From an uncultured Nitrososphaeraceae archaeon (GTDB taxonomy: Archaea; Thermoproteota; Nitrososphaeria; Nitrososphaerales; Nitrososphaeraceae): a stretch of 64,000 nt of DNA. This document shows positions 1-64,000 of the stretch, in pieces. The notes below the pieces were generated by a model. It was not told the origin of the DNA, did not search any database, and was given only the letters and a program-made list of their open reading frames with translations. Made by a program: the position numbers and the translations under genes. The stretch covers positions 64,001 to 128,000 of the forward strand of contig CAWGVG010000027.1 in assembly GCA_963825865.1 (NCBI GenBank), written 5' to 3'. Each line of letters begins with the position of its first letter. Within the stretch, counting starts at the first letter, position 1.

Positions 1-808
1 TGCTCCATGTTGTTTTAAACCACTCTTCTTTAATTTTGTAAGATATATCTCTGCAATTTCTTGATCACTAATGCCACTCCACTTATAGACATGTTCTAAT
101 TCCTGTTGATAACGATCTTCTCTTACGAATAACTCTCGAGGTATTAACTGGTGCAAGGTAGCCATACGTTCGGCTTTTGTCACTTTCTCTTGATACCGTT
201 CAACGAACTTATTGTTACGCTCTCGTTCTGCAAGAAGGTCGTCTTTCATAGTTTGTAGTTTGTTTAACATGCTAAGTGCTTCACCTAATGTCTGCGGTGT
301 TTGCAGATTGTTAATGTCTAATGATTCTGCTGGTTGTTCTTCTACACCCTCTCCCTCTCCTCTTACTAGTCCTGTTCCTCGGCTGCTACAGGTCCTTCTG
401 TTCCTGTAGGTGTTGTTGAAGAAGATGTTGATGTTGATTCAGATGCTGCGCTATGTGTAAGTGGTCGAAGCATTGCGAGCGGCAGTCGGCCTCAGCGTCT
501 TTAATACACTTACTAGTTTTATCTTTGCTTGAATCTTGCTGTTCTCTTTGTTGGTCCATTTTGTTAACTAATGATTTATTGTTACTATTGACAAAGCTAT
601 TATCTTTTCTATCGTCATTACTAGAAGACGACGCTGCTGATGATGATGCTGATGTTGCCGTCCATTGTTTGACTGCTTCATTTAAAACATGCTGTAATTG
701 CTTGTATGGCCTACTGTTAAAAACATCATATGATGAAGGGTAATTTGGTGGATTATAGGCATCCTCTTCTAATTCAATAATATCCTCTTCTTTTACTGCT
801 ACAGACAT
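1..808 (-). CDS. Hypothetical acidic/coiled-coil protein, possibly virion scaffold-like; partial and frameshifted
   Basis: ORF 386..808 plus an open minus frame from ~420 to the window edge (GEGEGVEEQPAESLDINNLQTPQTLGEALSMLNKLQTMKDDLLAERERNNKFVERYQEKVTKAERMATL...). The scaffold call is inference from composition only. Confidence 0.45.
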
Positions 809-914
809 AATATTATTATTCGATACTGATTATTTTCAGTATCAGACTTATAGGTTTTCAGCTTAACATTAAGGAAAAACATAAAAGTTAATCCACACCT
901 AAAAAAACTATATT

Positions 915-1256
915 ATGACATTAACTAAAGCAATTCTAACGGTAGCCCCTAGTTTAAGCGTTACAGGTGGGACCCTAGTGACATTAGATGGGTCGACCAG
1001 TACGGCCGCTGACGGCACAACTTTAACAGGTAGAGATGCTCATCTATTTGAACAGATAGCGGGTCCGATTATAGCATTGAGGGCAACTGTGGCTCATGAG
1101 GGTGCTTCTTTGACCGATAGTATGCAATTCAACGCACCAATAAGTCAGCCTAATTCTAAACTTTCCTTTAAATTAACAGTAAAAGATAGTGGTGGGGTAA
1201 ACACTAACCGAAACAGCAGCACTTCGGATATCGTGACTATTTCAGTTACGTCCTAA
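915..1256 (+). CDS. Stand-alone PKD/Ig-like domain protein
   Basis: VTLDGSTS...QIAGP...FNAP...LSFKLTVKDSGG...DIVTISV follows the same pattern as the PKD repeats at 62009-63470. Confidence 0.7.
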   Translation: MTLTKAILTVAPSLSVTGGTLVTLDGSTSTAADGTTLTGRDAHLFEQIAGPIIALRATVAHEGASLTDSMQFNAPISQPNSKLSFKLTVKDSGGVNTNRNSSTSDIVTISVTS

Positions 1257-1620
1257 CTACCTTACGCATAAATTCTAAGTTACGTATGACTGTAGAAGTA
1301 GAAGATGGGTTAGGTTCTGTGTTTATTGGTTGTTGCTCCTGTTGTTTTCTATACTGCTGCTGATGCCTTAATTGTTTTTGTTTTTGTTCTTGATATTTGT
1401 TATTATTATACTGCTCTATTTTTTGCAACCTCTGTGAACTTTCTTGTTTCATTCTATTCCATTGATTGAATAACTGGTCATATTGATTTTTATCTAGATT
1501 GAATTTCATATTGGCGAGTTTAGCATCTATAATAGCTGGAGCTTCAGCGGCTTTTACGGAATCAGTAAACGTCTTTGGTGCAGTTACTTTCACAAAATTA
1601 CCGTTTCTATAGGTTGGCAT
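1246..1620 (-). CDS. Hypothetical Gln-rich protein
   Basis: 124-aa ATG ORF co-oriented with 1641..2174. Confidence 0.6.
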   Translation of the reverse strand: MPTYRNGNFVKVTAPKTFTDSVKAAEAPAIIDAKLANMKFNLDKNQYDQLFNQWNRMKQESSQRLQKIEQYNNNKYQEQKQKQLRHQQQYRKQQEQQPINTEPNPSSTSTVIRNLEFMRKVVRT

Positions 1621-1640
1621 TTCTTCTTATCTTATCTAAT

Positions 1641-2174
1641 CTAATAATACGACTGTCGTCTTGCCATATGCAAATGAACGGCGTGTTTGGTCCGTTCGTC
1701 CTCAGAATATAATACTCGAGAACAGTAGGCACATTTGAATTTCAGCAAATGATTTCGTATTGCCAGTCCGTATTCAAAGAGATTTCCTGTCTTTGAATCT
1801 AAATAGATTTTCTTTTGCTGAATTAAGTCTTTAATTATCATTTTAAGGTCGCGAAATTCGCCTTTAACATAATAACTTGTAAAGAGTTCAGAACGGTGTT
1901 TTATGCCAGACACCATATTAGCAATCATGTCGTACTTTGCATGGTCATCCTTTAACTGTGAAAATTGTATCTCATCTGTCTTGCTAATTACATCGTCCAA
2001 AGTTTTATTCGCAACAGAAGAAATGGACTCTTGTAACTGGCCAGGTGTGCCATTTGCTATTGCCTCTAGATCTGGTCGCATAACCTGTTGACCATCTTCC
2101 CATACTAATTTGACTGGTCCACGATATGTTTTAGGAAATTCTGAGTTAGTTGTATTATTATTATCGCTGCTCAT
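1641..2174 (-). CDS. Protein with C-terminal C2H2 zinc finger
   Basis: FKCAYCSRVLYSEDERTKHAVHLH (C-x2-C-x12-H-x4-H). Confidence 0.7.
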   Translation of the reverse strand: MSSDNNNTTNSEFPKTYRGPVKLVWEDGQQVMRPDLEAIANGTPGQLQESISSVANKTLDDVISKTDEIQFSQLKDDHAKYDMIANMVSGIKHRSELFTSYYVKGEFRDLKMIIKDLIQQKKIYLDSKTGNLFEYGLAIRNHLLKFKCAYCSRVLYSEDERTKHAVHLHMARRQSYY

Positions 2175-2329
2175 TATTATTATACCATTGATGTAACCCA
2201 GAGAAAGCTATTAGTGTTTGCTACTAGACACACAAAAAAAACACATACACAAATCAGCATCAATCAAGCTCGTTGCTATTCTTTTTCACATTAAAAAGAT
2301 AAGTGGATGGTTGTTTGTTTAACCATTTA

Positions 2330-3057
2330 TCAAGTGCAATTCACGTTACCTGTGAAAGTTGCATGTTCTCCGTCAGCAGTTCTAAATTGTATTGTTACAC
2401 CTGTTCCACATTGTCCTGTGATGGTTGCAGTTGGAGGAACTACTATATCTTCACAGCGTGCTGGAAAAGAACCTGCTGAAAGTTCTTTTCCCGTAATGGT
2501 AAATGAGTTTCCAGTTATTTGTACACTCATCCAAGGTACCTGTTTTGGTAAATGGAAACTCATGAGTTAAGTGAACGTCCACATTGAACTGTCCTTGTAC
2601 TGCGGCACTTGCATTTTGCTGAACAGAAAATGTTATAGATGCGGGTTCAGATACTGTCGCTCTTGGACAAGTGTTTTTCCGTCTCCTTGTCCACTGACCT
2701 GTATTGTTGTCGGTGTTGGAGTTGGAGCAGATGTAACTCCCTCTTCAGTACAAGTTGCGTTTTCGCCTGGGTGTGTGCATATCAGATTTTCACATTCCTG
2801 GTTTGTTGCAGTATCAAACCCACTTGCAGAACCCCTATTCTTGCATTCCTCTATGGTAACTGTGTTGCCATTACCGTTACCACTTCCATTATCTCTTGTC
2901 TTTTTATTATTATCAGCGTGTCCTGGTTTCTTCTGGGGAGCGAGCAAATGCTGTCTGCGTTGTTATTGCAGTTGCTGCAAATTGTTCCTACTACTAATGT
3001 TGCTGCCATGAAGACAGCAACTATTGTTGCATTTCTCTTTGTAGTTGAGTTGTTCAT
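2330..3057 (-). CDS. Secreted modular Cys-rich protein, paralogue 1 (beta-type C-terminal module); frameshifted
   Basis: Joins ORFs 2851..3057 (signal MNNSTTKRNATIVAVFMAATLVVGT), 2633..2947 (CKNRGSASGFD...QECENLICTHPGENATC, PT linker) and 2330..2563. Confidence 0.75.
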
Positions 3058-3079
3058 AATATTTTATCAATAGAAAGTT

Positions 3080-3313
3080 ATCTGTATATTTGAAGTGAGT
3101 AAGTTAATGCTGATTTATCTAATATGATTTAGTGCTGACTTGTTTCGTATAACAATTGAGTATATCAAATGAAGGATACTTTCTAATTTAGCAATTCATA
3201 GTATCATTAGTTATAATGATTCTTCACCAATTGGGCACGAAGTCCAATTACTTCATTATAGTGTGCTAGGTTTTTGGTGGTTTGCATTGGCCAATTTGGC
3301 CAATTTGGCCAAT
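3080..3313. repeat. Conserved upstream block of paralogue 1, ending in (TTGGCCAAT)x3
   Basis: 3080-3196 matches 6291-6407 with 4 mismatches in 117 bp; similarity continues to the triple palindrome at 3287-3313. Confidence 0.9.
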
Positions 3314-3409
3314 TTAGTAGTTTTTGGTTTAAAAAATAACTTTACCAAAATTAGGAACATTATGTGGGAAACATAAAAACAAATAAAGTTTTACTTTTAA
3401 AAACAGAAA

Positions 3410-3434
3410 GGCCGCTCGTGATGTCATAGCGGCC
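3410..3434 (-). terminator. GC-rich hairpin followed by a T-rich tract on the minus strand
   Basis: GGCCGCT...AGCGGCC 7-bp stem, then TTTCTGTTTTT on the minus strand, downstream of 3648..3842. Confidence 0.35.
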
Positions 3435-3647
3435 AAATCTAAAATGTAGAAAGTATCTAGATTAGCCCAGATTGACCGAGCCAAACTAGAGAAAGAATCC
3501 ACTAACTACTATACATATATACAGCAACGACGTTAATTCGGGGGTAGTTCACGCAAAGGTCGATTAGTTGTTGACTTTCCTATAGAATACAAAAAGATAA
3601 AACAGATTGTAAAAGAAAGAAGTTACATAAACTCAGAGTTTAGGTAA

Positions 3648-4075
3648 CTAACCACTCCTAAGCGATTCAAATACATGATCTCCTGGCTTGGAGTTTAGAA
3701 ATCTGTCTATGTCCTGCTCATTAGTATAATCTAATCCAATACTAATCATCACATTAGCCGTTAAACCAACAGCATCCAAACGCTTTTTCCTATCTAAAAA
3801 CAATTCAACAGGTCTGCCATTAGCTCTATCATGAGCATCCATTCTTTCTGCTATCTTTTGTAATCTGTCATCTTATGTCTAATCCTTCTATAAGCCCAAT
3901 CGACACTTACCTTTTTGTTGTCAAGTTTCTCGAAATAGTCTTTTGCGAGTTGATTTCCATTGCTTGCTTGGTTTGTTATGAATTCAGACTTTTTATATTC
4001 ACTATATGGTATACCATATACTCTAGCCTTAGTTCTAAGGATGCAGTCCTCCCAACTTTTGCCAACGTATTTTTT
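3648..4075 (-). pseudogene. Fragmented ORF resembling the HTH/C-terminal part of a ParB-like protein
   Basis: Minus frames give KVGRTAS...KKSEFITNQASNGNQLAKDYFEKLDNKKVSVDWAYRRIRH, then ORF 3648..3842. Confidence 0.35.
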
Positions 4076-4079
4076 TCTT

Positions 4080-4380
4080 AATCGGTTGTTGTTATTATTA
4101 TCTTTCCAGTAAGCATAAAGATATGGACCATGCTTCTCCTCGATACAATCAGGTTTACCGCATTTAATAAATTCCCGATAATGGAATAAAATCTACCTTT
4201 CTTTATCCTTGCTTGACGATAAACAACCAATTAGACGTTTGTTATTACTTAACAGCATTGTAAATGCTATGATTGCCTAATTCTGTAAACTAATGCTTAT
4301 CGCTTTGGATACCTCCTTATTTAAAATCCAATACAGCCTTTGACAAATCATTCCAAAATAATTCTGGATTTAATTCAGAA
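4080..4380 (-). pseudogene. Remnant of a small mobile-element protein with a HGPYLYAYWK motif (DUF6788-like)
   Basis: Minus-strand GKPDCIEEKHGPYLYAYWKD; stops and frameshifts upstream. Confidence 0.4.
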
Positions 4381-4430
4381 AGGTAACAAGTCGTTTACAG
4401 ATAGAGGCAATTAGATCATTTACATAACTC

Positions 4431-4980
4431 TTAACCACCACCCCCTATGAACACTATTCCAGCATTTTTCAGACACTGAATTAGCCCAGCCTGATCGATT
4501 GGTTGTCCTGTTCTTTCTGCAACATCTGTTAAAATTTGCTGAAGTTCCGACTCTCCACGCGGAGATGTAGCACAGAATTGCTCCAAATTCCCTTGTGTTA
4601 CTAGAAATATTTGTTCGGCGTTAAGGAATTTTGTCAAACATTCTTGGCAAGTTAGTTTTGTGGGTGGTGTTGTTGTTGTTGTTCCAACCCCCTCTTGTAC
4701 ACAGGTTGCATTTTCACCTGGGTGAGTACATATCACGTTTTCACATTCTTGCCCTTGGTTGTTATCAAATCCGCTTTGTGATGCTACTTGTTTGCATTTC
4801 TGAATGGTAATTGTATTGCCATTGCCATTGCCATTACCATTACCTTTGTCTCCTTTCTTCGTCTGCGGATAAGCAAATGCTGTTGTTTGTCCTGTTGTTG
4901 TTGCAAATGTCCCTACTACTAGTGTTGCTGCCATAAAGACAGACTACTAACGCTAGAGTTCTCGTTGTTGTGTTGTTCAT
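4431..4980 (-). CDS. Secreted modular Cys-rich protein, paralogue 2 (helical C-terminal module)
   Basis: ATG at 4980 (MNNTTTRTLAL), one frameshift, then MAATLVVGT...CKQVASQSGFD...QECENVICTHPGENATC, T/P linker, TCQECLTKFL...LIQCLKNAG. Confidence 0.8.
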
Positions 4981-5001
4981 ATATATTACAACTTACAATA
5001 T

Positions 5002-5140
5002 TATCTGTATATTTGACTTGGCGAAGTTAATGCTGATTTATATGATATAATTTACTACCAATTTATTCCATATAACTATCAAACATATCAAATGGACTAT
5101 TCTTACTTATTTACCTATTATTGGTAGCATTCAATTATAA
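5002..5140. repeat. Diverged third copy of the upstream block
   Basis: TATCTGTATATTTGACTTG..AAGTTAATGCTGATTTAT...TATAAC...ATATCAAATG aligns with the 3080 and 6291 copies. Confidence 0.75.
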
Positions 5141-5288
5141 CTAGATTCTACTATTGCTAGTCTATAGCTTAGGAAAGTATACCATACCATATTGCATTGC
5201 CAATCAGAATCGCAACAGAATGAAATAGCTGTAATATAAAAAATAGGGAAGGTTGTTGTTGTTGTTTTTTGTTCTGTTCTGTTCTGTA

Positions 5289-5486
5289 TCAAGTAGTAGT
5301 GCATTCCACATTACCTGTGAAAGTTGCATGTTCTCCGTCAGCAGTTGCATATTGTATTGTTACACCTGTTCCACATTGTCCTGTGATGGTAGCACTTACT
5401 GGGGAAACTCCTAGTAATGTTAAAAGCCTTTCAAACCCAGCTAATCCCACGCCCCCTCCAGATAATAGTGCACATGTTTGCTCCAA
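5289..5486 (-). pseudogene. Orphan C-terminal module without signal peptide or constant domain
   Basis: ATITGQCGTGVTIQYATADGEHATFTGNVECT is nearly identical in DNA (5299-5390) to the 3' end of paralogue 1 (2334-2425). Confidence 0.7.
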
Positions 5487-5628
5487 AGCAAACCTTCCCC
5501 GAAAGATGGTTATAAGTTATCAAAATTATCTGAGTGAGGATAACTTGTTGAAACTCATAATAATAAATAAATGGCGTTCTGAAGGAATAATGAGATGAAG
5601 TTTAAAAAATAAGAGTGGGGTCGCTAGG

Positions 5629-6267
5629 CTATCCTGGTATCTCTGTGTTTATAATAGTACAGGTTATGTGTTGGCCTGCAGCTATAGTACTAGGACCACA
5701 ATCACCACTGGTGGAAACAGCAAAATGTTGGGTGGAATGGCCTCAAGTACATTGAAGGAATCCCCTGGCTGCAGTGTAAAAACGACACCATTTCCAATAG
5801 CAGACGTACATGCGAAAGATTGTTGGGGATGGCCAACAGTAAATAAACTTATTGTACAGTCGCTTGGGAGAGAGCAATTGGATCGCAGGCTGACAAACGA
5901 CTTGTTTTACAATTCTTAAGGTTGTTGTGATTGGTTCGGGTGTTGGTGTTGGTGTTGGTGTTGGTGTTGATGTTGGAGTAGATCTAACTCCTTCTTGTGT
6001 ACAAGTTGCATTTTCACCTGGGTGAGTGCATATCACGTTTTGACATTCTTGTTCTGCTGTGTTATCAAATCCACTTACTGTCCCGTCTTGTTTGCATTTC
6101 TGGATGGTAACCGTGTTTCCATCTCTACTATTTTCTTGTGATCCTCCTCTATTCTTCTTTTGATAAGCAAGTGCCGTTTGTGTTGTTGCTGTTGATGCTA
6201 ATGTTCCTACTACTAATGTTGCTGCCATAAAGATAGCAACTATAGCTAAAGTTTTTGTGTTGTTCAT
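5629..6267 (-). CDS. Secreted modular Cys-rich protein, paralogue 3 (prealbumin/SpaA-like C-terminal module); frameshifted
   Basis: ORF 5743..6267 has the constant domain and a (TP)n linker; the shifted frame continues DCTISLFTVG...GQHITCTIINTEIPG* to 5629. Confidence 0.78.
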
Positions 6268-6290
6268 ACGTTACCAAGCAATATGATTTC

Positions 6291-6556
6291 ATCTATATAT
6301 TTGACTTGAGTAAGTTAATGCTGATTTATCTAATATGGTTTAGTGCTGACTTGTTTCGTATAACAATTGAGTATATCAAATGAAGGATACTTTCTAATTT
6401 AGCAATTGACAGTAACCTTTGTTATAATGATTCTTTACCATTTGGACATGATGTCCAATTACATACATACTTTATAATCCACGTTTATCTCTGCATTATA
6501 GTGTGTGCTAGGGTTTTGTGGTTTTTGATTTGGCCAAATTGGCCAAAATGGCCAAT
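6291..6556. repeat. Conserved upstream block of paralogue 3, ending in three TGGCCA palindromes at 9-bp period
   Basis: Matches 3080-3313; TTGGCCAAA TTGGCCAAA ATGGCCAAT at 6530-6556. Confidence 0.9.
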
Positions 6557-6603
6557 ATTAGTTATTGGTGTATCTATGGTTGACTATTCAATCAATCAAT
6601 CAA

Positions 6604-7047
6604 TCAATCGATTAAAGGATCAATATCGTACTTGGTCTTCAAGTCCGAACCTTTTCTAGTTATGTGCATTGCACAGTAACCTTTCTCTATCCACTTTAGA
6701 ATATCTGGTCCTACTGTTTCAGATGCGGTCAACTCAAGTATTTCTCCAGCAGAATCCGAACCTAAATCATGCACATAGAATTTATATCTGTTAACTGGCT
6801 TGTCTGGTTGGCTTTCATATGTAATTCAGCTCTTCTCTCGTTTTGTCTGGAATAATTTGTAGTAGCCTATGATCGCCATCCTTGAACTTGATAAATCTGT
6901 TCGTATTCCTTGAAGATGCTTTCTGGTCCAGTCGTGATCTCATCTCAGATATCTTGCGTTTTGTTTCTTCGCTTAAAACTTGCTTACCACCTGTTATTGT
7001 TGACTTGTTGTATTTGTATTTACACTTGCACTTGTATTTGTTGACAT
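6604..7047 (-). CDS. Putative phage-type single-stranded DNA-binding protein; frameshifted and absent from the ORF track
   Basis: Hand translation: RFIKFKDGDHRLLQII...RYKFYVHDL...LELTAS...ITRKGSDLKTKYDIDP*, resembling gp32-like OB-fold SSBs. Confidence 0.5.
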
Positions 7048-7268
7048 TTAACTCTCAAGCAAGCATGCAAAGTTTACTAATATAGCTTTATCGACTCTTT
7101 ATCATATGCCACAGGATTGGAAGAATCCGAATGGTGTTAGTGGTGGTAAAGCAGCTCGCACAAGCTGAAAAAGCCTCTGATAGGCAAAAAGGGCTAGAAT
7201 CTTTGATATCGTCATATTCAAGCGCAAAGATCTAAGACCAAATAAAGATCGCTTTAAGACAGAATATA

Positions 7269-8599
7269 TTATGTGTGCAGTTTAGTCACGAGATCCTGAA
7301 CTATCTCCTTTTCGATCTGTGTAAGCAAATCTAAATCTGGTCCTATTATTGCCATGGCGGTCATGTTATACAATGAGAACTTGTACCTTTCATCAACTAC
7401 ATCCTCAGTGAGGATGTCTGCATATGAAATAGGTGCATCGTCAAATTTGTTTTTTATATTAGATTTTAATACATAAATGTTAAATCTAACGAATAGACCG
7501 TACGCTTTGGTCTTTTCTAACAGACTGGCTTCTTTTGGAATAATCCAACTGGGTTTATAATCATTGCATTGAACAATAGGAGTATGCCATATAGGTGCAA
7601 AAGATACTTTTGGTTTCTCGTTCAAAAGTCACTAATCTTGTCCATAAAGTAAGAAGGCTCCAATGATATCTCGATAACACTGTGTAGCAATGTTGCTTTT
7701 CTCTTATAATTATGGGTTCAAAGTCGTGTTCATTCAATCCATCTCTTGTAAAGTAAAAATAGTGAATTTCGTTATTGATATGAACCCTTTTTGGGATAAC
7801 ACCAAAGATATTTAATCTCTCTTTGTTTTGAATATTCTCATATCACCTAGTTTCTGTCCTGTGTCTTCTACAATCAAAACGTTGGCTGAGGTAGCATATA
7901 TCATCTTCTGAGTATTTATCAACACCTTAAGAACTTCCATAAGTTCGTTCGAGATATTATTTGCTTCTTCAAAATTGCTTTCTTTTAGTTTATTTATTAA
8001 CTTATACAATTGGCTTTCAATTTCCTGATATATTTCATAATTCAAAGTTTTTTTATCGTATGCTCGTTTAGCAAGTTCAAATAGTAATTTAATATCTTCT
8101 TAACCCTTTTATCATCACTTCTGATTTCTCGTGTTTTTCTTTTAGATCTCGATGTATGTCTGAAAACAACGAAATAATTGATTCACCTGTACCATTAACT
8201 AGATCTTTGTATAATAATGCTAAATCATTCGGTACTGGAAAATTATAGTAGATGTCATTATAGGTATTAGCTTCTTGCGAATCTCTTGGCTGCCATGTTT
8301 CGTATGTAGATAAATACGCAATTGTTTGGTCATAAGCTTTAAGTGATTCTTCGTATAGTTGCTTGGTTTGATAGTCTAGATATCCATGAACGATATAGTT
8401 ACGTATATCATATTTATCTAAAACTCTCATTACATCATCTAAATATCTAAGTGATTCTTCAGATTGTGATAGATGTTTATATGTATACGGACTTGGGATC
8501 TTTTACATCAGAGAATGTATTCAATAATATATGTTTTTTAAACCTTATTCTTGAACGTTTTTTCTTTGATTTTTGTTCTGGTGATATCTGCATTGACAT
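7269..8599 (-). CDS. AT-rich hypothetical, largely helical cargo protein (~440 aa if rejoined)
   Basis: ATG at 8599, next to the stop of the upstream gene; ORFs 8089..8430, 7812..8045 and 7269..7625 appear linked by frameshifts. Confidence 0.5.
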
Positions 8600-8601
8600 G
8601 A

Positions 8602-9244
8602 TTATTCACTCGGAGTGCGGAATTTTGATAATATTAATTCATTATCCTTTTGCATACTCATTTTAAATTTTACAAGGTCTTCGATTACCTTATCCAAGTC
8701 ATTTGGAGTTAACTGGCATTCAACATCATCTATTTCACTTGTTCCTGGATATCTGATTCCAAAAACACATTGAATAACAGGAATTAATCTTTTCTGATCT
8801 TTTGGAGTTGTCAATACTCTGTAATTATTGGTCAAATTAATATAAGTTAAGCGTGGCAATATGGCATTCTCTAATCGGGTTCTTTGATGATAAATGTAGA
8901 ATTCTTCAATTAAATTACGACTTTCCATTATACTAGCTATATTCTCAATTTTTCTAATGTTAGCATCATCGAAACCGTGTGCTGCTTTAAGTCATTCTTG
9001 AAAAGAGTTGCGCTAGATGATGTTGAAAATATGCTTGCCAATTTGTAAAGTGCCATGAAAATGTCTTTACTTAAATTTGAACTCTCTCCGAATATTTTCT
9101 GTACTACTCAGGTTGTGAAAATGAACCATAATATTCGCCTTGTTTGAATTTTTGAAAGATAAAAGACATTACCTTATCTAGAATATCATCAGAAAGCGTT
9201 AAAAGCGAAGTCACCTGTCTCGATAAATCATCGAATGACGACAT
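8602..9244 (-). CDS. Candidate COMMD-like protein (helical N-domain plus COMM-like C-domain); frameshifted
   Basis: Rejoined ~210 aa: MSSFDDLSRQVTSLLTLSDDILDKV...FKNDLK..HGFDDANIRKI...LPRLTYINLTNNYRV...LIPVIQCVFGI...VECQLTPNDLDKVIEDLVKFK. Confidence 0.5.
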
Positions 9245-9296
9245 TTTTGACTATTACTCCAGCCTGACTAATCAATATTACCGATTACGGATACCT

Positions 9297-9482
9297 TTAT
9301 CTATGATCCTTTTGGATATGTCTTGAATTGTTTTGGCAAGCGATTCTGTATTGCCCAAGTCTTTTTCTAAAACGTGGACCTACCTTGATATCTGATATTG
9401 GTAGCATTATTATTTTATTTATTAGATCTCCCAACTCTTTTCCTGTGTCTTTATTCCATGTCTTTCCAGATCTATCTTGCAA
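9297..9482 (-). pseudogene. Truncated ParB N-terminal domain
   Basis: LPISDIKVGPRFRK(D)LGNTESLAKTIQDI is a typical ParB-N start; homology stops at ~9310. Confidence 0.6.
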
Positions 9483-9625
9483 GGATATGCTGGTTTACCT
9501 TGATGACGTAGTACAACATGCTTTTCATAATCTGCTTCGTCATTAGTTTGAAAATCATTACAATAATAACATGAAAATAAGAAATTATTCGTTATTTGGT
9601 CTGACGAATAATTTATTTTATTTTC

Positions 9626-11771
9626 TCAATTGTTTATTGTAACTTCTATACTGTTAGTATGTTTTTCTTCTGATTCGATAGTTATTTCGTCATTTTGAAG
9701 ATAGTCGTTGGAGACACCATTTTTTTCATCAAAATCGTTTTTTGTTTCTGGCTCTTGCTGTTTTTGTGTAATTTTTCCAATATCAACAATTTCTATTGAA
9801 TCTTCACTAGCGATATTGTTACTATGCTGGAAGTAATCTTCGGGATTATTGTAATAAGCATCTACCAATTCGTCTACCGTAACCTCTTGCTCTTTATGAT
9901 TTTTTATTTGCGAAAAAATTGCATGTCTGTCTGAATATCTTAAAAGTGCCTGAATTTCAGAGGTTACATATTGTTTATCAGGATATAATGCAATATTTTC
10001 AACATTTATCCTTGATTGTTTAAATAAGTATTCGTTATTTTTTAGAACGAATAAATCCTTATTTTTCGAACTATCTTCTACTGCTGTTGTCGCTGGTACA
10101 ATAGCAAGAGGATAGAATATTTGTGTTCTTTTGTCTAATTCACTATCAATGCTATCGATATAGCCTTGGTTGACAAGATGATATACGTAGATATCGAGAA
10201 TCTGCTTCTTTGTATAGGATTTTCCGTATATTTCTAACGTCTTTTCGACGAGCTGCTGTGTAGTTAACGCTATTCTCTTTTCGCAAGTAGTGATTTCGTA
10301 CTCGTTTTGGCCTGTACCTTTTGATAGTGATTTTGGAATCTGGGCAATCCTTTTCTTGATATGCTTTTAGAAATACATCGTAGTACCATTCCAGAATATA
10401 TGGCCTTACGCCATTGGCATATTCCATCAGAAATATTGATTCACGTAAATCTTCAAACAATGCAAATAGGATTGTTTGTGGCACAGGATTGCCTTCGTTT
10501 CTAACTACAATCATAGGCCGTCTATCAATATTTATCAACGGAAGCAATGTCAAGAATGCACCAAACCTGTTGGCAGTTATCATATCAAATGCCTTCTCCT
10601 TTGAAAGTAATGGTTTTATCGATTCTCTAAATGGAACAAATACGCTATTCTTGCCAGGTTGTATTCTATCACAGACATAAAGCATTCTCTTCTTTATATC
10701 CTGAATAATTTCTCTAACCTTCTGTTTATCCTGGTCATTCACAATCTTTTCCTGATATGCAAAGTCAGGTAATCCAAACTTGTCAACTGTCAAGATCTAC
10801 AGCATCTACATATTTCTCCACTTTCATCTTTGGGTTTGTAATAATGAACCTTCTCTGGATTTCAGGCCATCTTTGGTAGCGACTGTAGTCTATAGCTTGA
10901 GCAAATATTACAGCAGGCCAGCCTCTTAGAACGTTGGTTTTAGTTTTGATGCCACTATGTTGGGAAGTATCAACGAATTCGTATTCAACCTCATACTTAT
11001 CATGAGATAGCAAAGGCATCAGAGCGTTGAATAACTCTGGCCTTGGAGTATCCAAAAATACCAAAATCTTATGTGATAAATCGATGAGTTTCTTGGCATC
11101 TTTCAATAAATCTTTCTTTTGTTTGGCTAGACTTTTAATTGATCTGGTTGCGACGAGCTTGTTTGAAGCTCTTGTCTATTAGTCTTGTTGCTTAATTTCG
11201 TCTCTTTATCTTCTATCTCTGAATCAATCTCTTCTAATCTGTTATTATAGATTCGTATTCACCTGATTTAGTATTCTTGACTACTAGTCCACCTTGCCTA
11301 TGGAATAACGCTTTATCAGTCATGCCAGCCAAAAACATTACATCCTGTTTAGGAAAATTATCTCCTACCTTGTGAATGACATAACTTTTGCCTTCTCCAG
11401 AAGGTGAGTTGATCGCCAGATTGATAGGATTATTAGTATAGGCACTTAGCATGGTATAACACAGTTGTTTTACCAGCCTGTCTTCTTGCCTTGCCTCCTT
11501 TAGGATTGTGTCAAAACAAAATTGTATGGATTAGGATTATTAATTTCATTTTTGATTTCGTCGTCGTCAAACTCACGGTTCATTTTCGACAGAACTCCTC
11601 ATCGTCGTCCATTTGCAATCGGAGTTTGAAAGATTTGTAAACGTTTGAATTTGCAAAATCTAATAACGCCTGGAGTCGGTCCGTGAATTCGACCTCCTGG
11701 ATTATTTTTTGAATCGACAGATCTTCAGATAAGTTTTTAATTTCCTTAGAATAGTTATCCATTAGAAACAC
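9626..11771 (-). CDS. Large P-loop ATPase, probable replication helicase/primase-associated protein; several frameshifts
   Basis: Walker A NLAINSPSGEGKS, hydrophobic ILVFLD strand, EIQRRF arginine-finger-like motif; five consecutive ORF pieces. Confidence 0.7.
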
Positions 11772-11857
11772 TGTGATTCCTTTGTCAATTGCATCTGGCT
11801 CTGGTTTCTTGGTGTGACTGCGCTTGTGTCTTGGGTTGGAATGGGGTTTGGCTTAGC

Positions 11858-12022
11858 TCACTTCTCCTTCTCACCCTTCTTCTGCTGTTCTTGATTACCA
11901 TGACTTGGATCTTTGCATTGTATGGAGACAGATTCCGTTAGGACATCCGTATAAAAACCTGGACATGGATCGCATAGGCATCTCGTAACTATGATGGTAG
12001 GAGGCTTCTGTTGGATGCTCAA
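11858..12022 (-). CDS. Small Cys/His protein (54 aa), absent from the ORF track
   Basis: TTG start next to the 12025 stop; RCLCDPCPGFY...IQCKDPSH. Confidence 0.5.
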   Translation of the reverse strand: MSIQQKPPTIIVTRCLCDPCPGFYTDVLTESVSIQCKDPSHGNQEQQKKGEKEK

Positions 12023-12024
12023 TA

Positions 12025-12213
12025 TTACTTAGCAGCCTCCTTTTTTTTAAAAATAGTTACAGTTGTTCTGCAGTGGGCACATGTCGCTATGTATGGATTG
12101 CTTCCAGCATAGTTCCAGGTCCATCCACACCTACGGCATGTTATTCGGCGAGCCTCTTTCTGAGGAATTATAACTACAACGTCTTGATCGTTTTCTGGAT
12201 GAAGTTTACACAT
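12025..12213 (-). CDS. Small zinc-ribbon protein
   Basis: CRRCGWTWNY...ATCAHCRTTV (two CxxC pairs). Confidence 0.7.
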   Translation of the reverse strand: MCKLHPENDQDVVVIIPQKEARRITCRRCGWTWNYAGSNPYIATCAHCRTTVTIFKKKEAAK

Positions 12214-12255
12214 TAACAGTAGTTAAGAGATATATGAAAGAAAACAACTATTGTT

Positions 12256-12862
12256 TTGTCCCCTAAATTGCTGTTACGGTTAAGGAACAAAGAGAAAAAT
12301 CTTGGCTTTCCATGTCCTAGATGTGGTAGGGATTTTGGAAGACTAAAGATAATGAAAGAAAAGAGAAAAGGTAGAGCCAAATTAGATCGAATGCAATTAC
12401 CCACTAAAAAACTGGTTGTTGAATATGATGACAGAGGTAATCGTATACGAAGAGTCAGTGGATATTCAAAGAAATATTCATCCCTACAAACACATAAGCG
12501 TCCTTTCTCATTTCGCCAATTTTTGGCACAAAGGGCATGATATATTTCCTGCTAATCCACCTATAAATCCACCACGACGATCGCCAGTATCAGATAACGA
12601 TAGATCTCCTGCAGAAAAAAAACTGATAGAGTCAATGGATCAAAACGTTAAGGCTGTTTCTCTTATAGTCAAGATGTTGCCTGCAATAGCGGAAAAGTAT
12701 CCTTGGGTCAATATACTTGCTGAAGAATGCATACCTCACGTCAACTTCATGACAGACTACTGGCAATCTGCGGTTGATAACAGGTATAGCAGAAGTATGG
12801 TAGAGTGGTATCATATAGCAAAATACGCAGAAGAAAAGAGTGTAATTGGTTCAATATACTAG
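12256..12862 (+). CDS. Hypothetical protein with N-terminal CxxC; frameshifted and probably 3'-truncated
   Basis: ORFs 12256..12540 (FPCPRCG) and 12416..12862; ends within the integrase junction. Confidence 0.5.
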
Positions 12863-13925
12863 ATTTTAGTTTCATAGATTTCTCTGTTAAAGCAGAATGC
12901 CTTCTAATGTAAGGATTAAATGGCTTGGTAAGTAGGTTCTTTATCTTATCTTTGTCTTCATTCGGGACCGTTGGATCTTCCAAAAGCTTAAGGAAAAATT
13001 CTTCCTTATAATACTGATATACCTGGTATAAGCCATTAATCGTAAGTTGTCTTCTACCCATGTTTTGCCTGCCTAAACCTACAAAAAGAGGTGAATTTGG
13101 ATTATTTCTACTAGGATGATTTGATAGCCATTCTTTGATATATGGAATGGATTGAATTAAAGGTATATGCCTGCTACCTGTTTTTCCATTAACCAGAACT
13201 TCTGCGTATTGACTACCGTTAGCGTTTTTAAATACAACATCTTTTATCTTTAGGTTAAGTATTTCATGTGGACGTGCTGATAAGTCTCTGGCCATTGTAT
13301 GATAACATCTATCCCGTTTGTTTGTAACCCACTTCAGAAATAATGAATCGTCTTCCTGTGTCCATAAATCAGATGGCTTGTAGCAGCTTACCTCTTTTCT
13401 CTTTAGCTGAGGAATGTCCATAATGCATTCTGGTTTTCTCTCTTGTATAGATAATTCATTTCTTTTATCAGGATTGGCAACATCAGGATATTGTATCCAT
13501 CTGAAGAATCTAAATAATATGATACGTCTTGTATTATAACTTCCTATCCATTTATGCAATGGGTCATCATTCTCTAGTTTACGGCATTTATCTAAATATA
13601 GTAAAATATCATCTCTTGTCATAATTTTGAACTTCTTTGCAATTCCAAGAGTTTTGGATAATTCAGACAAAAACTGGATTGTAGTTCTTATGGTAGTGAG
13701 TCTAGGATTAATCTCTCTTTTCATTGCTATAATATAATCACAAACTGTCATAGCATTTTCTTTAGATAATCTATACCTATCCTTTAGGATTAATTCGCAA
13801 AACTTGTTAGTAGTAAAACCTTCAGTTGCTAAAGTAATCTTTCTATCCAATTCAATGGAAGTTTCTTCATTCTTGGAAGATGATGCTAATATTTCTACTA
13901 CTGCTTTGTTTGAACGTCTAGACAT
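12747..13925 (-). pseudogene. Tyrosine recombinase/integrase truncated before the catalytic His/Trp and Tyr
   Basis: SARPHEILNLKIKDV, GKTGSRHIPL and PYIRRHSALT are present; after SILNQ (~12845) the expected HxGW...Y is replaced by the antisense of the neighbouring ORF. Confidence 0.8.
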
Positions 13926-14059
13926 AATGACATATGATGTGTAAGGGATTTGTTAATTAATACTTTCTATGAGACAATATAATAGCAAAGAATATTCTAC
14001 TACATTGGACTTGATGCTCATACATACTGCTGCTATCTAGAAAAGGATGAAGAAATATC

Positions 14060-14180
14060 TTTAATGTTTCTTTACTTGTACCTCTATCATGAGTTCCATA
14101 ACCTTTGGCATGATAATGTGGGGCTATAGCATCTGCTTTTTCGTTTCTATTTCTTCTATCTTGTTATGAATATCAGTTCC
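14060..14180 (-). pseudogene. Possible remnant of an integrase C-terminal coiled-coil tail
   Basis: GTDIHNKIEEIETKK...DAIAH...VMELMIEVQ across shifted frames. Confidence 0.25.
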
Positions 14181-14528
14181 TTTGCGTTCTAAGGAGCCTT
14201 TTTATAAATGCATTGTGTTAATTGATTTTTATGCTAGATTAATTAGTATATTGTTATACTTTAATATCCATTATATCTTTTATTTGTAACCCATTATTGC
14301 AGTTTCGACATCGACATGGTTTGAGCTTGATAATATCTATATTGTATAAATTTGTGCTTTGGTATGCATTAGACAATGGTACAGCAATGTATTGTTTCAA
14401 TTGTCTCACATACACTAGAAATATTCGGTTAAGAATCATAGGCTTGATGGTTCAAAATAAAATATCACGTAGCAGTGCATAAATAATGTATATATTTAAT
14501 AACAGTTTTGTATTACGGTAGGCAGTAA

Positions 14529-15803
14529 GTGCAGCAATTCAATCAAAGCGAACGTTTGAAATCATATAAAAAGGAAACAACTATGTCTATTATAATTCCC
14601 ACATACAACGAATCTGAAAATATATCGAAACTGATAGAAGCAATAAAGGATAATCTACCATATGATATCTTTACTGAAATAATAGTAGTGGATGACAATT
14701 CTCCTGATGGAACTGGCAGAATAGTTGAGAATTATGTACAGGATGTGGTTAGCATAAAAAATAGATCAATTCGCCGCCACTACTCAGAAAATAATCTCAA
14801 AAGTGATGATAATATTGGAAACTGTTTGATTAAAGTTATTCATAGACCAAATAAGAGAGGCCTCATCTCTGCTATTTTACAAGGAATCGAATCTTCCACA
14901 GGTCAGAATATATTGATTATGGATGCAGACTTTTCTCATCCGCCAGAAACCATACCGCGGTTAATAGATGAATTATTGCAGGATCCCAATTGTATAGTTA
15001 TCGCTTCGCGTTATATTAGTGGTGGATCAATAATGGGTTGGCCATATAAACGACGAATACTTAGCAGTGGTGCAGCCAAGATTGCAAGACATAGTTTGAA
15101 GGTGTGCAATGTTAAGGATCCGATGTCCGGCTTCTTTGCACTTCCACGTCATGTGATTAAAAATATCCATTTCAACACTAGGGGGTATAAACTACTGCTA
15201 GAATTACTAGTTAAGGTAAATGAAAGTATAAGGGTAAAAGAAATTCCATATACCTTTACTGATAGAAAATCTGGAGAGAGTAAGCTCGATTTCAATGTAG
15301 TATTTGATTATGCTAAGTCGGTCTGGTATCTTTACAGATATGGACGAAAATCAAACAAAGGAATCATACAAAACAAAGAAGCGAAGCGTAACTCCGTGCT
15401 GTTCATATCTAAAGCAGGTAGATTTTTCACAGTGGGGGCAAGCGGCTTGCTATTAAATTATTTAGTATCATTCCTGCTATCAAATGGGATATTAGCAAGC
15501 CTTTGGTATCTGGAAGCTACTATGATTGGAATACTTTGTTCAATAACTTCAAACTTTTTCCTAAATAAAGCATGGACTTTTGAAGATAGAAAGTTCTCCG
15601 CTAACCATACATTAAAACAGTTTGGACTATTTGTTGGCATGAGTTCGATTGGTGCAGTATTACAATTAGCAATAGTGTATTTATTAGTACGCTCAGGAGG
15701 CATAACATATGAGTTTTCATTAATTCTAGCGGTTGCTATTGCATCTGTAAGCAACTTTTTGCTTAATAAAAAATGGACATTTCGAGAGAAAATATGGGGT
15801 TAA
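14529..15803 (+). CDS. GT2 dolichol-phosphate mannosyltransferase-like protein with C-terminal GtrA domain
   Basis: SIIIPTYNE, VVDDNSPDGT, MDADFSHPP, DPMSGFF, RKSGESKL; GtrA helices ending NFLLNKKWTF. Confidence 0.92.
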   Translation: MQQFNQSERLKSYKKETTMSIIIPTYNESENISKLIEAIKDNLPYDIFTEIIVVDDNSPDGTGRIVENYVQDVVSIKNRSIRRHYSENNLKSDDNIGNCLIKVIHRPNKRGLISAILQGIESSTGQNILIMDADFSHPPETIPRLIDELLQDPNCIVIASRYISGGSIMGWPYKRRILSSGAAKIARHSLKVCNVKDPMSGFFALPRHVIKNIHFNTRGYKLLLELLVKVNESIRVKEIPYTFTDRKSGESKLDFNVVFDYAKSVWYLYRYGRKSNKGIIQNKEAKRNSVLFISKAGRFFTVGASGLLLNYLVSFLLSNGILASLWYLEATMIGILCSITSNFFLNKAWTFEDRKFSANHTLKQFGLFVGMSSIGAVLQLAIVYLLVRSGGITYEFSLILAVAIASVSNFLLNKKWTFREKIWG

Positions 15804-16561
15804 ATCTTGGAGTCGTATTGTTGCACTAACAAAATAAACTAAGGAAAACTTAAGTTGGTAAAACTGATTTTGTAACTTGGAGGATCAGATAATAATCCAA
15901 TAGAAGCTATCAACATAAACATATGGTCTTCATAAATATGAAGAGTATTCAAAGAAATGAGGCCAGAAGAGTAATATTTTTGTTTTATCTATATCGTACA
16001 TAATGATTATCTGCTCTAAAAAGAATCTAATACAGTTTCTCCAAATGCATTATATGAGGCTTCTTTTTACTGCAGAAAAGCGTTATACAAGTCATACTAT
16101 TCTAAGACTGGATTAAATTCCATTGGTTGAAATACTTTTGTATTTAAAGGTCAAATAAAAGCCCAAAGAAAGTTTGCATATAAAACATTTTCTTTGAAAT
16201 ATGGAGAAAGGAAAAAGCTCTATTATCTACCGAGGTTGAAACAGGATCAGGGGCATTGTTTTTGTAGAAGATATTTGTAGAAACAAATATCCTGGCTATG
16301 AACTCGATAGGGGATTTACATTATTGGTACAGGAAGCCGTATCATTTAACAAAAATGTTGGAACCAATAATAAATATATAAAAACTGATATAGGCCTCAC
16401 TTATCTTGAGAGCCATATCGAAAACGTTTCTTAATTGAATCTATCACTTAATGAGGAACAGTTACTGTTTATTTTGAATTTATACCATCATTTTCGATAT
16501 TATATATAGAAGTTGATTAGTAGATCAGCTTTTTATATTTCAATAGTGGTTTCCAGTTAAA

Positions 16562-16771
16562 ATGGGTAGAGTAGATAAAGGTGTAAATTGTAGTGTTCAA
16601 GGCTGTGAAAAGACGGCAGAACGATCAATGAGTGGAAGTAAAGTAAGTATGGCAACGGATTTGGTCATTGATTCTTCCAATAGAAGAGTATATTTATGTA
16701 GAGAACACTACAAAGAATGGAAAAAAGCTACCAAAGAAGATCGCGAAAACGAGCGAGCTCGCTGGAGTTGA
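16562..16771 (+). CDS. Small conserved zinc-binding protein
   Basis: CSVQGC...YLCREHYKEWKK. Confidence 0.75.
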   Translation: MGRVDKGVNCSVQGCEKTAERSMSGSKVSMATDLVIDSSNRRVYLCREHYKEWKKATKEDRENERARWS

Positions 16772-17213
16772 TATAATAATTTTTTTCTACCTACATATCC
16801 GGATAATACACAGATATATTTAGTAGGAGATGGAAAGACGTCGTTTTATAGCATGATATTGTTACGTAGAAAGTTAGATCGCTTGGCCTAGAATCTAGGA
16901 ATTTTTATAACATTCAGCGCTAACTAGAGCAAGCAACAGCGTGATTCACGACTGCTATAAAAGCTCTTTCTAGGCTGTCTTTTTTTGCGGCCATAGTTTT
17001 GTAATGATGAGTAGACCATTACTCTTTCTCGAGACGTTGAACAACATATTGGGTTGCACATGTCAGTAAGACCTGGTGATTTTTATTATTATTATGTAAA
17101 CTTTTTTTTACATGAAATGAGAGAATGTATTTCCACATCCTCATAAGAACGATTGGCAAATTCAGAAACCTTTAATTCGGCTTGGCAGATACATCTGTGT
17201 CCAGTAAATAAAT

Positions 17214-19103
17214 ATGCGTCTTCTCCAATTACATTCAGATTTTATAGAGTATGAACCTATATCTAAGGAGATTAACTATGCAGAGGAAAATGTATCTAAA
17301 TCCAAAGTTCGATTGGAAGACCTTGTTGTTACACTTATTGCAGTAGAAGATGATGATGACGAAAGTATTGCAAAGATTGCAGCTGACGAAATTAAAAAAT
17401 ATCTTGATATTGTAAAAAGCAAGAGATTACTGATTTATCCATATGCACACCTCAGCTCCAATCTTGCTTCTCCGATGACTGCCGCTGAAATTATAAAGTC
17501 AGTCGAGAGAATTGCAAAAGAGTCATTGAGTGACGTTCATAGAGCACCTTTTGGATGGACCAAGGCTTTTGATATTAAGGTTAAAGGACACCCGTTGGCA
17601 GAAAATGCCAAAGTATTAACAAAGCAATATTCTTCTTCTTCTACTACTACCAAATCCGAAGAGGGAGTGTCCTTAGCTCTAAAGGCGGAAGAAAAATTAC
17701 AATCATTCTGGTATATTTTGCAGCCGGGAGGAAAACTGACTCCTATAAATGAATATAAATTCAAAAATCACGAAGAGAATTTACATACTCTAGCAAATTA
17801 TGAAATTACAAAGAAGAGGGTAGTGGATGAAGAGCCACCACATGTTAGATTAATGAAAAAGATGGCGATAGCAGATTATGAACCTGCATCTGATGTTGGA
17901 AACATGCGCTTCTATCCAAAAGGTAGATTGATGAAATCACTTATTGAACAATATGTTACTAAACGGGTGATGGAATACGGTGGTATCGAGGTTGAGACAC
18001 CAATAATGTATGATTCTAAACATCCATCTATGGAAAGTTACTTTAACCGATTTCCAGCCCGACAATATAATATACTTTCAGATAGCAAACAACTTTTTTT
18101 GAGATTTGCCGCTTGTTTTGGACAGTTTTTAATGGCCAAAGACTTTCAGATATCATATAAACATTTACCTTTAAAGTTGTACGAGCTTACTCGCTATAGT
18201 TTTAGAAGGGAGAAAAGTGGAGAACTAGTTGGTCTGCGACGCCTTAGAGCATTTAGTATGCCTGATTGCCATGCTATGTGTAGAGACCTGGACCAGGCAA
18301 AGGATGAATTTCTTAAGAGATTTGATTTATCTTTTAGTGTAATTAATGAACTTGGATTATCTACTAAAGCAGATATTGAGATGGCGATAAGGTTTACTGA
18401 GGACTTTTACAATGAGAATAAGGACTTTGTAAATGAACTCGTTAGCAGATTTGGAAGAACTGTGATAGTCGAAATGTGGAAGGAGCGTTTCTTTTACTTT
18501 ACGGTCAAGTGGGAGTTCAATTTCGTTGATAATTTGAATAAGGCCTCGGCACTTTCCACCGACCAAATAGATGTTGAAAACGGTAAACGTTATAATATTG
18601 AATTTGTTGATGAAGATGGCAATAAAAAGAATCCTATCATATTACACAACTCACCTAGCGGTGCAATAGAACGTGTAATATATGCACTACTGGAAAAATG
18701 TGCTAAAACCTCGAAATCTGGTGGAATACCCTCGTTCCCTCTATGGCTTGTGCATACTCAGGTCCGGCTAATTTCTGTTGGCAAGCAACATATAGACATT
18801 TGCGAAAAAATAGCGACAGATCTTTCAAGTAATCAGATTAGGACAGACATAGATGATAGAGATGAATCTGTTGCAAAAAAAATCAGAGATTCAGAGACCG
18901 AGTGGATTCGTTATACCATTGTAATCGGTGACAAGGAAATACATAGTGAAAAATTTGTAATTCGTGATAGAAATGAAGGCAAGCAACGTGAAATTAAATT
19001 GCAAGAACTTGTTAATGAGATAAATACCCAGACAAAAGGCAAACCGTATCTGCCATTAAACCTTCCAAGATGTCTCTCAAACAGGCCACAAATTATGGTC
19101 TAG
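17214..19103 (+). CDS. thrS: Threonyl-tRNA synthetase, archaeal type
   Basis: Editing domain MRLLQLHSD...YPYAHLSS...APFGW; LRFAACFG; FRREKSGE; ILHNSPSGAIER; anticodon domain. Confidence 0.97.
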   Translation: MRLLQLHSDFIEYEPISKEINYAEENVSKSKVRLEDLVVTLIAVEDDDDESIAKIAADEIKKYLDIVKSKRLLIYPYAHLSSNLASPMTAAEIIKSVERIAKESLSDVHRAPFGWTKAFDIKVKGHPLAENAKVLTKQYSSSSTTTKSEEGVSLALKAEEKLQSFWYILQPGGKLTPINEYKFKNHEENLHTLANYEITKKRVVDEEPPHVRLMKKMAIADYEPASDVGNMRFYPKGRLMKSLIEQYVTKRVMEYGGIEVETPIMYDSKHPSMESYFNRFPARQYNILSDSKQLFLRFAACFGQFLMAKDFQISYKHLPLKLYELTRYSFRREKSGELVGLRRLRAFSMPDCHAMCRDLDQAKDEFLKRFDLSFSVINELGLSTKADIEMAIRFTEDFYNENKDFVNELVSRFGRTVIVEMWKERFFYFTVKWEFNFVDNLNKASALSTDQIDVENGKRYNIEFVDEDGNKKNPIILHNSPSGAIERVIYALLEKCAKTSKSGGIPSFPLWLVHTQVRLISVGKQHIDICEKIATDLSSNQIRTDIDDRDESVAKKIRDSETEWIRYTIVIGDKEIHSEKFVIRDRNEGKQREIKLQELVNEINTQTKGKPYLPLNLPRCLSNRPQIMV

Positions 19104-19720
19104 ACCTACTAATCTTTTTGGTTTACGGAGTTTTTTCTTAGCTTGTTTGACATTATTGGAAAGCGAATAAAGAGTAATGAATGATTATGGAATATCCATG
19201 ATTACAGACAGGTACATTATCGCCAGCACTATGGAAAAGATAAAAGAGATAATGCAGCTATCATAGAAGTTTGATATATATTTACAGAACAACAAATGCA
19301 AATATTATTTAATCAGCATTGTGAAAACTAGTAAAGGTGTCAATTGTTTTATTATTATTATTAATTCTTTAATGATACCAGTATGTGCATCCTTAGAATT
19401 ATAGTAAAAAATTTCCTGTTATTACCTATACTAGCGTGATACTAAATTAATACATATTGTTATCCTTATCTATCGTGTTCTAATAAGGAGCGATTGCTAG
19501 ACACAATCTATTGTGTATCTATAATGTTTGTGAACTAACTAAAACGATAATAACGATTCTTCATTAATATTGGATTCAAACTATGCCGATGAATACTACG
19601 CATATGTTTGACTTGGTGTAACTAATTGTAAAAGGGAAGACGCTGTTAAAATAAACATCAATTGGTAATATGATGTTTCGTTACCTGCAGTATCATGCTG
19701 TTAGTAATTGTTAATATGTT

Positions 19721-20701
19721 TTATATGTAATCACGGGATAGTATTCTGAACAAAGTTTGCGTTGCGAGAGTGCCTTCTCTATAGTCATCATTTCTTAGAG
19801 CTACCTCTACAATATCCAATCCTATCAGTTTTGCAGACGTGTCTATACTTTTAAGGATCTGTAAAACTTCAAAAGGATTCAATCCAAATGGTTCTGGAGT
19901 TCCTGTGCATGGCACGTAAGGCAAATCATATACATCTATGTCAAATGATATGTAGATCTTTTTATTTGACGTTGCTTTTCTTAGATATTTTAATAGATTA
20001 TCAATGCTATTATGTATATTCCAAGCGTTAAACGTTACAACCCCATTCCTTTCTGCAACCATGTTTTCTTCCTTATCACTCTGCCGTATCCCAATTTGGA
20101 TTATGTTCTTGCCTGGGATATGACCTTCGTTTATTATATGATAAAATGGAGTCGTATGACACATCTTCATACCGTTATACTGAGATTTCATATCTCTGTG
20201 GGCATCGAAATGAATTATAATTGGTTTTTCTTTGGCTAGCGCTTTCATGGCATAATAGGACAAAGTATGTTCTCCTCCCATCATTACTGGCAGTTTGTTG
20301 GCTTCATATAATGTGGAAGTTATTTTAGGAATCATCTTGTCAAGAAAGGACAATATAAAAGTAGTAGTAGCAGCTGTATTGCTTCTCTGCTCTTTTTCTT
20401 GTTCTATTGGTGTAGGAATTTTTAAATCTCCAAGGTCGTACAATTTGGCTCTTTCATAGATGTCTATTTTTTCATCTAAAACAAAAGTTTCAACCTGGCA
20501 TGCCGAAGTTAATCTAATCGCTTCCGGTCCTCTTACGGTTCCTTTTCCAAAACTTGTCGTAATATCTACTGGAATACCATAAATTACGACATTTGATTCG
20601 TAAAATGAAACTTTGACAGGGATGTCTGCAAAACTATATCCTGCCTTTGTTTTTTCAGGAACAGTGAACAGAGGTTCAAGAAAGTCAAGATCGGTTTTCA
20701 A
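19721..20701 (-). CDS. speB: Agmatinase / arginase-family ureohydrolase
   Basis: GPEAIR, GGEH, HFDAHRD, SFDIDVYD, TGTPEPFG. Confidence 0.88.
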   Translation of the reverse strand: MKTDLDFLEPLFTVPEKTKAGYSFADIPVKVSFYESNVVIYGIPVDITTSFGKGTVRGPEAIRLTSACQVETFVLDEKIDIYERAKLYDLGDLKIPTPIEQEKEQRSNTAATTTFILSFLDKMIPKITSTLYEANKLPVMMGGEHTLSYYAMKALAKEKPIIIHFDAHRDMKSQYNGMKMCHTTPFYHIINEGHIPGKNIIQIGIRQSDKEENMVAERNGVVTFNAWNIHNSIDNLLKYLRKATSNKKIYISFDIDVYDLPYVPCTGTPEPFGLNPFEVLQILKSIDTSAKLIGLDIVEVALRNDDYREGTLATQTLFRILSRDYI

Positions 20702-20880
20702 TAACGATGAAAGGATAAAGCGTGATACAGATTAAATGCTTTTGATTTAACAAAACTTGCTCATTTGCCATCATCTGGCTGGCTGGCTAACTAGGAAATG
20801 ACTTTATGAAAAATTTCTTTATCAATAACCTGTTAGTTGCAAAAAAAACTTCCAAGAACAACAACAACAACAACATACCA

Positions 20881-23597
20881 TCACCTGCTCCAAAATAATT
20901 CGTCCAAATTTGACTGGCGTGGCTTGCCTAGGATGGATTTAAAATTATAGTTAAGAGATGATAGAAGCTGATCGAAAGTTGCTTCCATAGCCTCAAGATA
21001 TTTTTCTGTATCTATCTCTTCTGCCTTTGCCAGATCTACAGGTTTGACACCATCTCCTGTCTTTGTTTTTACATATGAAATAATATCTCCAGTCTTGATT
21101 TCCTTTCCTATGTCCACCAGTAATTTTGCTGCTTTGATATGCTGAGGTAATCCTTTGTAGCTTTCAACTTCTTTATCTTTGCCATCCAGTGAAGTTGCTT
21201 TGGTACCATTTGTCCTCTTGCCATATTTATCCTGGGGACTTATTTATCATTACGTTAAAGCTGAGGTCTGCTGGTGGTATTCTGCGCAATTCTAAATTCC
21301 TGGCGTTTTCTTGTATAATATTTTTGATCTTTTCTTTGGCAAACTCAAAATCCTTTTCTGAATTCACTTTACTCAAAATATCCAAAATATTGTAGAATGC
21401 ACTCCGTATAAACGGAGGAGTATGTGATTTCTTTCCAGTCAAACCTTTGACATCTACTGTGCCATCATCTAGAACGCCTAGATAATTTTTCTTTAAATCA
21501 CTGAACACCACATAACGATATTGCTTATCTATTTCAAGGTCCACGCCAAGGTTACTTCTTGCCCAACTAGATATTATATCAAGTCTTGCCTCAGAAGGGT
21601 TTTTTAAAAAAAGGGAGTCAGTATCTCCATATATCACATCCATGCCTATTTCTTTACATTTCTCAATTGTCTTTGTTATTGTGGTTCTTCCAATTGCGGC
21701 AGTTGCATCGGCTACTGGCAGGCAATAGAGTGGGAATATCTCTGCTCCCATTACTCCATAACTAGCATTAAGAATTACCTTGATTGCTTGGCTAACTACA
21801 TTATATAGCTGCCGTTCTTCAGAAGTGATTGTTTTGTCTTTGGCTAAGTGTTTGTAGTAATTGACCCTTAAATCGCGCAGCGATCCGATCAAAAGAGAAG
21901 TTAATCCTCTCTTTTCTTTGCATATCCAATGTGTAGTTCCCGGTATCTGCTGGTTGAGATCATTTTTGCAAGATTGATGTGGGCAGTTAACAGTCTCATA
22001 GGAAAGATTATGTACTTTGATAATACTCGGATATAGACTTGCAAAGTCTACCACAACGACATTAAAATGGATACCAAGCGTAGGCTCGACTACTAATCCA
22101 CCTCGATACTTCTTTTCTTTTATTATTGCAGTAGTTGAAGCAGTTCCCTTTGCTTGCAGTTCATCGCGTCTTGGAATCAGCAGGTTTCGTTGGCGATGTT
22201 CATAATATAACATTCCCCTGATCCACTGGTTAACACCAAAGCGTGCAATATCGTCTATAGATAACCTTCCGATTCTTGCAATAACCACGAAAAGTTTCAT
22301 CAACAAATTATCATTGAAACTGGTTAATCTGAAAGTAAGTTCAGCATCTTTAAGGCAATATTGTGCTAGTTTTTGGATTGGCAGCTCGCTGATATCGCCT
22401 TCAAATTCAATTTTGCTATCATTTAGTAGAGCTTCGCAAATAGCCTTAAGTGTATATTCTGAGTATTTGTGACTAAAAGCATAGATTTGTACGGATCTGT
22501 TTTGGAAGGTTCTAAACAAATCAATATGCAGTCCATGTTTTGTTTGAACAGGCTCTGCTTGAGTGCCTCGTTTTATAAAAGTCTCTCTTTTTATTTTGAT
22601 TGGAATTTCATCTTTTGAAATGATCATTTTGCTTATTGGATCAATGCTTGGATCCTGCGATCTCGCATAAAGATATGGAAGATCAAAATCATCACCGTTA
22701 TAGGTAACGATAACTGGATATGAATCTTATAATTTTAAATGCTTTTTGTAAGCAATTCTTTTTCAGTATTGCAAATTTCTGCTTCAACGATTAAAGGAGT
22801 GCCATTATCATGGAATTTGTTTTCTTGTTCTAATACTAGCACTTTTTTGAATCCATCATTTGCGACAAATCCAACCGCAATAACACGCCTATCATGGTCG
22901 TGTGGAGTAGGCATTCTACCTTCTTCAGATTCAACTTCGATATCGACAGAAACCCTCTTCAGATCAGGAATAGGCTGATTGAGAAGCGTTGCCCATCTTG
23001 TAATATATTGTTGGTATTCTTCATTCTTTTCCTTTCCCACCGCCTCTTCGTTTATTTTATTCCATAACAGGTTCTTTAATTCCTGTTGAACTTTATCAGA
23101 GATTTGGTATTCGAAATTGTATAATTTCTTCTCTTTTTCTAATATAATATGCTCCTGGAATTAATCCAGTATCGTAAAGATAATTTTCATGGTATTTTAT
23201 ATCTGCTTCCCATGAAGTGACTTTTTCTCTGATGCTGTTTTCTGTCCCACCAATTGATAGTGGATCAGGAGCAATTATCTTTAGAAGTTCGATCTTTCTT
23301 ATCAGAGATCAGATCTTGTTTGTTAGTACGTTCTATTGTATACTTTTTTTCTTTCTCAATAATCTTTTCAACTGTACTGCTATACTGCATCTTTGTATAG
23401 CAGTAGGGCTTGTGATTCGTTCTGTCACGCCAGAAGTATATAGTGTTATCTTTCAAATCATAGAATTTCAGGTAAACCTTTTGCTCGTCTCCTGAATAGA
23501 TGGCCGACAGTAACAGAGCAGGTCTGTTTTCTGGCAGTTCTTGCAATTCATCAAACATTTTTCTTTTTTCTGACAGAAACTGTTCCTGCTGAGCCAA
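20881..23597 (-). CDS. polB: Family B DNA polymerase; split by frameshifts
   Basis: DIEV exonuclease I, DFASLYPS, KVILNASYG, YGDTDS, KKNY; C-terminal PIP-like QSNLDELF. Confidence 0.95.
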
Positions 23598-24206
23598 TGT
23601 GTTATTTAATGTCGCTTATGAATCATATTAAAAGTTTCATATCAAAATTACATCTTGTTCTAGTATTATAATATTATGTACGAGTGCAGGTAGAATTGTT
23701 TGTTATATGAGTTAAAATCTGAAATAAATTTTTTCGTACGCTTACAAAAAATGATAAACGGTTTACTAGCATTACCAATTATTACTTCTTCTATTTTTTT
23801 GTTTATTCGTCTTTAATTACCTTCCTCTTATGGATGCTTAATTATTCATTTTTGATTTATTTTCATCTATATTAGGCAAAAAAGTTGTTGTTGTTCATAT
23901 CATGCTGATGCTTCAAATACTATCCTGGCCTTGCCTATCAAACGTACCTTTACTGAGAGATTCGTAAAGAAAGATTGCACGCTTGACTATATATTATTTA
24001 ATATCCCCTGATGAGTGCGATAATAATAATAAAAAAATGGAGAAAAACTTGACACTTGCATTTTATATTTTTAGATTATATGTCAGCATTTTTGGAGACA
24101 CTCTATAGAATTGATGATGTTGATCTAGATTAATTATCAACTTTGATAAATTGCTGCGACTCTTTTTGATAAATATGTAGATGAGTTAGCCAGATGTATA
24201 TATCAA

Positions 24207-24533
24207 ATGCCATTGCAAGATTTTTTACTTCCTTTGGAAAATGTAAAGTTTCAAAGCAAAACTCTTGTTGACTATGCAAATAAAAAATACAAAGTTGTTT
24301 TTACAGATAAGAGGTTCATTTTATACGCACAGAGAGGACACTTTATAAAATCAGATGATCTAGTCAGTGAGCGTCTGGATAGACTTAACGGGCTCGAATA
24401 TTCGGAAAAGGGATTAATGTTTCGATCGGCTAGGATTTCTATACGAGGTACTACAAAGCTAGACATTCGTGGTCCAATTTCAGAATTAAAGCCATTATTT
24501 CATGCTATGGAGTCTATTATTAAAAGTGCATGA
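24207..24533 (+). CDS. PH-like domain protein
   Basis: VVFTDKRFILY...LEYSEKGLMFRSARISI pattern of prokaryotic PH domains. Confidence 0.7.
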   Translation: MPLQDFLLPLENVKFQSKTLVDYANKKYKVVFTDKRFILYAQRGHFIKSDDLVSERLDRLNGLEYSEKGLMFRSARISIRGTTKLDIRGPISELKPLFHAMESIIKSA

Positions 24534-25184
24534 TCATAATACACAGGCGTAATTAAATAATTATCTTGCTGCTCAAAGGTTCAATCTTCCTCTGTTATCC
24601 TCTTTAAAATGCAAATTTATCAGATTAATTCTACCAAGTTTCTCTTATCGGTATCTGGAACCTATTGGATTCCTGCCTTTCTTATGATTACATCAACAAT
24701 ACTGCCATAGTTTCCAGATGGGGCCACAACCACCTTATTTCCATATGCCAACGAGTTACGTACAATGGCATTTGTAGATGCGCCGTGCTCCATTCTCAAT
24801 TTACTATAATATAGCATGCTTCCCTTACGCAAGATGTAGAGTAGTTTCAATAATTATAGATTGCATAACAGTATATATAGTCAGCATTAGTATCTCTAAA
24901 AAGTTACATGTTTACAGCCAAGAGATGTCAATTCAATTCCTAATGTTTGTCGTCATCTATTCATAAAAAATCAGAATTATTACATCAAGTATTATTATCC
25001 AATAATTTGCAATTTTGTTATATGATAAATAGAAAGCTCTAAAATCAGCTCTTTTGCAAGAGATGCTGGACCTATTTTTTGTTGCATAAACGGTTAGATC
25101 TCTCTCAAATTATATTATAATATTGATATTATTTGCAGTAGGCTTATTATACGTTATAAGACGATAAATCATTGTCTCATTTAA

Positions 25185-26476
25185 ATGGGTTATCGATTCA
25201 AAGAACAAGATAGTCATCCCCAACATAAAGAATCAAGAGATGTAGAGAATGTTCTTGTGTTGCAAGGAGGAGGCTCGTTAGGAGCATTTGCGTGTGGGGT
25301 ATTCAAAGCATTAGTAAAAAAGAATGTGAGAATAGACATAGTTGCAGGTACTTCTATAGGGGCTGTAAATGCTGCCATAATTGTTGGAAGCAAAAGTGAC
25401 CATCCTGAAAAAGAGTTGGAAAACTTTTGGATAGAGGTTGCAGAAAGTAGTCCTAATATTATTCCAGATATTTTTGTCCTTGATTATGATAATAACGCTA
25501 GGAAATACGTATCCAAGAAAATATCCGCTCGCTTCGGCTAATGCTGCGATGTTTGGTGTTCCTAAAATGTTTACTCCTGTATGGTGGCGTTGGTTGCCTT
25601 GGTCGCCTTGGAACCAATATGAAGATGATGATGACAATAAGATTTATGATCGCAATAAAAGAGAACAACAAGAACACTACTATGACTTTCTTAACCCAAG
25701 AAATTGGACTTATTTCTATGATCATTCACAACTTGCAAAAACACTTGATAGATACATAGATTATAAAAAGCTCAACCTTGCTGCAACAGAAGAAGAACTA
25801 CCAGGAGTTCTTCGCCTTATAATAACTGCTGTAGATGTGATGACAGCTAGACCGCTCATATTTGACAATGCAAAAATGGAAATAAAAGCAAAACATATTC
25901 TGGCAAGCTCTGGTTATCCGATATATGGATTTCCGTGGATTGAGGTTAAAGATAATGTATATGCATGGGATGGCAGCCTTCTTAGCAATACTCCCGTAAG
26001 AGAAGTTATTGAAGTATCTCCAAGAAATGATAAAAATATCTTTATTGTAGAAAACTACCCTCGGAAAATACAAAGACTTCCATCTAATATGGCAGAAGTT
26101 GAAAGTAGAGCTAAGGATATCATTTTCAGCGATAAGAATATGGATAATATAAAAATATCAAGGCTTATTACCAGACACATCCAGCTTATAGAAAGCTTGT
26201 ACGATATTGTGCAAAAGAAAGTCAGTCCGACTGAGATTGATCCTCATGAGTTGGAAAAAATAGAGTCAGAATATAACACTCTTATCACCAATTATGGAGC
26301 ACAGATAAAATCTGTTACAAGAATAATTAGAAGTGAATTAGAATCACCAAGCATGCTCGCAAAACGCAGACTTTTCCCCTAAAACAATCAAAGAACTAAT
26401 AGCGCAAGGTGAAACCAAGGCTATGGAAAAGTTATCGTATTGTCAGAGTGTTAAATATGACTTTAATGCAAAGTAG
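25185..26476 (+). CDS. Patatin-like phospholipase; frameshifted
   Basis: LQGGGSLG, GTSIG, WDGSL; C-terminal ADFSPKTIKELIAQG in a shifted frame ending 26476. Confidence 0.9.
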
Positions 26477-26836
26477 TGATTTTTTTTACGCTCAGAGAAA
26501 AATCATGAAAGACATTAAAGATAATAAAGTCTATTATGCTAAAAAATGGCGATTCTACTACAAAAGCAGGGATTCAAAAGTATGTTGAAGAAAATCAAGA
26601 CAAGGAAATTATAAAAAAAGATATGAGATTGACAAGATGTCAGTCGAAGATCAAGATAGACTTTTGAACATGATGGAGAGTTGACAATTACAAAAGTTAG
26701 AAATACAAAAAACAGTAAAAACTAACGTTGTAATCTTTGCGACATCAAACAGTATAAAACGATTAAGTAAACCTCTACCCATAGATTCGCTATTTTTACC
26801 CAAGTCAAGAAGCAAGGATCGGTTATTATTATTATT

Positions 26837-27214
26837 ATGCACGGATACAAGAAAACTATAACATCAAGGTCAAAATCATTGTATGCTATGCTATTTCAAA
26901 TTCTTGCAGTTTGGGGTTGTATGCCTGAGATAACGAAGGACTGCGGAGATATGACAAATGCATCAAGTACATATCTAAGCATTGCTTTAGGAGCTATAAT
27001 TGGTGTAGTAATAAGTTGGTGGGTCTATAAGATGCAGAAGAAAACCGCTGTTAAACAAGATGAGACTCTCAGACACCTCAATGACCTGGAAGAAAGTCAT
27101 GATAGAGTTTTAAAATCTATACAGCGGTTCCAAAAACATCACGAAATGCTCCTCAGTCAATTACTTAATTTGGATAAAAAGATTGATGCCATAATTGAAA
27201 AGGAGGAAAGATAA
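26837..27214 (+). CDS. Single-pass membrane protein with coiled coil
   Basis: YLSIALGAIIGVVISWWVY TM segment followed by a heptad-rich tail. Confidence 0.7.
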   Translation: MHGYKKTITSRSKSLYAMLFQILAVWGCMPEITKDCGDMTNASSTYLSIALGAIIGVVISWWVYKMQKKTAVKQDETLRHLNDLEESHDRVLKSIQRFQKHHEMLLSQLLNLDKKIDAIIEKEER

Positions 27215-28124
27215 TAGAATTCCTCATCTTGAATACAGCTCACTCTTGCTCTTTTTGTCAAATAAGCAAAAATGGAGATGGTAAAGGTAGTGGAGGTATT
27301 TTCCATATCCTTCCTCTTGACGCCTATGAAAAATTTCTTTCTGTGGTTTTGTCAAGTCTCTGTCGGTTTTCTATGTCCTATCCTGACTGTAAACTTTCAT
27401 CGGATGACATATTGATTTCACTAATAAGGTGACGTATTTTATCTGACATTCTTTTTAGAGAATCTCTGTTCGGAACGGGGATATGATATTTCTCAGAATG
27501 TTGTATAATGTATGTTATAGAACCACCGAGTAAATCATATAATCTCTGATTAAGTAAGTCTTTTCATTCTTCTAACATCTTTTTCAATTCATCCATTATT
27601 TTTGCCAAACCTCAAAGTCGTTCATTTTTTAATATTATCAGCCTCTTTAGATTCTTCCCTGAAGACTTTCCCAATAGCTGTAATCAGTTCTCCTTTCCTT
27701 AGTCTATTGTCTATCTGCTTTATACTACTTTCTGTGTTCGTTTACGAGTACTTTCAAATAATTTCTCTTAATTCCTGTAAATATTCCATTAGAATTAACA
27801 AGTTCTAAGGTAGGTGCAAAATTATTTGGGCCTAATGGATTATATTCTATTGAATGTTCGGGTTTCCTAAAAAGTCCTTATGTTCATTGACAGAGAAATA
27901 ACCGCAACTATTAATGGTATTATTGTCCAAACTTTTAAAGTCTCCAATTGATGGGAATATATTGTTTTGTTTCATGGTTGAAGATCATGAGAACAGCTTT
28001 ATAAAAATATATTTTATGATTAGACGATTCAACGATTAGCTAAATGAATTAGTGTTAGATTTATTAGGTTTATTCTTTTGTCCGACAACAGTTAACGCTT
28101 TTTCATTTTGCTAGCAACCGACGC

Positions 28125-28415
28125 TAAGTTAACAGACCCCTTTCTGTTGTTCCTTCTTCAGTTAGTAAAAGATAAAAAGTTTCAAACAATGACTTAACGA
28201 AGATGAGAGTGGACATCTGATTTTCTATCTTGTCCATATTGAAAATGGTTGAGTATTTTTGATTATCACTAATCCTTTCATTTTACTGAACCGGGATTTA
28301 ACAGTTGGTGTAATAACTTTAATTTCCTTTGCAATCTGTCTGTAAGATTTTCTACCCATATTGCATTAGAGAATTGATAATTTCTATCTCTATTTTTGTC
28401 AAGTTTAGTTTCCAA
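28125..28415 (-). pseudogene. Degenerate Lrp/AsnC-family HTH regulator, absent from the ORF track
   Basis: Rejoined: METKLDKIEIEIINSLMQYGRKSYRQIAKEIKVITPTVKSRFSKMKGL...IFNMDKIE; no recognisable C-terminal domain follows. Confidence 0.65.
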
Positions 28416-28635
28416 GATAATTGCAATTCAATAATGTACCTAATAATAATAATTATCCTTGTAAGATAAAACATATGATATTATGCTGATCTTTAATTCG
28501 TAAAGCCTAGGGGTATTAGATCATATTCATATTCATATAATAGTAAAAAAACAAATGTAATAGAGTATATTATAATTCCGTTTTAAACTATTAAGCATAT
28601 TCTGTGATTGTAAAAAAAATAGTAGAATTTGTATG

Positions 28636-29166
28636 TTATTTTGTCATATTGCCCATCTGTCCTTCTGCTGCTAATGGAGTTATTTCATTTACTCCTATGA
28701 CAACGGTGCTTGTATCCGGAAGTTTTATTGGACTGCCTGTTGGATTTTGTATTGCTATATCGGTAGTTACATTATTTCCTTGTGGAATATCTACGTGGTA
28801 AATACACATGCTGCCTGGTTTAGATAATTCCTTTACCAGTTCCATCGAGGCAGGTTTGACATTTGGAGCCTGTCCAACGAGTATCTTCAATGTAGCTACA
28901 GAATTTGCATCGCATGGTAGCTTTGATGCTATATGACCATTCATTATTTTGTACGGTGTGCTATCATAAAGGTGAATGAAGTCATTTGCTGGAATTGTCT
29001 TGCCATCTAACAAGATAGCAGAGGAGTCTCTCACAACACTATTACCTTTTGTCGCATTGCCACTTTGTCCTCTGACATCAGTAGGAGTTGCAATACCTCC
29101 AGCCAATGCTCCAGTTGCTATCATTAACCCTGCCAGAATGACAACAGTTAATTTTTGACTATTCAT
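28636..29166 (-). CDS. Secreted His/Cys-containing protein of the copper island
   Basis: Signal peptide; FIHLYD, GHIASKLPCD, MCIYHVD; Met-containing tail. Confidence 0.8.
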   Translation of the reverse strand: MNSQKLTVVILAGLMIATGALAGGIATPTDVRGQSGNATKGNSVVRDSSAILLDGKTIPANDFIHLYDSTPYKIMNGHIASKLPCDANSVATLKILVGQAPNVKPASMELVKELSKPGSMCIYHVDIPQGNNVTTDIAIQNPTGSPIKLPDTSTVVIGVNEITPLAAEGQMGNMTK

Positions 29167-29340
29167 GGTACCGGTGTTTCTAATGGTTGCTATTAAACTT
29201 ATTATTTTACATTTGAAAGTAAGTTTGACTGGCTGTCAGTAAATAGCTGTTATTGTATCGCCAATATGTGTAATGGGATTTAGAATATTTGACAACGCTA
29301 TTGAGTCAGGCACTAGAAGTAATACAGCCACAAATTTTTC

Positions 29341-29354
29341 TTTACATTTGTAAA
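29341..29354. promoter_or_regulatory. Palindromic operator TTTACA-TT-TGTAAA upstream of the YHS gene
   Basis: Same palindrome at 31454-31467; variant at 29206-29219. Confidence 0.75.
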
Positions 29355-29395
29355 CTTATCATATTATATTTCTGTTTATACATTGGACATATAGC

Positions 29396-29542
29396 ATGGC
29401 AAAAGATCCAGTATGTAATATGATGGTTGATGAAAAGAAAGCACGGCATATCTCTGAAGTAAATGGCGGGCAGAAAGTCTATCTGTGTTCAGCAGACTGT
29501 AAGAGTCAGTTTGATCAAAATCCTAACAAATATGGATACTAA
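29396..29542 (+). CDS. YHS/TRASH small metallochaperone (48 aa), absent from the ORF track
   Basis: MAKDPVCNMMVDEKKA...VYLCSADCKSQFDQNPNKYGY*. Confidence 0.92.
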   Translation: MAKDPVCNMMVDEKKARHISEVNGGQKVYLCSADCKSQFDQNPNKYGY

Positions 29543-29759
29543 AGTCACACACACAGTAATAATAATCGCAGTAGATTTCTTAGCAAGATCAATATACAGA
29601 TTATGTACTTCCTTGAGTATAAGACGCCCGTCAGGGTTGTTTTTAGCGGTTGGCAAGTTTTAGTAACAACATAAACTCATCAAGTGCATAAATTTTACTT
29701 CATCTATCTATAAAATTTAAATGAAGATCCTTTATTTTCTTTTATGTACAATTGAGTTA

Positions 29760-30476
<717 letters not shown>

Positions 30477-30743
30477 GTCTTTTCTCTTTTAACTACATCT
30501 ATTTGTAGAAGAAATATAAAAAAGTATCATAGCCATTGTCATGATTTGACTTCCCAAAAAATTGGTTGATATCTGAGTCTACAAAAGCACATATGCACAT
30601 TTGAATCTAGCCAATTGATTGGAAAAGAAGGCTAGCGAATTTGAATTACATGTTCAAATAGAATATCTTCTCTAAAATGGTATTCTTTGTTGTTGTCCAT
30701 TGTATAATGATAACAGATTACGAAAGATATATTTTATTTTATT

Positions 30744-31265
30744 TTATTTTACATGAAATATTTCATTCACATTTGCAAATGATATGTCCGGCTGAGGACC
30801 TCCGCCAATCACGTAGATCTCATTTCCAATATGTACAGCTCGCTAATCCGTGACGCGCAGTGGGCATAGGATCTTCTTCAGTCCACTTATTTGACAGCGG
30901 ATCGTACCTTTCATTATTATTGAAAGTTTGGGTAGGTGCTTCCCCGCCAAAGACATAGATATTTCCGTTTACACCTGCAGCAGCTATACCTCCTCTTTTT
31001 GTCGGCATCGGAGCTAACTCAGACCAAGAATTAGCTGTTGGATCATATGCTTCATTATTACCTAAATTAGATGATTTACCAGCAGTTCTACCTCCAATTG
31101 CATATAGTTTTCCACTTACAACTGTAGAAGCAAGATGTTGTCTTGAAGTCGGCATCGGAGCTTTCTCAGTCCAAGTATCAGTACGGGGATCATATGCTTC
31201 GTTAACATTTAGCGGCCCAGAGTTGGTACCTCCAACTGCATAAAGTACGCCACTAATGAATTGGG
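30744..31265 (-). pseudogene. 5'-truncated Kelch-repeat protein
   Basis: Repeated LYAIGG...EAYDP...W...APMPT.R units; no N-terminus, begins at the junction with the Lrp fragment. Confidence 0.85.
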
Positions 31266-31412
31266 CTCGACATTGACTAGTCTGTTAAATCTTGCCTTAA
31301 CAGTTGGCGTCGTAATGCCCGTTTCACGAGATATTTCACGAAATGACTTACGACCATCTTTTAACAATGCTTTTAGAATAGATACATCATAACCGTCCAG
31401 TTGAAAAGGCAT
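31266..31412 (-). pseudogene. Lrp/AsnC-type HTH regulator (CopT/CopR-like position), 3'-truncated
   Basis: LDGYDVSILKALLKDGRKSFREISRETGITTPTVKARFNRL; divergent from copA; runs into Kelch sequence after ~48 aa. Confidence 0.8.
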
Positions 31413-31453
31413 CTATTACGTACATGCTTATTTAGCTCGATCTCTATTAAATT

Positions 31454-31467
31454 TTTACAATTGTAAA
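31454..31467. promoter_or_regulatory. Perfect palindrome TTTACAATTGTAAA in the copA/regulator divergent promoter
   Basis: 14-bp palindrome 52 nt upstream of the copA start. Confidence 0.8.
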
Positions 31468-31518
31468 GGTCTATACTTATACATCTGTTTTTCTAGCTAT
31501 AATGTAAGAAGATAAGAT

Positions 31519-33783
31519 ATGGCCAAAGACCCTGTTTGTGGCATGTTTGTTGAAGAAAAGCCAGATGCAATAAGGTATAACAAAGATGGAAGAGAATACT
31601 ACTTTTGCAGTAAGCAGTGCTTAAATGAATTTACTCAGCCTGAAAAAGAGCTAAGAAAGCTCAAGATATATGTTGCTATAAGCATTGCATTAACAATACC
31701 AATAGTAATTCTTAGCTTACCTCATATGTTTCCTACTCAGTTTGGTAGTAGTAGTATTCTCTTTCCTATGGACGTTATGCATTATGGTAATTACATAATG
31801 CTTGCATTAGCTACTCCATTACAATTCTGGATAGGATGGCGCTTCTATAGAGGATTGTGGGATGGAATCAAGGCTAAAGCATCTAATATGGATACACTTA
31901 TTGCGATAGGAACAACGGCTGCTTATTTGTATAGCGCAATAATAACCATAGCTCCTGGATATTTCCCATTCAAATCTGTTTATTATGAAACTGCAGCAAT
32001 CATTATCACCTTAATATTAATTGGAAGGTTGCTTGAAACGAGAACCAAAGAGCGTGCGTCTAATGCTGTAAGAAAGTTGCTTGACCTTCAGCCAAGAATG
32101 GCCAAAGTCATAAGGGAAGGCGGAGGAGGAGTGGAAGTAGAGATTCCTATAGAACAGATACAACAAGGTGAAGTTATGGTCATAAGACCAGGAGAAAGAA
32201 TACCAACGGATGGAATTGTAATAGAAGGTTCCTCTTCCATAGATGAATCCGCAATAACAGGTGAAAGTATTCCAATAGATAAGAAAAAGGAAGATCAAGT
32301 TATAGGAGCAACAATTAACAAAAGTGGACTGCTAAAGGTTAAAGCTACAAAAATTGGGCAAGATACTGTACTTTCACAAATAATAACGCTAGTTGAAGAA
32401 GCAAGGACAGGAAAGGCACAAATGCAAAGGTTAGTGGACCAAGTTGCTAAATACTTTGTTCCAGGAGTTTTAGCAATAGCAATAGGAGTAGGCCTCGGAT
32501 GGTATTTTATTGGTGATATAGGACTGACATTTTCACTTTTGGCATTTGTATCTGTAATAATAATTGCATGCCCTTGTGCGCTGGGAATTGCAACGCCAGC
32601 AGCATTGATGATGGGATCAGGAAAAGGAGCTGAAAATGGTATACTGTTCAAGGGAGGTGAATATTTAGAGATAGCAAAGAAAGTAAATACAATAGTCTTT
32701 GACAAAACAGGAACTTTGACAAAAGGCAAGCCATCAGTAACTGACATAGTAGATTTGTCCGCTGGAATAATAGGTGAAACTGAACTACTCCGACTTACCG
32801 CAATTGCAGAATCAGGATCAGAGCATCCTTTAGGTCAGGCAGTGGTTAATGACGCTAAAGAAAAAGGAATTATAGTATCAAATCCAGATTCATTTGAAGC
32901 AGTATCTGGTCATGGCCTTAGAGCGACATATGCAGATCACACAATCCTTATTGGAAATAGAAAATTAATGGAAGATAACAACATTCCAGTTACCGAAGCT
33001 GTAGAGACTACCCTAAAACAGCTTGAAACTCAAGGTAAAACAGCTACTCTTGTTGCAGTTGATAATAAACTTGCAGGAATAATTGCACTTGCAGATACTA
33101 TAAAAGAAAATGCGAAAGAGACAATTGATATACTCACCAAATCAATGGGAATAAAAGTAGTGATGCTTACTGGAGATAATGAAAGAACTGCTAGAGCCGT
33201 TGCATCCAAACTTGGAATTGAAAGGGTTATTGCTCAAGTATTGCCACAACAAAAAGAACAGATAATCTCTAAGCTAAAAGGGAGTGAAGAAGAAGAAAAG
33301 ATAGTAGTGGCAATGGTAGGCGATGGAATTAATGATGCACCAGCATTAGCAAGAGCTGATCTAGGGATTGCAATAGGTTCTGGAACAGATGTTGCCAAAG
33401 AGACTGGAGGAATTATACTGATAAAAGATGATCTAAGGGATGTTGTGACAGCACTTGATTTAGGAAAGAAAACAGTGTCAAAAATAAAGCAAAACCTTTT
33501 CTGGGCATTTGCATATAATGCTGGATTGATTCCAATAGCTGGTGGTATATTAGTGCCTTTTATGGGGGTTGGGATATTTGGATGGCTTCCTATGCTTGCT
33601 GGTTTAGCAATGGCAATGAGCTCTGTAACAGTAGTTGGGAACTCAATATTGCTTGGAAGATACAAACCAAGGTTTGCAGTTAGTAGACGGTCAAGAAGGG
33701 AAGAAGAGGGAGAAATATCCTCTAAAGAAGATCTAAAACGAGTATATGCTCCAACGACGATGACAACAAAACAAACACAGTAA
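31519..33783 (+). CDS. copA: Cu(I)-translocating P1B-type ATPase with N-terminal YHS domain
   Basis: DPVCGM...FCSKQC, TGES, CPC, DKTGT, SEHP, GDGINDAP, YN and MAMSS. Confidence 0.96.
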   Translation: MAKDPVCGMFVEEKPDAIRYNKDGREYYFCSKQCLNEFTQPEKELRKLKIYVAISIALTIPIVILSLPHMFPTQFGSSSILFPMDVMHYGNYIMLALATPLQFWIGWRFYRGLWDGIKAKASNMDTLIAIGTTAAYLYSAIITIAPGYFPFKSVYYETAAIIITLILIGRLLETRTKERASNAVRKLLDLQPRMAKVIREGGGGVEVEIPIEQIQQGEVMVIRPGERIPTDGIVIEGSSSIDESAITGESIPIDKKKEDQVIGATINKSGLLKVKATKIGQDTVLSQIITLVEEARTGKAQMQRLVDQVAKYFVPGVLAIAIGVGLGWYFIGDIGLTFSLLAFVSVIIIACPCALGIATPAALMMGSGKGAENGILFKGGEYLEIAKKVNTIVFDKTGTLTKGKPSVTDIVDLSAGIIGETELLRLTAIAESGSEHPLGQAVVNDAKEKGIIVSNPDSFEAVSGHGLRATYADHTILIGNRKLMEDNNIPVTEAVETTLKQLETQGKTATLVAVDNKLAGIIALADTIKENAKETIDILTKSMGIKVVMLTGDNERTARAVASKLGIERVIAQVLPQQKEQIISKLKGSEEEEKIVVAMVGDGINDAPALARADLGIAIGSGTDVAKETGGIILIKDDLRDVVTALDLGKKTVSKIKQNLFWAFAYNAGLIPIAGGILVPFMGVGIFGWLPMLAGLAMAMSSVTVVGNSILLGRYKPRFAVSRRSRREEEGEISSKEDLKRVYAPTTMTTKQTQ

Positions 33784-34049
33784 AAGCAAAGTAAGTTACT
33801 TACAATTTATTTCTATAGATAGCCGTAGTAGCTCATAAACTTGTAGCCAGATTTTTTGTAACCTATCTTTTATTTTTTGTTTAATTACAAGAGATGGATC
33901 AAATTCTACTATGATACTATCTATCGTATAACCTGTATCTATTTTCTTGACTGATTTCTAGTTCTTTAGTTGCTTTTCTACAATTGATCATATATTAATT
34001 AATTAAATTACTTTAGGTCTTGTACCTCCGATTTTAATTGATAATACTT

Positions 34050-35013
34050 GGCTCTGTAGAAATCAACAATTTTTCTCATAAACACCAAAGCTTTGTAATA
34101 GCCTAATACAATATACCTGTTGAAAGAATCAAGATATATCAGATTAGCAAATACCATGTTACGTGTTTTAAGAAATACTAGAATAGCGCTATATCTCCAT
34201 AGAAAGAGTAATCACATATTCACGGTATGGCAACATATTGTATTACTTGCAATAAGACAATACGAAGGTAAAAGTTATAGAATGTTTGTGGAATGGCTAG
34301 TTGAAGCGTATTATCTCAGAATGTTTCTTCAGTTATCGCATATTCCACATTATACTACTCTTCAAAAGTTTGCTGCAAGAATAAATTGTACATTATTGGA
34401 GAAGATAATTTCATCGTTCATATATTGTTACTTAGCAATATCAAAAGATTATTCGTTGGCATAGATTCATCAGGATTCAAAGTAACGAAAGCTTCACAAT
34501 ATATTATACAGATAGAACAAAATTGAGAAAGAAATATGTTAAATTATCATTGGGTGCAGATATGTTGCAACAAATTATATGTACAATCAAAATCAGGCGT
34601 GCTCCTACAAGACATGATAACGTAGATTTTCGACCACTGATAACAAAGATAGCAAAAATCCTACCATTGTCAGTAGTTGTTGCTGACAGAGGATATGACA
34701 GTGAAGACAACCATCTTTTGGTAAGAGAAGACTTACATGCATTCAGTGTGATACCTGCAAGATATGAACATGTGCAGATATGGAGAACACATGGTAAATA
34801 TAGGAAACAGATGAAGCGCAGCTATTCCAAATTGTTGTACAATCAACGAAACAAGGATGAAACCATAATATCAGTCATAAAAAGATTATTTGGAGAACAC
34901 ATTACTTCAAGACTAGTGAGAACACAAAACAGGGAATTATCATTCAGATGTATAGCCTACAATACCCACAGATTAACCAACCTCATCATAATATTGATGG
35001 TTTCTACTGAACC
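34050..35013 (+). mobile_element. IS5-family insertion sequence, 964 bp, with 9-bp TSD
   Basis: TIRs GGCTCTGTAGAAA (34050-62) and TTTCTACTGAACC (35001-13), 11/13 match; ATAATACTT at 34041-49 and 35014-22. Confidence 0.93.
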
Positions 35014-35017
35014 ATAA
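34120..35017 (+). CDS. IS5-family DDE transposase; one frameshift near 34425
   Basis: IPHYTTLQKF, GIDSSGF, ADRGYDS, YNQRNKDETIISVIKR. Confidence 0.9.
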
Positions 35018-35029
35018 TACTTATATAAA

Positions 35030-35390
35030 ATGTTTAGAATGGTTTCTCTGATGATAAAGAACATCATATTGAGTGCAACTCTTCTTTCAGCAGTGTTAGC
35101 ATTATCTATGATAGCCAAAGCTGATTTGGGCGGCGCCCCTGCATTTGCACAATCAGCACCTAAGATGCACTTAGATCAAGGAATTAAAGCATTAGAAAGT
35201 GGCGATAATCAAGGAGCAAAGATGCACTTAAATGCAGCAGATCAGGCTCTAGCTGGCTCTTCTTCTTCTTCAGATCAATCCGCAAAGATGCACTTAGATC
35301 AAGGAATTAAAGCATTAGAAAGCGGCGATAATCAAGGAGCAAAGATGCACTTAAATGAGCAGATCAGGCTCTAGGTGGTACTAGTCAATA
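35030..35390 (+). CDS. Small secreted helical protein with duplicated Met/His module
   Basis: Signal peptide, then KMHLDQGIKALESGDNQGAKMHLNAADQAL twice; the second copy lacks one base and ends at ~35390. Confidence 0.8.
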
Positions 35391-35776
35391 AAAACAGAGC
35401 ACATTTCGTCTGAGATCATAAATTGTTTTAGCATTTTTCATTTTTTATTCTTTCAAATACTAATAACCAGACAAAAAACGGAAAACATATGCCAAAGCAA
35501 CTTTCTTTGAACTTTTGCTTCATCTCTTTGTATGTCAAAGCTTTTAGTCATCAGCTCAACATCGACTGAAATTTTAGATTTATATCAGCAGGGAACTCCA
35601 CCTTATTTAGAAAATCTTAAAAGACATTCTTATTATTATTATTGTGGTATTATTTTTTAGAAGTGATTACATAGAGAATACAATTGATTTCACGTCGTCT
35701 TGCAAAAGTGATCAATTGGGCAACTGTGGTCAACATTCATTATCTTCTCGTTTAAATAAAAAATTTGAAAAAAAGC

Positions 35777-36373
35777 TTACCCACTATTTGTCGCGTTATT
35801 GAAAGCAGCAAAGGAATTCATTTCATATCTGAATGCATCTGACAAAAGTTGTGTTGATACATCGTTTTCTGCAGAATTACCAGAAACTAAAAAATTCCGA
35901 AAATGCTTGTAGCTTTCAATTTCTGACTGAAGTGATTTGATGTATAAATCAAGAGCTTGAATGTATTTTCCATTTGTAGGCTGCAAAGCTTCTGCTTTGT
36001 AGACTAATTGCTGAAACTTCGGTAGGTAATTATCGGTAACAGAAATCATCGTCTTATTATCGTATTGTTTTGTTTGCCATTTGCCAATTTCTTTCTGATA
36101 ATTTTGAGTCAACAAATGTGAATTGTTAATAAGCATCTCATATGATTCGTGAAAAGCCCGTGCCATATTGTTATTACTTGCTATTTTCGTGTTTGTTAAT
36201 ATAGAGAATTTTAACTTCTCTGCCATCGCTTGAGGTTGATAAATAATACTAGTAGATAACAAAGAAAATAGCAATACTGCAAATAGGATTGGAAAAAAAT
36301 ATGACAATGAAAAGTTGAGGAGGATTTTGCTACTGACTTTTCGTTGCCTTTTATACATACGTATTAGTAACAA
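35777..36373 (-). CDS. Secreted or membrane-anchored helical hypothetical protein
   Basis: N-terminal hydrophobic segment; 198-aa ORF. Confidence 0.7.
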   Translation of the reverse strand: MLLIRMYKRQRKVSSKILLNFSLSYFFPILFAVLLFSLLSTSIIYQPQAMAEKLKFSILTNTKIASNNNMARAFHESYEMLINNSHLLTQNYQKEIGKWQTKQYDNKTMISVTDNYLPKFQQLVYKAEALQPTNGKYIQALDLYIKSLQSEIESYKHFRNFLVSGNSAENDVSTQLLSDAFRYEMNSFAAFNNATNSG

Positions 36374-36941
36374 TACTATTATGAGATGTATTTTTAGGTT
36401 TTCTATCTGTGCATATTATCATTTGATACAGAACTGGGACTTGATTTGCTTCTCCTGGAGCAGGTACTGCTAGTGACTGCACTAAATGATGCTATATGTA
36501 AAACCATATTTCTTCTGCACTTGTATTTAGTTGAATTCTTGTAGGGTTCACAGTTATCTCAATACTCCTCTAGCCATTGGAGGATATTCTATAGGTGTCA
36601 TCAATACTTGCATCGATTTTTTTACTACACTTTTTATCATTTTATTTGCATTCTATTTAGAGTCTATTTACTTGCTTACCATTGGCATAGCATGACCCTT
36701 CCTGTAATTTTATGAGACCCTAGTCTAATACTTCAAATTGTTCCTTCCTTTCTTCAGTCGTACTTTTTGTATAATTTCGAAGAATTACATAAAATATATC
36801 TTTTATACAGAAGAAATTTATCGGAGAATATCAATTCCTGTCAATTCACTAAGATATCCATCTTATCATTTTAGTTCAGAGCTTTTTTATAAATAAAGAT
36901 ATTATAATATCAGTGTAATGAAATATTTTGATTTTGATTTG

Positions 36942-36981
36942 ACTGCAGTTACTGCAGTTACTGCAAAAGTGACTGCAGTCA
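36942..36981. repeat. Tandem ACTGCAGT palindromes
   Basis: ACTGCAGTT ACTGCAGTT ACTGCAAAA G TGACTGCAGTCA. Confidence 0.8.
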
Positions 36982-37021
36982 ATGGAACAATATTACTGAA
37001 AGTTTTCAGAGGTGAATATAT

Positions 37022-38090
37022 TTGACAGGGAAGAAAGAAGATTGGCTCTGTCCTCACTGTCACCAACGCTCCCACAGACATTGGAATATGAAGACTCATA
37101 TTAAGAGAAAACATGATGCAATAGGACAACCCATAAAAGCAGGATCCTCAACTTTCAATAACAATACTAATAGTAGTCAATTTGTTTCTGATACGATGGA
37201 TTATGTTAAAAAGGATAACTGTGCATACAACAAACCTTCCTTCTTTTCAAGAGTGCCCCAGAAGGAAGAGTCCCAAAATACAGATCTAATTGATAACATG
37301 CTTCCATGGATCCGTAAATGGAATGAATGTCTACGTGAATGCGTTGAATTTAATGATTTATCAAGACGGCTATCTTCAAATCCTTCACAATTAGCTGCTA
37401 TGATGGGGAATATACCTATCTCCTCATCGCTACCTTCTTCGTTATCAAATCTTAATTTTCAAACTAATAACAATATGATGAATAACAATAGGCTACCTAT
37501 TGGATATAAAGTTCGATTGTGCAATAGGTGTTTACCAGGTAATAGGCTTGAGCCAATATTGGCTTCTTCCCTAGAAATGGAAGCTCTAACAAAAATTAAC
37601 CATATCTGTGAGGCAGAAAGTCCTGTATCCTCAATACAACAAGAACATGTAAAAAATAGTCCAACAAATATCATAAATGATGCACAGGTAAATTTAGTTT
37701 CTTATTTGATACAGGTTGTCAATATGAGAATTGGTCGGAAAGAAGGAGAAGCAGTAGGAGTAGATGTACATTTAAAAGCTCAGGAATTAAACAGTCCTAA
37801 ACTTCTATTACAGCATATGGGAAACAAAAAATTGCCCGAAAATAAATCGTGGATTAAAGAAGAAGACTATATTGATCTAGGCAACATAAGTCATAGTAAT
37901 AATGTGGAAAATGAAAAAAACTGGGCCTATCGTGTAATTAAAGAAGAAGGAGTCTATAAAAATGATAAAAATTAACAAGTATGAATTAACGGATTTTGTA
38001 AAAATTGCAAAGGCAACTTTTGGAGTATTTCAAGTTCAATTAGATGATGGAGGGGGCAAACGTTACTTTCTTATATCTATCAAATTTTAG
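37022..38090 (+). CDS. Protein with N-terminal C2H2 zinc finger; frameshift near the 3' end
   Basis: CPHCHQRSHRHWNMKTHIKRKH, second CNRC...HIC site; shifted frame continues to TAG at 38090. Confidence 0.75.
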
Positions 38091-38154
38091 ACACATCTCA
38101 GCCACTATTATTAACCATAATAGTGTCTAACTGGGTACTTGAAGTAGTATCTTA

Positions 38155-38174
38155 TTCGATGGATGTACTACAAA
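38155..38174 (+). promoter_or_regulatory. Motif TTCGATGGATGTACTACAAA, copy 1
   Basis: Shared with 42806-42825(-) and 46455-46474(+). Confidence 0.7.
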
Positions 38175-38190
38175 AATAATATACTAAAAA

Positions 38191-39263
38191 ATGGTAGTAG
38201 CTATCATCGTGATGAGATCACTTCACAGAGAGGATATTTTATCCTTTATTTCGATTGTTATGGTTGTTTTTTCATTAATATCAGGATCATTTTGGACCAA
38301 ACAGCCAGCATTTGGAGATGGTTTAACGCAAGAACAATTATCGGCTTCCTTAGGAGATAGAAAAGCTGACTTACTCATCAAAATGACTCCTGCTGTTGTT
38401 ACGACAGAAACCTTACAAAAGGGTCAAAAACCCATTGTTGAATTTCGATTGTTTGATTCAAATTCAAATGAGTCTTTTACCCATGTGACATATTATATTA
38501 TTTTAGAGAAAGATGGTAAAAGGTTGCTCACAGATATATTCCACGATCATAACGGTGACCTGAAAATTCAGATAAACCCCAATAATACCAGTAAAACGGC
38601 TATTAGTGGAGGAGAACAGGATCCTCTATTGGGTACGTGGATTGGAACACAAACTAATCCTGTAATTGTGTCAGGTCCAATCTTTCTAAATGGTGGGTTG
38701 TATCACTTTATAGTGAGAATAGAAACAGTAGATTCTGACTATACACTACTGCCAGACAACCAAGAGCCAATCTATGACAGTTGGTTAAGTATTGGGAATA
38801 CGGAAAATAAGCAAATAAACATAGATGGCAAACAGATTCCGATTAAGGTCATATCTTACTACGATAAATTAAAAAATTTGGAATTTAATAACAAAAATAT
38901 GCAAATGAAATTTGATATGCCATTTAACTGGAATTTAAGCAGGCTAAATAAAGCTAGTATTTTTGTTCATGAAGAGATCATATGTACCTAAACCAAATGC
39001 CTTTACCACTAAGGGATCTTCACTGGAACAGTAAATGGCATTGATATTTCAAAAAGTATTATACTGGACAACTCGAATCCTGACAAGGATATAATTCATG
39101 TTATGTTGCCAAAGAGTATATAATTCATATTGCAGATCAAGTGAGCAACAGCGGACAGGCATCTAGTGGACTGATGAATTTTACCTTGCAACCTGGAATA
39201 GGTTCGATGAAGGGTTCAATGGGACCAATGTCTTCAGGTTCATCAATGGGATCCATGTCTTAA
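38191..39263 (+). CDS. Secreted protein with His motifs and Met-rich tail; frameshifted
   Basis: Signal peptide; HVTYYI, FHDHNG, GGLYHF, FVHEE; ends SMKGSMGPMSSGSSMGSMS*. Confidence 0.8.
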
Positions 39264-39317
39264 TGAAGTGGTGGTTGTAAGTGAACCATTTGCGTATTTT
39301 GGCATTCTCTTCTGACC

Positions 39318-39909
39318 ATGCCAACTCACTATGCATCGTTGTTGTTCATAATTATGATGGCAATTATTGTTATTGTTATTTTATCTCTAAATAATGCTCG
39401 CTCTTGGACAAACTTCTTCTTCCTCTTCTTCTGGTAACAGAACACAAACATGGATAGATAAATTAAACAATCTCAAGATCCAGTTTGCATATTCACCAGA
39501 AAATCCTGGAATAGATACACCTACTGAATTAAAGTTTAATGTACTGAATCTACAAACAGGTAGCCATTTGAAAAATCTCTCTGCAAGGATTGTTGTAATA
39601 TCTAATTCTGGAGGACAACAAAGATCTTTTAAATTTACTAATATATCGGCCCCTGACGGTGATTTCTCTGTAAAATATCTATTTCCGGATTCAGGCTCAT
39701 ATCAGGTCATATCTAAAATAGATTCAAAAGATTCTCCTACTTTAGTATCATTCAATGTCTTTGTTCCATTTCAGCCACTTGGTACCATAAATGCGAGTAA
39801 TTTGAATCCGTTGATTCTTCCTGCATTACTAGCAGGAATAATCGGTACTATAGTTGTAGTAACTTTGGTATGGAAAAGTAAAAAGAAAGAAAAGAAATAC
39901 AATCTGTAA
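39318..39909 (+). CDS. Membrane-anchored YtkA/FixH-like Ig-fold protein
   Basis: Frameshifted signal peptide; QFAYSPENP...FPDSGSYQVI; C-terminal TM plus Lys tail. Confidence 0.7.
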
Positions 39910-40036
39910 TGATTAGATTGCCTGCATGCTATAGACGATATCAAACAAGAAGACAAAAAGAGAAACATGACGAGAAAATAAGGAAACTTGAAGAGAGATA
40001 CGTTATTCTTTATATGATGTACATCGTAATTTACGT

Positions 40037-40513
40037 ATGTCATTGACGAAGTTTCCTATCTTGCTTTTGATAATTATCATGAGTTTTTTCTCATTAATAT
40101 TATTTTTCACTATTACAAACAGTATTATATTTTCTAATTTCACTATTATTATTGCTCATGCTCATCTGTATAGCAATATAACTCAAGTATGGACAGACAA
40201 GTTAAACAATATTAAAATCCAGTTTTCCTATTTGCCTGAAAAGCCAACAGCAGAAGATACAACTCAATTACAGTTTAGTATGCAGAATTTACAAACTGGC
40301 AGTCATTTAAAGGACCTTACTGCAAAAGTAACAATATTTAATGATCCAATATACAGGTATGATAATATTACCGTCACTGATGGTGACTTTTCTATAAGGC
40401 GTTTGTTTCTGGACTCTGGTATGCATCAAGTCATTCTTAAAGTATCCTCAAAAGATTACTCCTTAGCATTGGCTTCATTTAACATCTCTGTACCTATAGC
40501 CTATTCAGAATAG
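40037..40513 (+). CDS. Secreted YtkA/FixH-like paralogue with predicted N-terminal His
   Basis: AHA-HLYS; WTDKLNNIKIQF...NLQTGSHLK shared with the preceding gene. Confidence 0.75.
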   Translation: MSLTKFPILLLIIIMSFFSLILFFTITNSIIFSNFTIIIAHAHLYSNITQVWTDKLNNIKIQFSYLPEKPTAEDTTQLQFSMQNLQTGSHLKDLTAKVTIFNDPIYRYDNITVTDGDFSIRRLFLDSGMHQVILKVSSKDYSLALASFNISVPIAYSE

Positions 40514-40616
40514 TGTTGTTAATAACTGGTAGCAGTAATCTTAAGTGTTATGTGTAGTTGCTTGGTCTAGTTTCTTCCTGCGGTGGTGGATGTTAAGGAA
40601 AAAACAAAGAAAAAGA

Positions 40617-41324
40617 TCATAATCCCTGTGGAAAGTCGTAGCTTGAAGGTATGTTGCCAGGTGGCTTGCCAAACACTAGTGCAATTTCATCGTGTGCATG
40701 TAGTTGATTTCTCTATAATATATTCCATTTATTTTCTGGCCATTAACGTATACGTCAGGAGTATTTTTTCCACCGAATAAACTAGCAAATTCCGACGAAT
40801 TGTTCAATTTTTTGCTCCATATATCAAAGAACTGACCCAGAGTAAAATCTCTTTTTACAGGTGATTCTATATGTATGATGCCAGTTACATCGTGAGTGTG
40901 CCAGCCAATAGATACATTTGTCAGGAATGATCCCGATTTGCGGTGGAATGTATATGAGCTGACCGTTGACAAAGATATCAAGATGAGCATGTATATGAAA
41001 TAGAAGTTGCTCGTTTGTATTACATTGAATGCCATCTACCGTTAAGGCGGATGCTGATGTTGCTGATGTATTTGGCCCTCCACTATGATATACTCCAATA
41101 TATGCAGCAGCAACTGCAACAGCCAAGATACTAATACCAATTACTATGATAATCGATTTTTTAGAATATTTCCATGAGCTTTTTTTATTATCAGATTTTT
41201 TTATTACCCTTGCAGTATCATTTACAGTATCATGTACATCACGTTTGTGTCGATCCAGTTGTTTTCTGGATTCAAAAGATTTTCCACATAAACCACATCT
41301 TGACTCTTCCTTGTTTTTTACCAT
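40617..41324 (-). CDS. C2H2 zinc finger + TM helix + His-rich domain; frameshifted
   Basis: CGLCGKSFESRKQLDRHKRDVH; TM; HIHAHL; HTHDVTGIIHIES; ends YDFPQGL*. Confidence 0.8.
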
Positions 41325-41970
41325 GGCTTCATATCAACCTGCGATGCACTACTAATGCAGTTGTTATGTAGTAACAGTCTTTAATAATATATATTGTAAA
41401 CATCTATGAAGTAAATGGTACATAGTCATTCTTTCTTCTTTTTGACACTCTTTATTTCAACATCAAACTTTCAATCTGTTTAAGATATTGTCCTACATCT
41501 AAATTATCATTATAACTACCATACTTCAATCCTCTACTGTAAGATGAAAAATTAACAACAAAATCTACAGACTCGTTTATTTGTATTTTTGAGGACGAAA
41601 GGAAGAGGAAGAGTGAAGAAAGGAAATACAATATGTAACTAGATTTATGTATCTACTTTGAATACATGTATATAAATCGACCAAGTTAACTAGAATGTTC
41701 TAGAAAAACATTATTCAGCTTGTTTCTTCATTTTGTTTGCAATAAAATGCCCACTGCCCATAACAATATGTTTTGCAAATATATGTAAATGCCTTCAGAA
41801 TAAATCTCTTCAGAGTTTTCTTGCTAATGATATTGGATCATGAAAAAGAAAGTTTATAGCACATAAAGATAATACTTTGAATTTATCTTATTAACGATGT
41901 AATATTATAATCCTCTCATCTTCTAAAATAGAAGTAGTAAAATAGATAATGTGTGTGGATAAAACTACAG

Positions 41971-42770
41971 TTATGATAAATTAAAGGCTGCTTTGAGACT
42001 AGGCTGAATTGTATTATCTATTAACGTTACAACTGAGTCATATGGTGCCTTTGAGTCGATATCACTCTTTAGTGTTGACAAGCCACTACCCAGTTTGGCA
42101 ATGGCAGAAGTTGTAGTTGACGTTGCATTAGCAGGTATGAGTTGTTTTGCTTCATTGAACATTTCTTGAGCCTTGGTTGCTATCGCCTGAGCGCTTTGAT
42201 AATTTGCCATATTTACTATAGTATTATGACCTACAGACCCTTTTCCTTCTTCGATTCCATAAGCCTCTCTGTACCGTTCTAGAGTTTCATTTACAATATC
42301 GCCAACAGCTTGGCCTTTGACTGTAGAGTTATTCAATTGACTTTTCTCAACACGCACACCAATAGCCTCTTGTAAGAGGGCATCAATGTTATCGACTTTT
42401 CCCTTAATTGCTGCCTCTGTAGATGCGGGCTTTGATTTGACTATGTTTTGCAGATCAGCTATCGCCCTAGTCAAGTCATTTGCAACTAGTTTGTTTCTTT
42501 CTGTAAGCTCCTTTGTAGTGTTTGCATCGAGATGTTCAGCAACTGCTTGCGCATGTTCTTGAGCTGAAGTCACATTTGAAGAGGCGATATTGGCTTGCAC
42601 TAAATGTGAGTCAGCTTGTAATATTTTAACTAGTGCAAGAAATGCTCACTTTCTCCTCCAGAAAAGGTATGAGCATATGCGGCATGGTTAAAAGGGAATA
42701 TTACTACTAGTCCTATAGAAATAATTCCTGCAAATAATAATGCAAGAACTGTTGATGTAATTTTTTTCAT
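41971..42770 (-). CDS. Secreted helical-bundle protein with predicted N-terminal His; frameshifted
   Basis: ATG 42770 MKKITSTVL...AYA-HTFSG; SHL...AQEHAQ...EHL. Confidence 0.8.
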
Positions 42771-42805
42771 TGATATACTATTTGTAGTTTTTAATCATAA
42801 AATAC

Positions 42806-42825
42806 TTTGTGGTACATCAATCGAA
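42806..42825 (-). promoter_or_regulatory. Motif TTCGATTGATGTACCACAAA, copy 2
   Basis: Ends 36 nt before ATG 42770. Confidence 0.7.
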
Positions 42826-42874
42826 TTGTAATGGCTACATATAATCAATGGAAATATAACATGCTAATACTCTA

Positions 42875-43447
42875 TTACTTTTTCCTAGCAAATACATATA
42901 TGGAGATACCTGCAATGGCTGCCGTAACAGGCGTAACATAATAAAGCATTAGTTGACTAAAAGGTATTTTTATCTTGTAAGCATTATTATTGCCTACGGA
43001 AACATCAAAGTCTGATACTAGTGGATTGTCTTGATACTTTGAGTCTCCGTTTATTCTAGCCTCAAAGGTTGCTATATAGTCTGTATTATTTCTAAATTTG
43101 TATGGAAAAGTAATGTCACTAAATTCATAGAATTTGTAAGGAACTTGTTCAACTACTTTACCTGTATTCTTTTCCTTTATAGCCAAGGCTGCGTATACAT
43201 TATTGACATTTGCACTATCTTTGTCAAGAATACTAAAGTTTAGGGTAGAATTTTCATTAGCTGCAGGAACAATTGGAAGTGGTTGAAATACTATCTGATA
43301 ATTATCGACATTCTTTGATATTCCAAAGAAGTGTGCATAGGCAACATTAACTTGGTTAGAGAAACAGGTATAAGTAACAAGTAGTAACCCCAAGGTTACA
43401 ACACCAATTATTATTACTATACCTAGAGTCAAAATTACTTTAGTCAT
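42875..43447 (-). CDS. Membrane-anchored secreted protein with predicted N-terminal His
   Basis: Likely start MTKVIL at 43447; AYA-HFFG; C-terminal TM plus RKK. Confidence 0.8.
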   Translation of the reverse strand: MTKVILTLGIVIIIGVVTLGLLLVTYTCFSNQVNVAYAHFFGISKNVDNYQIVFQPLPIVPAANENSTLNFSILDKDSANVNNVYAALAIKEKNTGKVVEQVPYKFYEFSDITFPYKFRNNTDYIATFEARINGDSKYQDNPLVSDFDVSVGNNNAYKIKIPFSQLMLYYVTPVTAAIAGISIYVFARKK

Positions 43448-43670
43448 TTTCTTACCTCGTATTGTACCATTCATTACAAGACTGTAAGAACCAACTCTGG
43501 TTGGAGTCATTTTAACTTATAAAGTCTATCGGTTTGCTCTGAAGGCACGAAATCAAGTGGCTTCGTCACTCCGCCATACATTATATTCATGTTATCTAAG
43601 GCATATGTAACAGGCATTAAATTGTTTTTTTCCATAGTCTGGTTTAGCTGAACTATGGCATTATTCATTT
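43448..43670 (-). pseudogene. Decayed internal fragment of a paralogue of 45649..46410
   Basis: NNAIVQLNQT...YGGVTKPLDFVPSEQT...MTPTRVGSYSLVMNGTIRG versus NNAIVQVNQT...YGGATKPLDFEPSEET...MIPTRIGSYNLVMNGTIQG. Confidence 0.8.
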
Positions 43671-43905
43671 CTCACACTGCTACTACTGCTACCACCGTAT
43701 TGCATGATCCTCAAAAATTGATAGAGAATATCTTATAGCATGCGCTAATTTTGGTATTGACAAGACGCAATTAAACATACTGTAAAATTTAGAAAATATA
43801 AGCATCATAATATTATTTTAGTTTTTAATAGTGTATAGATATACTATATGTTAAAGATAGAATGGTTAGTAAACCTTAAAAATAATAATGCAAAACCACG
43901 CATAG

Positions 43906-45523
43906 TTGAATTCTAAAGAGATATCTGTAATACTTGTAATAACCATTTCTTCTTTAATGATAATGCATTCTCCTGTTGTTTTAGCAAATGTTTCATACGC
44001 GCAATTACCTGAACCAACAATACCATCACCAGAGCCATCATCATTATCAACATTCCCTGATAATGCTGTAACAATAACGTCACCCCAAGACGGTCAAAAA
44101 ATACCTGTAGGCCAAAATCTTCAAGTAACAGGAAGGTCCATGGTCAACACTGCTTCTGATTGCAAAATCACTGTTAATTTAAATCGTGTAAAACCATCTC
44201 AATCAGTAGTAGCAGCTGGACCTGGTGGACCCAAAGACTACTCACAATGGAGTGTAATATTGACTTCTACGTATACTCCAATTGAAGAAGGACAAAACAG
44301 GATAGTTGCAAAAATCTCTTGTAGCAGTGACCCTAACTTGAAACAATTTGCGCATGTAAATGTGACAGGTGTAGCATTATCATCATTTTCTGATATGACA
44401 ACAACGCCATCATCATCATCGCAATCAAATCCACAAGCACAATCAGGAGTGCCGCTATCATCATCATCTGATGATGCTGTAACAATAAAATCACCTACAG
44501 AGGACAAGTCTTCCTCGTTTTCTAGTTATGGCAAAACATCATCAGACATTTATGGTGGCGATAGCGTGGGTGGTGAATCAATTCCAAAAACCTCCTCATC
44601 CTCAATTCAAACCATGCCAAATAATAATAATATATTATAATAATAATATCGCAAGTAGCGACAAAACTAATGATAATATGAGTGGCAATGATAAGGTAGT
44701 GATGATAAACTTTGACGACGGATATAAGAGCCACTTTCTGTATGCAAAGCCAATTTTAGATAAATATGGGTTTAAGGCTAGTTTCTTTATAGTCTGCGAC
44801 AAAATGGAAACACAACCAAAATGGATGACTTGGCAAGATATAACAGCACTCAAGAATGATGGAATGGATATAGAATCACATACAATGACCCATGCTCATT
44901 TGGACTCAGTCTCTGCACAAACATTAGATTATGAAACAGGCTATGCAAAACAATGCCTCGCTGATCACGGTTTTGACACAACAATCTTTGCATATCCCAA
45001 GAATTTAGGTTCAGACAACGATACAGTAGTTAATGTAGTTGGCAAATATTATAGTCTAGCTAGGTCAGGAACCGAATCATTATTCTTTTTAGATTGTACT
45101 GGCTATAAAAAGCATCCTCAAACTGATTGTAGCACATATGCATCTGACGGTAGTCTAAATTATGCAAACAGATATAATATTAAAAATGCCAGTCCTTTCC
45201 GCAACAATATCAATCTAGATGATTCCCAAATGTTTGAGAAGTTCGTTCAACGCGTGAATAGTCAAACTGCATTTAACTCAAATGGAAGGATAAATGCAAT
45301 ACCTATTATATCATATCATAACCTTACAAATAGCATGCAGGATTATGATAGCATGGGTTCTACTCTTACTGTTTCTCTGTTTGCTCAAGAAATGAAATAC
45401 CTGCATGATAATGGATTTAAAGTCTTACTTTTAAACCAGCTAGGATATGATACGACACGTAATGCCTTTTACTTAAAGAACTCAGCTGAAACTGTTGCGG
45501 CTACAACTGATACTACATCATGA
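43906..45523 (+). CDS. Secreted polysaccharide deacetylase (CE4/NodB) with N-terminal Ig-like domain; probably one frameshifted gene
   Basis: NFDDG, ESHTMTH, FAYP, IISYH; upstream ORF has a signal peptide, VTITSPQDG and a Ser-rich linker. Confidence 0.85.
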
Positions 45524-45648
45524 CGAGCCTCTACAACTGCTACTACCTCTACGAATATAGAGAAAAGTGAATCAGCAGCAGCAGGCAGCAGCGTGGCTGA
45601 CTGAAGCTGTAAGATACAGAGATAGGTAACACAATAGTTATTATAATA

Positions 45649-46410
45649 TTAAGACGCACTGGGAACCTCTTTTTTACGAGAGAGTGCTACAGCTGCTATG
45701 ATTATGCCAGCTACACCTGCTCCTATGCCGCCCATTCCTATCATATATGACCTATCAGCTGCACCTTTTAAATTCTGAATTGATTTCTGAGTATCCGCAT
45801 TGGATTTAGCTATTGTATCTATGCCGCCTTTAGCTGAATCAATATCATTTGCCAATTGACTCACAATACTTTGTAGTCTAGGCCCAATATTGTTATTGGC
45901 GGTAGTGATATCTCCTCCTCCTCCTTCTATTGCAGAGCTACTAGTAGCATCTGGAAAAGATATCTTTTGTTTACCTTCAACCAAATCAAGAGGGATTTCA
46001 GCATTAATTTTCTGCCCTTGTATTGTACCATTCATCACAAGGTTATAGGAACCAATTCTAGTTGGAATCATTTTGCCATTATACAGCCCTTCCGTTTCTT
46101 CGGAAGGCTCAAAATCAAGCGGCTTTGTGGCCCCACCGTACTTCACCACAATATTCATGTCAGCCAAGGCGTTTATAACAGCCGTTGAATTATTTTTTCC
46201 ACCGCTAGTCTGATTTACCTGGACAATAGCATTATTCAATTCTGCTACAAGTGCTGGTTCATTACTCCAACCAACTTCAAGTGTAATATTGCCAAACTTC
46301 TTAGTTATGTGGGCATATGCCAGTTCAGCATTAGAAAAAGAAAAAGCCAAAATAATAATAATTAAGGCAAACAATGTTATTGGTAATAATGCAATTTTTG
46401 TTTGTAACAT
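45649..46410 (-). CDS. Membrane-anchored secreted protein with predicted N-terminal His
   Basis: AYA-HITKK, VGWSNEP, coiled coil, C-terminal TM; divergent from the copCD fusion. Confidence 0.85.
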   Translation of the reverse strand: MLQTKIALLPITLFALIIIILAFSFSNAELAYAHITKKFGNITLEVGWSNEPALVAELNNAIVQVNQTSGGKNNSTAVINALADMNIVVKYGGATKPLDFEPSEETEGLYNGKMIPTRIGSYNLVMNGTIQGQKINAEIPLDLVEGKQKISFPDATSSSAIEGGGGDITTANNNIGPRLQSIVSQLANDIDSAKGGIDTIAKSNADTQKSIQNLKGAADRSYMIGMGGIGAGVAGIIIAAVALSRKKEVPSAS

Positions 46411-46454
46411 ACAAATTGAATCTGCACATTCTTTATTATATTCTTTAGGCGTGG

Positions 46455-46474
46455 TTCGATAGTTGTACTATAAA
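46455..46474 (+). promoter_or_regulatory. Motif TTCGATAGTTGTACTATAAA, copy 3
   Basis: In the divergent promoter, 39 nt before the copCD ORF start. Confidence 0.7.
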
Positions 46475-46512
46475 AACAGGAAAAATCAAATACCATGATA
46501 TCCAAAATGTAA

Positions 46513-49500
46513 TTGTATACTCCTATGGGTATGAGGCCATCTCACATGTCATCGTCTTGCGTTATTATTGCATTTGTTATTATTATTATTGGCATTACAT
46601 CAATGGTGGTGTTACTAACTTTCTTTCCTAATGGTATGCCCAAAGCCTACGCTCATGCTTTCACAATAAAAAGTGACCCATCACCTTCACAATCCTTACC
46701 AACATCACCGTCCAACGTGGATGTTTTTTTTAGCGAACCTGTAGACCTGCGTTATAGTACAATAAAGGTTCTGGATGCGAGTGGCAAGCAAGTAGATAAT
46801 AAAAATGCGCACAGTATAGGTGGCGACCCAGCAACGCTAAGTGTAACACTTCCTTCTGGTCTAAAAGATGGAATATATACAGTTTCTACGAAGGTTCTTT
46901 CTGCTACAGATGGTCATGTAGTAGACAGTGCTTTTGTATTTGGTATAGGCCAAGCCGCAGTTCCATTGCAACAGTCTTCAGGGTACTCCATCTGGTTCCC
47001 AATCCCAGCTCTACATACCTAATGCAATAGCAAGGTTTCCTGCATATGTCGGCCAGGTCCTAGTAGTAGGAGCTGCCTTTGTAACTCTTTGGCTATGGAG
47101 ACCAATTTCAAAAATTAGCTGGTTAAAAGATACTCTTGCGCCTGTTCGTAACAGAATTGATAGAAGTTTGATTATTCTGATGGTAATTGGCTCAGTCATT
47201 CTAATAGTCTCTGATTTTGGAATTATTTATGTTCAGGCAAAAGAACTCGGTACCGGAATTAGTGAAGCTATTGGAACTAAATTTGGCGGCGTATGGGTTA
47301 TGAGAACAATAGAATCTCTAATATTACTTGCTGTTTCTTTGGGAATATATTTTAGGAGAGTATGGAGGAAGAAGCCAGGCCTTATAACTCCTCCTTCAAA
47401 AGGAGAGATTACGAGCTTATTTGCAATAGGCCTTACAGTACTGGCGACTACTACTTTAATAGGTCATGGTGCCACTAGTGGTCAACTACTACCAATTGCA
47501 ATTGACTTTATACATAATCTTGCCAGCTTCTCTTTGGATTGGTGGAATAATCTATCTAGCATTTATAGTCGCCCCAAAGTTAAGACAGGCTACAACATTG
47601 GAAGAAAATGTTAAAGCATCTGCCTTGTCAATAATTATTCCACGATTTTCTACAGTTCCTGTAACTATTTTGGGCGTGATAGTTGTTACTGGTCCATTTC
47701 TGTTATACTTTATTGAAAGTAATCTTGATTTAACATTGGCTTCATTGTACGGAAAATGGCTTATTATAAAACTCTCACTTGCAGCAATAATGATTGCAAT
47801 AGGAGGATACAATCAACGAATAATACAGAGAGACGCTCTCAGGCTTGCTACTGCTAGCGTCGCAGCAACTATCAAAAGTACTGGAAGAGGAAGAGGAGGA
47901 GGCAGAGAACAAGTTGAGGTTGATCGCAATAATAATAATAATAAGAACCGATCATCAAAGAACTCTAAAAGATCTATTGTTTCTAAATTCAATAGAAGCG
48001 CAAAGGCAGAAGCAATAGTTGGTATTGCATTGCTTGCCGCTGTGGCACTGCTAGTAAATACAGGAACCCCAGGGAGCGAGTTTCAAGGTCAGCAACAACA
48101 ACAACAATCAACAAATACTTCAACCACAGCAAATGCGATAACAGCTATAGTATCTCAGCAACAACAACAACAACATTTTACATCAACAAGATTTGTAGAA
48201 GATGGCAGCAGGGTGATCCTGTCAATCGACCCATTTACACCAGGTAATAACAATTTTAAAATTTCATTTTTAGATTCACACAAAAATCCTATAGATATAA
48301 AGTCAGCACAGATAAGGTATACCCAGACAGAAAAAGGAATAGGCCCAATTAATATAGATACTACACAAGTTTCCAAAGGAGTATTTTCTGCTAACGCTGC
48401 TTTTGGTTTACCTGGAAAATGGAATTTAGAGATTGAAGGAGTTCAAACCAAGGCAAATGCGTTGAACATTGTTACAAGTTATGATCTATTCGTAAAACCA
48501 AATTTAGACCAATTAAATTTTAATATTCAAGAACAAAAAATGCCGCAGAACGACAGTCAGCCACTTTATCCTGTATATGATAAAAGTAGAAATGCAATAT
48601 GGGTTGGAGACACAGTTATAGATAGTGGAAGAATATTTGAATATAATTTAAACTCTAACAAATATGTAGAACATAAAGTCGCTGGCACTAGCATTGTAAC
48701 TATTATGGCTCTAGATTCGCACAATCAATTATGGTTTATTGATCCATTAATGAAAAACCTCGGTCAGTACAATACTACAACTGGGACCATTAAATTATAC
48801 AAAATTCCTAGCCAAGGGGTTATATCAGGTATTACAGTTAACCCAAACAACAATAACATCTGGATTACATCTCCAGCTACTAACGAGGTGCTAAGGTTTA
48901 ATCCTCAGGCAAAGAACTTTACAGGCTTTAATTTGCCAACTGCAAATGCCCAACCATTTGGTATTATAGCAGATCAAACTTCTGGACAGCTGTGGATAGC
49001 AGAAGGAATAGGAAAACTGGCTAACATAGATCCTACACACAACTATAAAATTAGTGAATATGCTCCTACTCCTGCTACTACAGGCCAGAATAATACACTT
49101 AAAAGCCCTACTGCCCTATTTACTGATCCTATTACAGGTGATATCTATATCTCCCAGCACGATGGTCATACGGTATCTATTTTCAGTCCATTGCTCAAGA
49201 CATTCAAAGATTTTCCACCACTTGATCCAAATGGATTGCCATTTGGAATGGCAATGGATAGTTATCATAACTTGTGGGTTGCTGAACATACGATAAATAA
49301 AATCGCAGTAATAGATCCACGAACTGGGGCAAGCAAAGAAGTGACTATACCTAATCAAAGTCCTTTCGTTCAATGGGTTACTGCAGATTCTAAAGGGAAT
49401 ATCTGGTTAGCAGAGCAGCGAGGAAGTTCTCTTGGTGTTGTAACAGCTACTACAAAGCTTACACAGTCTAACGTTGGAGGAGACCAAACAAGCAATAAAA

Positions 49501-49667
49501 ACAACAACAACAAACCCGATATTCATCGACTGGCTTTCAGCTATGCTGATGTTGTGGGTCCTTCTGTGGCAGCCGGAATAATAGTTAGTGCTCTTTTCTA
49601 CACAAAAAGCATCATTGATTTGAATAACAGTGTAAGGCAGGTAAAGAAGAACATCCGCACTCAATAA
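46513..49667 (+). CDS. CopC-CopD-YtkA-like-beta-propeller (Vgb-like) fusion; two frameshifts
   Basis: AYA-HAFTIKSDP...FSEPV...SATDGHV (CopC); GHG...IHNLA.SLWIGG, RFS, YGKWLIIK (CopD); PFTPGNN...GKWNL; propeller repeats with LW(I/V)AE. Confidence 0.88.
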
Positions 49668-49899
49668 ATAAGCTGTCATTATATCTGAAAAAAAAATTAA
49701 AACACCGCCTATTGTGCATTTATGCTGATGATGCTTTGCCTTGGCTCAGTAGAAATCATCATCGATTAGTATAATAAGATTGATTAATCTGTGCATGATA
49801 TTTTTATGTTCCCAGTTAGAACTTTGCCTGGATAATATATCTTGGCATCTTATGTATGTCAACTTTCAATATATATTGCAGCGGTAGTTGCTTGTCTTA

Positions 49900-50473
49900 T
49901 CAAGGAAAACGTAGATCTAGATTCTTCTTTTTGAACCTGTTTGCTATCAAAACTACGCCTAGCATTGCTGCCATAATTGAAGCTCCAACTCCTATTGGAA
50001 ATTCAGGTGCTACTTTGATAGAATATTCCGCAGATTCAGGTTTAATAGGATTAAAAAGGATTCCATATATGGGAATATTAATTGAGTAGCCTCCTAGGCC
50101 TTGAAATGTATAGGGTATAGTTACAATACCTTCTGCTGTATGAAGTGGTTTGCCTGGCTGACCCGCTAGTTGCGATGCCATGAATATCTCTTTGCCATTA
50201 TTATCTTTGATTATAAAGTCATAATCTATATGGGGCTGTACTTTGTTGTCAGTTCCCTTCTGCAAGAAAGTTACTTTAAATGATGTTTGATTTTTATTTC
50301 CAATTGGTTCAGGCGAGGGTTGCAGAAGAATATCGAGTGAACCTCCACTTGTTGTTTTCTTCATGCCGGTCGGGGAAGTTTGAGCATGTATTGAGGACGA
50401 TGTAATGCTGAAAATACTTGCTGCCTATAACCAATACTATGAAAACAGCGTTTAAGGGGTTATTGGTTAACAT
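49900..50473 (-). CDS. PEF-CTERM sorted surface protein; frameshift in the signal region
   Basis: QPHIDYDF, LHTAEG, VAPEFP + TM + basic tail. Confidence 0.82.
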
Positions 50474-51328
50474 ATATTATTATTATATCGTAGAAATGAT
50501 TGGTTAAAAAAGTTATTATTTATAAGAACTGCCAAATAGGTAAATAATGAAATTGTAATAAATCGTCGTCATATCTTCTGAAAAACAAACAACAAAAAAA
50601 GAGGAGAATTCAATTTATTAATAAGCTGAGTTGAGCTAGATTATTGCGTTAAATATGCTACTGGGAAAACAAATACATTCAATGAGAATATTGTCTTAGC
50701 CAAGTAGTAATAATAATATTATTATTATCTTCTTCAATACAAATATATTTTTACAGATTTTTCAGCACAATACATTCGTCTCAGCCATTGTGGGTAATTA
50801 ATTCTCTTTCATGCTCTGAGCATACATGTTCTAATAAAATCTGGTGGTCAAAGAAATATCTACATCCACAAGGATATTCAATGTGTTTTTTTCTAAAATC
50901 ACTAGTTCTTTCCCGTTCTTGCTCAATGATCTCAGTCATTTATTACTATACTTTATTTTATGTTGGATAAAAAGATTTCAAATATTATATGAAAAGGATC
51001 AATGTCATGGTGGATGTACAACATACTTACTTTAAAAACGGAAAAAAATGGATGTAGTAGTATAATATTGAGAAATTCTATGAGATATGACAAGGTTTAT
51101 CTGTCAATTCTGCTCTTGACCGTTTAATATTATTTAGATGATTTCAAAACGATCGAATTTTTCCTAATGAAATAATATATAACCTCTATTATGTTTTATC
51201 CATAGACATATACCATCACTTGATCCAGATATTATCCACTTCAGCATTTATTTCAAGCAATTCTCATCTTTGAGCAATAGGAGCGTATATGCCAGACCAT
51301 CAGCACAGATGATGATAATAAAAATAAT

Positions 51329-52687
51329 TTACCATCCCATGGCCTTTGCAGATTTTGCTGCAGCGTCGTCCAGGGCTTGCTTAGGCTCTTTCATACCATA
51401 GAAAACTTGATCTAGTGCCTGGTGAATATCTTCATCTATATGAGGATACTCTGGTATACTGGGCCTAGCGCGAGCAATTGTCATCATGGAGATTAATTTA
51501 TCATAATACGGGATTGTTTGCTTCAGTTGTGCAGAATTAGGACCTTCTCCTATTAGTATCTGTGTTGGCGTATGGCCGTATTTTACATGCAAAGGTGTCA
51601 TTATTTTAGGGTCTAACACCAGCGTAATTAATTCCCATGCTAGGTCCTTATTTCCAGATGTTTCGGGAATGCCCAGCAACCAACCTCCCAACAAGGTTGC
51701 ACTCCTATAACTTGAATTTGGTGTAGGAAACATTGGCAGGAAGCCGACTTTCTGTTCAAAATTCTGCTTCTGATCAGTTGTGTTCAAATGGATGTGATGC
51801 TGTAATGCTTCTAACATCACTGCAAACTTCCTGTCAAGAAATTCCTTACCCCAAAAATGTTGTTTTTGTGGCTTTATTCCTGCATTAACCTGCTCTTTGA
51901 TAAATTCCATTGCTCTGACTCCAGTGCTATTATACGCTGGAAACCAGTAAGTTCCCTTTGTTGGGTGGCCATCCTTCTGCTTAATTATATCCCCTCCAAG
52001 CATCCAGAGATAAGGATAAAATGACATGTCTGGAGAATGCTCAGCGAGCAACGAGGTGTATCCTTCTATTCCCTGGGGCCTTAATGCAGCATTGAGCTTC
52101 TTTGCAGATGTGATATGTCCATCCCATGTCTGCAACGAGTTAGGATCTACACCTGCTTTATTTATAGATCCTTCCAATACCACATTCCCCTTAGGTCAGC
52201 GACTGTCCATATGCCATATATTTTATCCTTGTACACACCACCATCCCAGTTCGCTTCATACCAGTCTTTTTCTTTTCCCCAACTCTTGGCACGATCTGTA
52301 AGGTCAGCTAAAAATCCTTTTTCAACAAATTCTCCAAGCCAAATCTGATCTACAGACATTATATCAACAGGAGTTTGGTTAGCCATTGCCTTTAAAAACT
52401 GCGTATGCAAGTTCAGGTATGGAATCGGTCTATAGTCTAGCTGAATCAGCGATGTCTGGATGTCTGGCTCTCAACTCCTGCATTGCAGGTTGAAATAGCG
52501 TATTCAACAATCTTGGAGGATCACCTTGGTCGTCAACCACCGTTGTAAGCGTGACATGTTTTTTCTGAGCTGATGAAGATGATGATGATGCGATATCTCC
52601 AATAACTATTACTAGGCCGACTGTTATTGCAAGTGATATTACAAGACTAAAACGAGTAACTGTATGTTTGGTAATACATATCTTCAT
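51329..52687 (-). CDS. ABC-type sugar-family extracellular solute-binding protein; frameshifted
   Basis: DIMSVDQIWLGEF, RGMWYWKDL, TLLGGW, ARARP, EPKQALDDAA. Confidence 0.85.
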
Positions 52688-52806
52688 GAATATTCTAACA
52701 AAATGTTTTACGTGATTTAAGAGTTTCTGGTTTGTATGGCTTTGGCATGAACAACAAGAAAATTAAACTTCAGAAGAATCCTTTCAAATGAACGGGAATC
52801 TTATAT

Positions 52807-53120
52807 TTATTGAGTCAGAGATACTTCGATATAAACATCTTCAGGTATTTTTAATCTCATTAATTGTCTAATGGATCTATCATCTGCACCCAAGATCTAT
52901 AACTCGTCTATGAACTCTAAGTTCATATTTATCCCAAGTATTTGTTCCTTGTCCACATGGAGATTTGCGTGTTACAACCCGCATTTTTTTAGTAGGAAGT
53001 GGATGAGGGCCTTTTAATTTTATCCCGTTTTTTTCTCCAATATCCTTTAATTTCAGAACAAACATTTTCAAGAGTTAAAAGATTTGTACTTGTAAGTTTT
53101 ATTCTAGCTTCTTGTGGCAT
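52807..53120 (-). CDS. rps10: 30S ribosomal protein S10 (uS10); frameshifted
   Basis: MPQEARIKL...[38 protein letters not shown]. Confidence 0.95.
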
Positions 53121-53138
53121 CTTATTTCCACTTACTTT

Positions 53139-54454
53139 TTAGTTTGGATCGTATTTATCATGTAATAGTTTTAACTACTCCTGCAGCAATAGTGGTTCCC
53201 ATATCTCTTAGGGCAAATCTTCCAATCTCAGGAAATTCTTTAAAGTTTCAATAGCTAATGGTCTTACTGGTTTTATTTTTACAATAGCGGCATCTCCTGT
53301 CTTCAAAAATTTGGGTTTTTCTTCGACTATGCCGCCAGTTTTTGGATCAATTTTTGCAACAAATTCTGATAATGTTGCAGCAACTTGTGCAGTATGAGCA
53401 TGTAATACAGGAGTATATCCTGGAGCCATAGCTGTTGGATGATGAATTACAATAATTTGTGCTTCAAATTCTTTTGCAACACTGGGAGGATTATTCAGAG
53501 TTCCTATAATATCGCCACGCTATGAATAAGATTTTTTGTCAACACCCCTCAAATTAAATCCAATATTATCTCCTGCTTCTGCAGAATCCATTTGTGTATG
53601 ATGGGTTTCTATTGACTTGACATCTCCTGACACTCCTGCTGGCATTACTATAACTTTTTGATTTGATTTTATTATACCTGTTTCCACTCTGCCAACAGGC
53701 ACAGTTCCCACACCAGTAATAGAATAAACATCTTGAATAGGAATACGCAATGGTTTACCAATTGGTTTTTCTGGCGGTGTAAATGAATCTAATGCTTCAG
53801 CCAAAGTAGGTCCTTTGTACCAATGGCATATTTTCAGATTTTTTGACAAGATTATCGCCTTTCCATGCCAGAAACAGGAATAAAATTAACTTTAGCTTGT
53901 ATTATATCCCACCAATTTTAAGCATTTTTTCTACAATCTCTTTAACTTCTTTATATCGTGCTTCTGAATAACCAGCATCATCCATCTTATTTAAGTGCAA
54001 CTACAATTTGACCTACACCTAGTGTTCTTGAAAGAAAAGCATGTTCTCTTGCTTGGCCACCAGGTTCAGTAGCAGCTTCTGTTTCTCCTGGTTTAACTGA
54101 AACAACAAGAATGGCTGCATCTGCCTCAGATGCACCCGTAATCATATTTTTGATAAAATCTCTATGACCAGGAGCATCAATTAAAGTATAAAAGAATTTA
54201 GAAGTTTCAAATTTTTGAAAAGCCAAATCGATAGTAATACCTCTATCTCTTTCATCCTTAATACTATCCAATACCCATGCATACTTGAAAGTATCACCTT
54301 TTCCAGTAGCTTCTGATTCCTTTGCAAATGAGTCAATAGTTCTTTGATCAATAACACCCAAATCCACCAATAAATGACCTACAGTAGTTGATTTACCATT
54401 ATCAACATGACCAGTAACCACCAAGTTCATATGTGGTTTTTTACTTGCACTCAT
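53139..54454 (-). CDS. tuf: Elongation factor 1-alpha; frameshifted
   Basis: [48 protein letters not shown]. Confidence 0.97.
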
Positions 54455-54659
54455 AACGGGTAAAAATCATTAGGGCTTTATTTGTATTTCGTTAAGCTCT
54501 ACACTTATCATGATACAAAAACTAGTATGACTCTCTTTCAGTCGAGGAATTATGTGTAGAGTTAGGGATTATGGGGTATAACCATTCATGAATTATGATA
54601 AAGATACTCGTGCCATTACACACTCTTCAAGTATTGCAAGTAAACTTCCACCCATAATT

Positions 54660-55016
54660 TCATGATGTCTTGGACATTGATCTCTGATAGTCGTCTTCAA
54701 GTCGTACTATGTCTCTTTCATCAAATTTGCCGTATGATATTTCAAGGATAATGCAGTCGTCATTTAATGCTTTAACTCTATGCTTTGCTCTTTTCGGAAT
54801 TACGACATTTTCGCCTTCTTTTACGTAGAGTAGTTTATCTTCAAGTTCCACTTGTGCATTACCTTTTATAATTTTCCAGAATTCCCACCTCTCGTTATGA
54901 TACTGAAGACTGAGTCTAGAATTTGGATTAACATAAATTAGTTTGACAGTGCAAGGCTGGTTTTCATGAAACTTTTCAAATTTTCCCCACGGTCTAGCCT
55001 CCGAATAAATATCCAT
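54660..55016 (-). CDS. Type II phosphomannose isomerase C-terminal cupin domain protein
   Basis: RPWG, RLSLQYH, E.W, KHR, EISYG, DIVRLEDDY.R. Confidence 0.9.
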   Translation of the reverse strand: MDIYSEARPWGKFEKFHENQPCTVKLIYVNPNSRLSLQYHNERWEFWKIIKGNAQVELEDKLLYVKEGENVVIPKRAKHRVKALNDDCIILEISYGKFDERDIVRLEDDYQRSMSKTS

Positions 55017-55143
55017 ATAAAGAGAATGTAGAAAAATGATTTAACAATTACCATTTATAAAGGCAAGTTAAATGCTTAGAGCAAATTTCGCGGTTAGTGT
55101 CAATTTCATATTTATGTGTGAAAAAAATCTCCATCATGATGTA

Positions 55144-55202
55144 GTATGTATGTATGTATGTATGTATGTATGTATGTATGTATGTATGTATGTATGTATG
55201 TA
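55144..55202. repeat. Microsatellite (GTAT)14+
   Basis: Perfect intergenic tetranucleotide run, 59 bp. Confidence 0.97.
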
Positions 55203-55285
55203 GTATATGTTGTGTGTACGTGCCTAGTTAATTATACCATCTAACTTATTTTATACACTAAAACGGAATCCAAAAAGTAAGAGGC

Positions 55286-55531
55286 CTAACTTGTTCTATT
55301 GGCCCATGTTATGACAGTAAATGTACTCACAGCTGAACCTACTATCCCAGCTATCAATGCTCCAATCACTGATTGATTTAGAAAATTTGGCACGAATTCT
55401 GTAAACCATGAGGCTATGCCTGGAAGTGATAAATATCCCATGAATCCTATCACAAACCCAAGTAGCCAGAAGGCAAAAACTGCAAATCTCCTAGACAACT
55501 TTCTCTCTCCCCGTGTTATAGGTTTTAGCAA
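55286..55531 (-). CDS. Small two-TM membrane protein
   Basis: Two hydrophobic helices. Confidence 0.7.
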   Translation of the reverse strand: MLKPITRGERKLSRRFAVFAFWLLGFVIGFMGYLSLPGIASWFTEFVPNFLNQSVIGALIAGIVGSAVSTFTVITWANRTS

Positions 55532-56384
55532 ATACTTCAGAATTGCTGGCTTGATTCATATCGCATATGGATATATTTGATAATAAATTTGATTGTCAAA
55601 TTTTGTAAATATACTAAATATAAAAAAATGTCTACTTAATGATTTTTATGTATTATGATTTCAGTATTGTTATATCATGTCATTATGGGAAGTAAGTCAT
55701 TCGTAGGGATTCTTCGTTCTATCTATTTGCTCTAAAATCTTATTCTTATCACTTATTCTAAGTATAAAAAAATGATATAACCTGTAAATTTTTCTGGAAT
55801 TAACCACCCTAAAAAGAGCTATAACAACTCTTTTTTCCAAATTTTTTAGTAACATTTAAAATCCATCCGAAACTAATGATAGTAGCAAACAGCCGATTTT
55901 TCTCAAAATTGTGAAAAATTTTGTGTTGCGGGAACCATTTGATATCAATTGGGATGGATAGGGTACCGCGATTTTTTTGCAGTTTATTCCGAGCTTTAAA
56001 AAAGATGAGAATATGTGCAAAGTGATAATAATTGTAGGGGGAATATGGAACAACCTAAGTCAAAGGTTCTCAAATCGCAATGATGAAAGCTAGACCTACA
56101 GCTATCATCATGAAATTATGGCTGGTATATCCACATGCCAACTGCAACTATAAATTCAGAAATTGATACGACGTTAGATCACAGCCTGGACATTAGAATG
56201 ATAATACCAGCTGCGAGGAAAAAGCTTAGAAGAGGGGGAGATATATGGCTGTTCAACACACACTAATTCTTTATTGCAACAGTAAAATTAGTCGCACACA
56301 TTGTTTTTGACCTCACTATTTTGACGTTTTTACCAAAATTGCAACTAAGAAATATTATATTTGCAATTAGAAAATAACACAACA

Positions 56385-58154
56385 CTATTTTGTATCGGTT
56401 TTTATTGCTCTCATTTGCTGTTTATACATTGAGACTAATTCTTCAACATCAGTAGCATCCTCAGGTTTTTTATCATGTCTTATTTTACCAGTAAATTTCG
56501 GAAATCTAAGCGCCAGTCCAAATCCCTGTCTTATTGAATTTATAGCTCCAGTGTGGGAAGGGCTTAATGTAATTTCAGATGCGATAACTTCAATCACGAT
56601 TTTTGGCTCAAACCATACATCCATTTCCATTCCAGCATCAACTCTCGCATGTCTATGCGTGATTAGATGAGTTTCCAAATTGTCGAAAAATTGTTCAAGG
56701 TGTTTATCGGTAAAACCGGCTCCAACTTTACATGTACTTCTGAACATATCAGAGTTAGAATCATAAGTCGCTAACAAAAGAGCGCCATATTTTCCGACTC
56801 TACGACCTCTACCGTAAAGCGCACCAATTATGACTAGATCTAGTGTATCTGCAAGCTCGCTCCGGTATTCCCGTTTTAGTTTTACCCAAGCAAATTCTCT
56901 ATTTCCTGCTCTATATGTACTTTTGAGTTGTTTTATCATTAGTCCTTCACAACCGTTTTCTATGGCAGAGGCCATAAACTTGTCAATTTGCTCTGATTTT
57001 TCGACAATAATTTGTGGAACTAATCTTATCTTTTCGTTCCTTAATCCTTGGGTTATTTTTTTTATTAACTTACGTCGTTGGAGATATGTTAATGAAGTTT
57101 TATCATCTCCATCCATGTATAATACGTCGAAAAAATTCATAACAACAGGATAATTTTCCATTGCTTGTTTTATATCATATTTTCTGCGACGATGCATCAG
57201 TTCTTGAAATGGAAGAAATTCATCAGTAAGTGGGTTAACTGCTACAACTTCTGCTTCTAATATGGCTTCTTCTGTCTTAATTGATTTTATCGCTGCTTCT
57301 GCCACGTCAGGATAATGGTCTGTAATTTTTTCCAGTCTTCTAGAAAAGAGCTCTACTTTTCCTTTTCCTTTGTGTACTTGGATCCTTTCACCATCTAATT
57401 TATATTCAACTGCTCCCCTACCATCCATTCTCTCTAATGCTTCTTCTGCTGTACGTACACGTTCTGCCAGCATTGGTCTGATTGGTTTATACAGGGTTAT
57501 TTGGAGTGATCTTAGGGATTCAAGACCTTTTGTAGCTAATAGTTTGGCTACAGTTCCAAGGTCACTGGAAACATTGTAAGCATTTTCTAGTATCTTTCTA
57601 TTGGACTTGTCACGTGTAAATGCTAATGCCAATGCATCCATAACAGTATAATCTGCAATACCGAGTCTTAGTGTCCCCATTACGAATTTGATTATATATC
57701 TACTCTCGCGTGAAGTTGCATCGTTTAAAAGACTGCTGACAAGCCGCAGTTTGACTTCCTGTGAACCAGAGCCAACAGTCCTTGCGATCCTATCTAACGT
57801 TAAATATACTCTCTCAACAGTCATTTTATCTGAGAATAGAGTAGTTTGATTCTTTGACTTCATTACCTCACTAGCTGTATCGCCAAGGTCGCCAGTTTTC
57901 CTGTAGACTTCTTCTACGGCTGCAACGGTTAATCCTGAGGAATAGGCAAGTATACGAATAGCCATTTTTTCTGCTAAACCTAGTTCTATTCCTTCATAAT
58001 CCGGGTAGAGCTTCCCTTGAATAAGGTATATTACTTTGTCAATACTGTCAGATGGTGTTATTTTCAAAAGAGAGACTAGGTAATCAGTAAGGGCAAGTCT
58101 ACTGGATGTTTGCTCCATCTGTTCAAACGTATCTACAATAAGAGAGAAGTTCAA
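56385..58154 (-). CDS. lig: ATP-dependent DNA ligase
   Basis: EYKLDGER, EGLMIK, WVKLKREY, DLVIIG, LRFPKF. Confidence 0.97.
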   Translation of the reverse strand: MNFSLIVDTFEQMEQTSSRLALTDYLVSLLKITPSDSIDKVIYLIQGKLYPDYEGIELGLAEKMAIRILAYSSGLTVAAVEEVYRKTGDLGDTASEVMKSKNQTTLFSDKMTVERVYLTLDRIARTVGSGSQEVKLRLVSSLLNDATSRESRYIIKFVMGTLRLGIADYTVMDALALAFTRDKSNRKILENAYNVSSDLGTVAKLLATKGLESLRSLQITLYKPIRPMLAERVRTAEEALERMDGRGAVEYKLDGERIQVHKGKGKVELFSRRLEKITDHYPDVAEAAIKSIKTEEAILEAEVVAVNPLTDEFLPFQELMHRRRKYDIKQAMENYPVVMNFFDVLYMDGDDKTSLTYLQRRKLIKKITQGLRNEKIRLVPQIIVEKSEQIDKFMASAIENGCEGLMIKQLKSTYRAGNREFAWVKLKREYRSELADTLDLVIIGALYGRGRRVGKYGALLLATYDSNSDMFRSTCKVGAGFTDKHLEQFFDNLETHLITHRHARVDAGMEMDVWFEPKIVIEVIASEITLSPSHTGAINSIRQGFGLALRFPKFTGKIRHDKKPEDATDVEELVSMYKQQMRAIKTDTK

Positions 58155-58421
58155 CGCTTGATTTTAAAACTAACGTGCTTTAAGTTTTATCAAGCGATGA
58201 ATAAGATGCTGATAAATTGCTTGAGCAATCTTAAGTTGTTGCAGTGTCTATTCAGGTTTAGTGACTTGAGATTTATTACTCTCCAGTACAAAAAATTACG
58301 TCGTTAAAACATCTACGATAGAAAGATACTGGTCATGATCACTTATGAGTAAATCTCTTTTAATACTTCATTCACACACGACCCATAACTTAAAAAATGG
58401 CATTAAGAGAGTACACATGAT

Positions 58422-58755
58422 ATGGGAGGCATGAAGAAAAAACCTGTAGGATCTTCAGACAAGACTGCTGCTGCTTTCTGATTCAACGGCTGATGTAAAA
58501 TCAACAAAGGAAGATAGCAAGAAGACTGGATCAAAAACACAACAGAAACAAAAACTAGCGGTTCTCGTAGAAGAATCACAGGGTATTAAAGCACTGCAGG
58601 GTATGAAGGCAATTACGATACATGCCTTTGCAAGAGCTGCTGGTGTAAAAATTTCTGTTGCTAATGCTTTTATCAAATCCGTTGAGGCGAAAGGACTTGT
58701 AAAGAGTGTTGGCGGCAATAGTGGGCATAGAGTTTACAAATTAGCTAAACAGTAA
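58422..58755 (+). CDS. rps25e: 30S ribosomal protein S25e; frameshifted and absent from the ORF track
   Basis: MGGMKKK...MKAITIHAFARAAGVKISVANAFIKSVEAKGLVKSVGGNSGHRVYK. Confidence 0.88.
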
Positions 58756-58945
58756 CTAATAATGCAACCGGTATGCTAACCTCTTCCATAATAGTCGGAA
58801 TAGTGTGCTTGAAAGGATCAAAGAATTATAAAATCTATAATAATAGTTAATCAATATCCTTCAATTTTTGAAAGAAAAAGAGAATTTCATATTATGTATT
58901 GTTTATCTATCTATCTATCGATTATGGCTACTAAATTAATTTATT

Positions 58946-59404
58946 TTATTTCCTTAGAAGTGCTACGTCTCCTGTCTGTGCAAATTCTATTAACTCTAAA
59001 TTGGATTTAATTATCCCTATCGGATTCATAGGCATGACTATTGAATCTTTAATAAAAATACATAACGATCCATTAGCCGTCATATATGCAATATCGCCAC
59101 GCTTAAACCGAGTTTGCTGTTTCTCTGCTCCTATCATTAATCCTGTTTCGATATAGGCGAATTTATCTGCAAACTTATGAACTCTGTCCTGTAATGGCAG
59201 GCGTTTTAAAATTATTCTAACGCTCAATGGGGACAGATGACGAATAATTTCGCATTGAGCGAATCCCTTATTTGATATTTCTAAGATCACAGGGATCCTT
59301 GAAACTGTTCCACCTCCACCTTGACATGGTTGCAATAGTATCAAAATAGAAGATAGAGTATATATAATGGAAACGTTTATTTCTATGAATTTAAAAATTC
59401 GCAA
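58946..59404 (-). CDS. Cyclophilin-like fold protein (true start probably ~59323)
   Basis: RHLSPLSV..ILKRLPL...GDIAYM..NGSLCIF...MNPIG. Confidence 0.75.
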   Translation of the reverse strand: MRIFKFIEINVSIIYTLSSILILLQPCQGGGGTVSRIPVILEISNKGFAQCEIIRHLSPLSVRIILKRLPLQDRVHKFADKFAYIETGLMIGAEKQQTRFKRGDIAYMTANGSLCIFIKDSIVMPMNPIGIIKSNLELIEFAQTGDVALLRK

Positions 59405-59440
59405 CGTTTAATTATATATTTATTATCTTTTGCATTATTC

Positions 59441-59953
59441 TTGGTAGTAAAACATTCTTCTCATGAAAAACATATGCCAAAAAAATCCTCGCACATTAAA
59501 GAAAAGACTGCCAAGAAGGCGGAATCCAAGGCAAAAAGCACCAATCCTGGCAAATCTATGAAGAAACAATTAGAGACTGAACAGATTTCTGATGATGATA
59601 CTGCAAAAGCAGCATTACAAATTGACGAACCGATCAAGAAATCAAACCGGCCTGAAGATGAAGTAGTCATATATAACGAAGTTGAATTTGAGCTTAAAGA
59701 AATTATTTCAAATGGAAACCAAGTTTTAATTGGCCCTCTAAGGCTTACAAGATTTGAGAGAGCTAGAATTACCGGTGCAAGATCATTACAGTTATCTTTA
59801 GGGGCTCCATCTTTGATTAGGGTTCCCAATGATGTGAGAGATTCTATCTCATTAGCAACAGTAGAACTCGATCTTAAAGCATTACCGATCTCCATTAGAC
59901 GTATTTTACCAAATGGCCTTTATCAAGACATTCCAATAACTTTGTTAAAATAA
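59441..59953 (+). CDS. rpoK: RNA polymerase subunit Rpo6 (K) with charged N-terminal extension
   Basis: LTRFERARITGARSLQLSLGAP...LPISIRRILPNG. Confidence 0.93.
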   Translation: MVVKHSSHEKHMPKKSSHIKEKTAKKAESKAKSTNPGKSMKKQLETEQISDDDTAKAALQIDEPIKKSNRPEDEVVIYNEVEFELKEIISNGNQVLIGPLRLTRFERARITGARSLQLSLGAPSLIRVPNDVRDSISLATVELDLKALPISIRRILPNGLYQDIPITLLK

Positions 59954-60723
59954 TAATGCATCTAACAACTAATATCTTATATTTCTTGGCGTCTACATTC
60001 ATCAAAATAGCGGATCCTTACCATATCTATAAATAAAATAATCAAGGCGCCATCTTTCATGAAAGAGGAGATATTCACCATGAAACATCAAATTCGCATC
60101 GATCTCACACTTTTAGATTGTAAAAAGTACGAAATCTTTTTTCTTCCTATTGCGGGCCACTGAAACTTTAGCTCTACCATCTTTTTTTCTATCCTTCCAT
60201 TTTATATCATTTCATTAAATGAATCTTGATTAACTGATTTTCCTTACTTTTGGTACCACATTTCAAAAATATGCTTCATCTTAGTTCCATTATCATTAAC
60301 TTATATTGATGACCTGATTGAACAAGATCAAATGGAATTTGAAATTACTTCATAGATTCGTCTTCTTACTTTGTATGTGTATGCCTATTTCTATTGCTTT
60401 AAAATTGCAACAACACACTTACAAATTCACAATTCTTCAAGGCTCAGTTAGATAATTAGTAATTCATTGTATATATTTTTGTTTTTATAACAAAAAATTG
60501 TAGCTGAAGCATTCAACTTCTTTTCAATGTTACTATCTATTAGTAATATAATTTTTTTATAAATAGGGAATTAGAAGAAAAGACATAGTATAATAATCAC
60601 TTTTACAAGTATACAGTTACATATAATAAAGCAATTATTTAATCATTAAAAAAATGCATGCAAATGAACATTAGTACAAATAATGGTTCGACGTAAATAG
60701 ATAGTTCCCAATCCGTCTTTGTA

Positions 60724-63700
60724 TTGAAAATAACAAAAGATCATTACAAAAAGAGAGGAATAGCTCTGTATGTAATGGCTATGCTATTGCTGTCAGTTGT
60801 ACTATTCAATCTAAATAATCCATCAATACCTCTGGTGTATGGTGATAAAGGTAACAATAATAATAATAACCATAACAGCAACAATAAAGTAAAGAACCAT
60901 TCATTAATCAATAGTATATCTGATCAAGTAGTTAATTCTAATGTAGGTACCAATAAAGGGCAAGTACAACTCAGTACTTCAACAAATACAAACACAAATA
61001 GCTCTGACATCTGGTCAAGACAAGGCAACCAAAGCAATTAATCAAATAAATTCAATTATTGACTTAAACCCTAACGGTCCTTTATCGCAGTCATTATTAT
61101 CTCTTGCAAAACAACAAGCAGCTGGTAACACAGATGCTGTCACAAAGGCCGCAGCACAAATTGCAGGAAAAGTGTCTAGTGGTGGTGATGATTTGGCACA
61201 ACCATTATCATCACAAGATTTGGCACAACCATTATCATCACAAGATTTGGCACAACCATTATCATCACAAGATTTGGCACAACCATTATCATCACAAGAT
61301 TTGGCACAACCATTATCATCACAAGATTTGGCACAACCATTATCATCACAAGATTTGGCACAACCATTATCATCACAAGATTTGGCACAACCATTATCAT
61401 CACAAGATTTGGCACAACCATTATCATCACAAGAAACAGGAACATCTTCTTCTACCTCCCCGTTATCATTTTTATCGCCAGGCGAAACAACATCAAATGA
61501 AAGTAGTGAACAACAACAAACTACCAATCAACCTAATACTAATCCTAGTAGCAGTAGTCAAGTTGTTTCCAATACTCCTAAACAACAAACAGTTACTCCT
61601 CAACAAACAGTTACTCCTCAACAAACAGTTACTCCTCAACAAACAGTTACTCCTCAACAAACAGTTACTCCTCAACAAACAGTTACTCCTCAACAAACAG
61701 TTACTCCTCAACAAACAGTTACTCCTCAACAAACAGTTACTCCTCAACAAACAGTTACTCCTCAACAAACAGTTACTCCTCAACAAACAGTTACTCCTCA
61801 ACAAACAGTTACTCCTCAACAAACAGTTACTCCTCAACAAACAGTTACTCCTCAACAAACAGTTACTCCTCAACAAACAGTTACTCCTCAACAAACAGTT
61901 ACTCCTCAACAAACAGTTACTCCTCAACAAACAGTTACTCCTCAACAAACAGTTACTCCTCAACAAACAGTTACTCCTCAACAAACAGTTACTCCTCAAC
62001 AAACAGTAGTTGACAAACGTCCAGTGGCTAATGCTGGGCATCCTGGTCCAGATCAAAATGTTAATGAAAGCTCTCTTGTTACGCTTGATGGAAGTGCAAG
62101 TTATGATCCAGATGGGAACCCACTGACCTATCTATGGACACAGACTGCTGGTCCTTCCGTTACGTTAAGTAATCCCACTTCAGCCATAACTACATTTACA
62201 GCTCCACCACCCGGCTCGACTAATATCGCAGGACTTACGTTCCAATTGACAGTTAAAGACACAGCTGGTTTAACTGATAGTGACTCAGTCCATATTACAG
62301 TAAATCATGTAACTCCACCACAACCAGTTGACAAACGTCCAGTGGCTAATGCTGGGCATCCTGGTCCAGATCAAAATGTTAATGAGGGCTCTATTGTTAC
62401 GCTTAATGGGAGTGCAAGTACTGACCCCGATATCGGTGATACATTAACATATTCATGGACACAGACTGCTGGTCCTTCCGTTACGTTAAGTAATCCCACT
62501 TCAGCCATAACTACATTTACAGCTCCACCACCCGGCTCGACTAATATCGCAGAACTTACGTTCCAATTGACAGTTAAAGACACAGCTGGTTTAACTGATA
62601 GTGACTCAGTCCATATTACAGTAAATCATGTAACTCCACCACAACCAGTTGACAAACGTCCAGTGGCTAATGCTGGGCATCCTGGTCCAGATCAAAATGT
62701 TAATGAGGGCTCTATTGTTACGCTTAATGGGAGTGCAAGTACTGACCCCGATGGGAACCCACTGACCTATCTATGGACACAGACTGCTGGTCCTTCCGTT
62801 ACGTTAAGTAATCCCACTTCAGCCATAACTACATTTACAGCTCCACCACCCGGCTCGACTAATATCGCAGGACTTACGTTCCAATTGACAGTTAAAGACA
62901 CAGCTGGTTTAACTGATAGTGACTCAGTCCATATTACAGTAAATCATGTAACTTCACAACAATCAGTCACTTCTCCACAATCGCAATCAGTCACTTCTCC
63001 ACAATCGCAATCAGTCACTTCTCCACAATCGCAATCAGTCACTTCTCCACAATCGCAATCAGTCACTTCTCCACAATCGCAATCAGTCACTTCTCCACAA
63101 TCGCAATCAGTCACTTCTCCACAATCGCAATCAGTCACTTCTCCACAATCGCAATCAGTCACTTCTCCACAATCGCAATCAGTCACTTCACCAGCTGCTA
63201 TTGTTGGTCCGGACCAAACGGTCGACGAAGGCTCTGTTGTTAGACTTGATGGAAGTGCAAGTACTGATCCAGATAGAGGTGATACACTAACATATTCATG
63301 GACACAGACTCCTGGTCCTTCCGTTACGTTAAGTAATCCCACTTCAGCCGTAGTTACATTTACTGCTCCACCTGTATCGACTAATACAGATGATGTTCTT
63401 CACATTGACAGTTAAAGACAAAGCAGGTTTAACTGATAGTGCCACTGTAAAAGTTACAATTAACCATGTAACTCAAACACAACCATCAGCAGAAGTAAGC
63501 AACGGTAGAGATCCATTTGGAATAAAGGAAATTTACCAAACAAAGCAGGGAGGAGAAGAATGGTTCATGAATATGAATAGTCCAACAAGCGACAGCAGGA
63601 ATAATCCGCCACCTCTGACCAAGAATCCAGATGGTTCTTTCAAGGTTACGTCAAGTCAGGTAAGATGGGGTGTCTTTACTTCCTCTGGATATCATCCAGC

Positions 63701-64000
63701 CCAAATTGCTACTTATAATCAAAAGCAGTTAGTGCCACAAGGGTTTATGCAATCGCCTAACGATTGGAAGAATGTAGAAATGACTGGATACATAAAGGTA
63801 AATCAATTCTCTAGTTCTGATCTACCTTTTACATGGTATGCACGAGGAGGGAGAGACACTGATTCAGCACCATGTGAAGGAACTTCAATTAAAGGAAGAT
63901 TAGCCATTGACGGAACAACAAATTTCGCGAAAGAACAATGGCATACAGGTGGATATTTTTCCACATTAGCTAAGCCTGCTACTGATGCTATAAACACAAA
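60724..64000 (+). CDS. Large secreted surface protein: S/T/Q/P repeats, four PKD-like domains, C-terminal putative carbohydrate-binding domain; frameshifted and 3'-partial
   Basis: Signal in ORF 60724..61041; ORF 61172..63415; shifted frame continues DPFGIKEIYQTKQGGEEWFMNM...WKNVEMTGYIKV...YARGGRH to the window edge. Confidence 0.85.
61190..61432 (+). repeat. Nine perfect 27-bp coding repeats (DLAQPLSSQ)
   Basis: GATTTGGCACAACCATTATCATCACAA x9. Confidence 0.97.
61583..62007 (+). repeat. 23 perfect 18-bp coding repeats (QQTVTP) plus a partial copy
   Basis: CAACAAACAGTTACTCCT x23. Confidence 0.97.
62009..62953 (+). repeat. Three near-identical ~320-bp PKD-domain repeats
   Basis: Units start at 62009, 62327 and 62648; a diverged fourth lies at ~63190-63470. 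Confidence 0.95.
62960..63189 (+). repeat. Nine perfect 24-bp coding repeats (QSVTSPQS) plus a partial copy
   Basis: CAATCAGTCACTTCTCCACAATCG x9. Confidence 0.96.

Follow-up and report, generated by a model that had tools for sequence, protein, structure and literature searches.

The gene at 8602-9244 on the minus strand of the window (by which the whole analysed stretch of 64,000 nucleotides from an uncultured Nitrososphaeraceae archaeon is meant) very probably encodes a COMMD-like protein, carried as cargo of an integrated mobile element and proposed to form dimers and rings. Three lines of evidence support the COMMD-like identity: the fold, sequence signals that are weak but agree with one another, and a dimer prediction. 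The gene is, as far as sequence comparison goes, a member of a small and divergent prokaryotic family of 208-220 aa proteins.

Prokaryotic COMMD-like proteins were described by Liu et al. (2026, Nat Commun; PMC13392464), who listed 361 of them; in that paper, homo-octamers and homo-decamers are reported as solved for bacterial and archaeal relatives, the function of these proteins is stated as open, and no CCDC22, CCDC93, or Retriever partners are given as known in prokaryotes. The idea of a COMMD-like protein outside eukaryotes is no longer new, since that paper appeared in May 2026, and the protein of the window is a new, divergent member of the group published there. The taxon itself is not new either, because Dataset S1 of PMC13392464, with its 111 archaeal entries, includes at least one from a Nitrososphaerales archaeon among the eight taxids looked up (A0A7J2YAG3, taxid 2268197), and the genome of the window is of the same lineage. 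Both sides of the comparison, eukaryotic and prokaryotic, are taken up below. Related work reportedly also includes a paper with structural modelling of Asgard proteins and a preprint that deals with domain swapping in COMMD proteins.

Gene structure and homologues

When the 129-aa piece was used as the query of a phmmer search against 1.84 billion representatives (E <= 0.001), 13 proteins were retrieved, one of which was the window's own 108-aa ORF and one an 87-aa fragment. The proteins of 208-220 aa numbered 11 of the 13, with the query aligning to their residues ~90-210, and the best match was the intact homologue P0002 (E 1e-20, 37% identity). A word-index protein search with the same piece yielded nothing beyond the window's own ORF.

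The gene itself is spread over three open pieces in three frames (Table 1), which are collinear along the intact homologues in a MAFFT alignment. A family profile built from the 11 full-length homologues was searched against all 1330 stop-to-stop pieces of at least 25 aa in the window, and ranked 8605-8991 first (E 1.1e-39, profile positions 90-211), 9107-9250 second (E 0.0011, positions 8-43), and 8940-9107 third (E 0.0049, positions 55-93), with the fourth-ranked piece reaching only E 0.12. Since the three top matches are the three pieces of this locus in the right order, the stretch is read, by profile and alignment, as a single gene of ~213 aa with two frame changes. The preliminary description had rejoined a ~210-aa protein across two frameshifts, which agrees with this result, and had named a separate gene at 8930-9244 as the observation that would speak against it; the pieces found there are not separate and continue along the intact homologues. 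At the first break (about 9104-9110), the frames can be joined only by a 1-nt change at the stop codons.

Table 1. Features of the COMMD-like gene, its neighbour, and the surrounding element (positions in the window)
Feature	Positions	Strand	Basis
N-terminal piece, first HN-domain helices; stop-to-stop open piece of 46 aa, ATG at 9244	9107..9244	-	Family profile, collinear alignment
Middle piece, central HN helices; open piece of 56 aa in another frame, ~40 aa used (~9106 to ~8986)	8940..9107	-	Profile, alignment
C-terminal piece, last two HN helices and COMM domain; open piece of 129 aa at 8605-8991, stop at 8602-8604	8602..8991	-	phmmer, profile, AlphaFold, Foldseek
Frame break 1	9104..9110	-	Abutting stop codons of two frames, read from sequence
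Frame break 2	8940..8991	-	52-nt overlap with both frames open; near 8985-8990 by alignment
Downstream neighbour gene, in two pieces (113 aa and 95 aa) divided at 8100	7815..8499	-	Frames, X3 contig, P0015
Tyrosine integrase, 392 aa, intact	12750..13925	-	phrog_1 integrase, E 1.3e-8
P-loop helicase remnants in several frames, Walker A GEGKS	10152..11771	-	Paralogues elsewhere in the genome
Remnants of two small element genes	11897..12144	-	tblastn of C46 ORFs, E 7e-11 and 2.5e-7
Conserved non-integrase element end	6387..7089		Matched by blastn in C6, in C33, and at three places of C21
10-nt direct repeat ATACTTTCTA, copy 1, candidate att/terminal repeat	6387..6396	+	Direct repeat (weak)
10-nt direct repeat ATACTTTCTA, copy 2	13960..13969	+	Direct repeat (weak)

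Plain ORF calling yields exactly a 108-aa and a 46-aa ORF at this locus, and the public protein collection has the 108-aa form only, as would fit two or three separate small genes (e.g., 108 aa at 8602-8928 plus 46 aa at 9104-9244). Such an arrangement is nevertheless extremely improbable: each of the 11 full-length homologues is one continuous chain (208-220 aa), the three pieces of the window match consecutive stretches of the homologue profile, and the start of the 108-aa ORF would fall mid-helix in the HN domain. The reading as a single interrupted gene is therefore retained below.

Sequence signals of the COMM domain

The Pfam family PF07258 (COMM_domain) matched 6 of the 11 homologues in their C-terminal third. 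The match to P0007 scored 25.9 bits against a gathering cut-off of 22.4 and covered profile positions 2-62 of 64, and those to the five further homologues and to the fragment P0012 lay at 14-18 bits, below the 22.4 cut-off. In addition, PF21672 (COMM_HN) matched the N-terminal half of three of the 11, in each case below its cut-off, and the COMM_HN and COMM_domain matches follow one another in the correct N-to-C order. The sequence check against the COMM domain that had been recommended at the outset thus gave matches at the right places of intact homologues, one of them above the gathering score. For the window's own pieces, Pfam gave no match up to E <= 1; the family profiles, searched against PDB sequences, retrieved no COMMD chain, 9q6a included; and PADLOC, PHROGs, and NCBIfam contained no family for the COMMD-like protein. 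As such, membership rests on sub-threshold matches, one above-threshold match, and structures predicted from 11-13 sequences, since the window pieces lack a Pfam match and the profile lacks a PDB COMMD match. Two kinds of entry in the ESM Atlas may serve as leads only, namely unnamed bacterial clusters of ~220 aa at 0.92 and one cluster at 0.84, in which 23% of the members have a COMM_domain.

The conserved columns of the family are P130, Y141, P155, F176, and Q177 (P0002 numbering). The motif noted in the preliminary description, consisting of LPRL, the strands, and the QLTPNDLDKVIEDL helix, is present and fits these columns, and the window protein has C-Q-L where most family members have F-Q-F. 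The absence of the Trp that is typical of eukaryotic COMM domains, also remarked there, holds as well: the first COMM strand carries an invariant Tyr instead (Y141 of P0002, in the context NYRV or DYRV, NYRV in the window), and we take this Tyr to hold the first-strand position of the eukaryotic Trp. Several of the prokaryotic COMMD-like members described in PMC13392464 have few or no Trp residues, and therefore Trp is not a defining feature of the prokaryotic group.

Predicted fold and structural matches

The AlphaFold2 model of P0002, built from an 11-sequence alignment, had a pLDDT of 87.8 and comprised seven helices followed by three strands (E131-145, E151-164, and E171-178) and a 28-residue helix (H180-207). 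The window's own 129-aa piece, modelled by AlphaFold with 13 sequences (pLDDT 84.6), comprised two helices followed by the corresponding elements E47-61, E67-80, E87-94, and H96-124. A C-terminal COMM domain, i.e., a three-stranded antiparallel sheet plus a long helix, is accordingly seen in both models, and an N-terminal HN domain with COMMD topology is seen in the model of the intact P0002, the window's own N-terminal pieces being tied to this domain by profile match only.

When the P0002 model was compared with the PDB by Foldseek, all 16 listed rows above rank 24 were COMMD or COMMD-like chains (8p0w, 8f2r, 8esd, 6bp6, and the bacterial COMMD-like octamer 9q6a/9q6c), with E 8e-8 for 8p0w_J and a TM-score of 0.55 for 9q6a_A; the first unrelated row had E 0.047 and a probability of 0.12. 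Likewise, all 14 listed rows above rank 23 for the window's 129-aa piece were COMMD chains, including 6bp6 at a TMt of 0.82. The top structural matches include human COMMD1-10 chains, and the overall TM-scores to the human COMMDs were low (0.32-0.40), as the two domains are arranged differently with respect to each other. The VIA-align comparison of P0002 gave Z 11.4 for 9q6a_A, the bacterial COMMD-like octamer, with 198 of 214 residues aligned over the span 1-207, Z 8.6 for 6bp6 (the COMMD9 COMM domain, rmsd 1.9), and Z 5.5 over 105 residues for 4oe9_B (the COMMD9 HN domain). A helical domain, three strands, and a long helix, with COMMD structures as the top matches, had been looked for as the structural mark of the proposal, and this is the fold predicted.

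The same VIA-align comparison also listed Pur-alpha (3nm7/3n8b, Z 5.3), Cpn0803 (3q9d, Z 4.8), PC4 (Z 4.2), and Whirly (Z 3.3), whose superficial similarity to the COMMD fold is remarked in PMC13392464, and a DNA-binding protein would fit a mobile element. The protein might accordingly be a convergent look-alike and no COMMD homologue, that is, a nucleic-acid-binding protein of the Pur-alpha/Whirly/PC4 type or an element protein of the CT584/Cpn0803 type. We consider this very improbable, as the Z-scores of the COMMD and COMMD-like chains are distinctly higher (8.0-11.4) with both domains covered, the alignment to 9q6a takes in nearly the entire chain, and the HN domain alone matches that of COMMD9. 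Moreover, the model has three strands compared with the four of a PUR repeat, and the Pfam matches to COMM_domain and COMM_HN speak at the sequence level for a COMMD relationship.

Predicted dimer and ring

The homodimer prediction for P0002 gave a score of 0.59 (0.56-0.61 in three runs), and the best of three controls scored 0.00. For comparison, a score at this level was obtained for 20 of 30 proteins with a solved one-chain pair and for 1 of 23 with a solved single chain. The runs shared at least 86% of contacts, the partner pLDDT was at least 81, and the interface was symmetric and confined to residues 113-208, i.e., to the COMM domain. The strand-swapped dimers anticipated in the preliminary description have a counterpart in this symmetric COMM-domain dimer, which is an in silico result, and two COMM domains would, according to the model, interlock into a symmetric dimer. 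The score shows likeness and is not independent proof, because such COMMD dimers have already been solved, and the model's memory of those solved dimers may be its source. By analogy with the solved prokaryotic assemblies, the dimers may in turn close into a homo-octameric or homo-decameric scaffold ring.

Comparison with known COMMD proteins

With the prokaryotic COMMD-like proteins, the window family has in common its size (~210 aa), its encoding by a single gene, its HN plus COMM architecture, a predicted COMM-mediated homodimer, and a low identity to eukaryotic COMMDs (10-19% in structural alignments). Its best structural match, 9q6a_A, belongs to the solved 9q6a/9q6c of a Flavobacteriaceae bacterium, which the family profile does not match in sequence, nor does it match any other PDB chain. 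A further difference lies in the setting, as the window gene is cargo of an integrase element, a link that does not occur in the main text of PMC13392464, where the terms 'mobile', 'integrase', 'transpos', 'plasmid', and 'protease' are absent.

With the eukaryotic COMMD1-10, the ring-forming subunits of the Commander/CCC complex, the two-domain fold is common to both; the COMM domain of the window family superposes on that of COMMD9 at an rmsd of 1.9-2.5 A, and the homologue P0007 passes the Pfam COMM_domain cut-off. The two groups differ in that the first COMM strand of the window family has its invariant Tyr, that a single gene stands here against ten paralogues there, and that the host is an archaeon without endosomes. 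Taken with the Pfam matches in homologues and the predicted dimer, the fold and the COMMD structural matches bear out the reading as a prokaryotic COMMD-like protein.

A mobile element around the gene

The tyrosine integrase lies at one end of the element, 3.5 kb upstream of the COMMD-like gene and on the same strand. Besides the PHROGs match (Table 1), it matched Pfam Phage_integrase at 19.8 bits (cut-off 27.1) and NCBIfam XerA at 19 bits (cut-off 220), both below threshold, and paralogues, many of them fragmentary, were found on 26 other contigs of the genome. The helicase remnants match no Pfam family and have paralogues on five contigs (C46, C15, C6, C62, and C45); the helicase of C46 matches window positions 11527-10813 at E 1.5e-36, and a 178-aa ORF of C46 matches 10667-10326. 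The first of the two small genes is a zinc-ribbon gene in the C46 copy (DUF5817, E 1.9e-4, below cut-off), and the gene order of that copy is integrase, Zn-ribbon, PrimPol (PF09250, 23.8 bits, cut-off 22.8), and helicase. Zn-ribbon and helicase genes also recur beside integrase copies elsewhere in the genome. The window's copy of the element yielded no PrimPol match, with the helicase remnants present there.

On the C6 contig, the conserved non-integrase end and an integrase copy of matching orientation are 10-11 kb apart. Copy 1 of the candidate repeat falls where the homology to the C6 copy starts, and near-identical 10-mers are present at both C6 ends; homology among the integrase copies stops at 13983-14002. 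No convincing att repeat of 11 nt or more was found between the two element ends, and no tRNA target was found at the window's element. From these data, an integrated element of ~7.6 kb (about 6387-13969) is delimited, belonging to a family with many copies in the genome; its boundaries, drawn from a single 10-nt repeat and from the homology between paralogues, are provisional. The integrase, the paralogous copies, the conserved ends, and the C46 gene order support the original description of the gene as cargo of a mobile element.

No ORF between 7272 and 9868, the COMMD-like gene among them, is present a second time in the genome, and the GC content is lowest in this cargo part of the window (0.31 vs 0.354). 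As no other copy of the element has this cargo, the COMMD-like gene was most likely acquired horizontally. A tblastn search with P0003 against phage and plasmid collections gave no match. The element family is presumably comparable to the integrative plasmid-like elements of archaea of the pRN1 type: it is alike in its end-placed tyrosine integrase, its Zn-ribbon, its PrimPol-helicase (complete in C46), and its variable cargo, and the window copy differs in having no PrimPol, a fragmented helicase, no tRNA target, and a 10-nt candidate repeat.

Origin of the frame changes

The interruptions of the COMMD-like gene have parallels elsewhere in the genome. Of five loci for class-I aminoacyl-tRNA synthetases, four have their gene divided over different frames, the window's genes for PolB and patatin are likewise split, and the completeness of the genome assembly is 81.8% despite its long contigs; the assembly is clearly indel-prone or decayed. 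Because four of the five synthetase loci are also split, the two frameshifts of the COMMD-like gene may be assembly errors, and real decay is favoured by the loss of the PrimPol part of the replication gene from the window's copy of the element. Over 8574-8724 and 8754-8975, independent contigs that stem from three studies show no difference from the window, and they stop short of 8985.

The downstream neighbour (Table 1), for which no family match was obtained in Pfam, PADLOC, or NCBIfam, offers a comparison of this kind. The contig from run X3 has one base fewer at 8100, which gives a single frame of ~205 aa for the neighbour, and P0015 (161 aa, from another assembly) reads through the 8100 junction and has its own, different shift further upstream.

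If both frameshifts were real mutations in a decaying element, the locus would be a dead relic without a COMMD-like product in this organism. The presence of two frame changes in a span of 640 nt, an adjoining helicase gene in at least three pieces, the lack in this copy of the PrimPol domain that the C46 copy has, the fragmentary state of many integrase paralogues, and the identity of the independent contigs over the covered parts of the gene are all consistent with decay. On the other hand, the splitting of essential class-I aminoacyl-tRNA synthetases at four of five loci would be intolerable for a living cell, the low completeness accompanies long contigs, the 8100 break of the next gene is absent from the X3 contig and from P0015, and both breaks of the COMMD-like gene lie outside the independently covered stretches. 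Overall, assembly indel errors appear somewhat more likely than real mutations as the source of the frame changes, and a dead relic retains an appreciable, albeit minority, probability.

Distribution and an operon in other ammonia oxidisers

The 5-Mb genome from which the window comes has amoA and lacks mcrA, and its organism is accordingly placed as an ammonia oxidiser of the Nitrososphaerales lineage. A six-frame search of 61 relatives with the 129-aa piece gave chance-level matches only (best E 0.008), and those examined proved to be MarR regulators and an unrelated ORF, not homologues. With the family profile, a search of 401 genomes from the class gave at least four COMM-covering matches. 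All of them belong to another family (f13), and none was listed for the 78 genomes that represent the window's own family; the counts are to be read as minimum values, the COMMD-like ORFs of two genomes (G389 and G246) being absent from the matches listed for the class. In 401 genomes of the phylum, the profile gave nothing beyond spurious HN-only matches. The ORFs of 368-403 aa that matched over the HN region only were treated as spurious because the one examined (L016) has a CxxxCxxC radical-SAM-type motif.

A tblastn comparison of the f13 COMMD-like proteins with the window gene showed no similarity, and on sequence grounds the f13 proteins appear to be a separate, divergent lineage. In four genomes (G291, G281, G389, and G246), the COMMD-like gene stands first in a packed operon, followed by genes for a protein of ~150-190 aa and then a retropepsin-like aspartic protease, and the operon genes are translationally coupled in the f13 lineage. 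The protease was assigned to PF13650 by Pfam in G291, G281, and G342 (E ~1e-9 to 1e-10), and its assignment in G389, G246, G258, and G340 rests on a small profile built from those three. In G342, the COMMD-like gene is cut off from its 5' part by a DDE transposase, and a fused, shortened COMMD-like form precedes the protease in G258 and G340. Furthermore, the four annotated operon loci have IS66/IS110 transposases, HicA, ParB, or a DNA methylase within 10 kb, which is an observation of proximity. The window's downstream genes showed no similarity to the g2 or protease genes of these other archaeal COMMD-like operons.

Proposed role and implications

In the mechanism proposed here, the COMMD-like gene lies in the variable cargo part of an integrated element that has a tyrosine integrase and, for replication, a helicase gene in decay; the COMM domains of the product would pair, and the dimers would close into a scaffold ring of 8 or 10 subunits. 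Our best guess, held with low confidence, is that this ring would act as a scaffold for the element, or in the conflict between element and host, and not in core host physiology. A wider proposal, which must be regarded as doubtful, is that COMMD-like rings in ammonia-oxidising archaea may be products of horizontally spread accessory genes of elements or islands, serving element-host conflict or maintenance; it is drawn from the position of the window copy on an integrase/helicase element and of the f13 operon near transposases, HicA, ParB, and a methylase.

The new observations of the present study are a COMMD-like gene as the unique cargo of a ~7.6-kb integrase/helicase element and, in other ammonia oxidisers, a conserved operon that combines a COMMD-like gene with one for a retropepsin-like protease, and neither the element nor the protease association occurs in the main text of PMC13392464. 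In addition, the locus contributes a sequence-divergent family, with 12 relatives among 1.84 billion representatives, that is invisible to a PDB sequence search, and its remote homology was recovered from raw sequence alone, where the literature holds that structure-based search is needed. If the proposed association of COMMD-like rings with mobile elements is true, it would provide a first functional handle on prokaryotic COMMD-like proteins, as well as a concrete case of the mobility by which an ancestral COMMD gene is proposed to have reached early eukaryotes.

COMMD-like genes and their neighbors

In other ammonia-oxidizing archaea, three genes form a translationally coupled operon. The first is a divergent COMMD-like gene, the second encodes a protein of ~150–190 aa, and the third a retropepsin-like aspartic protease (PF13650/PF13975/PF00077). 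This protease weakly matched the PADLOC candidate-defence models PDC-M08B (E 5.7e-5), and no family match was obtained for the middle protein, the gene of which was also found without a COMMD-like gene listed by profile search (14 of 401 genomes). The genes downstream of the COMMD-like gene in locus L027, in contrast, were unlike those of the protease operon. This locus lies within a 20-kb stretch of 67% GC, harboring a DNA methylase and many ORFs without families, and the stretch looks like a foreign island.

For the COMMD-like gene of the window, the two downstream ORFs (113 and 95 aa) form a single gene of ~205 aa in an independent contig, which has 1 nt fewer at position 8100, and are likewise joined in P0015, a 161-aa protein from another assembly. 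This gene matched no known family, and its weak matches to fibrillarin-like (E 6e-4) and CARF_RelE (E 8e-4) models are probably due to chance. The acidic ORF just upstream showed weak matches to Cas4 models (Pfam PF01930, E 0.006; PADLOC Cas4b, E 0.0015), both under every cut-off.

Coordinates of the loci and genes discussed
Feature	Location	Description
COMMD-like/protease operon	L024:8930-10381
COMMD-like/protease operon	L025:8931-10382
COMMD-like/protease operon	L026:9903-11186
COMMD-like/protease operon	L035:3429-4910
COMMD-like/protease operon	L039:3523-5244
COMMD-like/protease operon	L036, L037	further loci
COMMD-like locus of an ammonia oxidizer	L027 (G330:C2:1403500-1423499)
Downstream neighbor of COMMD-like gene	window 7815-8499	113-aa and 95-aa ORFs
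ORF just upstream of COMMD-like gene	window 9626-9868	acidic, 80 aa
Class-I aminoacyl-tRNA synthetase	G000 C15:61925-64862	split
Class-I aminoacyl-tRNA synthetase	G000 C8:88323-91565	split
Class-I aminoacyl-tRNA synthetase	G000 C3:105331-107568	split
Class-I aminoacyl-tRNA synthetase	G000 C50:9838-12225	split
Family-B DNA polymerase	window 21230-23597	split, three ORFs
Patatin-like phospholipase	window 25185-26379	split, two overlapping ORFs

Frame splits and mobile-element load

Four of the five class-I aminoacyl-tRNA synthetase loci in the window's own genome (G000) were broken across reading frames, which points to widespread indel errors in this assembly; therefore, calling any of its frameshifted genes a pseudogene requires independent reads. 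The split polymerase and phospholipase genes of the window represent either more such errors or decayed genes.

A family of small genes, arranged in three repeats (repeat families D1–D5), was observed at window 2300-6570. Their Thr/Pro-rich products are probably secreted, and related copies, numbering in the dozens, are spread over many contigs (70–92% DNA identity).

Mobile-element genes were very abundant in G000, with paralogues of the window's integrase on 26 other contigs and 24 matches, mostly fragmentary, to family-B DNA polymerase. The genome is unusually large for its lineage (5 Mb at 82% completeness), and this richness in mobile elements may be the cause.
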